This document shows, piece after piece, positions 1 through 64,000 of a DNA stretch of 64,000 nucleotides; the stretch's first letter is position 1, and the number at the start of each line of letters is the position of its first letter. The stretch comes from Patellaria atrata CBS 101060. Lineage: Eukaryota. The stretch covers positions 812,623 to 876,622 of the forward strand of contig MU006092.1 of assembly GCA_010093705.1 (NCBI GenBank). Direction: 5' to 3'. The translations under genes were made by a program, and so were the position numbers. The notes under the pieces are model-generated. The model did no database searches. It was not told where the DNA came from and worked only from the letters and a program-made list of their open reading frames with translations.

Positions 1-2
1 AC

Positions 3-257
3 CTGCGCTCGGAAGAAAAGCCAAAGGAAGAATCTAAAGTTTCAGCCTCCCTTACGACCGCACCGTATGAACGATTGTCTCCCTCGCCATCAGCTGGGGG
101 AAGCGCTTCTCTCCAATGGGCTAACAGCAGCTCCGAGACAAGCACACCTGCTACACTGACATCTTCATCCTCACCGGAACCAGAAGAATGCGATGGAGCA
201 CAGCAGTCTGGACACACGAACGCGAAAATTGACTCGCATCGATTACCGGAAGGATGA
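3..257 (+). CDS. 3' end of a gene truncated by the window edge (Ser/Thr/Glu-rich C-terminus)
   Basis: Open frame from the window start (LRSEEKPKEESK...LPEG) to TGA at 255-257; no recognisable domain. Confidence 0.4.
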   Translation: MRSEEKPKEESKVSASLTTAPYERLSPSPSAGGSASLQWANSSSETSTPATLTSSSSPEPEECDGAQQSGHTNAKIDSHRLPEG

Positions 258-1578
258 GATCACAAGCATTAAATTCTCGTACGCTTCAGATTGGGGTTTA
301 TTTCTGTTCTAGCGAGGCTGACTTCAAACATTCATCATGCACACCCAAAGATTTCTCTCACACGGGAGAACTACACTGCACGGTCCACCATGTCTACTGT
401 ACGGCCAATACGGCTGGAGGCGAGAAAAGAAATTCCGAGAGCGTGGAACATCAGCGTCAAAGACGCCCCGCGCAAAGATATAACGCGGAGCAAACTTCTT
501 ATCCTACATGCTGACTACCGTTCCTGGAAGATGAGGGCTTAAGGCCCTTACACCTTGTAAACAAAATTCTTTGGGCCGCACTACAATTGGTTCTCTCTCT
601 CAAAATCTTCCACCGCATCCCCAACGCTGATTTCCTTTGTTTGTTCATCCCTGATGAGTCTCCTCATTTTTGTGATTCTGGATTCCCTATCATTCTGTTC
701 TGTCGGCATTTTGAGCGATTACAAATTTCCCCATCCAGCAAGGCGTTTCTTGGAGTTCTCTTTTTGCGAGTACGAGGTGTTTGCTTACCATGCTATGTTA
801 CGCCTTGCTTTTTGCTTTCCGCGGAGAGTACGGCTGTTGTGCCTGTATTGATTTGTTTGCTTTTTAGTCGGTTTACCAGCCTTACTAGTTCCCATATTTT
901 CGTATTCAACTGAGTTTGCTTGCTCTATGGTTCTTGCATGATATTTAGGTTGATTACCCCTGTTTTGCACTTTTCGGTTTCTGTGGGCTTGGTGCATTAT
1001 TTTGAGGTTCAGCGTTTGGTAGTGTTTTTTTTCTATCTTCCAGAACTGGGCCGAATGAGGAACCAAACTTTTGGGTTTAGGGATTACCATATACCCTCGG
1101 GAGTTCTCGGTTTGTGCCTTTGAGCTAAGTCTAACTAGAGATGAGAGCAATATGCTGAATGATGTTAATATAGACGTAATATTGAATATTTGTGCATTTT
1201 CTACAGCATATCTCCCGACCTTCAGCCTCGCTGTAGGATCACCTACTACCATTGGGACTATGAACCCGTTGAAGTCAGGTTATACGCCTAAAATAATATG
1301 CGGGGATTTCTGTGCAAGGTACTCGGATGGAATGACCCTGGCGTGACGCACAGCGATAGCCTCACTTTCAAGTAAAGACGGAGATGTATCTCCTTCTGGA
1401 CACGGAAGGTTTGAACTGCACTGACCACGTGCAGTCTAATTATCATTCAGCCGCAGGGAGGTGAGCAGCAAGCTCAAGAGATCTAAGCTGAGGGTATTAT
1501 TTCCCTCACCGGGAACCGTTAGTGCCTTTGTTCTTGTGCGGCACCATGTGCCGTGGGATTGGGGGATCAATCCTGAGC

Positions 1579-2868
1579 TCAGTCATGATCTAAAGTCCAG
1601 ACCTTAACTTCACCATCGTCGCCGGTCGTGATGATGACTTCCTCCTCATCATTACGTCTACCTCTGTCGTATCGGCGCGCCCAGTTGACGTGATTGACCT
1701 CGAAGACATCGTGAGCTCCCTCTACTTCTGCGATAATGACCCATTCCGTCGCAGTGCTGATGGATAACTTATCTACATCCATACTTTCTGCTCCTGGGGA
1801 GTGTGATTCTGTAGTCTCTTTTGGTGATTTCCAGCGCTCTTGATACACGAGGATCTTCCCATCGCTACCGGTACTGACGATGAGCCCACTCTTTTTGCTC
1901 CATGAGACGGCATAGATTGCACGGTCATGGGTTTTGGGTAACTGAGCTTCCTCGTACCAGTCCTCTTCGATGCTGTTACTCTTCAATATACTGGGTATAC
2001 GATCATGGCTGGAAGTCCCGTTTTGCCCTTCCCTTGTTCTCCTTCGCCATATCCTGATCGTCATATCATCCGAACTTGAAGCAAGTCTAGGTCCTGACCT
2101 TTCCCTCTCCTCAATGAACTTCTTCTGCTCCTCGCTCAACTCTTTCCCATCTTTCAGCCCTACCCTCGGTTTATCCCCCTCGAAATCAACACACCACACC
2201 GTCCCCTCATGCCCGCTCAGACACGCCACCGCAGTCCAATCATCCAAATCCTCCTTATAAAGCCTCACCGTATCATCGTAACTACTACTCGCCAACAGAT
2301 CCTCGCTCGGATGCCAGCATACAAACTTCACATCCCCTTCATGCTCATTCAGCACCGCGATCGTCTCAAAATTATCATCCTCCAGCTCTTCCCAAATCCA
2401 CACCGTCTTATCCCGCGAACAAGTAGCCAAATACTGTCCCCCGCTGCTCCACGCCACACTCTTGATCTCCGAATCGTGCCCATCAAGCAAAACGGAGAAA
2501 TTATATTCGTCCTCCTCATCCTCTCCCCCATCGTAATCCCCGCCCCCGTCGATGTCGTCCGGATCCCGCACCAGGCCCGAGCTTCCGCGCTCCCATTTCC
2601 GCCATATGCCCGCCGAGGCGTCGAAGGAGCCGGTCGCGAGTACGGACTCGCCTTTTGTGCCGGGCTTCCAGGCGCAGGTCCGGATCGAGCGCTTGTGCCC
2701 GCCCGAGATGGTGGAGAGGAGCGTGAAGGAGGTTAGGGAGTAGACCCGCACGGTGCGGTCGGAGGAGGCGGTCGCGAGGAGGGGGAGCGTCGGGTGTGGG
2801 GCGGAGAGCCAGGTGCGGGTGCTGCAGGGGGGACGGAGGGGAGAGAGGAGAGTTAGATGAGAGGGCAT
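1579..2868 (-). CDS. CIA1: Cytosolic Fe-S cluster assembly WD40 protein Cia1
   Basis: Intronless ORF from ATG 2868 (MPSHL) with WD40 repeats and Cia1-type motifs GHKRSIRTCAW, LATGSFD, GHDSEIKSVAWS, LATCSRDKTVWIWE. Confidence 0.93.
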   Translation of the reverse strand: MPSHLTLLSPLRPPCSTRTWLSAPHPTLPLLATASSDRTVRVYSLTSFTLLSTISGGHKRSIRTCAWKPGTKGESVLATGSFDASAGIWRKWERGSSGLVRDPDDIDGGGDYDGGEDEEDEYNFSVLLDGHDSEIKSVAWSSGGQYLATCSRDKTVWIWEELEDDNFETIAVLNEHEGDVKFVCWHPSEDLLASSSYDDTVRLYKEDLDDWTAVACLSGHEGTVWCVDFEGDKPRVGLKDGKELSEEQKKFIEERERSGPRLASSSDDMTIRIWRRRTREGQNGTSSHDRIPSILKSNSIEEDWYEEAQLPKTHDRAIYAVSWSKKSGLIVSTGSDGKILVYQERWKSPKETTESHSPGAESMDVDKLSISTATEWVIIAEVEGAHDVFEVNHVNWARRYDRGRRNDEEEVIITTGDDGEVKVWTLDHD

Positions 2869-3351
2869 TGTGAGTATGGCGGAGTGTGTGGGACTGTATT
2901 TTAGTAGAGGTTTTGGTGTTCGAGGTTTGAAGCCTTGTTTACTTGGTTGAGATAGGACGGGTTCAGGGCGAGGAGAAAAGTTGAGTTCCGCTTGCGCGGG
3001 GAACGTCATGGGACGAGACCCCTGTTCCCGTCACTTTAACGCTCATTGCTTCACTGTGCAACTTCTCTTCCAAACATCCTCGCTGAAGGGCTCGATTTTC
3101 TATTTTCGCAAATGTTCTATGTTGAACACAAAGTTCTATAGCACGACAAGCGAAATGAAATTTGAAGTTTCCCGGTTCACGAATACGATGCCAGCGAGTC
3201 GAGCCAGCCACGTCGCTACCAGCCACCGCTGAGATTGAAGAAGGCCAGCCTCGCCTTTCAATTCAGTAGATACTTCGTAGTACAATTGCTAACAAGCAAT
3301 TTCTCTCCATCTATTTCTCATACTTTCTCCTAGGAAATTCAATTTCTTCAA

Positions 3352-4782
3352 ATGCGTCCTTTCATTCTTTTCCCACTTCCGTCGTCGCTCATAACGCTGA
3401 TCTTGTTATTCCCTCCTCGAGGCTTTTCAGAAGAGTCATGGCCGTATAACCTACCAAAAGACGTCAAATACTTTCCAGAAGATGAGGTACACGTTAAAAG
3501 GGATCTCGAACTGCAGCGCAGGCTTGCTGTGGAGCAACCTGTGGGCGTCAGAAAGATGAGTGGTGACGAGTCTGAAAAATTCCATCTCGAATACTGGCAA
3601 TTCGATGGGAGCTTGCCGCTTACTCCGGAGGCACCATTGTTGCGAAGACCACATATATTGGGGCAAGAGTATGGTAATGTCTCGATGGTTGATATACCAC
3701 TACCACCGTTCCTCCTACATTCATCCCAATCCAATTTTGAAGCAGACTCCCTGCTAAGGTTCTTTCGGCGGGATAATATTTTCAGACGCTCGTTTGAATG
3801 TCCCAGTGGGACGAGTAGCTGTTCGTCCATCAGTCGACCGGATAGTTGTTGCGCAGCTGGGGAGTCATGTATGCTCATCGAAGACACTGGGCTTGGAGAT
3901 GTCGGCTGCTGTCCCCAAGGGTTATCGTGCTCAGGAGGTGTTTCTTCGTGTGATACAGATGCAGGATATAGTAGTTGTCCGGGAAGCTCTAATGGCGGTT
4001 GCTGCATACCTAACTTTGAGTGTCAAGGTGTTGGCTGCGTTATTGCCAATACCGTTACGATTTATCCACCTCTACCGACTACTACATCCTCACGAACTCC
4101 TACAACTTCGTCATCTCCACCTCCTTCCACTTCAGAGGAACCTTCTACCTCTACCCCGACGACGACGACACGAACCACACAGGCAACGCTTGTCTGCAGC
4201 ACCGGGTTCCGTTCTTGTCCCGCAAGTCAGGGCGGCGGTTGTTGCCCCACCGACCGCGACTGCGGTTCCCCAGGTTGCCCTCCATTCCCCTCCTCAACCG
4301 GCAACCCAGTCGCTCCCGTCCGTCCCACCAGCGGCTCATCGGGGAGTACCGAAACGACTACCTCACCCCCCCCGTCCACCTTCCCCAGCGACGGCGCCTG
4401 TCCCACCGGCTTCTACATGTGCAGCGCATACTACCGCGGCGGCTGCTGTCGCGTCGGTCGTAACTGCGACTCCACCGACTGTCCTTCTCCGGCCACCGCT
4501 ACGGTGATCAATACCAATGGTGTCACTATAGCGGCGCCGTCGGGGGCAACGGCGGCGGAGAATACGGGCAGTTGTGCGAGCGGGTGGTTCAACTGTGCGC
4601 CGGGGGATGGAGGTGGGTGCTGTCCGTCGGGGTTTGAGTGCGGGCTCAGTTGTACGGCTACGGGGAGTATGACGGGGACGATTGGGAAGATGCCGCCGAG
4701 TACCGCAGCGAGTGTGGAGGTTTGGGAGTGGTTGTTGGGGGTTGGGGCTGCGATTGTGGGGGTGGGGATGGTTATGCTTTGA
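3352..4782 (+). CDS. Cys-rich secreted, probably GPI-anchored cell-surface protein
   Basis: N-terminal signal peptide, KR/RR dibasic sites, repeated CxxGF/YxxC...GGCC modules, Ser/Thr/Pro linkers, hydrophobic C-terminal tail. Confidence 0.85.
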   Translation: MRPFILFPLPSSLITLILLFPPRGFSEESWPYNLPKDVKYFPEDEVHVKRDLELQRRLAVEQPVGVRKMSGDESEKFHLEYWQFDGSLPLTPEAPLLRRPHILGQEYGNVSMVDIPLPPFLLHSSQSNFEADSLLRFFRRDNIFRRSFECPSGTSSCSSISRPDSCCAAGESCMLIEDTGLGDVGCCPQGLSCSGGVSSCDTDAGYSSCPGSSNGGCCIPNFECQGVGCVIANTVTIYPPLPTTTSSRTPTTSSSPPPSTSEEPSTSTPTTTTRTTQATLVCSTGFRSCPASQGGGCCPTDRDCGSPGCPPFPSSTGNPVAPVRPTSGSSGSTETTTSPPPSTFPSDGACPTGFYMCSAYYRGGCCRVGRNCDSTDCPSPATATVINTNGVTIAAPSGATAAENTGSCASGWFNCAPGDGGGCCPSGFECGLSCTATGSMTGTIGKMPPSTAASVEVWEWLLGVGAAIVGVGMVML

Positions 4783-5731
4783 TTGTTTAGCTGATCTAAT
4801 GTTCACGATATATCCAGATGTCTATTCATTCAGTGGAACATTTTTCTCGTCAATATATCTGGAGTATTCAGGGGTTTTATGGTCAATTCTGTGCTTCTAC
4901 CGGGAGTTCCTTGCCGACTCTTTCTGGTGCTTTGCATTTCTGGGCCATTATTACCTTCCTGTATTGTACATTCAAATAGGTGTACTATTTGATCTAAGTC
5001 TTGTTGACTGTTGTCTAAGGTACCTTACCTTAGATACGTACCTTAGCTGGGCGTTATCACATGCTTACTTAGCATATTTAAGGTTCCGTTTGTACTCTGC
5101 CCCTCCCGTCCTCCCCGCAGTGTTGGAATTACGCATTCGTAACAGACGCGTACAGGATTTCGTATGCTTTGCCTAATAAATATACATATAGTTTATTTCA
5201 ATTCTTCTGGGCTGTTTAATAGCTCAAAATAATCAATTGAGTACGAGGTGTGCCCGCAGCTATGAAAGCTCTCATACAAAATTGATGGAGACACATCATA
5301 ATTATGCATTAGCGGGGTCCAAGGTGTATAAATTACAGCCAATTGATGTGCAGATACATAACTGCACAAATTGTTAACCGAGTTATTCAGCGCAAATATA
5401 TCTTGGCGTCAAAAATGCAACCAATCAGCATCCGTTTGTAAACCTCAGGCAGCTTTACTTCTGAAGTCAACCCCACATGTCATCGTGCTTCAGTTAAACT
5501 TGTAGCACATCTACAACATAAACACCTCCACTCCACTTGCAGACTTCAACGTCTTCTCGACAACCCGACCCTCCATTCGAATCTCACACGTTTACGACTC
5601 CAAACCCTTCCAGAGCTTTGACTTCCGGCACAACTAGAGCGCGAACTACAACTTGATGGAGCAGTGTTGGCTGCTGGCCAAATCGCAGAAGCCTTGAGGA
5701 CTCCGGTCTTCAAAAGCGCGCGATAGCCAGC

Positions 5732-7091
5732 ATGCCTGAGCAGCAGAAGAACATGTCGTCCCCATCCGGTCCCCAACGAACCCATCCTTTCCTGACGCCC
5801 AACGAGATCAAGCTATTCGTTCAGAAGCATCGGACAGAAGTTGCTGCTTCAGCGGCCAGCCTGGTCTCAACACTCGTATCAGTGCGTCACTTTCACAGCA
5901 CGTACGCGTCTTTGCACGGTACCTTACTGATTATCCTGTAGTACCCATTAGATTCAGTCAAGTCGCGCATCCAGCTGTAAGTCCGACCAGGAAGGAACAT
6001 TTCGAATAAGAGCTCACTTCGACTAGTTACTCGTATGACAATGTTGCCGATTGTATCAAAAAGACGTACAAGACTGAAGGCGTGGAAGGCTTTTATCGCG
6101 GTAAGAAGATCTCCTTTCAACGAATAGTATTGAAGTGGCCACTAACGAATCTCGACAGGCGTCCTATCCCCTCTCCTCAGCATCACCCTTGTCCGGACTG
6201 TTTCCTTCTCCGTATACCAAAAATCCAAGTACGTCTATAACGATTGGATCACTCGCGCTACTGGTGTATCGCCACTAGTCACTGCGAATACCAAGGGTGC
6301 CGCTCCCACCCTCGGTACGCTTGTATGTTTTGGAGCCGCTGGGATGACCTCTGGAGCTATGATTACCGCGATCGCTTGTAAGATTGTACAATGATTGGAG
6401 ACTTGCATACAGTGTTAATGTTCGGTACAGGTCCTTTTGAACTTACAAAACTGAGCGCACAAATCTCTGTAGTGGTCAATAAGGAGAAAGGTGGTATTGA
6501 CGAAGAATTGCGCAAGAGTTATCAACAGAAAGGTACCATTAGGACAGCGCAAAATCTAATCAAGCACCGCGGTATACAAGGCCTTTATTGTGGCGCTCGA
6601 TACCATCTTAGTGAGTCAAACCTCATATCTCATACTGACACCTATCACTAATCTGACCTAGTTCGTGATTCGCTTGGTACGGGTATTTACTTCACGACTT
6701 ACGAGAGTGCGAAACAACTCCTTGGTAACTATCGTGGAAACTCCCCCACATCTCCGTTGGCAGTAGTGGTTGCTGGTGGCCTTTGCGGTTTGGTTTCCTG
6801 GGCTTGCGTGAGTAACCTTGATCTGGTCACTCGTCATATTTTTTGCTAACCCAAGATTTGAAGATATACCCCATCGACACCGCTAAGAGCCACTACCAGC
6901 GCAACTGCCTGACAAGCCACAAGGACCGCACAGAGGTCACGAGGATAAGATGGTTTGATCGAACTCAATATCGCGGCCTTGGTGTTTCCATGGCTCGTTC
7001 ATGCATGATTAATGCAATGTTCTTCTCGACCTTCGAGTTCTCGAAGAAATATGTCCGCAACTTTGACACCGAAGAAGAACCTGTCGATTGA
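5732..7091 (+). CDS. Mitochondrial carrier family protein (multi-exon)
   Basis: Three Px[D/E]xx[K/R] signatures across spliced exons (YPLDSVKSR, PFELTK, YPIDTAK) and EGVEGFYRG / GLYCG motifs; about 6 GT-AG introns. Confidence 0.9.
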
Positions 7092-7449
7092 GGGCCTAGT
7101 TGATCTTCTGGAAGGTGGAATATATCTTGACGACTCCCCGACCATGGAGTCTATATCATCGAGCATTCTCTTGGAAGAGATTCAGTTCACCTTGATGACT
7201 GGTTATCTTCTCCTCTGCAATGGATGCGAACATATCAGCGAATGGCAGCGAATGGAGCTTCGTTTCATGCTGACGCTGGTTCTGGACATTCCGATAAGGA
7301 GCAATCGATCTAACTATGATTGATTTGGTCTCGCTTTGGTGGAATGACAAAATATCATGGCTTCGATTCCCTTTGAAATCCGGCTGGATTTGGGGATCTT
7401 TCACCTTCTTGTACAGTACATTTACTTTACCATGAGTGGTATGAAAATG

Positions 7450-9420
7450 CAAACAGAACGTTCGAGTTCAAAGTCTGGACACTTGGCTTTCATCATCAAT
7501 ATATGACTCCCACAGCTAGTTTCTTGTGCTATTTCGCATGCTGTTCTGGGTGTAATTAGGCATATGACTCTCTCACAACCCTAGTTTGAACTACTTCGAT
7601 TGAAAGATGCTGCACTTTTACTGCTAACCCTATCCGCACGTCCCTAGAGTAGATTATCCCTCACACAAGTCCTTACCGGCAGATACACGGTCGAGTTCGA
7701 CCAACAGTGACAGAAACGGTAAGGTAGATTTCGGTTCCACTTTCCAGTCGCCCCTCATCGTCAGACCTAGTTCTAGTCCAGCCTAGAAATTTCTTTGATA
7801 TTACACCTTCTTGTATTCTATGAGTAAAGGGTACCTTCATGTGGAAAGGTATTGGATCTAACAGTAGGTTCTACGCTTTTTTTTATTTTCCTTTAGGTAC
7901 CCAGAGCCTTGGCATTGTCATGGCTTAGGAACAAAGTACCTTACCACGTGCGATATCTCCCGATGACGAATCCAGTCATACCACCTCATTTAGGGGTCCT
8001 CGATGCGATCCGTGGTTTCGTTAGCGATAGTGTACTTGGGTTTATACTTAACGTCAAACTCCCACGTTGGAATTGGAGTCTCGGAGCGTACCGTGGCGAG
8101 AGAATGCCGAACGCGGAGGTGGTTTGCCGGGTATGTAGTCTTCGATGTAAGTTCACCCTTTAGGAACTCCTGTCATGCACTAGGGGATGTATTCCTAACG
8201 ACGGGGTCGTGTCAATTCCTAGTTCGCTGCGCTGGATGCAGGAACCTTTCCCGCGAACCATATTACGCTTCCCATTTCGATTGGTAACTAACAAGTACGA
8301 GTACATGTAAAGTTTTTGATTGTGGGAGAGGGCCGAGATGCGGGTTCGGAATAGGAACGTGCATCCTTATCATATCGATATGATGAGTTGTTATCGGCTG
8401 AGGAGTGAGGACAGATGGTCTGGTTTGGTTGAGGTGCAAGGCCCGTCAGCTTGTCGGTGCTGTTCTCTTGCAGATCTACCGTCTGATCAGCCCAGCCACC
8501 CGTTGTTCTTCTCAAATGTCGATGTTATGGGGGTGTGGATGGTTTTCCTTTGAGATGGATTTCAAACAAATAGCTTTGTTCAACTGTTTACATTGCTCTC
8601 AACCTTCCATACTGTACCCTCCTTTGTGCTATATGCTTCTGAGTAATCCCCTCCAAAAAAAAAAACAAAACAGAAAAAAAACAGAAAAAAAAATACAAAA
8701 AAAATACAAAAAAAAACACACTGAAAAAGGAGCGAGTACACGAGGTTCAACAAAATGTTGAAACTAGAATTCCCGAACCCTCGTTCATCCCCGTTGACCG
8801 CCAGATTCTAAGATTTCTAGCGAGAGGCCAGTCCCGGACAAGCGTCTCGGCAGCGAGGGAGAGCTTCGGTCCCATTGGCAGCCTTTTTAGAGACAAGGGG
8901 CACGAGCAGGTAGGGATCCGATTGCCCTGCATATGCGGCATCCGGAGAGAATTGGGGAACCTCTCACTGGTCATCTCTCACGGTTCACACCTGGTCTCTC
9001 CTTCCCAGAGCTGATACATGGCGAGCCTTATCTTCCCTTGTTTCGTTGGTGCGAACACGGCCAACCGGCACGCACGAGGTGCACGATTTGGGGTGATGGA
9101 GGTACAGTATGCGTCTAACGATGCTAATAATGGCACCATCCCTCGAGGGCTGGACCGTTCGAGGGGACAAAGAAGGTGACGCCTTTCGGGTTGTTCGATG
9201 GCTGGGAGGGTATAAATACCCTGCTGGTACCGCACCACATGGCGGACAAAGAGAGGCTCAATTCATTTGGTGACCACGTTGCTTTGTTGAAGAAAGGTTG
9301 ATTCGATTTTGGAGGGTTTAAAAGAACTGTGGGTGGAGGAATTAGGATAGTACTGTACATATAGTAGGGAAGGCTATTCGTTCGCTAAGTTAGGCTGAGG
9401 AGATTGGGGTTTTTGATCGT
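7450..9420 (+). ncRNA. TER: Candidate telomerase RNA (TER); ends approximate
   Basis: No credible ORF; template CTAACCCTA 7624-7632; pseudoknot-like pairing TTCAAC 8579-8584 with CAAAA-T-GTTGAA 8751-8762; CR4/5-like three-way junction 9166-9288; Sm-like GATTTTGG 9305-9312; GTAAGT 9419-9424. Confidence 0.72.
8655..8716 (+). repeat. A-rich low-complexity tract inside the TER candidate
   Basis: A-runs interrupted by C/G/T, flanked by complementary arms CTCCTTT 8619-8625 / AAAGGAG 8726-8732. Confidence 0.9.
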
Positions 9421-9637
9421 AAGTGATTCTCACCGCGTCTTTGGTCCTTATATACACGTATGCTCCCATGAATTTTCCTTGCTCTTCAAGTGTTCTTATC
9501 AGACTAATCTCCTCAAGGCTTTTCTCCAAAAATCCAATCACAATCATTGAACCTTCCAGCGCATATAGATACAACCAACCTTGTATCCATACACCCGTAC
9601 ATACCGTACAATCGTATATCCACCCATTTGCCTCAAA

Positions 9638-9862
9638 ATGTGCTCCTACACGTACAGCTGGTACTACTGCAACCACGATTACTACATCTGGGCCAACAGC
9701 GTCGAAGTCTGCCAGGCACGCCTCCTATCCGGCTACTCTTACGATGCCTGGAGCATTGACATGTGCAAGAACATGAAAGTCTCGTGTGGTGGCTTTTCGA
9801 ATTACTATTGCTCGGATTGCTCGGAAGATGTTAGTTTGGAGTATGAACTTGATGAGCTATGA
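9638..9862 (+). CDS. 74-aa Cys/Tyr-rich small protein, possibly Zn-binding
   Basis: Good start context (tcaaaATG), codon usage like neighbouring genes, MC-x8-CNH...C...C...CSDC pattern resembling common small fungal proteins. Confidence 0.65.
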   Translation: MCSYTYSWYYCNHDYYIWANSVEVCQARLLSGYSYDAWSIDMCKNMKVSCGGFSNYYCSDCSEDVSLEYELDEL

Positions 9863-9996
9863 GTATTTGTTTTATCGCTAAGTACGCCTTGTCTTCCTTT
9901 GAATCCGGGGAGAACACTTTTGCTGACAGCGGTAGTGGATTGTTGAATTTCTGAATAATAATTTTTCCTTTTTTTTTCCTTTTTTTTTTCTTTTTT

Positions 9997-10096
9997 NNNN
10001 NNNNNNNNNNNNNNNNNNNNNNNNNNNNNNNNNNNNNNNNNNNNNNNNNNNNNNNNNNNNNNNNNNNNNNNNNNNNNNNNNNNNNNNNNNNNNNNN
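9997..10096. other. Assembly gap (100 N) after a T-rich run
   Basis: Run of N bases. Confidence 1.
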
Positions 10097-10764
10097 TGGG
10101 TCTTTGCAAACGGTTCCTATAGAACGAGCTCACGAGCTCAGAACAGCGTCCTGGGGCGTTTGGATTCTTTGGACATCTTTATCGCGGATACCATTTAAGC
10201 GTCCATCATGTTCTTGTTCCTGCATTTAATAGGGCAATTAGCGTCATAGCTACGGGGCATCGGGCGCATTTGGAATCACCTTCTTGGTCTATATCTTTGC
10301 AAGATACTCATCACTTTCTTGTTCGTAGATTTGATCATTATTTTCCGCATTAATACGCAACTCTTATTTTGACAGTCACTTCGGTTCGGCTCATCGAGTC
10401 GGCGAAAGGCATGCAAGCTTTTGAAGGTTAACAACTTACCTTAACGTCACAGCTCTAGATTCCCGCATCACTGAGGACATTCGGAAGCATTGATATAGAT
10501 ACACGATAAAGAATGAGCTGTCAACAGAAAAGTCTCTTATCTCTATCTCGACCTCGTGGCCATGCCGGCACCGGAAATCCCGCATGCATCTGATCAAGGC
10601 ATCTGACTATCACGGCCCTACCTTATTCTCTCTTCCCCTCCATCGTTCTTCCCTATTATCGCATCAACAGCCGAATATCCTCGGTTTCCCCAACTCCTAC
10701 CCACTTCCATTCCCCCCATCATCCACCCTATCCTTCTTAATTCATCCTCATGTCATTCCAAAAT

Positions 10765-12590
10765 ATGGAATCTCCAACCCCCATATCTCTGGGCACCTTT
10801 CGCCTCACACACCCCAAAGCCCACCTCCACATCAAAGGTTCCGCCAACATCAGCGCATCCTACGCAGACACATACTCTTCGCACACATCTCAGGCACCCC
10901 TCGATCTCGAGCTTCTCATCTCGGGCTCGGTCTGGGTCTGCCGCGGCGCAGGACTGCGTCTTCGCATTCGCATTCTAGTCGACTCTGAGCCCCTGGATGA
11001 TGAGATTTTGGACGATTTGGCAAATGAGATCGGTGGGGCTGAGGTGAGTTTGGATGCGACTGCAGGATGGAATCACCGCCAACTTGGGTTCGTAAGTTGA
11101 TGGGTTGTGCAGTTTTGGCGGCAGTTACGGTTGAGAGCTACCCCGGCAACGGTGCGTAGAGAGGGGAATGCATGTGAGGTGTCGGAGGATCTCTTCGGTT
11201 CTGAGATACCCGCTGCTACAGTGGAGGATCGGATCCCATCTGAGGGTATTGTTGACATTGAGATTAACCATGTCCGTGATTTGGAGGAAGGGGTAAAGAG
11301 TAGGCATAAACTGTCTGTTGGCGTCCCGGCTGCGGATGTTAAGCCACCGGTGGGAGTAGCTTGCGTTGGACTGGATCTGGTCAGGCTTGAGTTACGGGTA
11401 GAGAAGCAGAAGAGGAGGGGGGTTAAGAGACGGAGGATGGGGACTGATGAGGAAGAGTTTCGGAGTTTAGAAGAGATGAGGATGTATGTGGAGTTTGAGG
11501 AATTTCGGAATCTGAAAGAGCAAGGAAAAAATTTGGAACAGGAAGAACTTCTTAATTTGAAAGAGTTGGATGATAGGACTCAGGCGTTGTCTATGCCTTT
11601 GGATCCTCGACGAGGCGACGGTATACCTCTAACAACGCACGCAACACCAATTTACAGCAGAACGATAGACGATCTACAGTGGAGCCTCCAACGTGATGAA
11701 GCGATGGATCTTATCAATGCATCACTCCGCATGATCATATGTGACCGCCCAGTGAGATTGGCGCAGGGAATCAAGATATTGGATGATAATATATCAAGCT
11801 CTCTCTCAAAGATAGCGCCAATGCTCTTCAGTCCTGCTTACCTACAGGTTACTTCATCTCCCTATACTGCTGCCGATCGAGCTAACATGGACCGCCAAAG
11901 GGAGTCTCTCAACGTGCAGTGTTAATACCGACAATCAGCCATGCTATCTCCAACTACTTGCAGAAATCAACTAGTTTGGTGATGGCGCAGCTTGGACTAG
12001 AGGAGAATCGATCAACTCCACAAACTGGATGTATTCGAACTAAAAGAGAAGAGCCAGTGGTAACGGCGGCAGGGATATATGAATCAAACTCAGCTAATCT
12101 ATGGAGACTGCTTCAAGCGAACATATACGATCCGACAGCGGGGAGAAGATTGAAGATGTTTGATGCGAAACACGTTAAGCTGTGCAACGGAGAACAACCC
12201 GGGAAGTCTCGGGAAACACCCGCATACCGGCAAGATGAGGATATTTGGGAGTATAAAGACTTCGGTAGTAAAACCATCCCGCGAGCTGTGAATTATGAGG
12301 ACACCTTATTCGATGATGCTTTAGAGAAGCTACCACATATGCTTTTCGAGGATGAGCATCACGACTTCAACGAAGATGAGGGTTCAGTCGCTTCGGGATA
12401 TGACATGCTAGACTATATGAATGTTTCAACGGCGCCGAAAAACTCCATGTTAGACTGTACGCAAGGGGATTACCAGAGCGAAGTTGTTGTCGATCAAATC
12501 GTTGTTGGTGCTACGACATACGAGGCAGACAGTGAAATGCTTGACAGCGAGTGGGCGGATAATTGGGGTATCTCCGCCGTTGTGTCTTGA
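10765..12590 (+). CDS. Hypothetical protein (about 3 exons), acidic C-terminus
   Basis: ORFs 10750-11100, 11107-11925 and 11919-12590 can be joined by introns at about 11044-11112 and 11848-11900 (GCTAAC branch point). Confidence 0.6.
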
Positions 12591-14534
12591 GTTCCTCCAG
12601 ATAGTTTGAGACAGCGAGTGCTACCAAGTTTTGAACACTTCATGGCCCCGTAGTCCACGAGACAAGACGAATATCAAGTCGAAACTGTTGAAGATTTATC
12701 ATCCTCGTCTTGTCTATGACAAGGATGAACATTGTCAAATTCCAACAAGCAACGACAAAAGAGACCACAGTCTACATAGGAGTGAACGCCATCGCTTAAC
12801 CATGATGATACTACATCAACGGTATACCAGTGCCGAGAACAATTGCCAGTCGCGGGATTTTTCAAGTAGTTCTAACCTGTGCTTGAGGTGCAGTTGCAAC
12901 ACGCCTCCTGCCGTCTGCGTAACCGAGGCTTGATGTACTGTACACCTCATTATCTCTATTCCACCATCACTGTTGTAGCTTTAGATGCTGCAAACCGAGG
13001 TTGTACTCTGCAAAGCGTACCAGTGCGGAAACTACAAGTCATACTAGTTTAATGATCTGCACTCATTGGCGGTTGGGGGTGGAAGCTAGAATGTCTCATC
13101 ATCGTTCGCTTGGGACGCTTGTCACTCCAATTTCAACCTCAAGCAAAGCATCATCAGTCTGGAGAACTTCTATCTACAGTATCTAGTAGTCCTCGATTGT
13201 GACTGTGGATTTTCCCCTAAAAATATGCACGATAGATATCTTTTACCATGCCGGGCTGGAATCATCGATGGAAGTACAGAATTCCATGAAATTCTCTGAT
13301 AGGTTCGCCTGCCGTCCTGGTAACATCCGTTGTGGTCCAAATGAGACAGGTCGCATCTTGTACGACTTGCAAAAGTGCTGTCCCTCGCATGTAATAGCGT
13401 CCACGACAAAGGAAACTCTCTACTGTCCTTTCGATCCACCGAGACTAAGGAGGGAAGAAAGATGGAAGACCCATGGGGAAGAGTTCAGGAGGATGCTGCC
13501 CAATATGTCGTCACATCCCTATCCCTCACTACAGGAGTCTCTACTTTATAAAAACACTTTTGATAATTGTTTCGATATTGGATCTCCAGTCTAACCATCG
13601 AAGCCATGCCGTTTGATGGTGCACACGTCTCTTAGGTTAAGTGTGACGGTTCTAGGGTTCCATTTGCCTCTTTTACAGTAAGATCGTGTGCACAACTCCC
13701 TACCGTCGTCCCCGTGGCCGAGGTTATGTCTTCCTTTTGGATCCAAGTAGATTTTTCGTTTGCCCGTTCGTAATGAAGAGCAATTTATTTTCCTGAATCT
13801 CGTGTTAGCGGATTCAGAAGACCATTACTGTCTAAGGGAGGAGCGATACTGGGGATTTTCTCAAAAGCGTACCTGCCCCTTTGGAAGGATACCGTATAAG
13901 GAAGTCAAGGAATATCACAGAACGTCCCTTACAGATTCATAAAACTTTCAGGGTCCCCCGTCTCCACTCTCTCGCCAGCTTCTGAACGTTAGCAGTTAAC
14001 TCATCGTCGGCGCAGTACGGATTATCTCCGATCTCTTCTAGCGTCACTCTTTTAACGAACATCTTCGACCCTTCACAACATCATCCTCTTACTTACTCTA
14101 ATTCCCTCATATCACCTGTGATTATCCCATTAGCGTGTTCCGACACGGCCGCTCGTTTGTCTAGTGCCATTGTGTAAATCTCTCGCTGGAAAGCCTTCCG
14201 TTCATTCTTCCTTTTACTACTTCATCTTCTTTCTACCAACTCAACAGACATCCACCTACTTCTACTACCCGTTCAATTGGTGCTACAGCTACACTCTCCT
14301 TTTCTTGTACTTTCTTTTCCACAACTAGAATCGGTTAGCCTCGAGCGAATCCACCTCCGCTTCACGTTCCTCAAGCTACGGACGGCTCAGACGCGTCCAC
14401 CGTTAGGTAGATTTCGTAGTTGGATCTCTCTATCTGCATTTCGGCACGTCCTACTTCGGTTCAAGCACGGTGCTACCTTGAATATTATGAACACCGCCCT
14501 CCTATTTGACCTTCCGTTCTGAATATCCATCACA

Positions 14535-17252
14535 ATGAACGAGCTCAATCACAAATCTACAATGCATCATCATGAGGGCGAACTTATCCATGTCCGATAT
14601 AGCCCAGGCATCATAGTCGGATCATATTTTGTCAGCTTATGTGGCGCCTACGCAACTGTCGAGCTCCTTCACTTGCGCAGCTCGGGCAAAAGCTGGCGTA
14701 AATGGTATGTTAGACCTGAACCCCCGACGGCCTCGAGTAGTCTTGTTCCGAAAACAAATTCAACGAATCTAATCTACTTGATAGGGCTCATCTGGCTGCT
14801 TGTGCAGTATGCTTCGGCCTCTTCGCAATTTGGTGCATGCACTTCGTGGGGAATAGTGCCATCATCCTTGATCAGGGTCAAATATACATGCAATTGAACT
14901 ATGCCGCCAAGTATACGGTCGCTTCTGCGATAGTTCCATGCGTTGTTTTATTCGTCGGCTTCTGTATCGTTGATCGTTACAACGACCACGGTAAACGTCA
15001 ATTCCATTACGCAGTTGGAGTGTGCTCAGTAATGGCTGGAATGGCCATCGCTGGCATGCACTACATTGGCAATCTCGGAACTACGAACTATAAGCATCAC
15101 CACGAATGGGGCACTGTTCTAGGAGCCATAATAATCGCTAGTACCGCTTGCTGGTTGTCTCTCGCCCTATTCTACACCTGGAGGAAGATTTGGATCAATG
15201 TCTGGTGGCGTCGTTTGGCCTGCGCTGCCGTTCTTGCCATGGCCGTTTCCGCCATGCACTGGGTCGCGGCTATCGGAACCAAATATGAACTCCTCAAGAT
15301 GGAGGAAGGAACGGGTCTGGACAGACACATGAACCTCATCGTCGCATCATCAATGGTAAGTCCTCATCTACATAATCGATCGAACCTTTACTTCTGTTCT
15401 TGGCTTCATTCTAACTGATTATTCAGTCCGCCGTCGCTTGCCTCATCATTTGTTGCATTGCCCTGTACTTGAACAAGCGGCGCAAGATAATGGCTGACCG
15501 CGCCCAACATGTAACTCTAGCATCAGCGACATTCGACTCCGAAGGCCGCATTCTTGTGACTGAACAAGGTCAATTGCCATGTCATAAGATAACCAGAAAG
15601 TTCAATCAACGCGTAAGTAACCCATCATCTTGTCATCTGATACCATTTCTTGATTCTGTCCTAACTTATTCACGCAGTCCTTCGATGACGAATTCAATGT
15701 TTCCCATCCTGTTTACCAATGGCTCTACCGCGCCTCTTACGACTGGAATACCGTCATCCCCTTGATTCCCGCTATGAAAGCACACCTTCGTAAGATTGGA
15801 GCTTCAACTGACGCTCCTAGAGCATCTCTTGGGGGAATTGCTACCGGCTCGGTCGATTGGGACTCTGGAGATGAGCATGTTGACTATAGCGTCATGTTCC
15901 GCGAACTATTCTGTGTCGCTGCCTCGAACCTCGCAGACTACCTCAAATGCACCATCGGTGAACTTGGAACCCTCTACGAAGAAATCACCATGTCAGGCAT
16001 ATCGAATCCAAAGCCGATGTCAGCCATGTCATCCGGATTCAGACTCCTCAAGAAGAGGGTCGCAGATGCGGAAAGTGGACGAGAACACATGGAACCTGTA
16101 ATGTTTGGTGCCGGACAGATACTCTTCCTCGTTCGCCAAATTGACGACAGAGAAGCCACCCGTTTGATCGATCTTGGATTCCGCTTTGCAGAGGTGGCCC
16201 AAGTAGGAGAAGTCATCGCTAAGGGCATCCAGGTCCCTGTTGTTACCATGACCGAAACAATCAACCGACTGAGGGCGTTTCCTGGCAAAGACTCTACTAT
16301 TCCCGTACCCGGAACGTACTTATCATGCTTCTGCATCCGACCAATAATCAGCAAGCGAACAGGTGTTTGGGAAGTCCTCGTTACCGATAGTCAGCGTGGC
16401 CGCCTCCCTATGGTCAAAGTGAAGGAACGGCCGCTTGAAGACTGGCAAATGAACTTCATCAAAGGGATGGAGGGTATGACGGTCAATCAAATTCTAACCG
16501 CAATCCAGGCACATAAATCTACCGCCAATTCTCACAGCTTTCTCCAATGGGTTTTTCTTTGGGAAAATCGAATCAATCAACTTGCAGATGTGGTGCCAGA
16601 GCCTTTCTTTCAAAACGCTTTTCTTTCATCTGACCTCCTTCCTGCGTATGGCCAAATTCGCGATCTCGGTATGGATAGCAAGGTCAACATACTCGCTTTC
16701 TGCATCATCCCTGACATCCATTCATCTTCGCTTCAAATATCTCAGAAGCTGACCTATATCCCGCTCACCTTCTTTCTCGCTCGTCAGCGCGTCTATGAAA
16801 ACGCTCCCGATCATGCAAAATTTGCTAAACAAGTCTTCTCGGAGCTTGGTGGAGTCATGCCTTTCGCGAGCGGTCCAGCCACGGAAAAGGGATTCCCGGC
16901 CAGTACTGAGGTTAAGAATCGCAAGGACAGCATAACGTCATTCACATCTAAGGTGTCATCCTCTGGATTCTGGCCATTCCGCAAACGCTCGGTCCCTGAT
17001 GAAGAGGACCCACCGACATCTGATAAAGATTCCGAAAGGGAACTTGTCGTACGTCCGCGTCACGCATTTGGCGGTATCATGGTCAACTCCATCGTCAATA
17101 TTGACGGTGCAGCAATGACGGATCAAATGACATTGGGAACATACGCGGTTGCGAGCGCCGATTCTTTGGCCGACAAGCCGACATTTGCAGATACCTTAGT
17201 CACTCAGACGAAGACACGTTGGCAGAAGGGCGGAATGAAGAGTGGGCACTAA
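14535..17252 (+). CDS. MHYT-domain integral membrane signalling protein
   Basis: TM helices with three MHYT-type repeats (IWCMHFVGN, GMHYIGN, AMHWVAA); introns at about 14705-14784, 15356-15426 and 15613-15677; long cytosolic C-terminus. Confidence 0.88.
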
Positions 17253-18839
17253 CGCAGTGAAAACCCACTTTTCCCCCAGGCTGACATTTGGGCGTGTGCA
17301 GGTTTCAATTCCAATTACCTATTAGAACCCTGGATCATCCAATGATGATCCTAGTTTCACGAAGTCATCGGACAGACGATTTTCTTTTGCATTGTACGAA
17401 AAAATCACGGGCAGTTATAGCAGGCAATATCTATGTTCGTCAATCTTTCATGATTGAGCTGGCATGCTCGATCTATGCACATTACATCTTGACATGATTT
17501 GAAGGAATGTCGGAGGACCTTTTTATCTCAAAGGGTTTTTACTCACCTTTCCTACGATTATTGTACATGGCACAAAGACACTTTCATCGGATCGGTGTTT
17601 ATGTGGCGCTGAGATCATATGGTGGGTGATGATCTTGAAAAGTAAGGGTTCCGAAATTGCCTGTCTTTCATCTACTGTTTATAGATCTTTAGGCTCTATA
17701 TGGACAGGACGGCGCAACTGGCGAAAGAGAAAATGGAAGGAAGTGTGATGGAGGAGGCTTCTTCTGCCAAAAAAGAGATATTTGTGATTTTCTGCTCTTG
17801 AGAGAGTTGGTTTGCATGTAAGATAACTACAAAAGAGAGAGAGAGAGAGTTTAAGGCGATTTGAGGGAAAATGGTTTAAGATTTTAAGATCATATCGTGC
17901 AATGGAATGGTATTTGTATAATTGAGATCCTCGATCTTGATCTGAGTGATTTGTTTAATTTAACCCTTAACTTGAAGTCACCTCGAGTCAATCAGCTTAA
18001 GCCACATCACTACAATTCATCTACCACTTCAACCTAAGCACTTCAACTCGAGGACATCACCCTCACTCCCTACCACCCCAAGTTATCCCCTCAAGCCATT
18101 CCACTCACTCACCTCACCTCGCTCCCCTTTCCCTCCTCACCTTCCCCCCCGGCCAAAAGAACACCAGATCACAATCGAAACCTACAAGTACATGTGCGAT
18201 CCCCCTCCAACCAGAGCCCTAGCCCGCGCCCCTGACCCGAAAAGTCCACCACAACCCGCGTCACATCCCACCTGAAACTCACGAGAACACGGAAAGGTCC
18301 AAACTGGGGGAAGGGGGCCGTGCGGGTAAGGGAAGCGAGATAGGTGCGGCTGGGATGCTAGTGTACCGGCGTACAGCTCGGGCCGCCAAAGTCCGGTCCA
18401 GAGGCGGGATCGGACGTTCGTGTCGGTTGTGATGCGTGCATGCATATGGGATACCTTATGTATGGGTCAGGGCATGATCCGGCAGATGAGGTTTAGATCG
18501 GTTTCCTCAATTACCGGAAATTCGGGACGAAGGGGGATGAGGTATCTTCCAATAGAATATAGCGAGATATGAAGATCAAACCCATCGTTGACGTGTCTGT
18601 GGTAGAGGTAGACACAATATCGACGACGAAGATCAAGGTTTCCACTATCGCAGAAGATAAAAGTACAAAAGTTGAGTAAGCTAACGGGACTTAAATACCC
18701 GAACCTGATCAAAATGTGCTCTCACGAAAGCCCCAAATGTTGCCCTATATCCAAAACATGACTCGTAGGATATAAAAAAGCCCGACTGAAAACCATGGAA
18801 GGGGGTGTGTACTCAAATGCAATGGTGGAAACTCGGCTC

Positions 18840-20570
18840 TCACTCATATACGCCATTATCGAACTTCTCCTCATCGAAGTACTTAGCCCTGATCTCATTC
18901 CTTGCAAAAAGACGGCCGTTAAGAGCAGTAAGAGCCCTCAGCGCACTCATCACACTCGTGAATTTGACAAAGACAGGAATCTGTCCCTTAGCGGTGCGGT
19001 CGATGTAGATCCGCTCGACCATTCCGTATTTCTGACCACACTCGTCTCCGATCTCTTGCAAGATGCCTCCATCATCCCTCTGCATCTCTTCATCCAAGTC
19101 CATGCCATCAACCATACCCCAGAGTTTGACCACCGGGGAGATGGCGCCGGGTCCGTCGTCGTCGTGGCTGGTTTTGGCCTTCTTCCCGCCGACGATGATA
19201 CCGCGGCCGCCGCGGTCGACAAAACCACCGCCTTCGCTATCTGGACGCTTCTTCCGTTTCTCAACTTTGACGCTAAGCGCAGTGGTGATACCTTCCCCGG
19301 TTGCGCCAAGCCCTGAACCCTTCGTCCAGCCGTATTTGGCCATCAAGCGTTCGGCAAATTTGGCTTGACCTGGACGATTTGAGCGAGGTGCAGGTTCCGT
19401 GTTTTGAACAGGCGCGTCCCCCGTTACCTCGTCTTCGACATCCTTCAAGGCTTGCTCGAGTTCTTCTTCTGTTGCTGGAATTTCTTCCGGCGCAGGCGGT
19501 AGCGCGTATCGTACAGGTGCACGAACGATGGTAAAGTTAGATCCTTCCAATGATTGCTGAATCCGGGAAGTTGGAGTGGGTGGTTGGGGCGGAGGTAACG
19601 GAGCCGCTTCCTTCGGAGGTGCAATTGGTGGTGGGGAATCCGGGGGTGGAGGTATCTGCATACCGCTGAGACGCATACGACGAGCATAGGCATCTTCACC
19701 AGTTGCATCATTAAGAACTTCTACAGCAGGAGGAGGGATATATGTATCCTGTTCACTTGCTAGGGGATCTGAGTCCGGAGGTGGTGGTGGAGAAAATGAT
19801 GGTGGAGCAAACATGTAATTGGGAGGAGGTGCGAAATTTGCTAGGACATGTCAGCAGGGAACGAACTCGAGTCTATGAAACTTACTCTTCGACTTTGGCG
19901 GTGCGTCATCATCCTCGGATAAATCTGTACTTGGCCGTCTACGATGCGCGTGTAGGACATCTAGCCACTCTCTTTTGATTTGATACCGCTCCTCACTATT
20001 TTTGTACTCCTCAAAACTGTTCGGAGCCGCCGGGTCATAAATGTCATCCCAACTCCTAGCCAGTTGTTGCTGATTATTCTTCTTCTTCCGTTTTCCTCCG
20101 CGTTGCGGCCTGTTCGCATAAAACCCGTTCACATCGTCATCATCTCCAACCCAGTCTGCAAGTGTGGTCTTAGGAGCGGTTTGAGCTGGCGGTTGAGCTG
20201 GCTTTCCGGTAGCATCTGGCGAACTACTCTGATTCGGTATTGATGATGGTTTCGGGAATGGAGCCTTCTTCTTCGCTTTCTGGACGATTTGGGGCCTCAG
20301 TGTAGGCTGAAAACGTAGAGCTGCTATTCAAGAGAGAACGAGAAACAGTGAGCAAGGAGCATCATCAGACACGCATGTCTTATGGGGAATCGAAGATTAG
20401 ATACCAGCATTTATTTGCTTCTTAGTCTCATCGGCGGTTTGAGCGTCTTTAGTAGGTTTATTGTACAAGACAGGCTCCTTAGATATTGTTGCGCTGGAGC
20501 CAGGATTCAAGAGGTTCGCGTAAAGAGACATTCCCGGACGAGGAGCTAAGGGTTTCTCTTCTGAAGCCAT
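18840..20570 (-). CDS. SPF45: G-patch/UHM-RRM splicing factor Spf45 (DRT111-like)
   Basis: SPF45 motif WDDIYDPAAPNSFEEYK, G-patch FAERLMAKYGWTKGSGLG, C-terminal UHM with ALNGRLF; ATG 20570 (MASEEK); 2 introns. Confidence 0.88.
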
Positions 20571-21144
20571 AGTACTTAAATTTGCTACGAATCGCTTATC
20601 AAGCGGAAGATGAGATGCAATACCTCTTCAAAGAGAGCAACGACAGTTCGATGTTGAAGTTTGATCGTCGAGCAGTTGGAGCTACAGTAAGGTAGTTCCA
20701 AATGCTTGGCCAAAGCTTGGCAAAATTCACCAGTCTCGATATCACGCGTGCGCTCGTGGCGCTCTTTCATAGAAAGTGAACTTTCAAAAACTCAATGGAA
20801 AACAAAAGCCTTTATATCGCACATCAGTCTTCGAGATTTTTTAACGAGAATTTAGATAACCGTATGAATTTCTCCATTTATTAGCCGTTCAGCAAAGACC
20901 AAACAAAAATCGTGCCCTTTCAAAGAACGACCATCGTTTTATGCCAAGACATTAGACAATCACGTCACCGATAATGTACCGAGCTTGTGTCAGAATGTCA
21001 GACATCCGTTCCTGGATAGTATCAAGTCAATTCTGTAATCTCCTTTGCTTCTCTCTTCACATCGTCAGCTAGATTTCATATATACATATTCAAATCATTG
21101 TACTTGTTGGACTAATTCTTTGTACTGTACTGTACATCTTCATC

Positions 21145-22746
21145 ATGAGTACCCTATCTAATGCCTTCACCCGAAATTTAGAGTCTACCGCAATAATAGT
21201 CCCAGATAAGCCTAACCCTCTCACGGTTACATATACTCAATTGAATAGAGAAATCTCATCTTTCCAGAAGAAGCTTGCACAGCTCGGTATCAAACATGGA
21301 GATGCAGTTTCGATAGCCCTTCCGAATTCCTACGCATTCATTATCTCCTTCTTGGCCTCATCATGGCAGCGTGCCATTGCTGCCCCCCTCAATTCCGCCT
21401 ACAAGCAGGAAGAATTCGAGTTCTACATCGATGATCTAAGCTCTGCACTAGCCCTCGTACCCAAAGGCGCCTTCAAGGAAAATAGTGCTGCCGTACGAGC
21501 AGCGAGGAAGTACAAAGCAGCCATTGCGGAATGCTACTGGAACGGGAGGGAAGTTGTCCTCGACATTAGAGACAAGGGCAAACTTGCAGGAAAGGGGGGT
21601 CAGCCTATACAAGAAGCACAACCCAACGACGTCGCCCTGGTTCTACACACGAGCGGTACAACCGGTCGTCCCAAAGCAGTTCCCCTTACACACCTAAACC
21701 TCGCTACGACAATGAAAAACATCCAGAATACATACCAACTCGGCCCCTCTGACCGCACCCTCCTTGTCATGCCCTTGTTCCACGTCCACGGACTACTTGC
21801 CGGTTTTCTTGCTCCTTTAGCCTCCCGTGGTTCTGTTATCGTACCCCCTAAGTTCTCCGCCGGGGACTTTTGGGACAATTTTATCACGCACAAAGCGAAT
21901 TGGTACACCGCAGTCCCTACGATCCATCAGATCCTCCTCAAGAACCCGCCCCCGAATCCCAAACCGAAAATTCGCTTCATCCGTTCTTGCTCCTCACCCT
22001 TATCTCCTAAGACCTTTCATGAACTTGAGAAGACATTTGACGCTCCGGTGCTGGAGGCTTACGCAATGACAGAGGCAGCACACCAGATGACCTCCAATCC
22101 GCTACCACCAGGGAAACGTCAACCCGGCAGTGTAGGAATCGGACAGGGCGTGGAGGTCAGGATCCTAGATCAGGACGGCAAAGAAGTTTCCCAAGGCTCA
22201 GAGGGCGAGATCTGCATCCGAGGAATGAACGTCACGAAGGGCTACCTTAACAATCCCGAAGCCAATAAATCATCCTTTACAAAGGAGGGCTTTTTCAGGA
22301 CTGGTGACCAAGGAAAGAAGGACAAAGATGGCTATGTAATAATCACAGGAAGAATCAAGGAGTTGATTAATAAGGGCGGGGAGAAGATTAGTCCTATCGA
22401 ATTGGATAACGTCGTAGCGCAAAATCCAGCCGTAAGCGAGGCGGTGAGCTTCGCCATCGAAGATGAGCTGTATGGGCAGGATGTTGGTATTGCGGTTGTG
22501 TTGAAGGATGGTAAGAAACTTGAGGCGGAGGAGTTGAAAAAATGGATGAGTGATAAAGTGGCTAAGTTTAAGTTACCTAAAAAGGTGAGCACTCCGGAAT
22601 AATTTTGAACGAACATCCGTAAATAACTAATGCGATTTTAGGTCTTCTTCACGGACGTAATGCCCAAAACCGCAACTGGTAAGATACAAAGACGTATGGT
22701 AGCAGATGCGATGTTGAAGAAGGAGAAGAGGGAAGCGAAGTTGTAG
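21145..22746 (+). CDS. PCS60: Peroxisomal acyl-CoA (oxalyl-CoA) synthetase, Pcs60/Fat2 family
   Basis: AMP-binding motifs LHTSGTTGRPK, EAYAMTE, FRTGD, PKTATGKIQR; intron 22585-22641; ends EAKL (PTS1). Confidence 0.92.
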
Positions 22747-22972
22747 TACCTTTGCGTCACCTTAAGAGTGTATCATAGATATACGCTTACATACCTCCTA
22801 TCTTATCCCTCCGATCTCATTGTACGCTTGTATCAAGAAGATCTCTGACTTGACTGTACAAATTAAGAAGACCTCGTAATAGGCCTCTATCAGTACCATT
22901 CTATCATATGTGTAGCGCATGTACAGTACAGCGATTCGTCAGTATCAACTTCTCTCCAATCCCTCAAGACGC

Positions 22973-23738
22973 TCACAAAGCCTTCCTAAGCGCGCTCTTG
23001 AAAGGGTAAACGGTAACCTTATCCCAATCCCACACCTCACCCGTCGTATACACGTCCTCCTTGAGTCGCTTCAACAGCGCCTCTTTACTCTCGGCCTGCG
23101 CCAGCATCACCGAGCCCTTCATCTTTGGCGTCTCGCCTTCGACGGGCGGGGACTCGAGGAAAGCGCCTGGGGTGTGTGAGTGGGGAAATGTGGGGATTTG
23201 GAATGCGGAATTGAGAAGCAAAGTGTTTATTATACGGATCATGCAGAACCCTTTCTTTCCTAGGAACAAAAGAAGAAGTAACACTAGAATTGGGCAAAGA
23301 TACAAAGAGTGACGATGAAGCAGATAGATAATCGTGACAGTATTAAATCATCAAAAAGCACACAACTTACCTCCAAAAAGCCAGAAATCTTCATCCACGC
23401 CATTCGGTAGTTCGCTCAGATGTTGTCTGCTCTCACCGAAAACAAATCTCGCATTAGTTTCATTATTGTTTTTGGATCCTTGCAGAGGGGTATGAAGGTG
23501 TTACTGGAAGTGGAGGGGTTGTAGAAAGAGTTTTGTATGTGAATACGCACTGTCTAACTTTCAACCTCCTCTCCAGACCACCCTCCTGATCCGGCAATAT
23601 GACGAGCCATTCTGTCTTTTTCGGTGCTGGTGAGTCTGCCATTCCCATCCTGTGGATTGCCCGAGAAGCTAGATACGGCTTTGGAAGTCGTGGTATGCAG
23701 GTGCGGAATGCGCGATAGCGGACGGGGAGACGGAGCAT
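22973..23738 (-). CDS. YciI-domain protein with possible mitochondrial presequence
   Basis: Exons EWLVILPD...RRLKVR / HL...FWLFG / GA...MKGSVM...EDVYTTGEVWD; 2 introns; Arg-rich N-terminus. Confidence 0.85.
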
Positions 23739-24310
23739 CAATTGGGATGATATGTGATTGAAAAACTGAGGAATTTTCAAGAAGTATAGTATTGAGGGGA
23801 TGATATACAGTAATTAGTTCAAAGTGACGGACACGATTGGGAAGAGTTGAGATGATCGCTATTGAAGTGGGGTAGTTGTACCTTGCTGTCTAGAACTAGG
23901 GTGTTTGATGAACTTATACACGCAATGCGCCCTTTGACTCCACTTGATCAGCATGGAAAATATTCTGGGCAGGTCAGGAGTAAATCGAGGAGTAAGGTGT
24001 GGAGATTACGATTTGAGTAAAATGATCTTGAAATCATATCTTTGCGCGTACGGCAATCGCGTCCTTCTGTGCTCGTTTTCGAGAACTATGATTTCTAACC
24101 ACCAATATATAACTTAACGCCATGGGTATCAATAGAAAAGCCATGAAATCCTCCCATATCTCTTCGCCATAAATATCATCATCACGTATCTTGCTCTCTG
24201 TAACCATATTTGTCCTAACTTAACGCCGTTACCAGAGACCTCCCAAAATGCTCAAGTACCGATAAATCCATCTGAATGAGGCTCCTATATCACTTGAACC
24301 CACGGTCGGT

Positions 24311-25429
24311 TCAGTAATCATCATCAAAGTAAATGTCTCTAACTTCGATGCCGTTGCGCCTCTGATCCCGGACCCAAAAGGAGTGGTATGTACTGTAATC
24401 GCGACGTCCAGTAAGACCGAGTTCCGAGGCGACGTTAACGTATCCATCTGCATTGACTTTGCCGGTTTTCGCGATCTGTTTTAATGACTCCTCATCCCCA
24501 ACCCAAGGCGTACGACAGAACGGGCAAGTGACACCTCCATCTATCCCCTTCTTTGCGGATGCCCACTGTTCGAAACAACCCTTGTGAATATTGTTTCCAC
24601 ATGCTCCCTTGCAATAAACTATCTCTTCTTTGTCTGGCTGAAACTCTTCGCAGCAGATTGGACAATCATCTTCGAGCGGTTTGCGTTTGCCATCGTCGGT
24701 TTGGGATTCGGGACTCGGGATAGGTGGTGCCCGAGAGAAAATGTCGCGTAGTTCAGACTTGAGAAGGGCGAGCTGATATTGAAGAGGCTCTGGTACTTTT
24801 AATACACGAACCATAACCTGAGGGAATTCGTCAATGGGGCTCTCAATTCATGAAGGCCTTCTCACGTACGTATGCGTGATGTTTGCACATATTCCCCTTG
24901 ATCGCATGCGGGCAAGTACATGTAGGAGTTTGTTTGATATGGACAGTATATATATTTCCGGTAGTCCCAGCGATATCAACAAGTTCCTCGGGACATTCCT
25001 CCGTTCCTTTTCGAGTTCGATCGATAACGAACATCCTGATATGTATTATTAGCATTATTGGAATTGGAAAATTGAATGTAAGTGTGCTATACTTCTGTGT
25101 AAGTGCACGCGCTTTTACTTGCAAAAAGGATTGTGGTGCTCTCATCCGATGGCTATCTCTCGAGCATCAGTTTACGTCACTGTCCAATGAAACGAACCCC
25201 AGTTGATAACATACACTCTCATGCGCTTTTCTTCATCATTTTTGGGTTGACTCTTTCTCTTCTTAGTGGGTGAACTAGTAGGAGCACCACCACAATCGTC
25301 TGCTAAGTCAATCGCATTCTTGCGACTTGAGCCATCACTAGCTCGCTTCCTTTTAGACGAACTGGGCTGGGAAGAGGGCCAAGATCGACTGGACTCGGCT
25401 GAGTTCGCTTCGTACTCTGGAATAGCCAT
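24311..25429 (-). CDS. SWIM zinc-finger / RING-finger protein
   Basis: SWIM GTTGNIYTV...CTCP...CKH and RING CPIC...C...CGNNIHKGCF..W...CPFCR; 3 introns. Confidence 0.9.
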
Positions 25430-26151
25430 ACTTTCAGGCGTTCTTAAAATGATTGTGCTTTTGTGATGAAGAGAGTGTTGATAGAGCAGTCGTGAGATGG
25501 TGGCGAGTTTGCACTGTAAACAAATCCGGTTAAGTGAGAGTTCAACAAATGCCAAGGCAATTGAATGACGCCAGAACCCCTCGAAGTCACGTTGAGATAA
25601 GATAAGCCTAGAACTAGAGCTAACATTAGCGTTCCCGGTTGCCCCTTGCTTCCAATTATACAAACGGGCTTCAGATTCATCCTCTCCACTTCCGACTACA
25701 AGCCTCCAACATCCGACAAGGTAAAGGTATGTAGAAAAGACGTTGGAAGACTAAGCCATTGCAATTGGTGTAGGAATGATGAATATGTGCACTATTCGAC
25801 AGTATTACAATGTTATGTGTATTATCCCTCCCCAGGGGCTTGTATCACGAGAGCAGAAAGATATGTAGAAACCTCAATTCTCCAGTCTTTTCCTTCTTCA
25901 GTCAATGTACAAAGAACAGCTCTAGGCAACATCACCTGACTTCGATGTATTCACGCACTTATGTTACCGTCATGTGCGTCTACTGCCTAGAGACGCGTTC
26001 GCGAACTTTCACGGCCAACACAATTGAATATAAGTAGATCGCCAAATGGGCAGTTTTCTTCTTCCTTTACCCTTTTTCATTGCACCAATTTGCCCTTTGT
26101 TTTCTCGGATTCACCTCATAATGGCAGACAAAGCATCAAGCTCCCGTCAAC

Positions 26152-27827
26152 ATGTCCCACCCTAGCGCCTCAGATGATGATGCTGTCCATCGGGAAATGA
26201 TCTCTCAGCTCATCTTACAATGCAAATCCGAATTTCGGGTTACATTTGGATGCGGTGGAGGCATACCAATCGCTCCTCTCTCAGTTCAAACCGCCAACTA
26301 TGGGGAACCGATTGAATTTGCCGCTTTAACAGGAAAGATGTCTGTTGATGTGAACGTAAATCTCAGTTCCCCACCAGTTACCATTCGCTGGGATAGTCCT
26401 ATCAACTCCTCCAGTTCCAACCCTGGAAAATTGACTGGTGCCAAGCTTATCCTTCCCCCAGAGCCTAGTACTACAAATGCAATGGACCAACTCATCAAGG
26501 ATTGTGCACCGGCAACATTTGGCTGCGGGGGGATGGATGTGCTCGATGAGAGTTACCGTAAGGCGAGCAAAATGGATTGTAAGGACTTTTGCACCGATTT
26601 CAACCCGTATGAATTGGGGATTATGAGTGTCGTGCAGCAGATGCTATTGCCGGTCGTCACCGGTAGGTTTCGAGGTGTGCGATGTGAATTGCATAAATTT
26701 AATGTAAGTAACCCTGTCCTAACAGTCGGAGACCAGAAGCTCACATTATCTTGATCAAATAGGTCTACTCAGGTCCTTCTGGGAAATTCAAGTAACACGT
26801 CGATACACCCCGTAGTGAGGCCCAATTTGGAAGCTTAGTTGTGTGTTTACCGTACCCACATCAAGGTATGTTATATCCTCACCCTACCTCTGAAAAATGA
26901 CGATCATCTAAAGTCTCACGACAGGTGGTGAGCTTGTTATTCGCCATGAAAGCCGGACCATGACTTTCGACTGGAGTGATAAAGGTGAGAAACCAGTGAA
27001 TGCAATTCAATGGGCTGCTTTCTACAGTGACTGTGAACACGAAGTTATGGAAGTGAAGAGTGGACATCGGGTCACTTTAACCTATAATCTTTATGTCACC
27101 CCTGGAGCTGGAGATTTGGTTACGCCAGACAATCGGCGCGCATTATCCCAATGGACCCAACCCAATTGCACTTCTATGGAGTTATGAAAAAATTAATGAG
27201 CGAGCCCAAATTTATGACTCAAGGTAAGATGATTCTTGTATGTTCCTGATACTTGTTTCTTTATTGACAATTATTCTTCTAGGGGGAATACTTGGATTCT
27301 CTTGCGCCCATGCTTATGCGCATCACAGCAAGGTTTCTCCAATATTTTTACCACAAGCACTCAAGGGTTCTGATATGGTTATCTATGAGATCTTTCGTAC
27401 TCTGGGTCTCGAGGTTGTACTTCGTCCCGTCCTTGATCAAGAACCCTTTCTCGAATCTTCTTACCTCTATTCTTGCGATGGCGATGAGAGTGATTCTGAG
27501 GAAGAAATTTCCACCAAGAGTGAAAAAGAAATGATAGGTGACCGTCTCCACTCAACAAACTTTACTAAGCTTCGTCGGTGTGACGATGAGCTCGAGGAGA
27601 TATACCAGCAGGGTCTTCTACATACTTTTCAGCGTATACAGTGGATCCGGGGTCATCGTGACGAGACCCGTGACGTAGCTTTCACATATACAGCTGTAAG
27701 TTCATTGAAGCATAGATATATAGACCTAGTATTCTGACGAATTATGCAGTACGGCAACGAGGCGGCTTCTTCTTATATCTATTCAAACTTGGCAATCCTT
27801 GTGGTGATCCCTCCTAAGAAGACTTAG
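26152..27827 (+). pseudogene. 2OG-Fe(II) oxygenase family gene, apparently disrupted
   Basis: Motifs PATFG, KFNVYSGPSGKFK*HVDTPR, QFGSLVVCLP, WAAFYSDCEHEV..V.SGHRVTLTYNL, YGNE; in-frame TAA 26793-26795 and a frameshift at about 27110-27150. Confidence 0.8.
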
Positions 27828-28619
27828 AAAACTTAGGCACACTGTGAATGGTACAATTATGTATCTCCATTTCTGGAATGAGTTTCAATGGGGAGAATTG
27901 CATTCATGGTGAAAGCTATCTTAAAGTCGTCATAGGATGGCTGTTTGTAATGGGATCTTAACCCGTGTTCCTTGGTAGAAAACCCAAACCTTGTCCAAAA
28001 AAAAATATAAAAAATAAAAACGATGCGTTGCTTCTATAATCTCCTTCTCGTTTCCGAATTTCTTCAGTATAATTACATTTATAGTTTTAAACAATCTCTG
28101 ACTCGACGATACACGTCACTAACGTGTACAACTCAAGATTCAAATGGACAAGATCGAGTATATACCCAGGTCTACGCAACAAAAAGCATAATGATTAAAC
28201 AGCTAACTTCATAGTCGGAACCAACTAAGAGAACCCTATGTTGCGCTCTTCCGTATATCCAAGATATCAAGGCTAATGTTCCCATCTCGTACTGTGCGCT
28301 CCGCCTAGATCCTTCCCTCGACAGTCCTCTCGCACATAAGAGAGTAAGAGACCACGGTCTTTATTCAAGTCTCCCGTCTGCGGTAAATATCGACGACCGG
28401 TGTCCCAGTCAGCGCTTGACTCCTGACCGATGCTACATAGCAGTAAAGATCAACCCCCGTTTCCGAGGAAACCGAGCACCCTTCACCGTACCTGCAGGAA
28501 ACCCTAAAAATACTTCCCCTCCACCGCACATCCCACCCACGAATATAAAACCCGCCTCGCCTCCCTCCAACCCGTACGTTCCACACCATATTTGATTCCC
28601 CCTTTCCCAATTCCCAACA

Positions 28620-29555
28620 ATGGCAACCGCCCTATACGGCCTCCCGACCCTCCTAGCCCAAGACATATTCCATCCCCTCCCCGTAGACCCAGTCGCAAAC
28701 ATTCTCTCCCACCCTTCCTTCCTCCCCCTCCCCGGCGCCCTCAACTTCCGCGACATAGCCCACGCCGCGCATCCCCACCCCAAACCCAACCTCATCTACT
28801 GTGCCGGCGCCCTGACGAACCTCACCGACGACGGCAAAAGACACCTCACCGACCCTGGCGTCACGCGCGTGTACGATCTATGTAGCAAGCCGAAGCGGGC
28901 GCACGTGCCGGCGATCGAGATCGCGGGGGTGAGGACGGTGTAGGTGGAAGACGAGAGCAGGCCGCGAGTTGAGTTCGAAGCGTATGCGGAGGAAGGGGGT
29001 AGAGCGGCGTATGTGAGGTTGTACATGGGGATTTTGGAGACGCATAGGGGGGTTTTCGGGGCGGTGTTGAGGGGGTTTTTGGAGGAGGATGGGGGATTGG
29101 TGTTTTGTTGTACAGGTATGGAGATTTGTGGTTTTGGGATAGGGTGTGGTTTAAGCCGGTTGGGAATGGATGGACTGGATGAGGAAATGTAGACTGATAT
29201 TTGTGGGTTTGTATAGCTGGGAAAGGCCGCACTGGCGTCCTCGCTGCTGTGGTCCTTGGTATCGTCGGCGCTCCGAGGTCGGTTATCGCCGCCGACTATG
29301 TACTCACCCGCATCGGGACGGAACCGGCCCGTGAAGTACTGCTCGCGTTCCTCCTCGCGCATAACCCAGGGTTGGGTAAAGAGAGTCGTGGGTTCCGCAA
29401 CTTCTGTCAGACGAGTGAAGAAGTCATGGAGTTTGTTTCTTGATGCGGTGGATGAGAAGTATGGAGGGATAGAGGGATATACGAGAGAGGTGTTGGGATT
29501 TACTGAGGAGAAGTTGGGGAGGATCAAGGAGAGGTTGAGGGTGGAAGAGGTTTAA
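28620..29555 (+). pseudogene. Tyrosine phosphatase (Y_phosphatase3/PtpB-like) pseudogene
   Basis: NFRD motif; spliced P-loop FCCTAGKGRTG (intron 29116-29216); IAADYVLT and KYGGIEGY motifs; in-frame TAG 28941-28943 and frameshift at about 29432. Confidence 0.82.
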
Positions 29556-29863
29556 GAGGATGAAGGAGATATGCTTACGACTGGAAGAGGATTACTGTGG
29601 TATTGCACAGTCAGTTTCGTAGTTAGAAATGGCCTCTGTGCTGACTGAATAGACAAAAGAAAGAGTTAAGGAGATCATAGTTAAAATCCTGCTGTGACAT
29701 GTACAACAAACCTACAGCAACATCGAAGACAATAATGACAAAGTAAGGAGTACTTCCCGGCTTTTCTCACCATTAACCCCTATGCCATCCATCACGTGCT
29801 TAATATCCCGCTCCAAAATTCACTCAAACCGTCCGCCCAATCCAGTTTGGAACCCTCTTACCT

Positions 29864-29871
29864 TATAAATA
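29864..29871 (+). promoter_or_regulatory. TATA element about 30 nt upstream of the Pol III-type unit
   Basis: TATAAATA. Confidence 0.5.
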
Positions 29872-29895
29872 ATCTTGGCAGAGTTAACTTCCAAC

Positions 29896-30063
29896 TAACT
29901 AGTAGCAGAGCGGTCAGGCAGTCTGACTACGGTCCCCCTTCGATCGAAACGTCGTCGGTTCGAATCCCTCCGGGCGGGTTTAACGGTAAACCTCAGGTCA
30001 ATGGAGCAGCGGCAGTAAAAACCCGTCCGGGGGTTCAAGGAGTCCTAAGGGGCTAATTGTTTT
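29896..30063 (+). ncRNA. Pol III-type RNA: degenerate tRNA-Arg(ACG) head plus long hairpin with SRP helix-8-like motif
   Basis: A box TAGCAGAGCGG 29903-29913, GTCTGACTACGG 29921-29932, B box GGTTCGAATCC 29957-29967, 12-bp stem 29970-29981 / 30019-30030, followed by oligo-T. Confidence 0.65.
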
Positions 30064-30094
30064 GACTTTTCTATTTTTTCTTTTTTTTTTTTTT
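30060..30094 (+). terminator. Oligo-T Pol III terminator
   Basis: T4, T4, T6 and T14 runs directly after the hairpin. Confidence 0.6.
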
Positions 30095-30339
30095 CAGTAA
30101 TCTTTTTCAAAATTGTTATAAGCTCTGAAGCTAGAGATCCTCTAAGCTTGGTATTTTTCCTCTTTCTTCTTCCATTAAACTTTTGTAGCCTCAGCGAGGT
30201 GTCCAGCTCTGATTAAGTTTGAACTTTCTCTTTCTTCAACCTTAAATTTAGGTGTTAGATATCTACAATAGGCTTGAAAGAGCCTCGACCTCCTCTCTCA
30301 CTCACTTTTAGTAGGCCATAACCATTTCATCACACTACT

Positions 30340-31993
30340 TCACTCCGTCACCCGCTCAGTCTGTCCAGCATCTGCACTCTCTCCATCCTGAATATCCGCC
30401 GCAACCTTCAGCGCCCTCCGTCTCGCATCCACATACATCATAAATTCCTGATATGTCCTCGGCATAACCCTGACATCCCTCTCCACGTTAAAGGTATAGT
30501 TGAACTGACCCGTCGGCTTCGTCTCCCCATGTTCCACATCCCGCACCTTACTATCCACCCTCACCTGCACCCTCGTGTACCGCTTCCCCTCCTTCTCAAG
30601 ATCACTCGTCCGCCTCCCCTCTTTATTCTCAGAGTCGGCGGTTTTTTCACCTTCGGCAGCGACAAGGGGAGGATCGGTGTACACGACGTGTGCACTTAGA
30701 TACAGTACGCTACCAACCGGCACAGGGTTCTGAAACGTGCTGGGATCCAAACTCACAAACGTCGGCCGCGCATGCGCGAAGCTCGCCGCACAAAGAAACG
30801 CCAGCTCGAACGTCTGCTTCAGTAAAAAGCCACCGAAGATCATAAAGTGGTGTCGATTTCTATACTGGGGTTGCATGATCGCCGCCGTGCTCACCTTAGT
30901 GGTATCCATGTATACGACGTTGGAAGGCTTGCGCAGCGGGTCATTTGGGTCGTGGTATTGCAGCTCCCGCAGCCACATTGAGTGGATCAAGTCTGACTCG
31001 AGGTCGTTGGGCGTGTGCTTTAGGAGTGAGATTTTGCTGAGTTCTTTGCGAGCGGCGGAGTTACGTTCGCCGCTTGCAAACATGCGTTTTTCTTCTTCGG
31101 TTTCGGCGAGGACCGGGCTGATGGGGACGGGTCTGGGGGGAAGTCAGCTTTATTCTTCGAAGGGACGTGGGAGGTAGACTTCTTGGTCCCAGGGTCTAGA
31201 GAGACCATGGTGCATGCGCAGGTGATGAGAATATCTTCTTTCTTCACCTTCTCGTCCTTTTTCGGCGCTCTAGCGACTTGTAGAGATATCTCCATACTAC
31301 TTCTACCGGTTGCGTAGGTGACTTGGCCGCTGAGTTCCAGGTCACATATCTCCGTGAGGGGATGATTGATCGTGATCCTATCGAAAGCCGCTGTAACCGT
31401 TGTAACCGCCTACGCGCGTCAGAAATTGACGATCGGAATCACTTTATAAAAAGCCTACATCGCCAGTATGCTTGTACGCAATAACCCCCGAGAGTGCGTC
31501 CAGGTCCATGAATATCGTCCCTAGCCTTATGTCCCCCGACGAATTTGTATAAGTATCCAACAACCACGGATCCTGCCCTAGGGGAATGATCTATTTACTA
31601 CATATCAGTCAGCTCTCCCATTACGCTTTTCCTTCTGCCCCATTGCCTCCCGACTTTCCACTAAAAGCCCCAGTTCACACCACTTACAACGCTGTGATAA
31701 CTATCGCTCATCCTCTTCGCACTCAAATCCCTCTCCTCTGGCTTCCCCACCTCCGATTTCCCCGACGCTTCTGTCGGATCCTCACCCTGTTCTTGCTTTT
31801 TCCTCAACGCCTCGATCCACGGAGTCTGCACTCTTGCCTCAGTCAACTCTCTGAAAACTCCATCCGTGCGGCAGATCGTGGTCGTCTGGTAGGATTGTGT
31901 TATGCATCGCGGGAGGTTGTGTGGGCGGCGTAGCAAGGGATGGGAGATGAGGCGAAGGATGCGGAGGCGGGCGGACTTCAGGGGTAAAGCCAT
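30340..31993 (-). CDS. Mitochondrial double hot-dog acyl-CoA thioesterase (ACOT9-like)
   Basis: Presequence; MSDSY; RLGTIFMDLDALSG; YATGRSSMEI; RNRHHFMIFGGFLLKQTFELAF; introns. Confidence 0.9.
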
Positions 31994-32578
31994 TAATTAT
32001 CTATCTCGCGGTTGGAGCGAATGTAGAGTGCATTGGGGGTGACGATGCGTGGTGAGGAGCTATCCCAGTTCCCTGAGCTGAGCTATGGAGTTACATAGCG
32101 CGGAGAACGGCGGGACAAGAGGAGCGCCAAGTCTGGGTCCTGCTCCGAAGAACATCGACCCGACTCCCGAAAAGGGGCATGGTAAGGTGTCTAGGGAGAT
32201 TCGAGACGTAGACCATATCTACGGTATTCCTTGCCGTAGGTTATGTAATGCGGCGGTAGCTGCACAGATATTACTCAGGCGGTTCCCTTTCAGAATGTGG
32301 TATCCTCGGCGAGGGGGATCTATCACTAAATATTTAAACTAGTTCAGGATTCCCTATTCGCGCTTGCTAATCAGGGGAACTAATTATTTCTGTTCGAGGA
32401 GCTAGAAGTCCGCTACTCGGCTTGCTCTGTACGTCTACGTTCTCCATATCAATAATCTCAAACTAGGAAGCACAATAGTCCCTCCGATACAGAACAACCA
32501 ATGAAACGCCTCGACTTGATCGATACAAACATATGTGGCCTGAACCAGAAAGAGAAGGATGAAAGACAAATACATGGT

Positions 32579-35534
<2,956 letters not shown>

Positions 35535-36557
35535 GATGCTGATAGCAGTTGATATCAGAGCCGTGAACGATAGAGAAGGTTCAATTTTTGAGTGTCGGCA
35601 CCTTAAGGGAAAGTCCTAGCCACGCAAGCGTGACCAGAAGGGATGAGGCGTTATGTTGCTGGAGGAAACCGGGGGGTGTGACGGGAGATTCGAGGTGGGC
35701 TGTGTAAGTGATAAGTACACCAGGTAGAAGAAAAGGCCTGGTACAAAACTACAAGAACGCAAGAGCAACGGAATGAGGTATTGAAACGGGAGCGAAGCAG
35801 TGTGCGCGCGCCTTCAACAACGCAAATGAATGAGCGGCTGAGTTGGGCGTGGTTCAAAATGATGTGAGGGTTGATAGATGTTAAAGGTTGTGGGTTAGGT
35901 TATGTTGCCCCGTTCGAGGAGAGGAGGGGCTTAGGTACGGAAGTCTTGGTGTGTACTGTATCTACTGTACTGTACAGGTCTAGTTAGTTCTAGGTCCAGC
36001 CTCCAGAATCCCAGACGTCCGAACATCAAAGAAAATAAGCAGAAAAGCCGAGGGGAATAAGTACGGTATGTAGTTAATTTGAGCTATTGGCCATTATCAC
36101 GAAACAAGACTCGACGTTACCGCCGTACCGTAGCTTTGCATAACTTGTGAGGTTGGTGGCACTATCAACATCTACATTCAACCCGCATGTCATCACACGA
36201 TTGGACGATGGAATAAGGTACGCGTCAGGATACTATGTACTATATATCTATTAAAAGATACACAGAAGTGACCACCGTTTCGAACCTGGATGTACACATC
36301 AAGCGTACTCTATACAGGACCTAAGAAGGATAGACTAGTATTATCTACTATTGAGACTTGATGGTAGAGAGGTCGTAGATCGCTAGAATTTATGAACTTT
36401 CACAATCTAAAGAGGATAGTATCAGTTACATCAAATTAGTTAATTCTACAGAGATGTTACATATTGACGTCCGGTTCCCTAAGGGTATCCAATATTACAA
36501 TTGCCCTACGGACGTCCACATCGTTGCTCTATACTACACTGCTGCTGCTCGGAACCT

Positions 36558-37420
36558 CTATTTCCCCTTTGGTCTTCTCTTTCCAATATCCCACCCCCAG
36601 CCTCTTAATACCTTAACGACCTTGGGTGTCACCGCCGCCGTTAACGGGACTCTCATAAAGATGAAGGACTTATGTATCGCATATGCCAACGCCAACTGCG
36701 TCCAGATGGCTGTGTAGAAAAGGAACATATTAGCAAAACCTTTCCTCATTCAACCCAGTATGGTTTCAACTTACTAGCATTCGCTCCTGTATTATTGGCA
36801 ACCGCCTCATCGACCTCTTCTGACCACCCAACTGCTCCCTCCCTCACCGTCGCCTCAGCAGGTCCTTCATCCTCAGGTCCTCCTATAGCCTCTTTCTTCC
36901 TCTCCGCGTCTGGGAATGGGATCCTCACCACGGCCCAAAACGCGTCAATGACAGCATGCTCCCATCGTCCAATCCGATCCGTCCCTAATACCCTAACCGC
37001 CAAAAAGCAAAATGGAAAGTCCAGAGCTGATAGTAGCATATATACCCCAAAGGCGCCCCATCCATATTCCCTCGATAGTTTTTTCAAGCGCTGTGATAAC
37101 GACGGGGCTGGAGCCGGCGAATTGAGGTTGGGTGTTGGGTGAGGGTTTGGAGACGTATGCGGTGATTGTTTCGAACCATTGTTACGAATGAAACGTAGGG
37201 CGCGAGACTGGATCCAGGGGCGGGTCTGGATTTGCCGCTGGAAGAGTAGTAGAAGTGAAGAGCTCCTAGCTGATCTTTTTGTGTGAAATAAGCGGACCGA
37301 AGGGGAAGACTTAAAAAACTGAGGCGGGAGGTTGTGGGGAGCTTGACAACAGGTACTGGAGTCCCAACCACGCGCCCTACGCGAGATGGAGAACGGGCTG
37401 GGGGGAAATGTTGGCTTCAT
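36558..37420 (-). CDS. NAT2: Mitochondrial DUF1279/FAM210 (Nat2-like) protein
   Basis: RLKKLSREYGW...LSALDFPFCF and WTQLALAYAIHKSFIFMRVPLTAAVTPKVVK; one intron. Confidence 0.85.
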
Positions 37421-37784
37421 CTTAACACTTTGTATGTCAGTTGACTTTACAGGAGAATAACTGTTATGACATGTTGAAGTGGATGTAGAAGTTGTCTGAT
37501 GTAACTGCAACGAGAGAACTATCCGTGTCTTGGCATTGTGTCGTAGTCAGGTCTGAGGAAAAAGTGCTCCGTATCCTATAATATATCAAAGTATCAACCA
37601 CATATCATCTCCCTGGAAATTTGATATACGATGCTGAATTCCTTTTCAACTATCCAGTTTCACTCTAATTCATGTCTTCTACATCATCTATATGCTATCC
37701 CTGTAACTCCTGAAAGGGGCGCTCCAAGTATTGTAAACATAACTCCTACCCATGCAACAATTAGCTCTCCAGTCAAATTGACCC

Positions 37785-39454
37785 TCAAACCCTTAGAGTC
37801 CTTAGTTGAACCTCTTGCAATCCTCTTCTCCCTTGATCTAGTCCTAAACTTGAATTATCTTCCATAACCTCTACCAGTCCCCTTTCTTCATCTCTTCCCG
37901 TCCCTCGTCCTTCCGTAGTCTCCTTGCTAACTGCACTATCCTTATGCACCGCGACATATATTGCGGAGCCAAGGATTAGACTGGATCCAATAATCGAGAG
38001 AAGTTCAGGAGTCGTCCCAAAGACTAGTTTGTCGAAGGCTAAGGCAAAAAGCATCTGCGTATAAACCATATTGGTTGCTCGAGAGGATTTCTCATATTGA
38101 AGGCCGGCCGCCAGAAGAAATTGCATCACAAACCCACATACACCCAAAAATATCAGTAGAGCCCATTCCTTCATATTAGCCGGAAGTAGAAATCCAATAT
38201 CAGGTAGTGCAAACATCATAACTGTAGCCACGATAGTACACCATACCGCGAAATAATTAACGCTAAGGAGCGGATGGGCTCTCTTTCCAATCCATCGAAT
38301 CGTTGTGTAAGCACATGCGGCACCGAGGACACCCAGCATCGCAAGACCGACAGCACCAGCTCTTTGCGCTGGCGTGACGTTGTCATAGTTAAAACGGTCG
38401 TGTGGTGAAGTAGTAGAGTTGGGCGCACCTGAAATTGGCGCAATATCCGCATCACCGCTTGTGGGAGGTGTGGAGACCTGACGTGAGAAGGATAACGTGG
38501 GGCGGGCAATGAGCACAACTCCAAACAAGGATATGTATGCTGCGATCTGTTCCATCCTGGTAAAAGGTTCGTTGATGAGGAACGAACATGCCCAGCACGC
38601 GAGTGAAGGGGCCAGAAAAGTGAGTACGGTAGCATCTGCAAGGGGAAGATACATGAGAGAATCTAGTAGGATGAATGAGTATTCCAAAGTCCAATAGGTG
38701 AATGGTAATTCTTGAGTAAACGTACAGTACAATCCGAAGACGCCAAAGAAACCCCCAATCCCACGAGCAACCAGGAGAAGCCGGATCTCTCGCATACCGA
38801 AAGGAAAATGTTCTATCTTTGTAAACCACATATATGTGGAAGCGAGGACCACTGTTATGCTCATACGAGCAAATAATATCTGCAATAAGTTAGAAAATGT
38901 TTTGTTCTTCACTTCTTCGAAAATGTCATTTTCATGTAAACTACAGCGCTATGACTTACATGAAATGGATGCATGCCTTTTCCATTGTTTCCTTCAAGTT
39001 CTAGTAACCGAGTCGTCACGTTCATCAAGGTTCCGAAAAGTTGAGCAATTAGTACAAGACAAAGTCCCTTATTTCTAATCCAAGCATTTTGGATCTTCTT
39101 CTTTAGTGATAGAGGAGGAGCCGGAGATCTGGATGCATGCGTCTGTCCCTGATGATCAGGATAATGAAGAAGCTCTATTGCTCTACCGGTACGAAGTGCA
39201 TTGTAATCTTCTACTGAGAGGTTTGATAATGTATCTGGAGATGGGGCTCTTATTACACCCGTGTATTGTGGCACACTAAAGTGATCTTGTATATCCTTTT
39301 GTAGAGCAACATTTACTTCATTTAAGAGTGGTAGTGGAGAAACTCCATCTGCTTCTGAGTCAGAGTGGGGAATAACTTCTCCGTTACTGGCACGCATATA
39401 AAGTGCCTTGTCGTTGATGAGCTCCGAGTTAGACGGAGGGAAGCTCATATTCAC
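37785..39454 (-). CDS. EamA/DMT-family membrane transporter
   Basis: About 10 TM helices; MHPF.ILFARM, LLVARG, LPLADATVLTFLAP, TIRWIGKRAHPL; 2 introns. Confidence 0.9.
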
Positions 39455-41046
39455 TCATTCGCAGACACTCCAAGAGATCAGTAGAATAGAAATGAACAGT
39501 AAAGAAATCGAGCTGTGAATACCTTAGTGGGGAAAATAACAACAGCAAGCAGATCACCGGTGTAGGCACAAGGCGGAGCTCGACATCTCAACCCCGTCTC
39601 GCACACACAATTCCCATCCCCACCTTCGGGCTTCCTGTAGTAGAAAGGCGGCACATGTGTTGTCCACGCTATCGGATGCACGTCTGAAGCCATCATGATA
39701 GAAGTTACCTGGATGGTGCAAATAACGTCCGCGGCACGCTTGAGGAGCTGGCCACGCAGGGAATTTCGCCGATTTTCCATGGTCAGCGGGAGATCGTCTG
39801 GAGATGACTCGGAACGACATGGATAACACAAGTCTACTAATTACCTGTATACATGCCATAACGCTTGTTGTATCATCATGTTCGTTATGAATTTCTTTAT
39901 CGCAAAATGGAAATAAGATGCACGGAAATAAGTTCTCAGCAAAGTTCAGTTTGACATTGAGGTTGTCAAAGTTGAGCAGGCGAGCTGTCATTCTGTCTAA
40001 GTATTAGTTAGCAAAATGTCACGATCAGCCAATCATATCGCTCCAAAATATACTTGCTAGCCCCCTTAAGGTACTTTATCTTCTCCTTCTAAAGGAGCTT
40101 CTCTACTCTGGAATCGCAAGTGCATGATAAAAGTCTGGGAAAGGGGTGGTTTTATAAAGGATGATAGAGGTATAGACTGCTGTGCTTCACTTCTATCTGT
40201 ACTTCATCTGTGTGTAGTATTAGTTGGCCGTCTGATAGATCACGATAGTTGGAACTGTCGACTCAGCATACTCTTGTGCAAACGTATTTCCCCATATCAT
40301 CGCACTGCTGGTCGATAATCACCTCCTCTGTCATAATCAGTATTTCTTGGTTTGTAACCCTTGCTCAATTTCCACTGTACAGCGAATGTCGAATCCAAGA
40401 AAATACAAGATCTCCACAATCTGTACAGTACACTCATTTGTACTGTACAGCTACAAGTTTTCGGTACGGTTTCGCCTTCCCATACAGCAGTGTCGGACAC
40501 GGCTTAGAGATGAGCGTACAGTATGCGAGGAATTCCACGACGGCGGAAGGGATAATATGCATGAACAAAACTGGTGATTTTGCTGTTATACATTATGCAT
40601 CTCTCAGCACGCGGTAGAGTTGTACTTCTCTTAGAATATGTATAGTAAGTGTACAGCGACTGAAGGGTGCCAAACCTGATAAATAGAAATGAATAGAATC
40701 GTGCTGTATAATGGCTTCGGGTAGTTGTACTGTACAGTAGGCTGGGGTACGACTACTCAGCGAGAAAAGGTATAATGGCTTTTTGGTTGGACTGAACTCG
40801 AGCAACAGTGTCGTAGTTGAAACCTTTGACTATTAGAATAATAATTTCCGCGGATAACGCGATCGGAAATCATGGCTCAAGATTTCCCTTTTTGATTCCG
40901 TCCTTAACTCGATGCTGCGGTCAACTCGACCCTGCATATCGGTTGGAAATGATACTAAAAGAAACGGTTTTGTGTTAGATTCTCCGTAAAGAACATCTTC
41001 TTTTCTACAGCTTTTGCGATATGGTTCGATGCTAATCGGGGCCGAC

Positions 41047-41739
41047 CTAGAGACTGCTAGAAGGTCCCCGATGTTGTAAGACCATATGAGAATGAATAGG
41101 GAATCGAATATCTAACGCAGACGGAAATGGCTGAATGTGAGAAAGAGCGTGATCCGCCACAGAAAAATCCTTCATACCTCCATCAACAAACGCGCTGATG
41201 TATAAGGTGGCTTTTGGACCGTAGTCTGCAATGCATAATTTCCTGGCTGAACTATATTTGACGGAGAAATGGGTGTTGATAGAGCCTAGCCCGAATCGAG
41301 ACATATTCTTTACTCTGACATGACGATCCCGGCCAACTGTATGTTCTAACAGTGAAATGATTGCTGGACTTGTATATACTTATAAGATCTTCTAAGAGAT
41401 TGTATTCGACCGGAAGCCTTTTGATTGTGGAGAGCGTGCGGAAGTTTAGGAAAGCCAATGATTGCAAAAAAGGGACCTTCTGAACGTGGAAAAATGAAGA
41501 ATAGAATTTGAAAACCGGTTTTGCTTTCAATCCACTGGAGAAATCCTTCCAAGAGCTGTTGTGGAGTTTAATGGAATAAAGTAGTGATAAATCAACCAAC
41601 GATTCTCCCTCCCCGGGGATTTCTGGAAGTCCCCACCGTCATATCCATTAAGGGGCAAGAAAGGCGGGCATCTAAGGAGGAGCCGACGTTGGGTGTTATC
41701 GTCATCAGAATTGCGAACCGACTTCCTGTGCGTAATCAT
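41047..41739 (-). pseudogene. Possible highly degraded HET-domain-type gene fragment
   Basis: YDGGDF..SP.R and a frameshifted FLQS(W)L-like segment in broken frames, resembling N-termini of fungal HET proteins. Confidence 0.25.
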
Positions 41740-43683
41740 AGCTTACAGCAAAATCAGGCTGAGTATTCACGTAATTCATAGTTCTTTGAAATCAATCAAA
41801 AGTTCTGCATTAATGTGATACATATGATTAAAAGTCGATGGTTACATATAAACTCGAAAAGTCATCACGGTGATAGTAGAGGAAGTGGAAGCTAGCCATA
41901 AAGGGCATAGTGTACTTCTTCCCGGATACGGGGAAGATACATCCTACTACACTTAAGGAAAATTCCGGTCTTTCCGCATACTCAAACATTTCCTTACCAT
42001 AATCGGGCCATGATATTGATAGACTCGCCATCTCATGATAATCGGACATGTAGAATCTCGAGGCGGGCCGCTAGAACTAGTGGTGAAGCTAGTAGACCGG
42101 TGAGGTTGGGGGTGGATAAGATGGAATATCGCAACGCTGTAAAGGCATACTCCGAAAAGTTGAAAAGTGCAAGCGGAATTCCAGCGGATACGCACAATGC
42201 AGGACCAGAATCAGCCTTTTCGGTACCTTATCGGTGATCCTTCAATGCAATAACGGACGGCTGCCCGCTTCCGAGGGTTGTCACCATGCATAAGATATGC
42301 CAAGAGCCATATCACGACGTCTGTATAGCTTTATAGAAACCGGTGGGGCACTACGCCACATACTCTCGACCAGCTATAGTGAGAAATCCTAATAATATCG
42401 TACAATTTTGTCAGATGTCAAAATTTAAGGACTGTTTGATATGCGGAATTAAGCCGTGGGTCAGCTACTTGCAACTACCTGTTTAAGGAACTTTCTCGCC
42501 TTGGTCGGCGACGTTGACCGATATCTAACCAAAATCTTTGTTTGCCGAGTTATTATGGTCCGTAACGCATACATAGATTGTCCTGGCTCTGTACCACCTA
42601 GTGAAGCGAAGTTCCTTTCTCCTTCAGCGGATGATTCGTGAGAGTCGTATCCATTACGTGGACGGTAATTACGAGGAGTTCAACTACGAGGGGGAATTGG
42701 AATTATGAGAACCAGTCAACCCATGACTAGCTATTTGAAGATATGACATTATTTCTGCGGTATGAGAGTCCGAAGAAGGGGATGTATTGAGGCCCAGTCT
42801 TGAGGTAACCGTCAATGCGGCGGATTAGATGGAGTTAAGAGAGAACACATAGAAACTCGCTACTGATGGTTTAGTAATGTAACTAATTCTTCGTAGGCCT
42901 TTACGCTCGTTCAATATCTGTGGGCGGGTGGATAGATCCGGAGCATCAAAAGAGCTCCACAGTATATACGTGTAGGTAAATTGTACGGTTACACGTAACC
43001 CATAGGATCTATCGTTGCCTTCACGACAGCTAGAGACACCCGTAATGACAGGTGTATAGGAAACAGATCTATACACCCGAATCATCTGTACCGTTGTAAG
43101 TATCTCGTACGTGCTTGCCTTGACTATACATCAAAGTCGGAAACAGTTTGAAGAGTGGGGGTACAGTGCGCATCAAAGATTTTGGAAGTTGACTGCATGT
43201 AGATGCCGAGATATGTCAAACCACTAACATAGGATCATAGTATATCATGTCTCCCAAAGAGGGTGTTATCGATTAGCGCGGTATAACCAACTGTGAAAGA
43301 AAGAAGAGATTTCGCCCCCACCTCAACTAGAGTCTGAAGAGATCATTGGTGAGAATTCCATTAATCCTAAGCTAGAGATAAGAATGTGGTAAGATGTGTT
43401 GAATGGCATGGGAAAGGCACCGGTGGTGCTATCACAGCCAACGAGTTTATTGATATACTTTAGGGACAGGCTCCGAGTGGATACTCAGAAATCCAAGACC
43501 ATTCAGATCGTTGGAAATAGAAGAAAAATCGAAACAAGTAGTCCATTCCTTCAACAGACGAACTCTAAAATGTGTGCTCATGGGAGAAAGAAAAGGAAAA
43601 ATAACACTCCACATTTTTAGACTGGCTAGTGCGCAGGATATAAGGTTATGACTAGAGAAACAAGGCCTGCTAATGGAGCGACC

Positions 43684-46075
43684 TTAGACTTGCCTTGAAG
43701 GATGTGCTGGGCCCCGTCCAAGAAGGCTCATGACGTCCAACCTTCCGAAGCCTTCCACGTTTCTTAATTCGGCCAGACGAGGACTCTGAGGCTGCATGAT
43801 CGGGCTCTCCTCATCTTCAACCACAGTGCCGTTCACTGCAAGGGCATGTCGATGATAGAGCTCTTCGTCTCCTTTTGAAAATGCTCCAACCTGCGAATTG
43901 AGTGATTCAGAGGCTTTTACTCCAGAGAACGAGAAATCTTGCTCAGTGGCGCCCCAGCTATATGATCTTCCCCGAGATGGGACGGCCAGATAAAATGCGG
44001 TACCGTTCTGGCGGTTATCTGACGAAGACCCTGCGAAGGTATGACCGGCAGGGTTAGTGGTGAGATATGGTTGTAATCCATTAGGAAAGACGGAATCGCC
44101 GCGAATCTGCACCTTTTTACCGCGGTCAAGGGCGGCATCGATTGAGAAGTTGCCACTAGCTGCGTCTTCCCAGTACGATGAATAGACCCAAAGTGGGTAA
44201 TTGAACGTTCGAGCGTATCCACGCGAGGATACATCATTTCCATTCGTCTGCTGTTCAACAGTTTGCACGTACCCTTTGTCATGCAACTCTCCCCCGTTGG
44301 AATAGAAAAGTGTCTGACGCCATGAAACGGGAATGGATCCCTCCGAGGTAGAAATTGTTGACTCAACTGAGAAGGTCCGCTGAACTTCGACAGAGTACGT
44401 TAATGTTTCATTGGTACCGTTGGTTGAAGACCTAACAACGGAGGAGATATGTAGGGTAGGACTAGGGGACGAAAAAGTGGGCTGTGAACCTGTGGTGATG
44501 AAGCCTGGTTCATCAAACCATAGAAATAATTTGCCAGTTACTACCCAATAGTCGCCCACGGATTTGCTTAATGTCCCATTTCCTTGACCATCATCATTTA
44601 TTCCGACCACTCGTATCTCGAAAGAGTGTTCACCGCCGTCACATAGGAGCGGAAGGAGGGGTGTGAGATCAATCTCATCCTCCAGTAGGTCGAAGGCATC
44701 TATGCCAACAATTGGACGCCAGAAGCCTGGAACTATTCCACCAGTGAATATGACCGGGAAGGGCCACTGCACCCCAGCCAATGTGCCATCGACGAACAGC
44801 TGCACCTCGCGGAAAGGGGAGTAGCCGTAAAGTGTAGTTGTATCGGCAAAAGTCTGTGCGTTCGACGAGGGCACATTGCTCCACCAGAATTCTTCCGTGG
44901 ATTGCCCAGATGCTGATATAGTGAAAACTGCCCTTTTCAGGTTTTGAGGGAGCGTGAGGGTATTAATGGCGGTGTCATGTGGTATATTGAACGCACTCGG
45001 GCCGTCGGAGGCAGATTGTCTAGAAGAAACAGGCAGAATGAGATCGGCAGGTTGAGGGAGACCCTCCTCATGGAGAAATATTGCGGTAAGGGTGGTGTTG
45101 AAGGGAGCTGTATACGTATCATCAATCAGGTTACCTAGGTCAAAAATGATCTTCTGGGATTGTTTGAAAAGAGACAAGTAATTGGACACATCCTTCATGT
45201 ACGTCCATTCGATCCCTGTGGCGGTTGGCTCGGCCGTGGAGGTGCGGAAGATCTCTGTATCATTCAGATACATCAATCCCAACCTATAACATATGTTAGC
45301 GAGTCCTGCTGCGGATCACGGGATCATGTCAGGAGTGACGGTACCTATCAAATTGTCTCCCGGCTGAAGTGACTGTGAAATTCAGAATGACCCGGTTGAA
45401 TTGACACGAAGGTGGGTCGTAAGGTCCTGTTAGGTGCTGTCAGCTCACTGTCCACTCAAAGTTGCGAAAGAGTATTCCAATTGCTGTCGAGTGCCCTATG
45501 CTAAGCTTCCATCGCCCCATTCGAGTAAAGATATTAGGGAAGCATACATCCTCGTGTCGTTCAACGTTCTCTATGCATGTAGACTGACCTATGAAGGGTT
45601 TCCCATAGCTGTAAGCGAATACATGCACCATTATAATTTGCTCGCAAGGTGTGTCGACGGGAGTCGGGACTGGATTCGAGACCATGAAAACTTCCAGAAG
45701 GGGGACTGACAATGCTACGGCGTTACGGACAAGGGATCGGGACGAAAATGCGTTGAGATGCGTCAAACCAGTAGCGTTGCAGAACGTAAGGGAATAGCGG
45801 AAAGTGATTAAGACCAGCATAGAACAAATCAACAGTCGAGAAGCCTTCAGCAGCCTAATCATTGACAAGGAATTAATCTCCTTCCCGGGACTGTCTGATT
45901 TTTCATCCCTGGTCCGAGACATTTCTCTACCATATACCCTGCTTCGATCCTCAAAACCACCCATCAAGAGACTTCTGAACCATCTCTTAGTGCCCGTGGG
46001 CTTACGGAACTTGAGTTCGCCATCACAGATGGCGTCATCTAGACCTAATGGTCTTGTTGATGGACTGAGCTCCAT
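43684..46075 (-). CDS. Peptide-N4-(N-acetyl-beta-glucosaminyl)asparagine amidase A (PNGase A family); start uncertain
   Basis: HVFAYSYGKP / YDPPSC.FNRV..TSAGRQFDR / EIFRTSTAEP, EEFWWSNV, SPFREVQL, WRPIVGIDAFDL; 2 introns; N-terminal hydrophobic anchor. Confidence 0.92.
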
Positions 46076-46242
46076 ATCCGTCCCACTCGGTAGTTGCGCA
46101 AAGAGTGCGGTTTCGTTTACAGCAAACTCTTTGCCTGCTCTATTGATCAGAATTGGACCTGGAGCACGTATCTTGGGTAGGGGAATTTTTCTCACCTTTG
46201 CCACGAGCCACGGCCGTAGCCAAAAGGAACCCCCCTTGCTGT

Positions 46243-46542
46243 TTACTGGATCTGGCTATGATCACCTTGATAACTGTCCCAAAAACGTTGAACTGCTCGC
46301 TGTGCTAAAGGAGATGTACTGAATCGTTGTCGATAGAAGTTGAACAGGGCAAATTCGTCTTTTGAAAGTATGTATGTTTCTGGAGCAGCAGACAATCGTC
46401 CCCAAACGTCATGAATTGCTCTTTCTAGAAAAGCAGTAATGTTGGGGTCCACGCCTCCTTCACTATTCCTTGCGACGTCGAGAGCACCTTGCAAACTAAG
46501 GTATCCGTAGCCGTCGACTATTGCGCCATTGTTACCACCCAT
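46243..46542 (-). CDS. 99-aa hypothetical helical protein
   Basis: Intronless ORF with protein-like composition (YILSKDEFALFNFYR, AVQRFWD); TATA-like element at about 46697. Confidence 0.75.
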   Translation of the reverse strand: MGGNNGAIVDGYGYLSLQGALDVARNSEGGVDPNITAFLERAIHDVWGRLSAAPETYILSKDEFALFNFYRQRFSTSPLAQRAVQRFWDSYQGDHSQIQ

Positions 46543-49500
46543 ATTGACTTTTGGAGATGATAGACAGAGATTGATTTTCAATTGAAGAAGGTAGAGAGGC
46601 GAAGAGTATTTTTTTCAGTGAAAAGTGCCAATTGATGATAATACGTAGATATCAAGGAGCAGAATGAAGAGGACGCACGGGGGACAAAGAGATCAATATA
46701 TAAAAACATAGGACTAACAACGACACCACGTGGTAAAAGTGCGTACCTTTTAAAGATAGCTTCTACCTAGCGGGAGAACCATAGAGACAACCCTTATCCG
46801 CAATTATAGACGCACTGGCATCCGTTACGAATCAATGCAGCCTCACACCGTTGAGTCCGAAATTTGGCGACCGTTTCTGGCGAGCTTGTTATTGTGATGA
46901 AGACGAATAAGAGTCACGCTCTACGGCGGGAGGCGTTTTGCCCTATGATCCCAGACAGGATAATTCCCTGCTAAGCGTATATGAAACTGATGTATATCCA
47001 CTGGGAAGTTTAAGCCATGACGACGCCAGATCACGCTGGGCAATCCAAGGTTTTTCTTAACTATGCGAACTTGCAGAAAGACGCCAAAAGAGTTCTACCC
47101 GCGAACGTTTGAAGCCACGAAAGCGTTCCCCGGCCTGCATCAGGATATGCCGTTAATTACTGGTCAGCAGTCGGCATTGCAGTTTTGGCGGCCGATCAAC
47201 GCACCGATCAAGCTGCAAGGATATTAAAACCCGGCCACTACTACGGCCTCATTAAGGTATCTCGTAGGTGATAATGGTCCCGACGGTGATAAGTCCACGT
47301 CCTATAAGTCCACTCATTAGTTAATGGGGAAAGACGTCGCTTTGTTACCTGACGCCAACTTTTGACTCGCAACTTGTCGCAGGGCCTAGAGAATTGCTAG
47401 ACCTGAACTTTATTCCGCTTTAGAAGAGAATCGCTGCTCCAAGCATAAGGTACTTCTATCCGCTGGTGGACTGAAAGTTTGAACAGCCCAATGCTGGCTC
47501 CCCTTGAATAAGAGCTTGTAATGCTCCCGAGTCCGACGTACTAAGGTATCGCCCGAGTTATCGTCAGTGGTCGAGAAATCAACGTGCTACCTCGGCGAAA
47601 CAGTTGTCGTGATGGTACGGAGTACTGCACTGGTCAAACGGAACCTTGATTGATATCACTCAAAACTGTCACTCCTCTCGCTTTTTAGCCGGCTCCACCC
47701 TCGACAAGCGGTAAAGGGTAAACAACTAGTTTTAAAATGTTTGACGGTCAAAAGTTGCTCTTCAATGGCGAAGAGACGAAGAGAGGTCAAGCTGACTCGT
47801 GTTCCAGACCTAGGTGCAGATGGAGTAGGTAAACCTGCTTCCAGAAGCCGGATAGGGCCAATGCTAACATGCATCAGGAGTATGGAAGCTTTAGATGGTG
47901 GGAAAATAGAAGGGGGTAAGTTTCAGGGAGTTTCCAAGACCATGAGGCATCAACCATGAATTCTATCATGCTGGAATGAGATCAAGGAACTTTCGAGGCC
48001 TAGAGTGGGAGAGTAGTGAGAGGCACAGGAGAATACCGGCAAATGCTGGGCGTGACCCGGGCTCCTGGATGGATGGGTCAAGGTACGAGGTGGGCACACC
48101 GTCAAAGTAACCACCTCACACCCCCCCCCCCCATCAAACCCCCCAAACCGACACATCCTTACTCTATATCATGCCTTACTATAACCTGTATTATAGGCTG
48201 TAGACACTGGAAACAAAAGCCCAGAAGTTACAAGAGTGCAAGGTCTCTCTGTTTGTGAGTTCTCCGGCTGTGACCGAGCTTTGCGATATGCATGCCTTCC
48301 AGATAACGGTTTAGTATCAGTGCTCTCCACGCGAGAATAATCAATTATTGCAGCATCCGCACCGGTTGCAGCAGATCGGTAGAACTAGTTCTAGGTTGTT
48401 TGGACTTTGTTTCTTAAAACCACGTTTCCTGCGTCCCCCCCGCCCTATCAGAGGTGACGGAATGGTTAAATTCCAAGTCAAAACTCAAAATGTTTCGATG
48501 GGCACTTGGATGGTACAGTACGGAGTTGTAGTTAGTACGCCTTGTCGCCTTTGTTTTGAGCGGTCAGACCGTCAGAGACCCCCATCCCCCATTTTCCTTC
48601 TTCCTCGTGGTGCTCGTCGTGGTCCGGATTGGGCTGAGATAGAACTATTTGCTGAGTGACGACAAGAGCACGCGATTTCCAATCGAATCCTCCAGAACTC
48701 CCTGAGGGATATCGGTGCAAGTCACCCATATATGTGCAGTATACACAAAATACAATCGTACTCGTGCTGCACAGGTAGAAATACAGTACCTTGCTGTGGT
48801 ATCCGCAGTCATCGCTTGGGCTCTCAGAGCCTCTCCACCCCAGGAGTCTCTCGATGTAATGGCCCAAACCATTCGCCGCACCACAGTCAACCAGATATGC
48901 TCCGTGATATATGTGAAGAGGTGACTATGTTTGCATCTTACACTAGTGTCGTGAATGGATGAGTTGGTTTCGTGCCGGTATCGCAGGTTAGGCCATGAAC
49001 CCATAGGAATCCAGTCTCCTAATGGAATATGTGTACCTTCATTATCGGTATATTGGGAAACGATGGACAAGGGAGCCACCAAGATATATATCAAACCTTT
49101 GCTTCACAGTCTCAGTTGGCTTTTCATGCTTTTCCACTCCATCCCAAACATGGAAAAGCGTCCATGCATCGCCGGATGGGTTGAGTTGGTGCATAATCGC
49201 CGTTCCTTCGGTCAAGTCAAGGTGCATTTCAAGAATCCCGTACAGTAACAGGAAGAAAAATTGCTGTAGGTCACCTGTCACGGTGACTTATTTAGGAGCT
49301 TCTTTTATCTTGGGAATCCGGGGTAAATTTCTAGAATTACCCGATGCCTGAATATAGCATGTCATCCCCAGTAGGTAACCCGTCGTGATGAGAAGAGGTA
49401 GGAGTCTTAGATCAGGATATTAATATAGAGTCTACTACTCTAGGAAGTAGGGAGGGCACTGTATTGTATATTTCATTGATTGATGAATGTTTGATTTAGC

Positions 49501-50234
49501 AATAATGAGTCAAGCGACAGATGCGCCAAAGTAGGGCCAAAAATAGGGTGTCAAGCGATTTGATAAGACGATCTCCCGAGGTCAGCATATTTTCCTACAG
49601 TAAAACATGAATTGACGCTGAATAACTGCTCGGTCAGCCCTTAGTATTGAATCAGTTCTCACACTACACGAGACTTTAGTCTCAGAAACATCTGACCACG
49701 ACTCGGGAGTAGACTAATTAATGGATGTCTAGCGAGATGGCCGACGACGGTCAAAAGTGGTTGGAATGTCTCTAATCGAGATGACAAAGGGGCACCACGT
49801 TTTGGAGGCCCGTTCGAAGATATTCCGAGATAGGAAGAAAAATTATCGAAAAGTAATCCGGGGATAGTGCAATTGTAATGTTTCAATGCAGATGTGCGGA
49901 TCTAGGTAGACTGAGACGTTGTGGATGGCAAGCTAAGGCTATAATTATAGTAGTGGTGCGAGTATGAGGACATCAAACATGAACTGCTTTAGATTCCCGC
50001 AACCGCCCAATTCTACTAGATTCCTGCAATGCGTCAAGCTACCTTTAATGTGATTTTGCTACTGATTGAGTCTTAGCACTTAAAGGGTAAAGAGGCGTAT
50101 ACTGATATGATGTCATACCACATTTGGTAGTGCTTGAACCCCCATTACTCCAAACAATGCATCTGATCCTACGAAGTAGGCGTGGAGGTAATCGTCTCAA
50201 TGCTGTCTTAGCCGAATCGCTACTACCATAATCA

Positions 50235-53045
50235 TTACCAAGTATCGCCCCAACCTTCTTCCTCTTCCTCTGTAGGATTTTTTATTTCGACTTTCTTCGC
50301 TGCAGCGACAGGTTTCAACCGGCCAGATGCTACCACCGCTTTCTTGCTTGACTGGCTGGTGGTACCTGTGCTGAGAGATTTCGAACCAACACTCGGTCTA
50401 TTTGACTTCGAGAGTCCTTTTGGCAGAGCACCCTTGGTCTTTTTTGCCTTGGCCTGAGCATTTAGCCAACCTGCAAAATCAGGCTCCCCTTTATCGTCAA
50501 ATATTGTTGCTTTCTCTGATGATGGCACAGTAGATGCCGAAAAAGGTTCATATATGTCGTCCTTTGTAACATTGCTTGTGCCGGCTTCTCCTCCCCACGC
50601 GTCATTGAAGTCTTCGGCAATAGCTTCTGCATCTCCGTCGTTCGAGCTTAGTGCAGGCGATGTTGGTGAGAAAGGATTAGGACTAGCCTTAGTTTTTCCT
50701 ACAGTTTGTCGGTACAAATTTGACGCAGTAGTCGTGGATGATAGCGGACGTGCGGTCTGGGAGGATGTCTCTGGAAGAGGGACAGACGAAGAGCGTGGCT
50801 CTTCCGAAAGAGAGCCAGTGGTGGGAGCTTGTATCTGGCCACTTGTTGATGCAAGCTTGTTTGTGAAAGACGAAATAGCCCAACCTGCCCAAGAAGTATC
50901 ACTTGGACCACTTTCCATCCGGGGTGTGCTTGCATTGGTACTTGCTGCAGACGGAGGGGGAAGTACGGTATCAGGAAGGGTGAGGCCATACTTGCGAACT
51001 CGGGTAAGATAGATGTCTAGAGTTTTATTTGCTTGGTCCCGAACAATCCTACAAATCTATGAGCCTTTCTAGAGTATAGGGAGGTGTGCGGCTATTCGGG
51101 TCATACTTTTCTTTATCTACCAGAGATGGGCATATTGCGGGCAATATCTTCGTTGCGCAATCATCTTCACTGAACAAATCTGCAGTTGCTGCAAGAGCCA
51201 TGAGGGCAGCATTCCTAGCGTGCACAAAAGGGTCTCGCAAAGAGCGTGCAAACGCTGCGGTTAGGACCTTTGTGCGGGTCTGTAATATGCTATGTTAGTG
51301 GCTGACCAGTAGATCATTATGCGTTTGGAGAGATTACAGAGCCTCCAAGATTGCGTGCGATCTTCCCTAAGCAAATGGTAGTGTTAGTTCTTATACCAGG
51401 TTGCTCATCATTAGCCGTCTTTGCTAAATATCTCAGTAGTTCTCCATTGACGATACGATCGGAAAGCTTAGATACGACTGTCAACACCGCTTTGACCGTC
51501 TGCTCCCTTAATACTGGCGCTCCGTCGGTGAAGCCAGTGACCTACACACCATCAGTATGAATCCGATACGCGCACCAAAAAGTGTGACCTACCATTTGAG
51601 GGAAAATTTTATCATTGACGATCTTCTGCGGTAAATGATCTATCATGAGTGGCAAGTTGTCTAACAGACAGACTCGGATAGCGCGATCAGGACTTGTGAA
51701 CATTCGAACAACTACTGGCGTAATTCTAGTTTCATACTCCTCATCTGAAAGTTTAGACCCGATCTTTACGACTATCCCGAAGACCTTAGCACCACCACCA
51801 CCGAACTCGACTGATTTTAGAAGTTCGGGAAGTACTTTCATTTTGAAAAAATCTTCAGGGAAATCATCCGAGACTTCTTCAAGCTGACTACGAGTATGAA
51901 GTTGGTAATGCTCTTACAGCGATGCGGGATGTACCTACCTTAGGAACTCATCCCTTTCTTCGTCACTTTTTAGACCTAGATTCTCAATTCCTTCTGTCAG
52001 GTGGATTAGAGGTGTCTGGAAAAAGCCTCCCTGCCTTTGGCCTTGTTCTAAAAATTGTCCAACGCTTAGTCTGGCCTTAGGGTTTGCACTTGTGAGTCGC
52101 TTATAGCTTTGGTGCATACTCGGGGGTACATTCTTAGTTAGTCCGACCTGCTCGAGTTCTATGAATGTCCCATTGCAAACCTCAAAAATCAGTATTCCAA
52201 AATCGTACGCATCTATAGCGGTGACTGGATTCCGCTTAACAGCCTCCCACCCCGATTTCGTGATTTCCGGGGGTGCATATCGAGCTGAATCTGGAACTAA
52301 GCTGCCGTACGTCTTGAATACTGATGAGTAACTGTCATCAGGCTATGTTGAAACTGCTTTTACTCACGTAAAGAATTGCATCATCATCCTTCATAGAGCT
52401 AAGCACATCGAATCCTCCAAGTTTCCACTCGCCACTTTCGCTCGTGAAAATTGATGACACTTTAAGGCTGCCATGTATTGAGGTCGCTTCGCTGTTGATG
52501 AACTTTAGGGTTTTCTAGTACTCCGAGTTAAATCTAAATTCAAGAACGGTCGAAGGGAGTACAAACAGCGACAGTGTACAAGCCCCATTTGATAGTCTCT
52601 TCGGCAAGACTTTTTCGTCTCGTATGCCAGCCTAGTGGAACCAAACGTTCTGTGGCTATATATATATACGTTTCTGTCTTCAGTGTTCATAAGATGACGG
52701 TCAAGCGGATCCTTGGGGTTATACACACTTCGACCGTATCGAGCACCTTTATCACCCCAGGATGTCGTAATGTTCGAAGCTTGCGAAGGGCATTTCTAGC
52801 GAGGGGTAGGCGGGATTTGTTGGACGTAATATCGAAGGAAAATATGCTGCACTTAGACCCATCTTCCTATTAGTCGTTAGCCATGAACGGAGCATATGCA
52901 CAGGTGAAACTTCTATCCATACTCGCTTTGTACCGTTGTGAAGTGTCCAGATTGACTGGTCTATATCTACTCGATCGCCAAAGGTATATGGGAACGCCGG
53001 GCCTTTGGAGATTGCAGAGGCAACTGCAGACTTCAAGAAATCCAT
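50235..53045 (-). CDS. CEX1: SCY1-like pseudokinase with HEAT repeats (Cex1/SCYL1)
   Basis: MDFLKSAV start; LRTLRHPGVIKV, SGEWKLGGFD, DEQPGIRTNTTICLGKI, RDPFVHARNAAL; multiple introns. Confidence 0.88.
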
Positions 53046-54082
53046 GAAAATGAAGTTAAAGACAGACAGAATTTTCCACCGTGTTGATAGTGGTTTAGAA
53101 ATACCAAGACTCTACAGAAGAGTGATAAGTTATTTTATAGTACGAGTGGTGGGATATCAACTGTTCCCCCACGCGATCCTCCTGGATTATTCGTTCATTT
53201 ATTAGGGAGTTCTAGTTCCATCTTAGTTCTAGGGTTGACAACTTGACGCGCTTTGTGTTGCTGGCTTGGCGCGATCCACTTCTGGTTCTACACCACAAGC
53301 TTAACTACAAAATAACTTTACTATGAAGAAATCTCCTATCTCACATATATTCCAACTGCCCAATATCAAGAATTGATCATCATATGAGAGGGAAGAAGGC
53401 GGTTATATGGCTCGTCTTTACCTATCTCAAATGTCCATCGATTTTTCGAATTGGTAGAAACCATGACCTTTGCTTGCCAGCGAAAGCCACTGGTTATAGG
53501 ATAAACCATGTCTACAATGACACATTTTCCTCGTTATAGCGATCAGCAGGACCGCCTGGACTCTATTCAGTCTAAGGTGAGACAATGTTTTCCCCACTCC
53601 GATGTCTTTGTAACTTCCAGTACTCCTGTCAATGATGATTATCCTGGTAAAAGGTCATACTGTAACTTGTAATGGTTATGGAAAGAGCACCGTGAAGACT
53701 AAGAGGCTGAAGAAGCTCAATATACGACCCTTTGAACCCTCGCTGCAGTCTCAGTCCACTGAATGTCCTGCTGTCAGAAGAGTGCCAGTTTAGTGACCAC
53801 CAGACTGAGAAACCTTCGAACCACTTAATGGAGCGCCAACTCTAGCATCTCAGCGGGTTAGTGTCAATGGCAGTGGCTTAAACTTCTTATCCGGTTCGCA
53901 CTGCGTTCTCTGGTTAAGACAATTCTCATCTGCAATGGCGGTACAAGTTGGGTCTGATATTAAGCTGAGGCACATGGTGGTCACCTGGCGCCTTCTTCTT
54001 GTAACCTGACAAGTAGCAACTTGGTGACATCAATAAGCTGAAATATCTGATCTGGACTGGCATACCCCTGCTATGAACTTGG

Positions 54083-57000
54083 ATGTCTGATGATATTGAG
54101 GGTACAATGCTAACTCGTGGTCTTTTGCAGTTCAGCCCCCAGAGCATATCCAATACTGCTCTTCAACAACAGACGGCTGAAACGCCGCGAGTAAATGGCA
54201 CTAAGGGACAGTCATGGTCCACACCTGCCGATACAAGTTCCTTCTCCGAAGATTCCTCTACTTCTCAGATTCCATTCTCACGTGGTAGCGGTCACGATAA
54301 TTTAAAGGCCACTCAAAACAAAGGGCCTCATGCTTTATCAAGAAGTATAAGTGTCAGTTCTCCTCCTCGGAAAAAGCCGCGCTTAGAGGAGTCTGTTGTT
54401 ACCATAAAGAGCCGATCTGGTTCTTCCCCAGTCACGAACGATGGGCACCTGCCGCCGACCAGACACGCCCAGACTGAACGTTGGAAGAGGCGGAGTTCCA
54501 ACCTAGTTGTACCCAGTCGTCACAAATCACTCAAGGATCATAAATTCAAGTCCTTTACCGGTCCTTACGGTTCCAAGGATCTATTACGGCGTTCTACCCT
54601 TCACCTAACAGCTTCGTCGAGTTTGGACACGATAGGCTCCAGTTCAGCTCCATTTCAAGTTTCTCCGAAAGGGGCTAACCTTGTCAGTACTGCCAAACCC
54701 GCTAGGACTAGTTCCCCAGGGAGACGCACTGATGTCGATATCGATATGTCTAAAGTACCCAAAGGTCCAAGAAATAGAGATCAACGTAGAACTTCGTACA
54801 GTCCGGTTCCGGAGGTAGTCAAACGCTCCCCTCATATATTCATCTCTGGATGTTACCTTCCAGTTCAAAAGAGTACTATTCCTCATCTCGCCAAAAAATT
54901 AAAGGTTGAAGGCTGCTCCGAAATATGGATCGATGATACGGGATATTTTATTGAATTCGGTAGATGGGAAAATAGTCGTAAACTGATCAGTGATCTATAT
55001 GAGTTATACAATAACGACCTGCTCTTTGGCGAATACCAACTTAGGCTCGAATGCTTTCCAGATGGAATTTCGAAAGAAAAAGATTCTTCCGTTACTTCCT
55101 CATTCACGAGTCGAGATCGCACAAGCAGTAGCTTCGTTTCAACATCAACCGACGTGACTACCTTGACCTCCGATTCAATTGACAGTCCATCTATAGACAG
55201 TAAACTTTCCTCTCCTCGTCTTGCTAATCGCTTTAAGCGTATTTCAATATCATTCGAGCATGGAAATAAACAAACCCCTGTGAAACCACCTCGTCACGAC
55301 CTTGAATACACTCCAAATGGAGGACAGCTTCCTATCAGCTCATCCGTTAGTAAAGAAATCAAACAATTAACACCGTGGCGGGATCCAGTTAAAGCTCTCT
55401 CGGGTTCTTTTCCACTATATACTTCCGAAGAGTGTAAGGAAGGAGCCGGTGATTACTTTCATCCTACGAAAAGACGTTGCAGAGGATGCAGGAAATGGTT
55501 CTATAGTGCATACCAAAATGAGAACAATTCCTGGAAATGCGAACGATGCTCAAAGCCGACTGAATTTAGGAATAGCACGACTATCTGGGATTCCACGCGT
55601 TTCAGATCAAGCGATTTTCTCTCACCGCAGCAGCAAAAAGAACCCAACGCTGAGGGACGACCCCAAACGGCGAATGCAACAAAGGAAGCAGAGTCTTCTC
55701 CAGACGCACTGTGCTCTCTTTCAGCAATCAAGACCAGCTTAGACTACGTCAGCAGCAAGATCGCCAGCGATAGAAGTACAACCCACGTGAGACTAACATC
55801 AAATGACAGTCTGAAAGCAGACCTAAAGGCAGCGAATCCATTTCCGGAGTCTGTGAAAGAACGTGGCGAGATATCACCAAACCCCGTGATAATAGTTGTA
55901 GAACCCGTTGCGCGGCCCTTAACAAACAGGGTCCCAACACCAATGAATAATGGACTGGCAAACGAACCGCCCAAGCATGCTGAGGGTGAGAGGGGGCAAA
56001 ATAAGGAGACCAAATCTGCGTATACAGCATGTATCCAATGTGACAAAAGCATACTTCGAGCATTGACAGCTAAGGGTATGACATGGTAATTTTCCCGACA
56101 GCCCCTCCCATTTTGTGTCATGCTAAAGGACTCCTAGTGCAAGTTGCAGAGTTCAATCAAGACCGCTCTCGATAGCGACTACTGCTGACTCTGCAACCGA
56201 CTTTAGTTCAATTTCTGACGCGCATGCGAATCATGTGACAGATCACGCGGACGTGACGAAATCGATGGTCACATCGTCTTTTTCAAATTCAAACATTCAA
56301 CCCTCGCGTATACAGCCTTCTAAAAATGTTGATATCCAGCCAAGTGCTACTAGAGCATCCGTGAATCCCATCCTTACGGAAGCTCCAGCTAGTCTAGACT
56401 CCCTCGTTCGAGAACATAAACTTGATTCTAGCTGCGACGATACTAGTAGTTCATTGACATCTTTGCCGGATGATATTAATGAGACGGAAGTAGAAATGGA
56501 CATGGATCCGCCCCACGCCATCCAACCTTCTACTCCAACCTTAGTTATGGGGTTTCGGAATAGCAAAGCACGCAAGAAAGGCACCTCGGTCCAAGAAAGT
56601 AGTGTCGCCACAGATAGTCCCGCGTTCACATCAACAGGCAGCATCGCAAACTCTACGGCCCGCCAGAGGCTAACATATGTTGATATAGTTGCACTTGCAA
56701 TCCTGAATGCACCCGACCACCGTTGCACAAGACTCGAGATATTGGATTGGACAAAGGCCAATTTGCCCGAACATGGGAACAATGCAGGATTCGTTAAAGG
56801 CTTAGCTCCCACGGTTTCTAGCAAGAAACACCAGAATTTTAAGAAGATAGATGGGGTAACGGATCCTTCTGGTCTTACATATTATACTATTGATAAGAAG
56901 CCCATTGGTCCACTCATGGAGAAAGCTGCAGAATGGGGCATCAATCTTTCTACCACTTCTGGCTCCTCCAACTTGTTGTCAAAGTCGGGCATATCAGAAA

Positions 57001-58728
57001 GTTTTATAGATAAATCGCAAACAGAGGCATCAAAAGTACACTCCTCGAACCTATCGATAGGAGATACCACAGCTATAGATGCAAGTCATGCTGAAATTAC
57101 TCACGAATCTATATTCAAGGCCACAATGTCGAATAAGCCCTCGAGTCACGATCCTAATAAGGTGCCTGAGCCTTTCCGGTGGACCCACCGCAACGGTAGA
57201 TATGGTATTTTTCCGACGATACCTGGCGAAGGGCGGTGGCAAAAACTGAAGAAATTAAGCGCCGTCAAATTACGCTCCACTGAAGAATTATGTCCTCAAG
57301 CCAGAGGTTTATTTATAGACGTAGACGATTATATTTTTCTGAATATGCCAGAAAATCCGTACAAAGGTAGGAAACCCTACGACTTACGAAGGCGGACGGT
57401 TGCTTTGATCAAAGAAATCAGGCAGTTTGAGGATGGTCACTTCCTATTATCGGTCAGATGGTATTTATCTCGGGATTATATAAGAACGCTTTCGTACGAA
57501 AACAAGGACAATCTCTCTCTAAGCAATTACTACATTGCGACGGACATCCTCGGTGTTGTATCGGACCGCCTAGTTCAGGGGAGCTGCGGGTCAACAGACT
57601 GGAAAAAGATATGCGATGAGAGAATTCTAATAAATCACAAGAGGAAATTCTCCCTCCATAACCTAGATGATGACTATCCAAGGGCCCCCTCTTCTTGGAG
57701 CCGATTCGAAACGGATGCTGAGGAAGAGGAATCGTTATCCACTGACGAGGATGAAATTGACAACACTTGGAGAAGTTCACAATCATCTACCTGCGAGAAG
57801 ATACTCGAAAAGGTAGTGAAGCCGAAATATCGCAAGCAGCACGAAGCAGCTAGCAACATCGTGCCTGAGACATCAGCGAAACCTATGTTCGTTAATGCTC
57901 TAGTTTCTACTGATATACATGATCAAACCGTCCGCCCAGAGAATGAGACCAGGCAACTAGAAGACGCAGATATGGATCTTCGGGACCAGAGTATATCAGA
58001 GCTCGACTTTAGTCAGATTCTAGCGACATCCACTCCGCTTCCCCGAAAAGCTTTGTTAGACAATAGCTTGGAACTGTCGTCGTCAAAAAAGAGGAAATTA
58101 TCTTCTTTGGAACGGAGTTTTTCACTGGAAGAACCTACCTTGATGACCGATTATTCGATTATTCGGCCACTCATCTCTCGTACACCGCGACAGAATGCGG
58201 ATGGACTGTTAGCCTCAATACAAGCCTCTAAATCTCACGTTGAGCGCCTTTCCGAAACTTGTCTAGACTTTCGAACAAATGAAACCCCCTTTGACAATAC
58301 TGCCAAGATCGAAGAAATCCGAAAGCGGCCGACGCGGAAGCAGGCTTTTCGAGTCCATCTGATATCGCACAATCGAAAGGGATTCAGAAACATCCATATG
58401 GAGGTCCATAAGCCGGCGCGGAAATTGAATATTGTAGAGCCGGCCATCTCTGGTTCCACGAGGAATACCGATCCGGATGGCACTTTTGGAACGAATTTCG
58501 ATATGGATGCCCCGAGGTATTACGCGAGTGTTACTGAGATGTTGGGCATTCCGGAAAAGGCGGTCCCGATGGTGACGAGTGAGAAGAAGCTTGCAATGCG
58601 GACAGACGCTCCGGTAGGTGGAATCTTATTGAGAAATATGAATATGATGAACCAATACTAATAATATGTAGGGTAACGGTCGGTCGTCTAGAGCTAAAGC
58701 GGTGTTTAATGTGCTTCCTCGGGTTTGA
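54083..58728 (+). CDS. Large putative chromatin protein (SET_assoc-like, Zn-finger, forkhead-like, BAH-like); N-terminus uncertain
   Basis: ORFs 54083-56089 and 56235-58661 join in frame via intron 56086-56137; last intron 58614-58671; stop at 58728. Confidence 0.8.
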
Positions 58729-60211
58729 AAATAGGCGTAATGTGCATCTATCATAGGGTATTTCTAAAATGCATACGGCTGGAGGGCAGGTAACTCATAA
58801 TTGCTATTACTTCGGTCATTACTCACGCTATGTCAAGCGGTTGGGTCATTGTTATTCTCAAAAGCATCTCGGTAGCAATTGCATTTTCTCTGTGGTTAGG
58901 AGACTCTTTCATTATTGGTATCCAGCATTTTGTATTTGAACGGAGAATTAGGCATTATTATAAGTATAATGATATCATTGATTAAGTGTGTATCTAAACT
59001 ACCTCAACTAAATACCGCATTGATCTCAGTATGTCTCCTGTTTTCTTGGTTGGCACTTCCTCAACTTGTACTCTGTATATAGTTAGGTCCAGCTAGAACT
59101 GTTGTTTAGACACTATGTCAGAGGTTAGATACCTTCGGGTATGTGTATAGATATATGCTATCATGTACACTCCGGTTGCTCTTTATAGTCTAGTCGTTAT
59201 ATCAGTCATTTCGTACAGTCAGCTTATGTCATACAGTCTATTCGTTATAGAAGTACCGTACATTGTACACTTCATAACTTCTTATAGCCCATCCATATAT
59301 CTTCTTTATTCAACACAACTCTTCCATACAGCCCCTTAACTTCCGTATAGCCCATCTCCTTTAAGCACTCCATCGTCTGCAGAGTTGGACTATTCCCCCC
59401 CGGTAGAATCGACCTCGACTGTATGTCTCACATTTGGGACACTCCAGCCACCATCCACCTTTTAGCTCTAAACTTATATACACAGACTCTCCGTTTCCTT
59501 AAATAAATTCATATCTCCGAGCGCACAGTTCGCGTTCAAACCTACCTATCAGCAACAAATTCCCCACTCGTCCAGCAAAAGCCAAAAACATACTGTTAAC
59601 AGAAAACGGAGCCTCGTTCGATGGAAGAACCTGGTTTCTAGACTCATAGCTAGAAGGGATGTTAGCTGTGTTACAAGGGGGTATGAGAGAAATCAGGAGA
59701 TCGAAAACTGTGCTTCGGATAGAATTGGTAATGAAACACCGGGTGGCGGTAAGACACCTAAGGGAGGGCAATCGGGCATACGAGGGGCTTTCGGGTTTCT
59801 TCTGAGGACTGATGAGTCCATTTGGGTTATTTCGAATTTTGCGCTAATAGCGATTGCTTGGGCTTGAAGAGAAGGAGTTCTTGGATGCTTTGGGTAGGAT
59901 GCTGGGTTTGTTTATTGTGGTATTCCTCGCTGGATTGTAAGCTCACTTGATTTTGCTGTGTTTTGAATAGGAGGATGTGCGATTGTGGTATCGTTGTAAA
60001 GGTGACTGAACAACCGTCTGACATATGTGCGGTGAGACCGCAACGGTCGAGAAAATGCCAGCATGATAGGAGAAATGATACACACCTATCAGTACAATCA
60101 TCTTCTCGAAACACTAGTTCCCACACATAAACCAGATCCCATCATTAAAGTCATGAATCAAAATGTCTTACCATAAAAGTCTATATACAATAACCATCCC
60201 AGGGGACCGAA

Positions 60212-61884
60212 TCATCTCGCGATCCCGGGTCTCTCACTCGGCCGTCTTCCACTCGGCCTCGTCACATACTCCGCATCATGCGCCCCCATCCCCGGCGCGT
60301 GCATCTCCCCCTCATACGGATTCATCTGCCCATATCCCTGAGCCTGCTGCGAATACGCCGTCGGCAACTCATACGCCTGCCCCTGTCTGGGTGCCTCCAT
60401 CTCCGCAGCATTCCCGTAATTCGGACCCTGGTTCCGCCTCGACGGGGCTACAGCCGCAAAATCCCGCTGTTGTTGAGGTCGGGTTGGGGTATTCCAGACC
60501 GGGATAGCGTTTATGGTGGACGGCGTGGTGGGTACGGGAGTACCGGAGAGCTCGGAGACGCGCTTTTCGTCGACTTGGGGGAGGCTGGGTTGGAGTCGTG
60601 GGCTGGGGGGTGGAGAGTCATTGTTGCGACGGCGGCGGCGGAGGAAGAGCAGTATGGCGACTATAACCGCTATGGCGACAACGCCACCTACAACACCTCC
60701 TGCGATTGCACCGGTATTTGGCCCGTCAGAGCCACCTGATGATGAGTCTGGAGTGGGCCCAGGACGGACTATAATAACAGTGGTAGCTTGTCCAGCGGAG
60801 TTTGTGGACACCTGTGTGATAAGAGTAGATTTCGCTTCCACTCCGTTCGGAAGTGTTGATTCTGGGTAGTAAGAAGTTAGAATAAAAGGGCCGGAAGTGT
60901 TTGTGATGTCTCCAGCAAAAACATCATCTGAACTTGAAGAATCAGCCGTAGGGGAAGAATCCCCGTCATTAGATGGAGATGGTCCACCTGCAAACGTGGT
61001 TCTCGGGCTTGTGGTCACGGTAGGATTAGGACTCGGAGGATCATCTGAATTAAGATTAGGGCTAGGACTTGAACTTGGTCGGATATTAGAACTTGGCACA
61101 GCATTTGGCACTGTAACTGGTTCTAGTTCCCTTGACGTACTTGTAGGATCATCACCATCTTCGCTGGTCGGGCTAGGAGTTGAAGCCCTACTAGGGGAGG
61201 AGACTACTGGGGCAGGCTCTGTAGTCGTTGTTGGATCAGGAGGTTGAGAATCTGATATTACTGGAGTTGGACTGGGTCCAGAATCTGATATCACCGGACT
61301 GGTATCTGAAGGTTCTCGCACGGGATCCGTAGGTTCTGGGTCGGAGGCCGGACTGCCTAAAGAACTAATAGACGCGAATATCGCGCCGTCTGGTAGATCA
61401 AAAAGATCCGCGTCACTGTCTTCGCAGCACTTTGAACATCAGCTATACACACAATAGGTAGAATGGTAATAACACGCTTACATTTCCAGATCTATTCCCA
61501 TTACAACAGTAACTCCCATCCGCACACTGCATGATAGCTTCAGCTCCAGCATCAGTCCCATTTGTGCTCGTCGTACCTAAGTTCGGTTAGTTCTTAACAG
61601 GTAAAAATCTCTGCAATATGCCTACTCTCTGTACAGAAGTTTGGACAGCCGGAAGCGCTCCAAGAAGAATCCGTACATGTGTATCGTGAAATATAATCTG
61701 CATTCCCTAGGTAACAGAGTCCGTTATCCATGCATTCCCAGTTCAATGGACAACACATAGAGCCGTCGCTACTACTGCAAGGCCCGTCGGTTGTGGATAG
61801 ATCGCCATTGGGATAGTAACAGGACTGGGCAAGTGCTAACACAGGAAATAATGTAAGACTTTTGAGGTAGATTATGGGCTTCAT
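60212..61884 (-). CDS. Single-pass cell-surface protein: Cys-rich N-domain, S/T/P stalk, TM, cytosolic tail (Mid2-like)
   Basis: Signal peptide, CYYPNG...CC...C..NGLC...CTD..W...CP..C, GAIAGGVVGG TM followed by RRRRR; 2 introns. Confidence 0.88.
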
Positions 61885-63308
61885 GGTGAAATTTTCGAAT
61901 TATAATTATGGAATTAGGGAATATAAAAGACAATCATATCATAGACGACAGTTAAGAGGAAGAAAAGGACAAGTTGAGTAACAAGGCTGAGAAAAGGTAG
62001 AGTAAAAGGCTGGAGAGCTTGAGCTCTCCCACCTACTGTACTTGTATAGAAGTTGAGCTCTATGAGGCTCATGATCATTGGCATGGTTTGGTGGATCTGG
62101 AGGAGTCAGTCTCAGTGGGAGGCAAAAATAATTCTCTTACACAAAGTGGCTGTATTGAAGGTTTACTATTCGAAAGAATCGAAACAAATTCGGAAGTTTT
62201 GCAGCTCCTGTTAGGAAGCGTTTGGGGCCAGAAGCGGATGGAACCAATAGGTCAATATGTGGCTTTGTGCCAAGTTAGCCCCACGCGAAGTTCTGAACAG
62301 GAAGATGTGAGATAGATTTGGGACTGGAAAGATAAACATGTTCCCCAAGCCGAAATGCAAGTTACTGTTTTACTCTGAACTGTGGTATCACAACAAACTT
62401 TGCTCCCAGGTGATCCGATAGTCATAAAAGATATAGAATTGCAGGAGCCTAGAAAGAGATAAAAGGAAGACTGGTGCGTCCCACGGGTCCACGACTGTAC
62501 TCCGTACTCGTCGTACGGAGGTATAGTACAGCAGAGTACCAGTATGGCAGTGACGAACAAATAATAAGCGAATAGGAGCCCTTGGAACATATATTCTGTC
62601 AAGCACAAAGTATTTTGTATCTTCTGGTTTATCCGTACCGCACGGAACAAAGAGCTTGAACAGGGTTAGTATGCAATGATATGCTTGTGAGGGTGTGGTG
62701 GTGTGGGAGGATTTGCAGATTTGCAGCATTCAGCTCATTTGGATCGAGCCATTTTTGCTCCGCGCAGAGTGCTCCCCCATTTCACTGAACTGGATCCTGC
62801 AACGTCATTCGAAGGAAGGGTCAATGCTCGTTCCAGAAGGTCACGATGGCAGATGATAGACGATAGATAGAATGGATTGAAGTAAAGGCGCAAGAAGCGC
62901 GATGTAATTCATGAAATGATAAAAGGTTTGGAGAGATTTCCTAAAGAAACACTCGGGTCTTCTGGTGGTCTGTTCGAATAGGCAATCCGATGCAGTTAGC
63001 TTTTGATCACGTGACTTCAAGCGAATCATTCACCCAACTGCTCGTACTTTCCGTTGCTTTCCATCTTTCGGGAGGCTTGGCACTATCGGCTTATTTGGTC
63101 AAGGTCTTTGAGCCGATCAATCACCGACCTACACAAAGCCTTCAAACGTTCACCTGCATCAACTTCTTCCTTTGACACTCACATGCCAGCACAAGTACCC
63201 CATACCCCACAAGTCGATCCTGCATATTGATTCTACTATTTAGCTTCACGTTTCCCCAGTCCGTAGACTCTTGTCCGCACCAAAATCTTTCTCTTCAATC
63301 ACTCCACC

Positions 63309-63838
63309 ATGGCCTCATCACCAACGACAGTCTCTCAAAGCGCAGCAGCACCGTCAAGAACAATGCTCGCAACTCAAGCAGGTCCCTCAAGGACAACTAC
63401 AGCCACCTCTACTACGTTACGTCTGCGTGCTGAGAGGACGAACCAGCGACATATTTCATGGGCCGATGACGTAGTCGACAACGAAGGGATGGGCAAGAAG
63501 TCATCCAAAGGTAAGAATTACAAAGTGATATCCCTTTCCAATAGTTCAAGGTTAACATTTCTTCAGTATGCTGCATCTACCACAAACCTCACTCCGTAGA
63601 GGAGTCCTCTGATGACTCGTCCGACTCCTCTTCTTCCGATAGCGGTTCGGATAGCGAACCCGACAATAGTACCGCTCGTCCAGCTGGAGGCTCTAGAAAT
63701 GGACGGCATATTCACTCACACAGTCATGGCCATGGCGGTCATGGGACTGGCAAGGCACGAAGACCAAGTCCGAACGCCTACGAGAGGGTTCCGAAATACA
63801 ACACCACAAAGACCTCAAAACCGAGTCCCTCGACTTAA
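63309..63838 (+). CDS. YPI1: Protein phosphatase 1 regulator Ypi1 (inhibitor-3)
   Basis: [28 protein letters not shown] (intron 63511-63566) and [11 protein letters not shown]. Confidence 0.95.
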
Positions 63839-64000
63839 GAGCATCAATTGGCGTTTATGCTTGGGCACTGTAGCATTTTATCAATTTGTACTAGATTGCG
63901 TGAATGGGCGTTACATTGCATTAGGCAATAGAATTATGACGGCGAAGTGTACAGTAGCGGACCATTGCTGTCCCCATGAATCACGAGTTATGATTTCCAG

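Follow-up and report, generated by a model that had tools for sequence, protein, structure and literature searches.

The window, that is, the whole stretch of 64,000 nucleotides analysed here, contains a short element in a gap between two convergent genes: a Y_phosphatase3 gene on the plus strand ends at 29555 and a gene on the minus strand ends at 30340. Inside or beside the Y_phosphatase3 gene, proline-rich frames overlap on both strands at 28433-29295; these are probably low-complexity or intron sequence, and not genes. On the minus strand, a long open frame at 33604-35004 encodes three WW domains (Pfam E-value of 6.1e-37), and the frames at about 32.6-33.7 kb look, from their translations read by eye, like an Rsp5-type HECT ubiquitin ligase split by introns. 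The WW-domain frame and the gene layout would fit a filamentous fungus. Two adjacent minus-strand frames at 24311-25166 show, again by eye, Cys/His patterns like those of a SWIM-type and a RING-type zinc finger. An assembly gap of 100 N occupies 9997-10096, with T/A-rich low-complexity sequence before it (about 8655-8718 and 9956-9996).

The element itself is short (about 219 bp, the limit for a SINE being about 600 bp), and the stop-to-stop frame at 29739-30056 matches no Pfam family. It has the following parts:

29864-29872, no strand assigned: TATA-like string, read in the sequence, overlapping the left direct repeat.
29868..29876, no strand assigned: left copy of a candidate target-site duplication, AATAATCTT, from a direct-repeat search.
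29877..30095, plus strand: probable whole copy of a SINE-type repeat (leader, decayed tRNA-Arg-like head, hairpin body and T-rich tail), about 219 bp, delimited by the direct repeats and by a step in depth.
29877..29895, plus strand: 5' leader (GGCAG ... CAACTAAC), common to other copies by by-eye comparison.
29896..29932, plus strand: tRNA-Arg(ACG)-like 5' half, from a by-eye ungapped comparison with mouse tRNA-Arg(ACG) and the A-box match.
29903-29913, plus strand: A box, a consensus match, at tRNA position 8.
29921-29932, plus strand: anticodon-arm 12-mer GTCTGACTACGG, read in the sequence.
29957..29967, plus strand: B box GGTTCGAATCC, a perfect consensus match.
29962..30036, plus strand: body hairpin of about 75 nt, with a core stem at 29970-81/30019-30 that extends outward, from the predicted fold and the depth profile.
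29994..30009, plus strand: apex string CAGGTCAATGGAGCAG with CAGG and AGCAG motifs, one exact match in the window, weakly aligned to an SRP model.
30057..30095, plus strand: T-rich tail with runs of T4, T4, T6 and T14, the runs spanning 30060 to 30094.
30096..30104, no strand assigned: right copy of the candidate target-site duplication, AGTAATCTT, 8/9 identical to 29868-29876.

The TATA-like string, both boxes, the 12-mer, the 12-bp stem, the apex string and the T runs had all been recognised in the initial annotation, and each lies exactly where it had been placed. Since the TATA-like string overlaps the left direct repeat, it belongs to the flank or target site, and not to the repeat family. 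The runs in the T-rich tail are likely Pol III stop sites, and the length of the tail probably varies between copies.

The spacing of the two promoter boxes is very unlikely to be fortuitous by the simulations made here. With consensus strings for both boxes, a search of the two strands of the window found one A box and B box lying 25-55 nt apart, while 2000 first-order Markov simulations predict 0.0015; for the B box alone, the same simulations give 0.13 per window. The 12-mer between the boxes matches, at 12/12 positions, the corresponding stretch of mouse tRNA-Arg(ACG) in the sequence given by PMC7757669, in agreement with the initial annotation, which had named it as an anticodon-arm stretch typical of eukaryotic tRNA-Arg(ACG). 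In the register of this 12-mer, 29896 corresponds to tRNA position 1 and the A box falls at position 8, as in real tRNAs. When the whole head is compared by eye and without gaps to the mouse tRNA as printed there, 22/37 positions are identical, including all 12/12 of the anticodon arm, while the B box lies 10 nt farther from the anticodon loop than it does in the mouse molecule.

A functional tRNA gene, which would need a cloverleaf whose acceptor, anticodon and T stems pair, is ruled out by three results: ARAGORN finds 0 tRNA genes in the window, Rfam gives 0 matches at E<=10 on 29885-29980, and the predicted fold of the head (29877-29975) is no better than that of shuffled sequences (z +1.14). 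This bears out the earlier view that the head is not a working tRNA. The head is read as a decayed derivative of tRNA-Arg(ACG) that would have kept its promoter boxes and lost its cloverleaf.

The body of the element folds much better than the head. The hairpin at 29962-30040 has a predicted energy of -32.6 kcal/mol and a z-score of -2.98, with 1/200 shuffles folding as well, and its core stem (29970-81/30019-30) comprises 12 bp including one G-U pair. It is this G-U pair, which breaks the 8-base seed, that caused the window-wide inverted-repeat scan to miss the hairpin. The sole 100% complementary pair in that scan is a perfect 12-bp inverted repeat with a 6-nt spacer at 40421-40450. The initial annotation had described the 3' part as a longer rod, of which the 12-bp stem and the hairpin stand, while the outer part is doubtful: the pairs CCCCUU/AAGGGG and GAA.CCC/GGG.UUC occur in the minimum-energy fold but are absent from the centroid, and the fold stands out neither over 125 nt (z -1.62) nor over 181 nt (z -1.09). 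A scan for bacterial-type promoters and terminators, which is not relevant to a eukaryote, flagged only a small stem at 30041-30054.

Information on copy number comes from the depth of contigs in two runs, X1 and X2, which belong to one sample of one study, probably of DNA, and thus count as a single line of evidence. Contigs were aligned to 28500-31500 at a likeness of at least 90%, and pieces below 90% were left out. The summed contig depth in the flanks is 320.7/313.8 in X1 and 360.4/364.3 in X2, whereas the bin 29914-30014 reaches 9817.7 and 11366.4, respectively, which is 30.6x and 31.5x the flank. The element thus belongs to a family of about 30 copies. The aligned pieces number 41 in X1 and 73 in X2, and fall into the identity classes 99+/95-99/90-95 as 7/19/15 and 23/32/18, respectively; details are available for 16 of the 114 pieces.

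In X1, parts of the element occur on at least four long contigs, of 6505, 4781, 17541 and 12278 bp, where they show 2-6 differences from the window copy and 0-2 gaps; all four contigs are at single-copy depth (289.9-328.5) and have flanks of their own that are unlike the window. The exact 97-mer of the window at 29907-30003 is likewise at single-copy depth (314), so the window copy has no identical twin. Within the window, a blastn search with 29885-30100 returns only the element itself and T-rich low-complexity matches. A joint across the element, as an empty site would give, was not seen in the one sample.

The depth is not even along the element. From about 3x at 29935-43 it rises to about 9x at 29964, and it is lower again over 30022-30064; the implied depth over 29964-30014, obtained by the authors' own arithmetic from the bin and site depths, averages about 55-60x. 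Given these differences, the hairpin is the most abundant or the best-kept part of the family. Among pieces of at least 90% likeness, the depth of the hairpin (29964-30014) is roughly 6 to 20 times that of the tRNA-like head (29935-29943). The hairpin may also circulate on another element or with other heads.

Small insertions separate the copies from one another at 29939, 29943, 29950 and 29964, and substitutions occur over 29935-43. One copy, found in both runs, has lost 11 nt of the hairpin (29983-29993) and carries C29994T, C30007T and a C in place of T30016. The deletion and the first two substitutions break the CAGG and AGCAG motifs in that copy. All three substitutions are C/T changes at CpA/TpA, and, as far as three substitutions in one copy can indicate, they would fit the pattern left by repeat-induced point mutation.

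The boundaries of the family are drawn from loose ends of 30 letters, compared by eye. Two upstream loose ends of other copies carry CAACTAAC, and in one of them the likeness starts at GGCAG (29877), preceded by unrelated sequence. At the other side, the likeness of one copy (a loose end behind 30048) extends over TTGTTTTG and a T6-C farther on, and is lost after that. The 9-bp direct repeat, 8/9 identical, directly adjoins the element, before 29877 and behind the final T run. By the authors' estimate, about 0.6 repeats of this quality would be expected by chance somewhere in such flanks, and it is only the position at both ends of the element that makes this one a candidate target-site duplication.

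Taken together, the roughly 30 copies that are 90-99% alike in differing flanks, the internal Pol III promoter and the candidate 9-bp target-site duplication suggest that 29877-30095 is probably one copy of a dispersed and moderately old family of tRNA-derived SINEs in a filamentous fungus. Several points speak against this: the tail is T-rich and not A-rich, a partner LINE is not known, the direct repeat is imperfect, the depth is uneven, neither ARAGORN nor Rfam recognises the head as a tRNA, and the copy number comes from a single sample of one study. If the element is a SINE, Pol III would start about 20-25 nt upstream of the A box and terminate within the T runs, which corresponds to a transcript of about 190-220 nt. 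A reverse transcriptase encoded by a LINE would then copy this RNA into new A/T-rich sites and leave a short target-site duplication, and the conserved hairpin beside the tail would most likely be the element that the LINE enzyme recognises.

The uneven depth could also be explained if the high-copy part were the 3' end of a larger mobile element, such as a LINE or an LTR retrotransposon, with the hairpin common to it and to a few tRNA-headed derivatives. The window copy would then be a SINE-like chimera, or a fragment that happens to lie beside a tRNA pseudogene. The drop from about 55-60x over 29964-30014 (in a bin with a mean of about 30x) to about 9x at 29964 and about 3x at 29935-43 is what such an origin would produce. 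However, at least three other copies have a recognisable head or leader, with loose ends before 29903, 29905 and 29947, and a lower depth of the head can equally stem from divergence, pieces below 90% having been left out. Furthermore, pure 5' truncation does not produce the lower depth over 30022-30064. The origin of the high-copy part from a larger element is thus unlikely, and so is the corresponding view of the window copy as a chimera or a fragment.

It is also conceivable that the copies are functional, non-mobile genes from which Pol III makes a structured small RNA of about 200 nt, and that they are maintained in large number as 5S rRNA or tRNA genes are; the product might be a milRNA-type precursor. 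The intact A and B boxes, the stability of the hairpin and its standing as the best-kept part, and the T runs on every end seen would all suit such genes. Against this, the copies differ by up to 10%, with indels inside the hairpin that include the loss of 11 nt at the apex, the ends carry a candidate target-site duplication, and no Rfam family matches. A family of non-mobile genes is therefore a rather improbable source of the copies.

The initial annotation had offered a more unusual reading, in which the body derives from or mimics helix 8 of the host SRP RNA and binds Srp54, either as a decoy or minimal SRP RNA or as part of a tRNA/7SL chimeric SINE. Some observations are in its favour. 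In the alignment to Bacteria_small_SRP, UCAGG and GGAGCAG fall on the two strands that the model conserves best, AAC stands before them, and synthesis by Pol III would be in line with that of SRP RNA. However, when scored, the likeness does not exceed chance. Across the whole window, every Rfam family stays below its gathering score, so that a full match to a described family, which the initial annotation would have taken as a refutation, is absent. At relaxed thresholds, the only SRP match is that of Bacteria_small_SRP at 29964-30039, with 14.4 bits against a gathering score of 40 and E-values of 6.5 on 601 nt and 1.6 on 146 nt. Models of unrelated microRNAs score higher on the same hairpin (mir-362 with 15.4 bits and mir-H5 with 15.0 bits), which indicates that the SRP score reflects a generic hairpin. 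Eukaryotic SRP models give no match at E<=10 on the stretch, which leaves the element without the other SRP domains of eukaryotes (helix 5, helix 6 and the Alu domain), and none of these models does better than the bacterial one.

The structure of the apex points the same way. The alignment to Bacteria_small_SRP deletes the tetraloop columns as well as the helix that separates the two internal loops, on both of its strands. According to the available part of PMC4605306, the apical loop of helix 8 has a conserved adenosine at the fourth position, and alterations of helix 8 were not found in Ascomycota; in the element, only AAU stands between C29999 and G30003, so that such an apical loop is missing. 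In SRP RNA, a symmetric loop with A-C and G-G/A pairs is closed by a helix on each side. The letters of this loop, AGG and AGCA, are present in the element, but the distal closing helix would be 1 bp long and the proximal one is deleted in the alignment. In the predicted fold, the CAGG and AGCAG motifs fall inside a terminal loop of 9 nt, and both motifs are lost in the one copy described above. The letters of the apex thus appear to be a chance likeness to SRP helix 8, and not a working SRP54 site, and the proposal of a minimal or decoy SRP54-binding RNA is not supported.

Of the proposed tRNA/7SL chimera, the SINE half is upheld by the copies, the promoter and the candidate duplication, while the 7SL half is not, given a score so far below threshold. 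The initial annotation had itself held that dispersed, decaying copies with target-site duplications would mark an ordinary SINE, and dispersed, decaying copies with a candidate duplication are what was found. A 7SL-derived SINE of the Alu/B1 type was considered separately and rejected: no SRP model matches outside the helix 8-like apex. As described in the accessible portion of PMC13023118, all known 7SL SINEs are without the central part of 7SL; a SINE derived from helix 8 would thus be unprecedented, and two short motifs are insufficient to establish one. A capture of the hairpin body from the host's own SRP RNA, namely from helix 8 of its S domain, is highly improbable, and it is just as improbable that the body derives from or mimics this helix and binds Srp54. 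If such a capture had nevertheless happened, the element would be without precedent both as a SINE from central 7SL and as a 7SL-related SINE in a non-animal host, and some copies might still titrate Srp54.

The practical consequence of the SINE interpretation lies mainly in annotation: repeat masking is appropriate for this locus, which should be labelled neither a tRNA pseudogene nor a gene for an SRP-like RNA. The number of fungal SINEs described so far is small, and this family, with its roughly 30 copies, tRNA-Arg head, conserved hairpin and T-rich tail, would increase it by one. Such a family would also offer a handle on the LINE that moves it and on the recognition of a U-tailed Pol III transcript. 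The two short SRP-like motifs in the hairpin are no evidence of SRP ancestry.

Scans of sequence collections outside the window returned only chance matches. A metagenome scan with the apex 21-mer gave one locus (L001), a chance match in an apparent coding stretch with only 22 bases alike. A scan of prokaryote genomes for the B box and apex pattern gave L002-L004, which are chance matches beside bacterial tRNA-like sequence, and a scan of viral contigs gave 0 matches. A literature search by sequence with the apex 16-mer found 0 papers, and a search of the literature on fungal SINEs named no such family among the papers listed; Repbase and Dfam lie outside this comparison, so the novelty of the family is unproven. 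The portion of PMC2467506 that was available, a study of conserved structures in Aspergillus, contains nothing on such an element.

Among known SINEs, p-SINE1 of rice is a plant SINE with a tRNA-type head and a pyrimidine-rich tail in place of poly(A). It resembles the element in the type of its head and in its tail, and no relation in sequence is claimed.

SRP RNA helix 8 (Rfam clan CL00003), as presented in the accessible part of PMC4605306, has AGG and AGCA on its 5' and 3' strands, respectively, close to the apex, and so has the element. In contrast to SRP RNA, the element is multi-copy; it lacks a GNAR-type tetraloop, the helix that should lie between the internal loops, and every other SRP domain. 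The 7SL SINEs (Alu, B1 and Urop) are transcribed by Pol III, as the element is predicted to be, and they are related to SRP RNA. According to the same portion of PMC13023118, they are built from the ends of 7SL with about 183 central nucleotides lost, and occur in a few animal groups only. The element resembles 7SL only in this central helix 8, and at a score without significance, which sets the element apart from Alu, B1 and Urop.

AfuSINE2 of Aspergillus fumigatus is tRNA-derived, and one AfuSINE family stems from tRNA-Arg, as stated in the part of PMC5063351 that was available. From the same source, AfuSINE2 shares with the element its fungal host, internal Pol III boxes and an extension unrelated to tRNA, and the head of the element is probably tRNA-derived as well; AfuSINE elements measure 140-493 bp and have target-site duplications of 4-14 bp, ranges into which the length of the window element and its candidate duplication also fit. 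Their copy number is low (about five), compared to about 30 for the window element, and AfuSINE2-1a ends in ACT repeats like those of its LINE, whereas the tail of the window element is T-rich (PMC5063351). The B-box 11-mer and the apex 16-mer have 0 and 0 occurrences, respectively, in the main text of PMC5063351, so the element is not an AfuSINE sequence printed there. That paper also introduces Mg-SINE of Magnaporthe, a filamentous ascomycete in which this tRNA-derived SINE is present in about 100 copies. At 472 bp, as described there, it is longer than the window element (about 219 bp).
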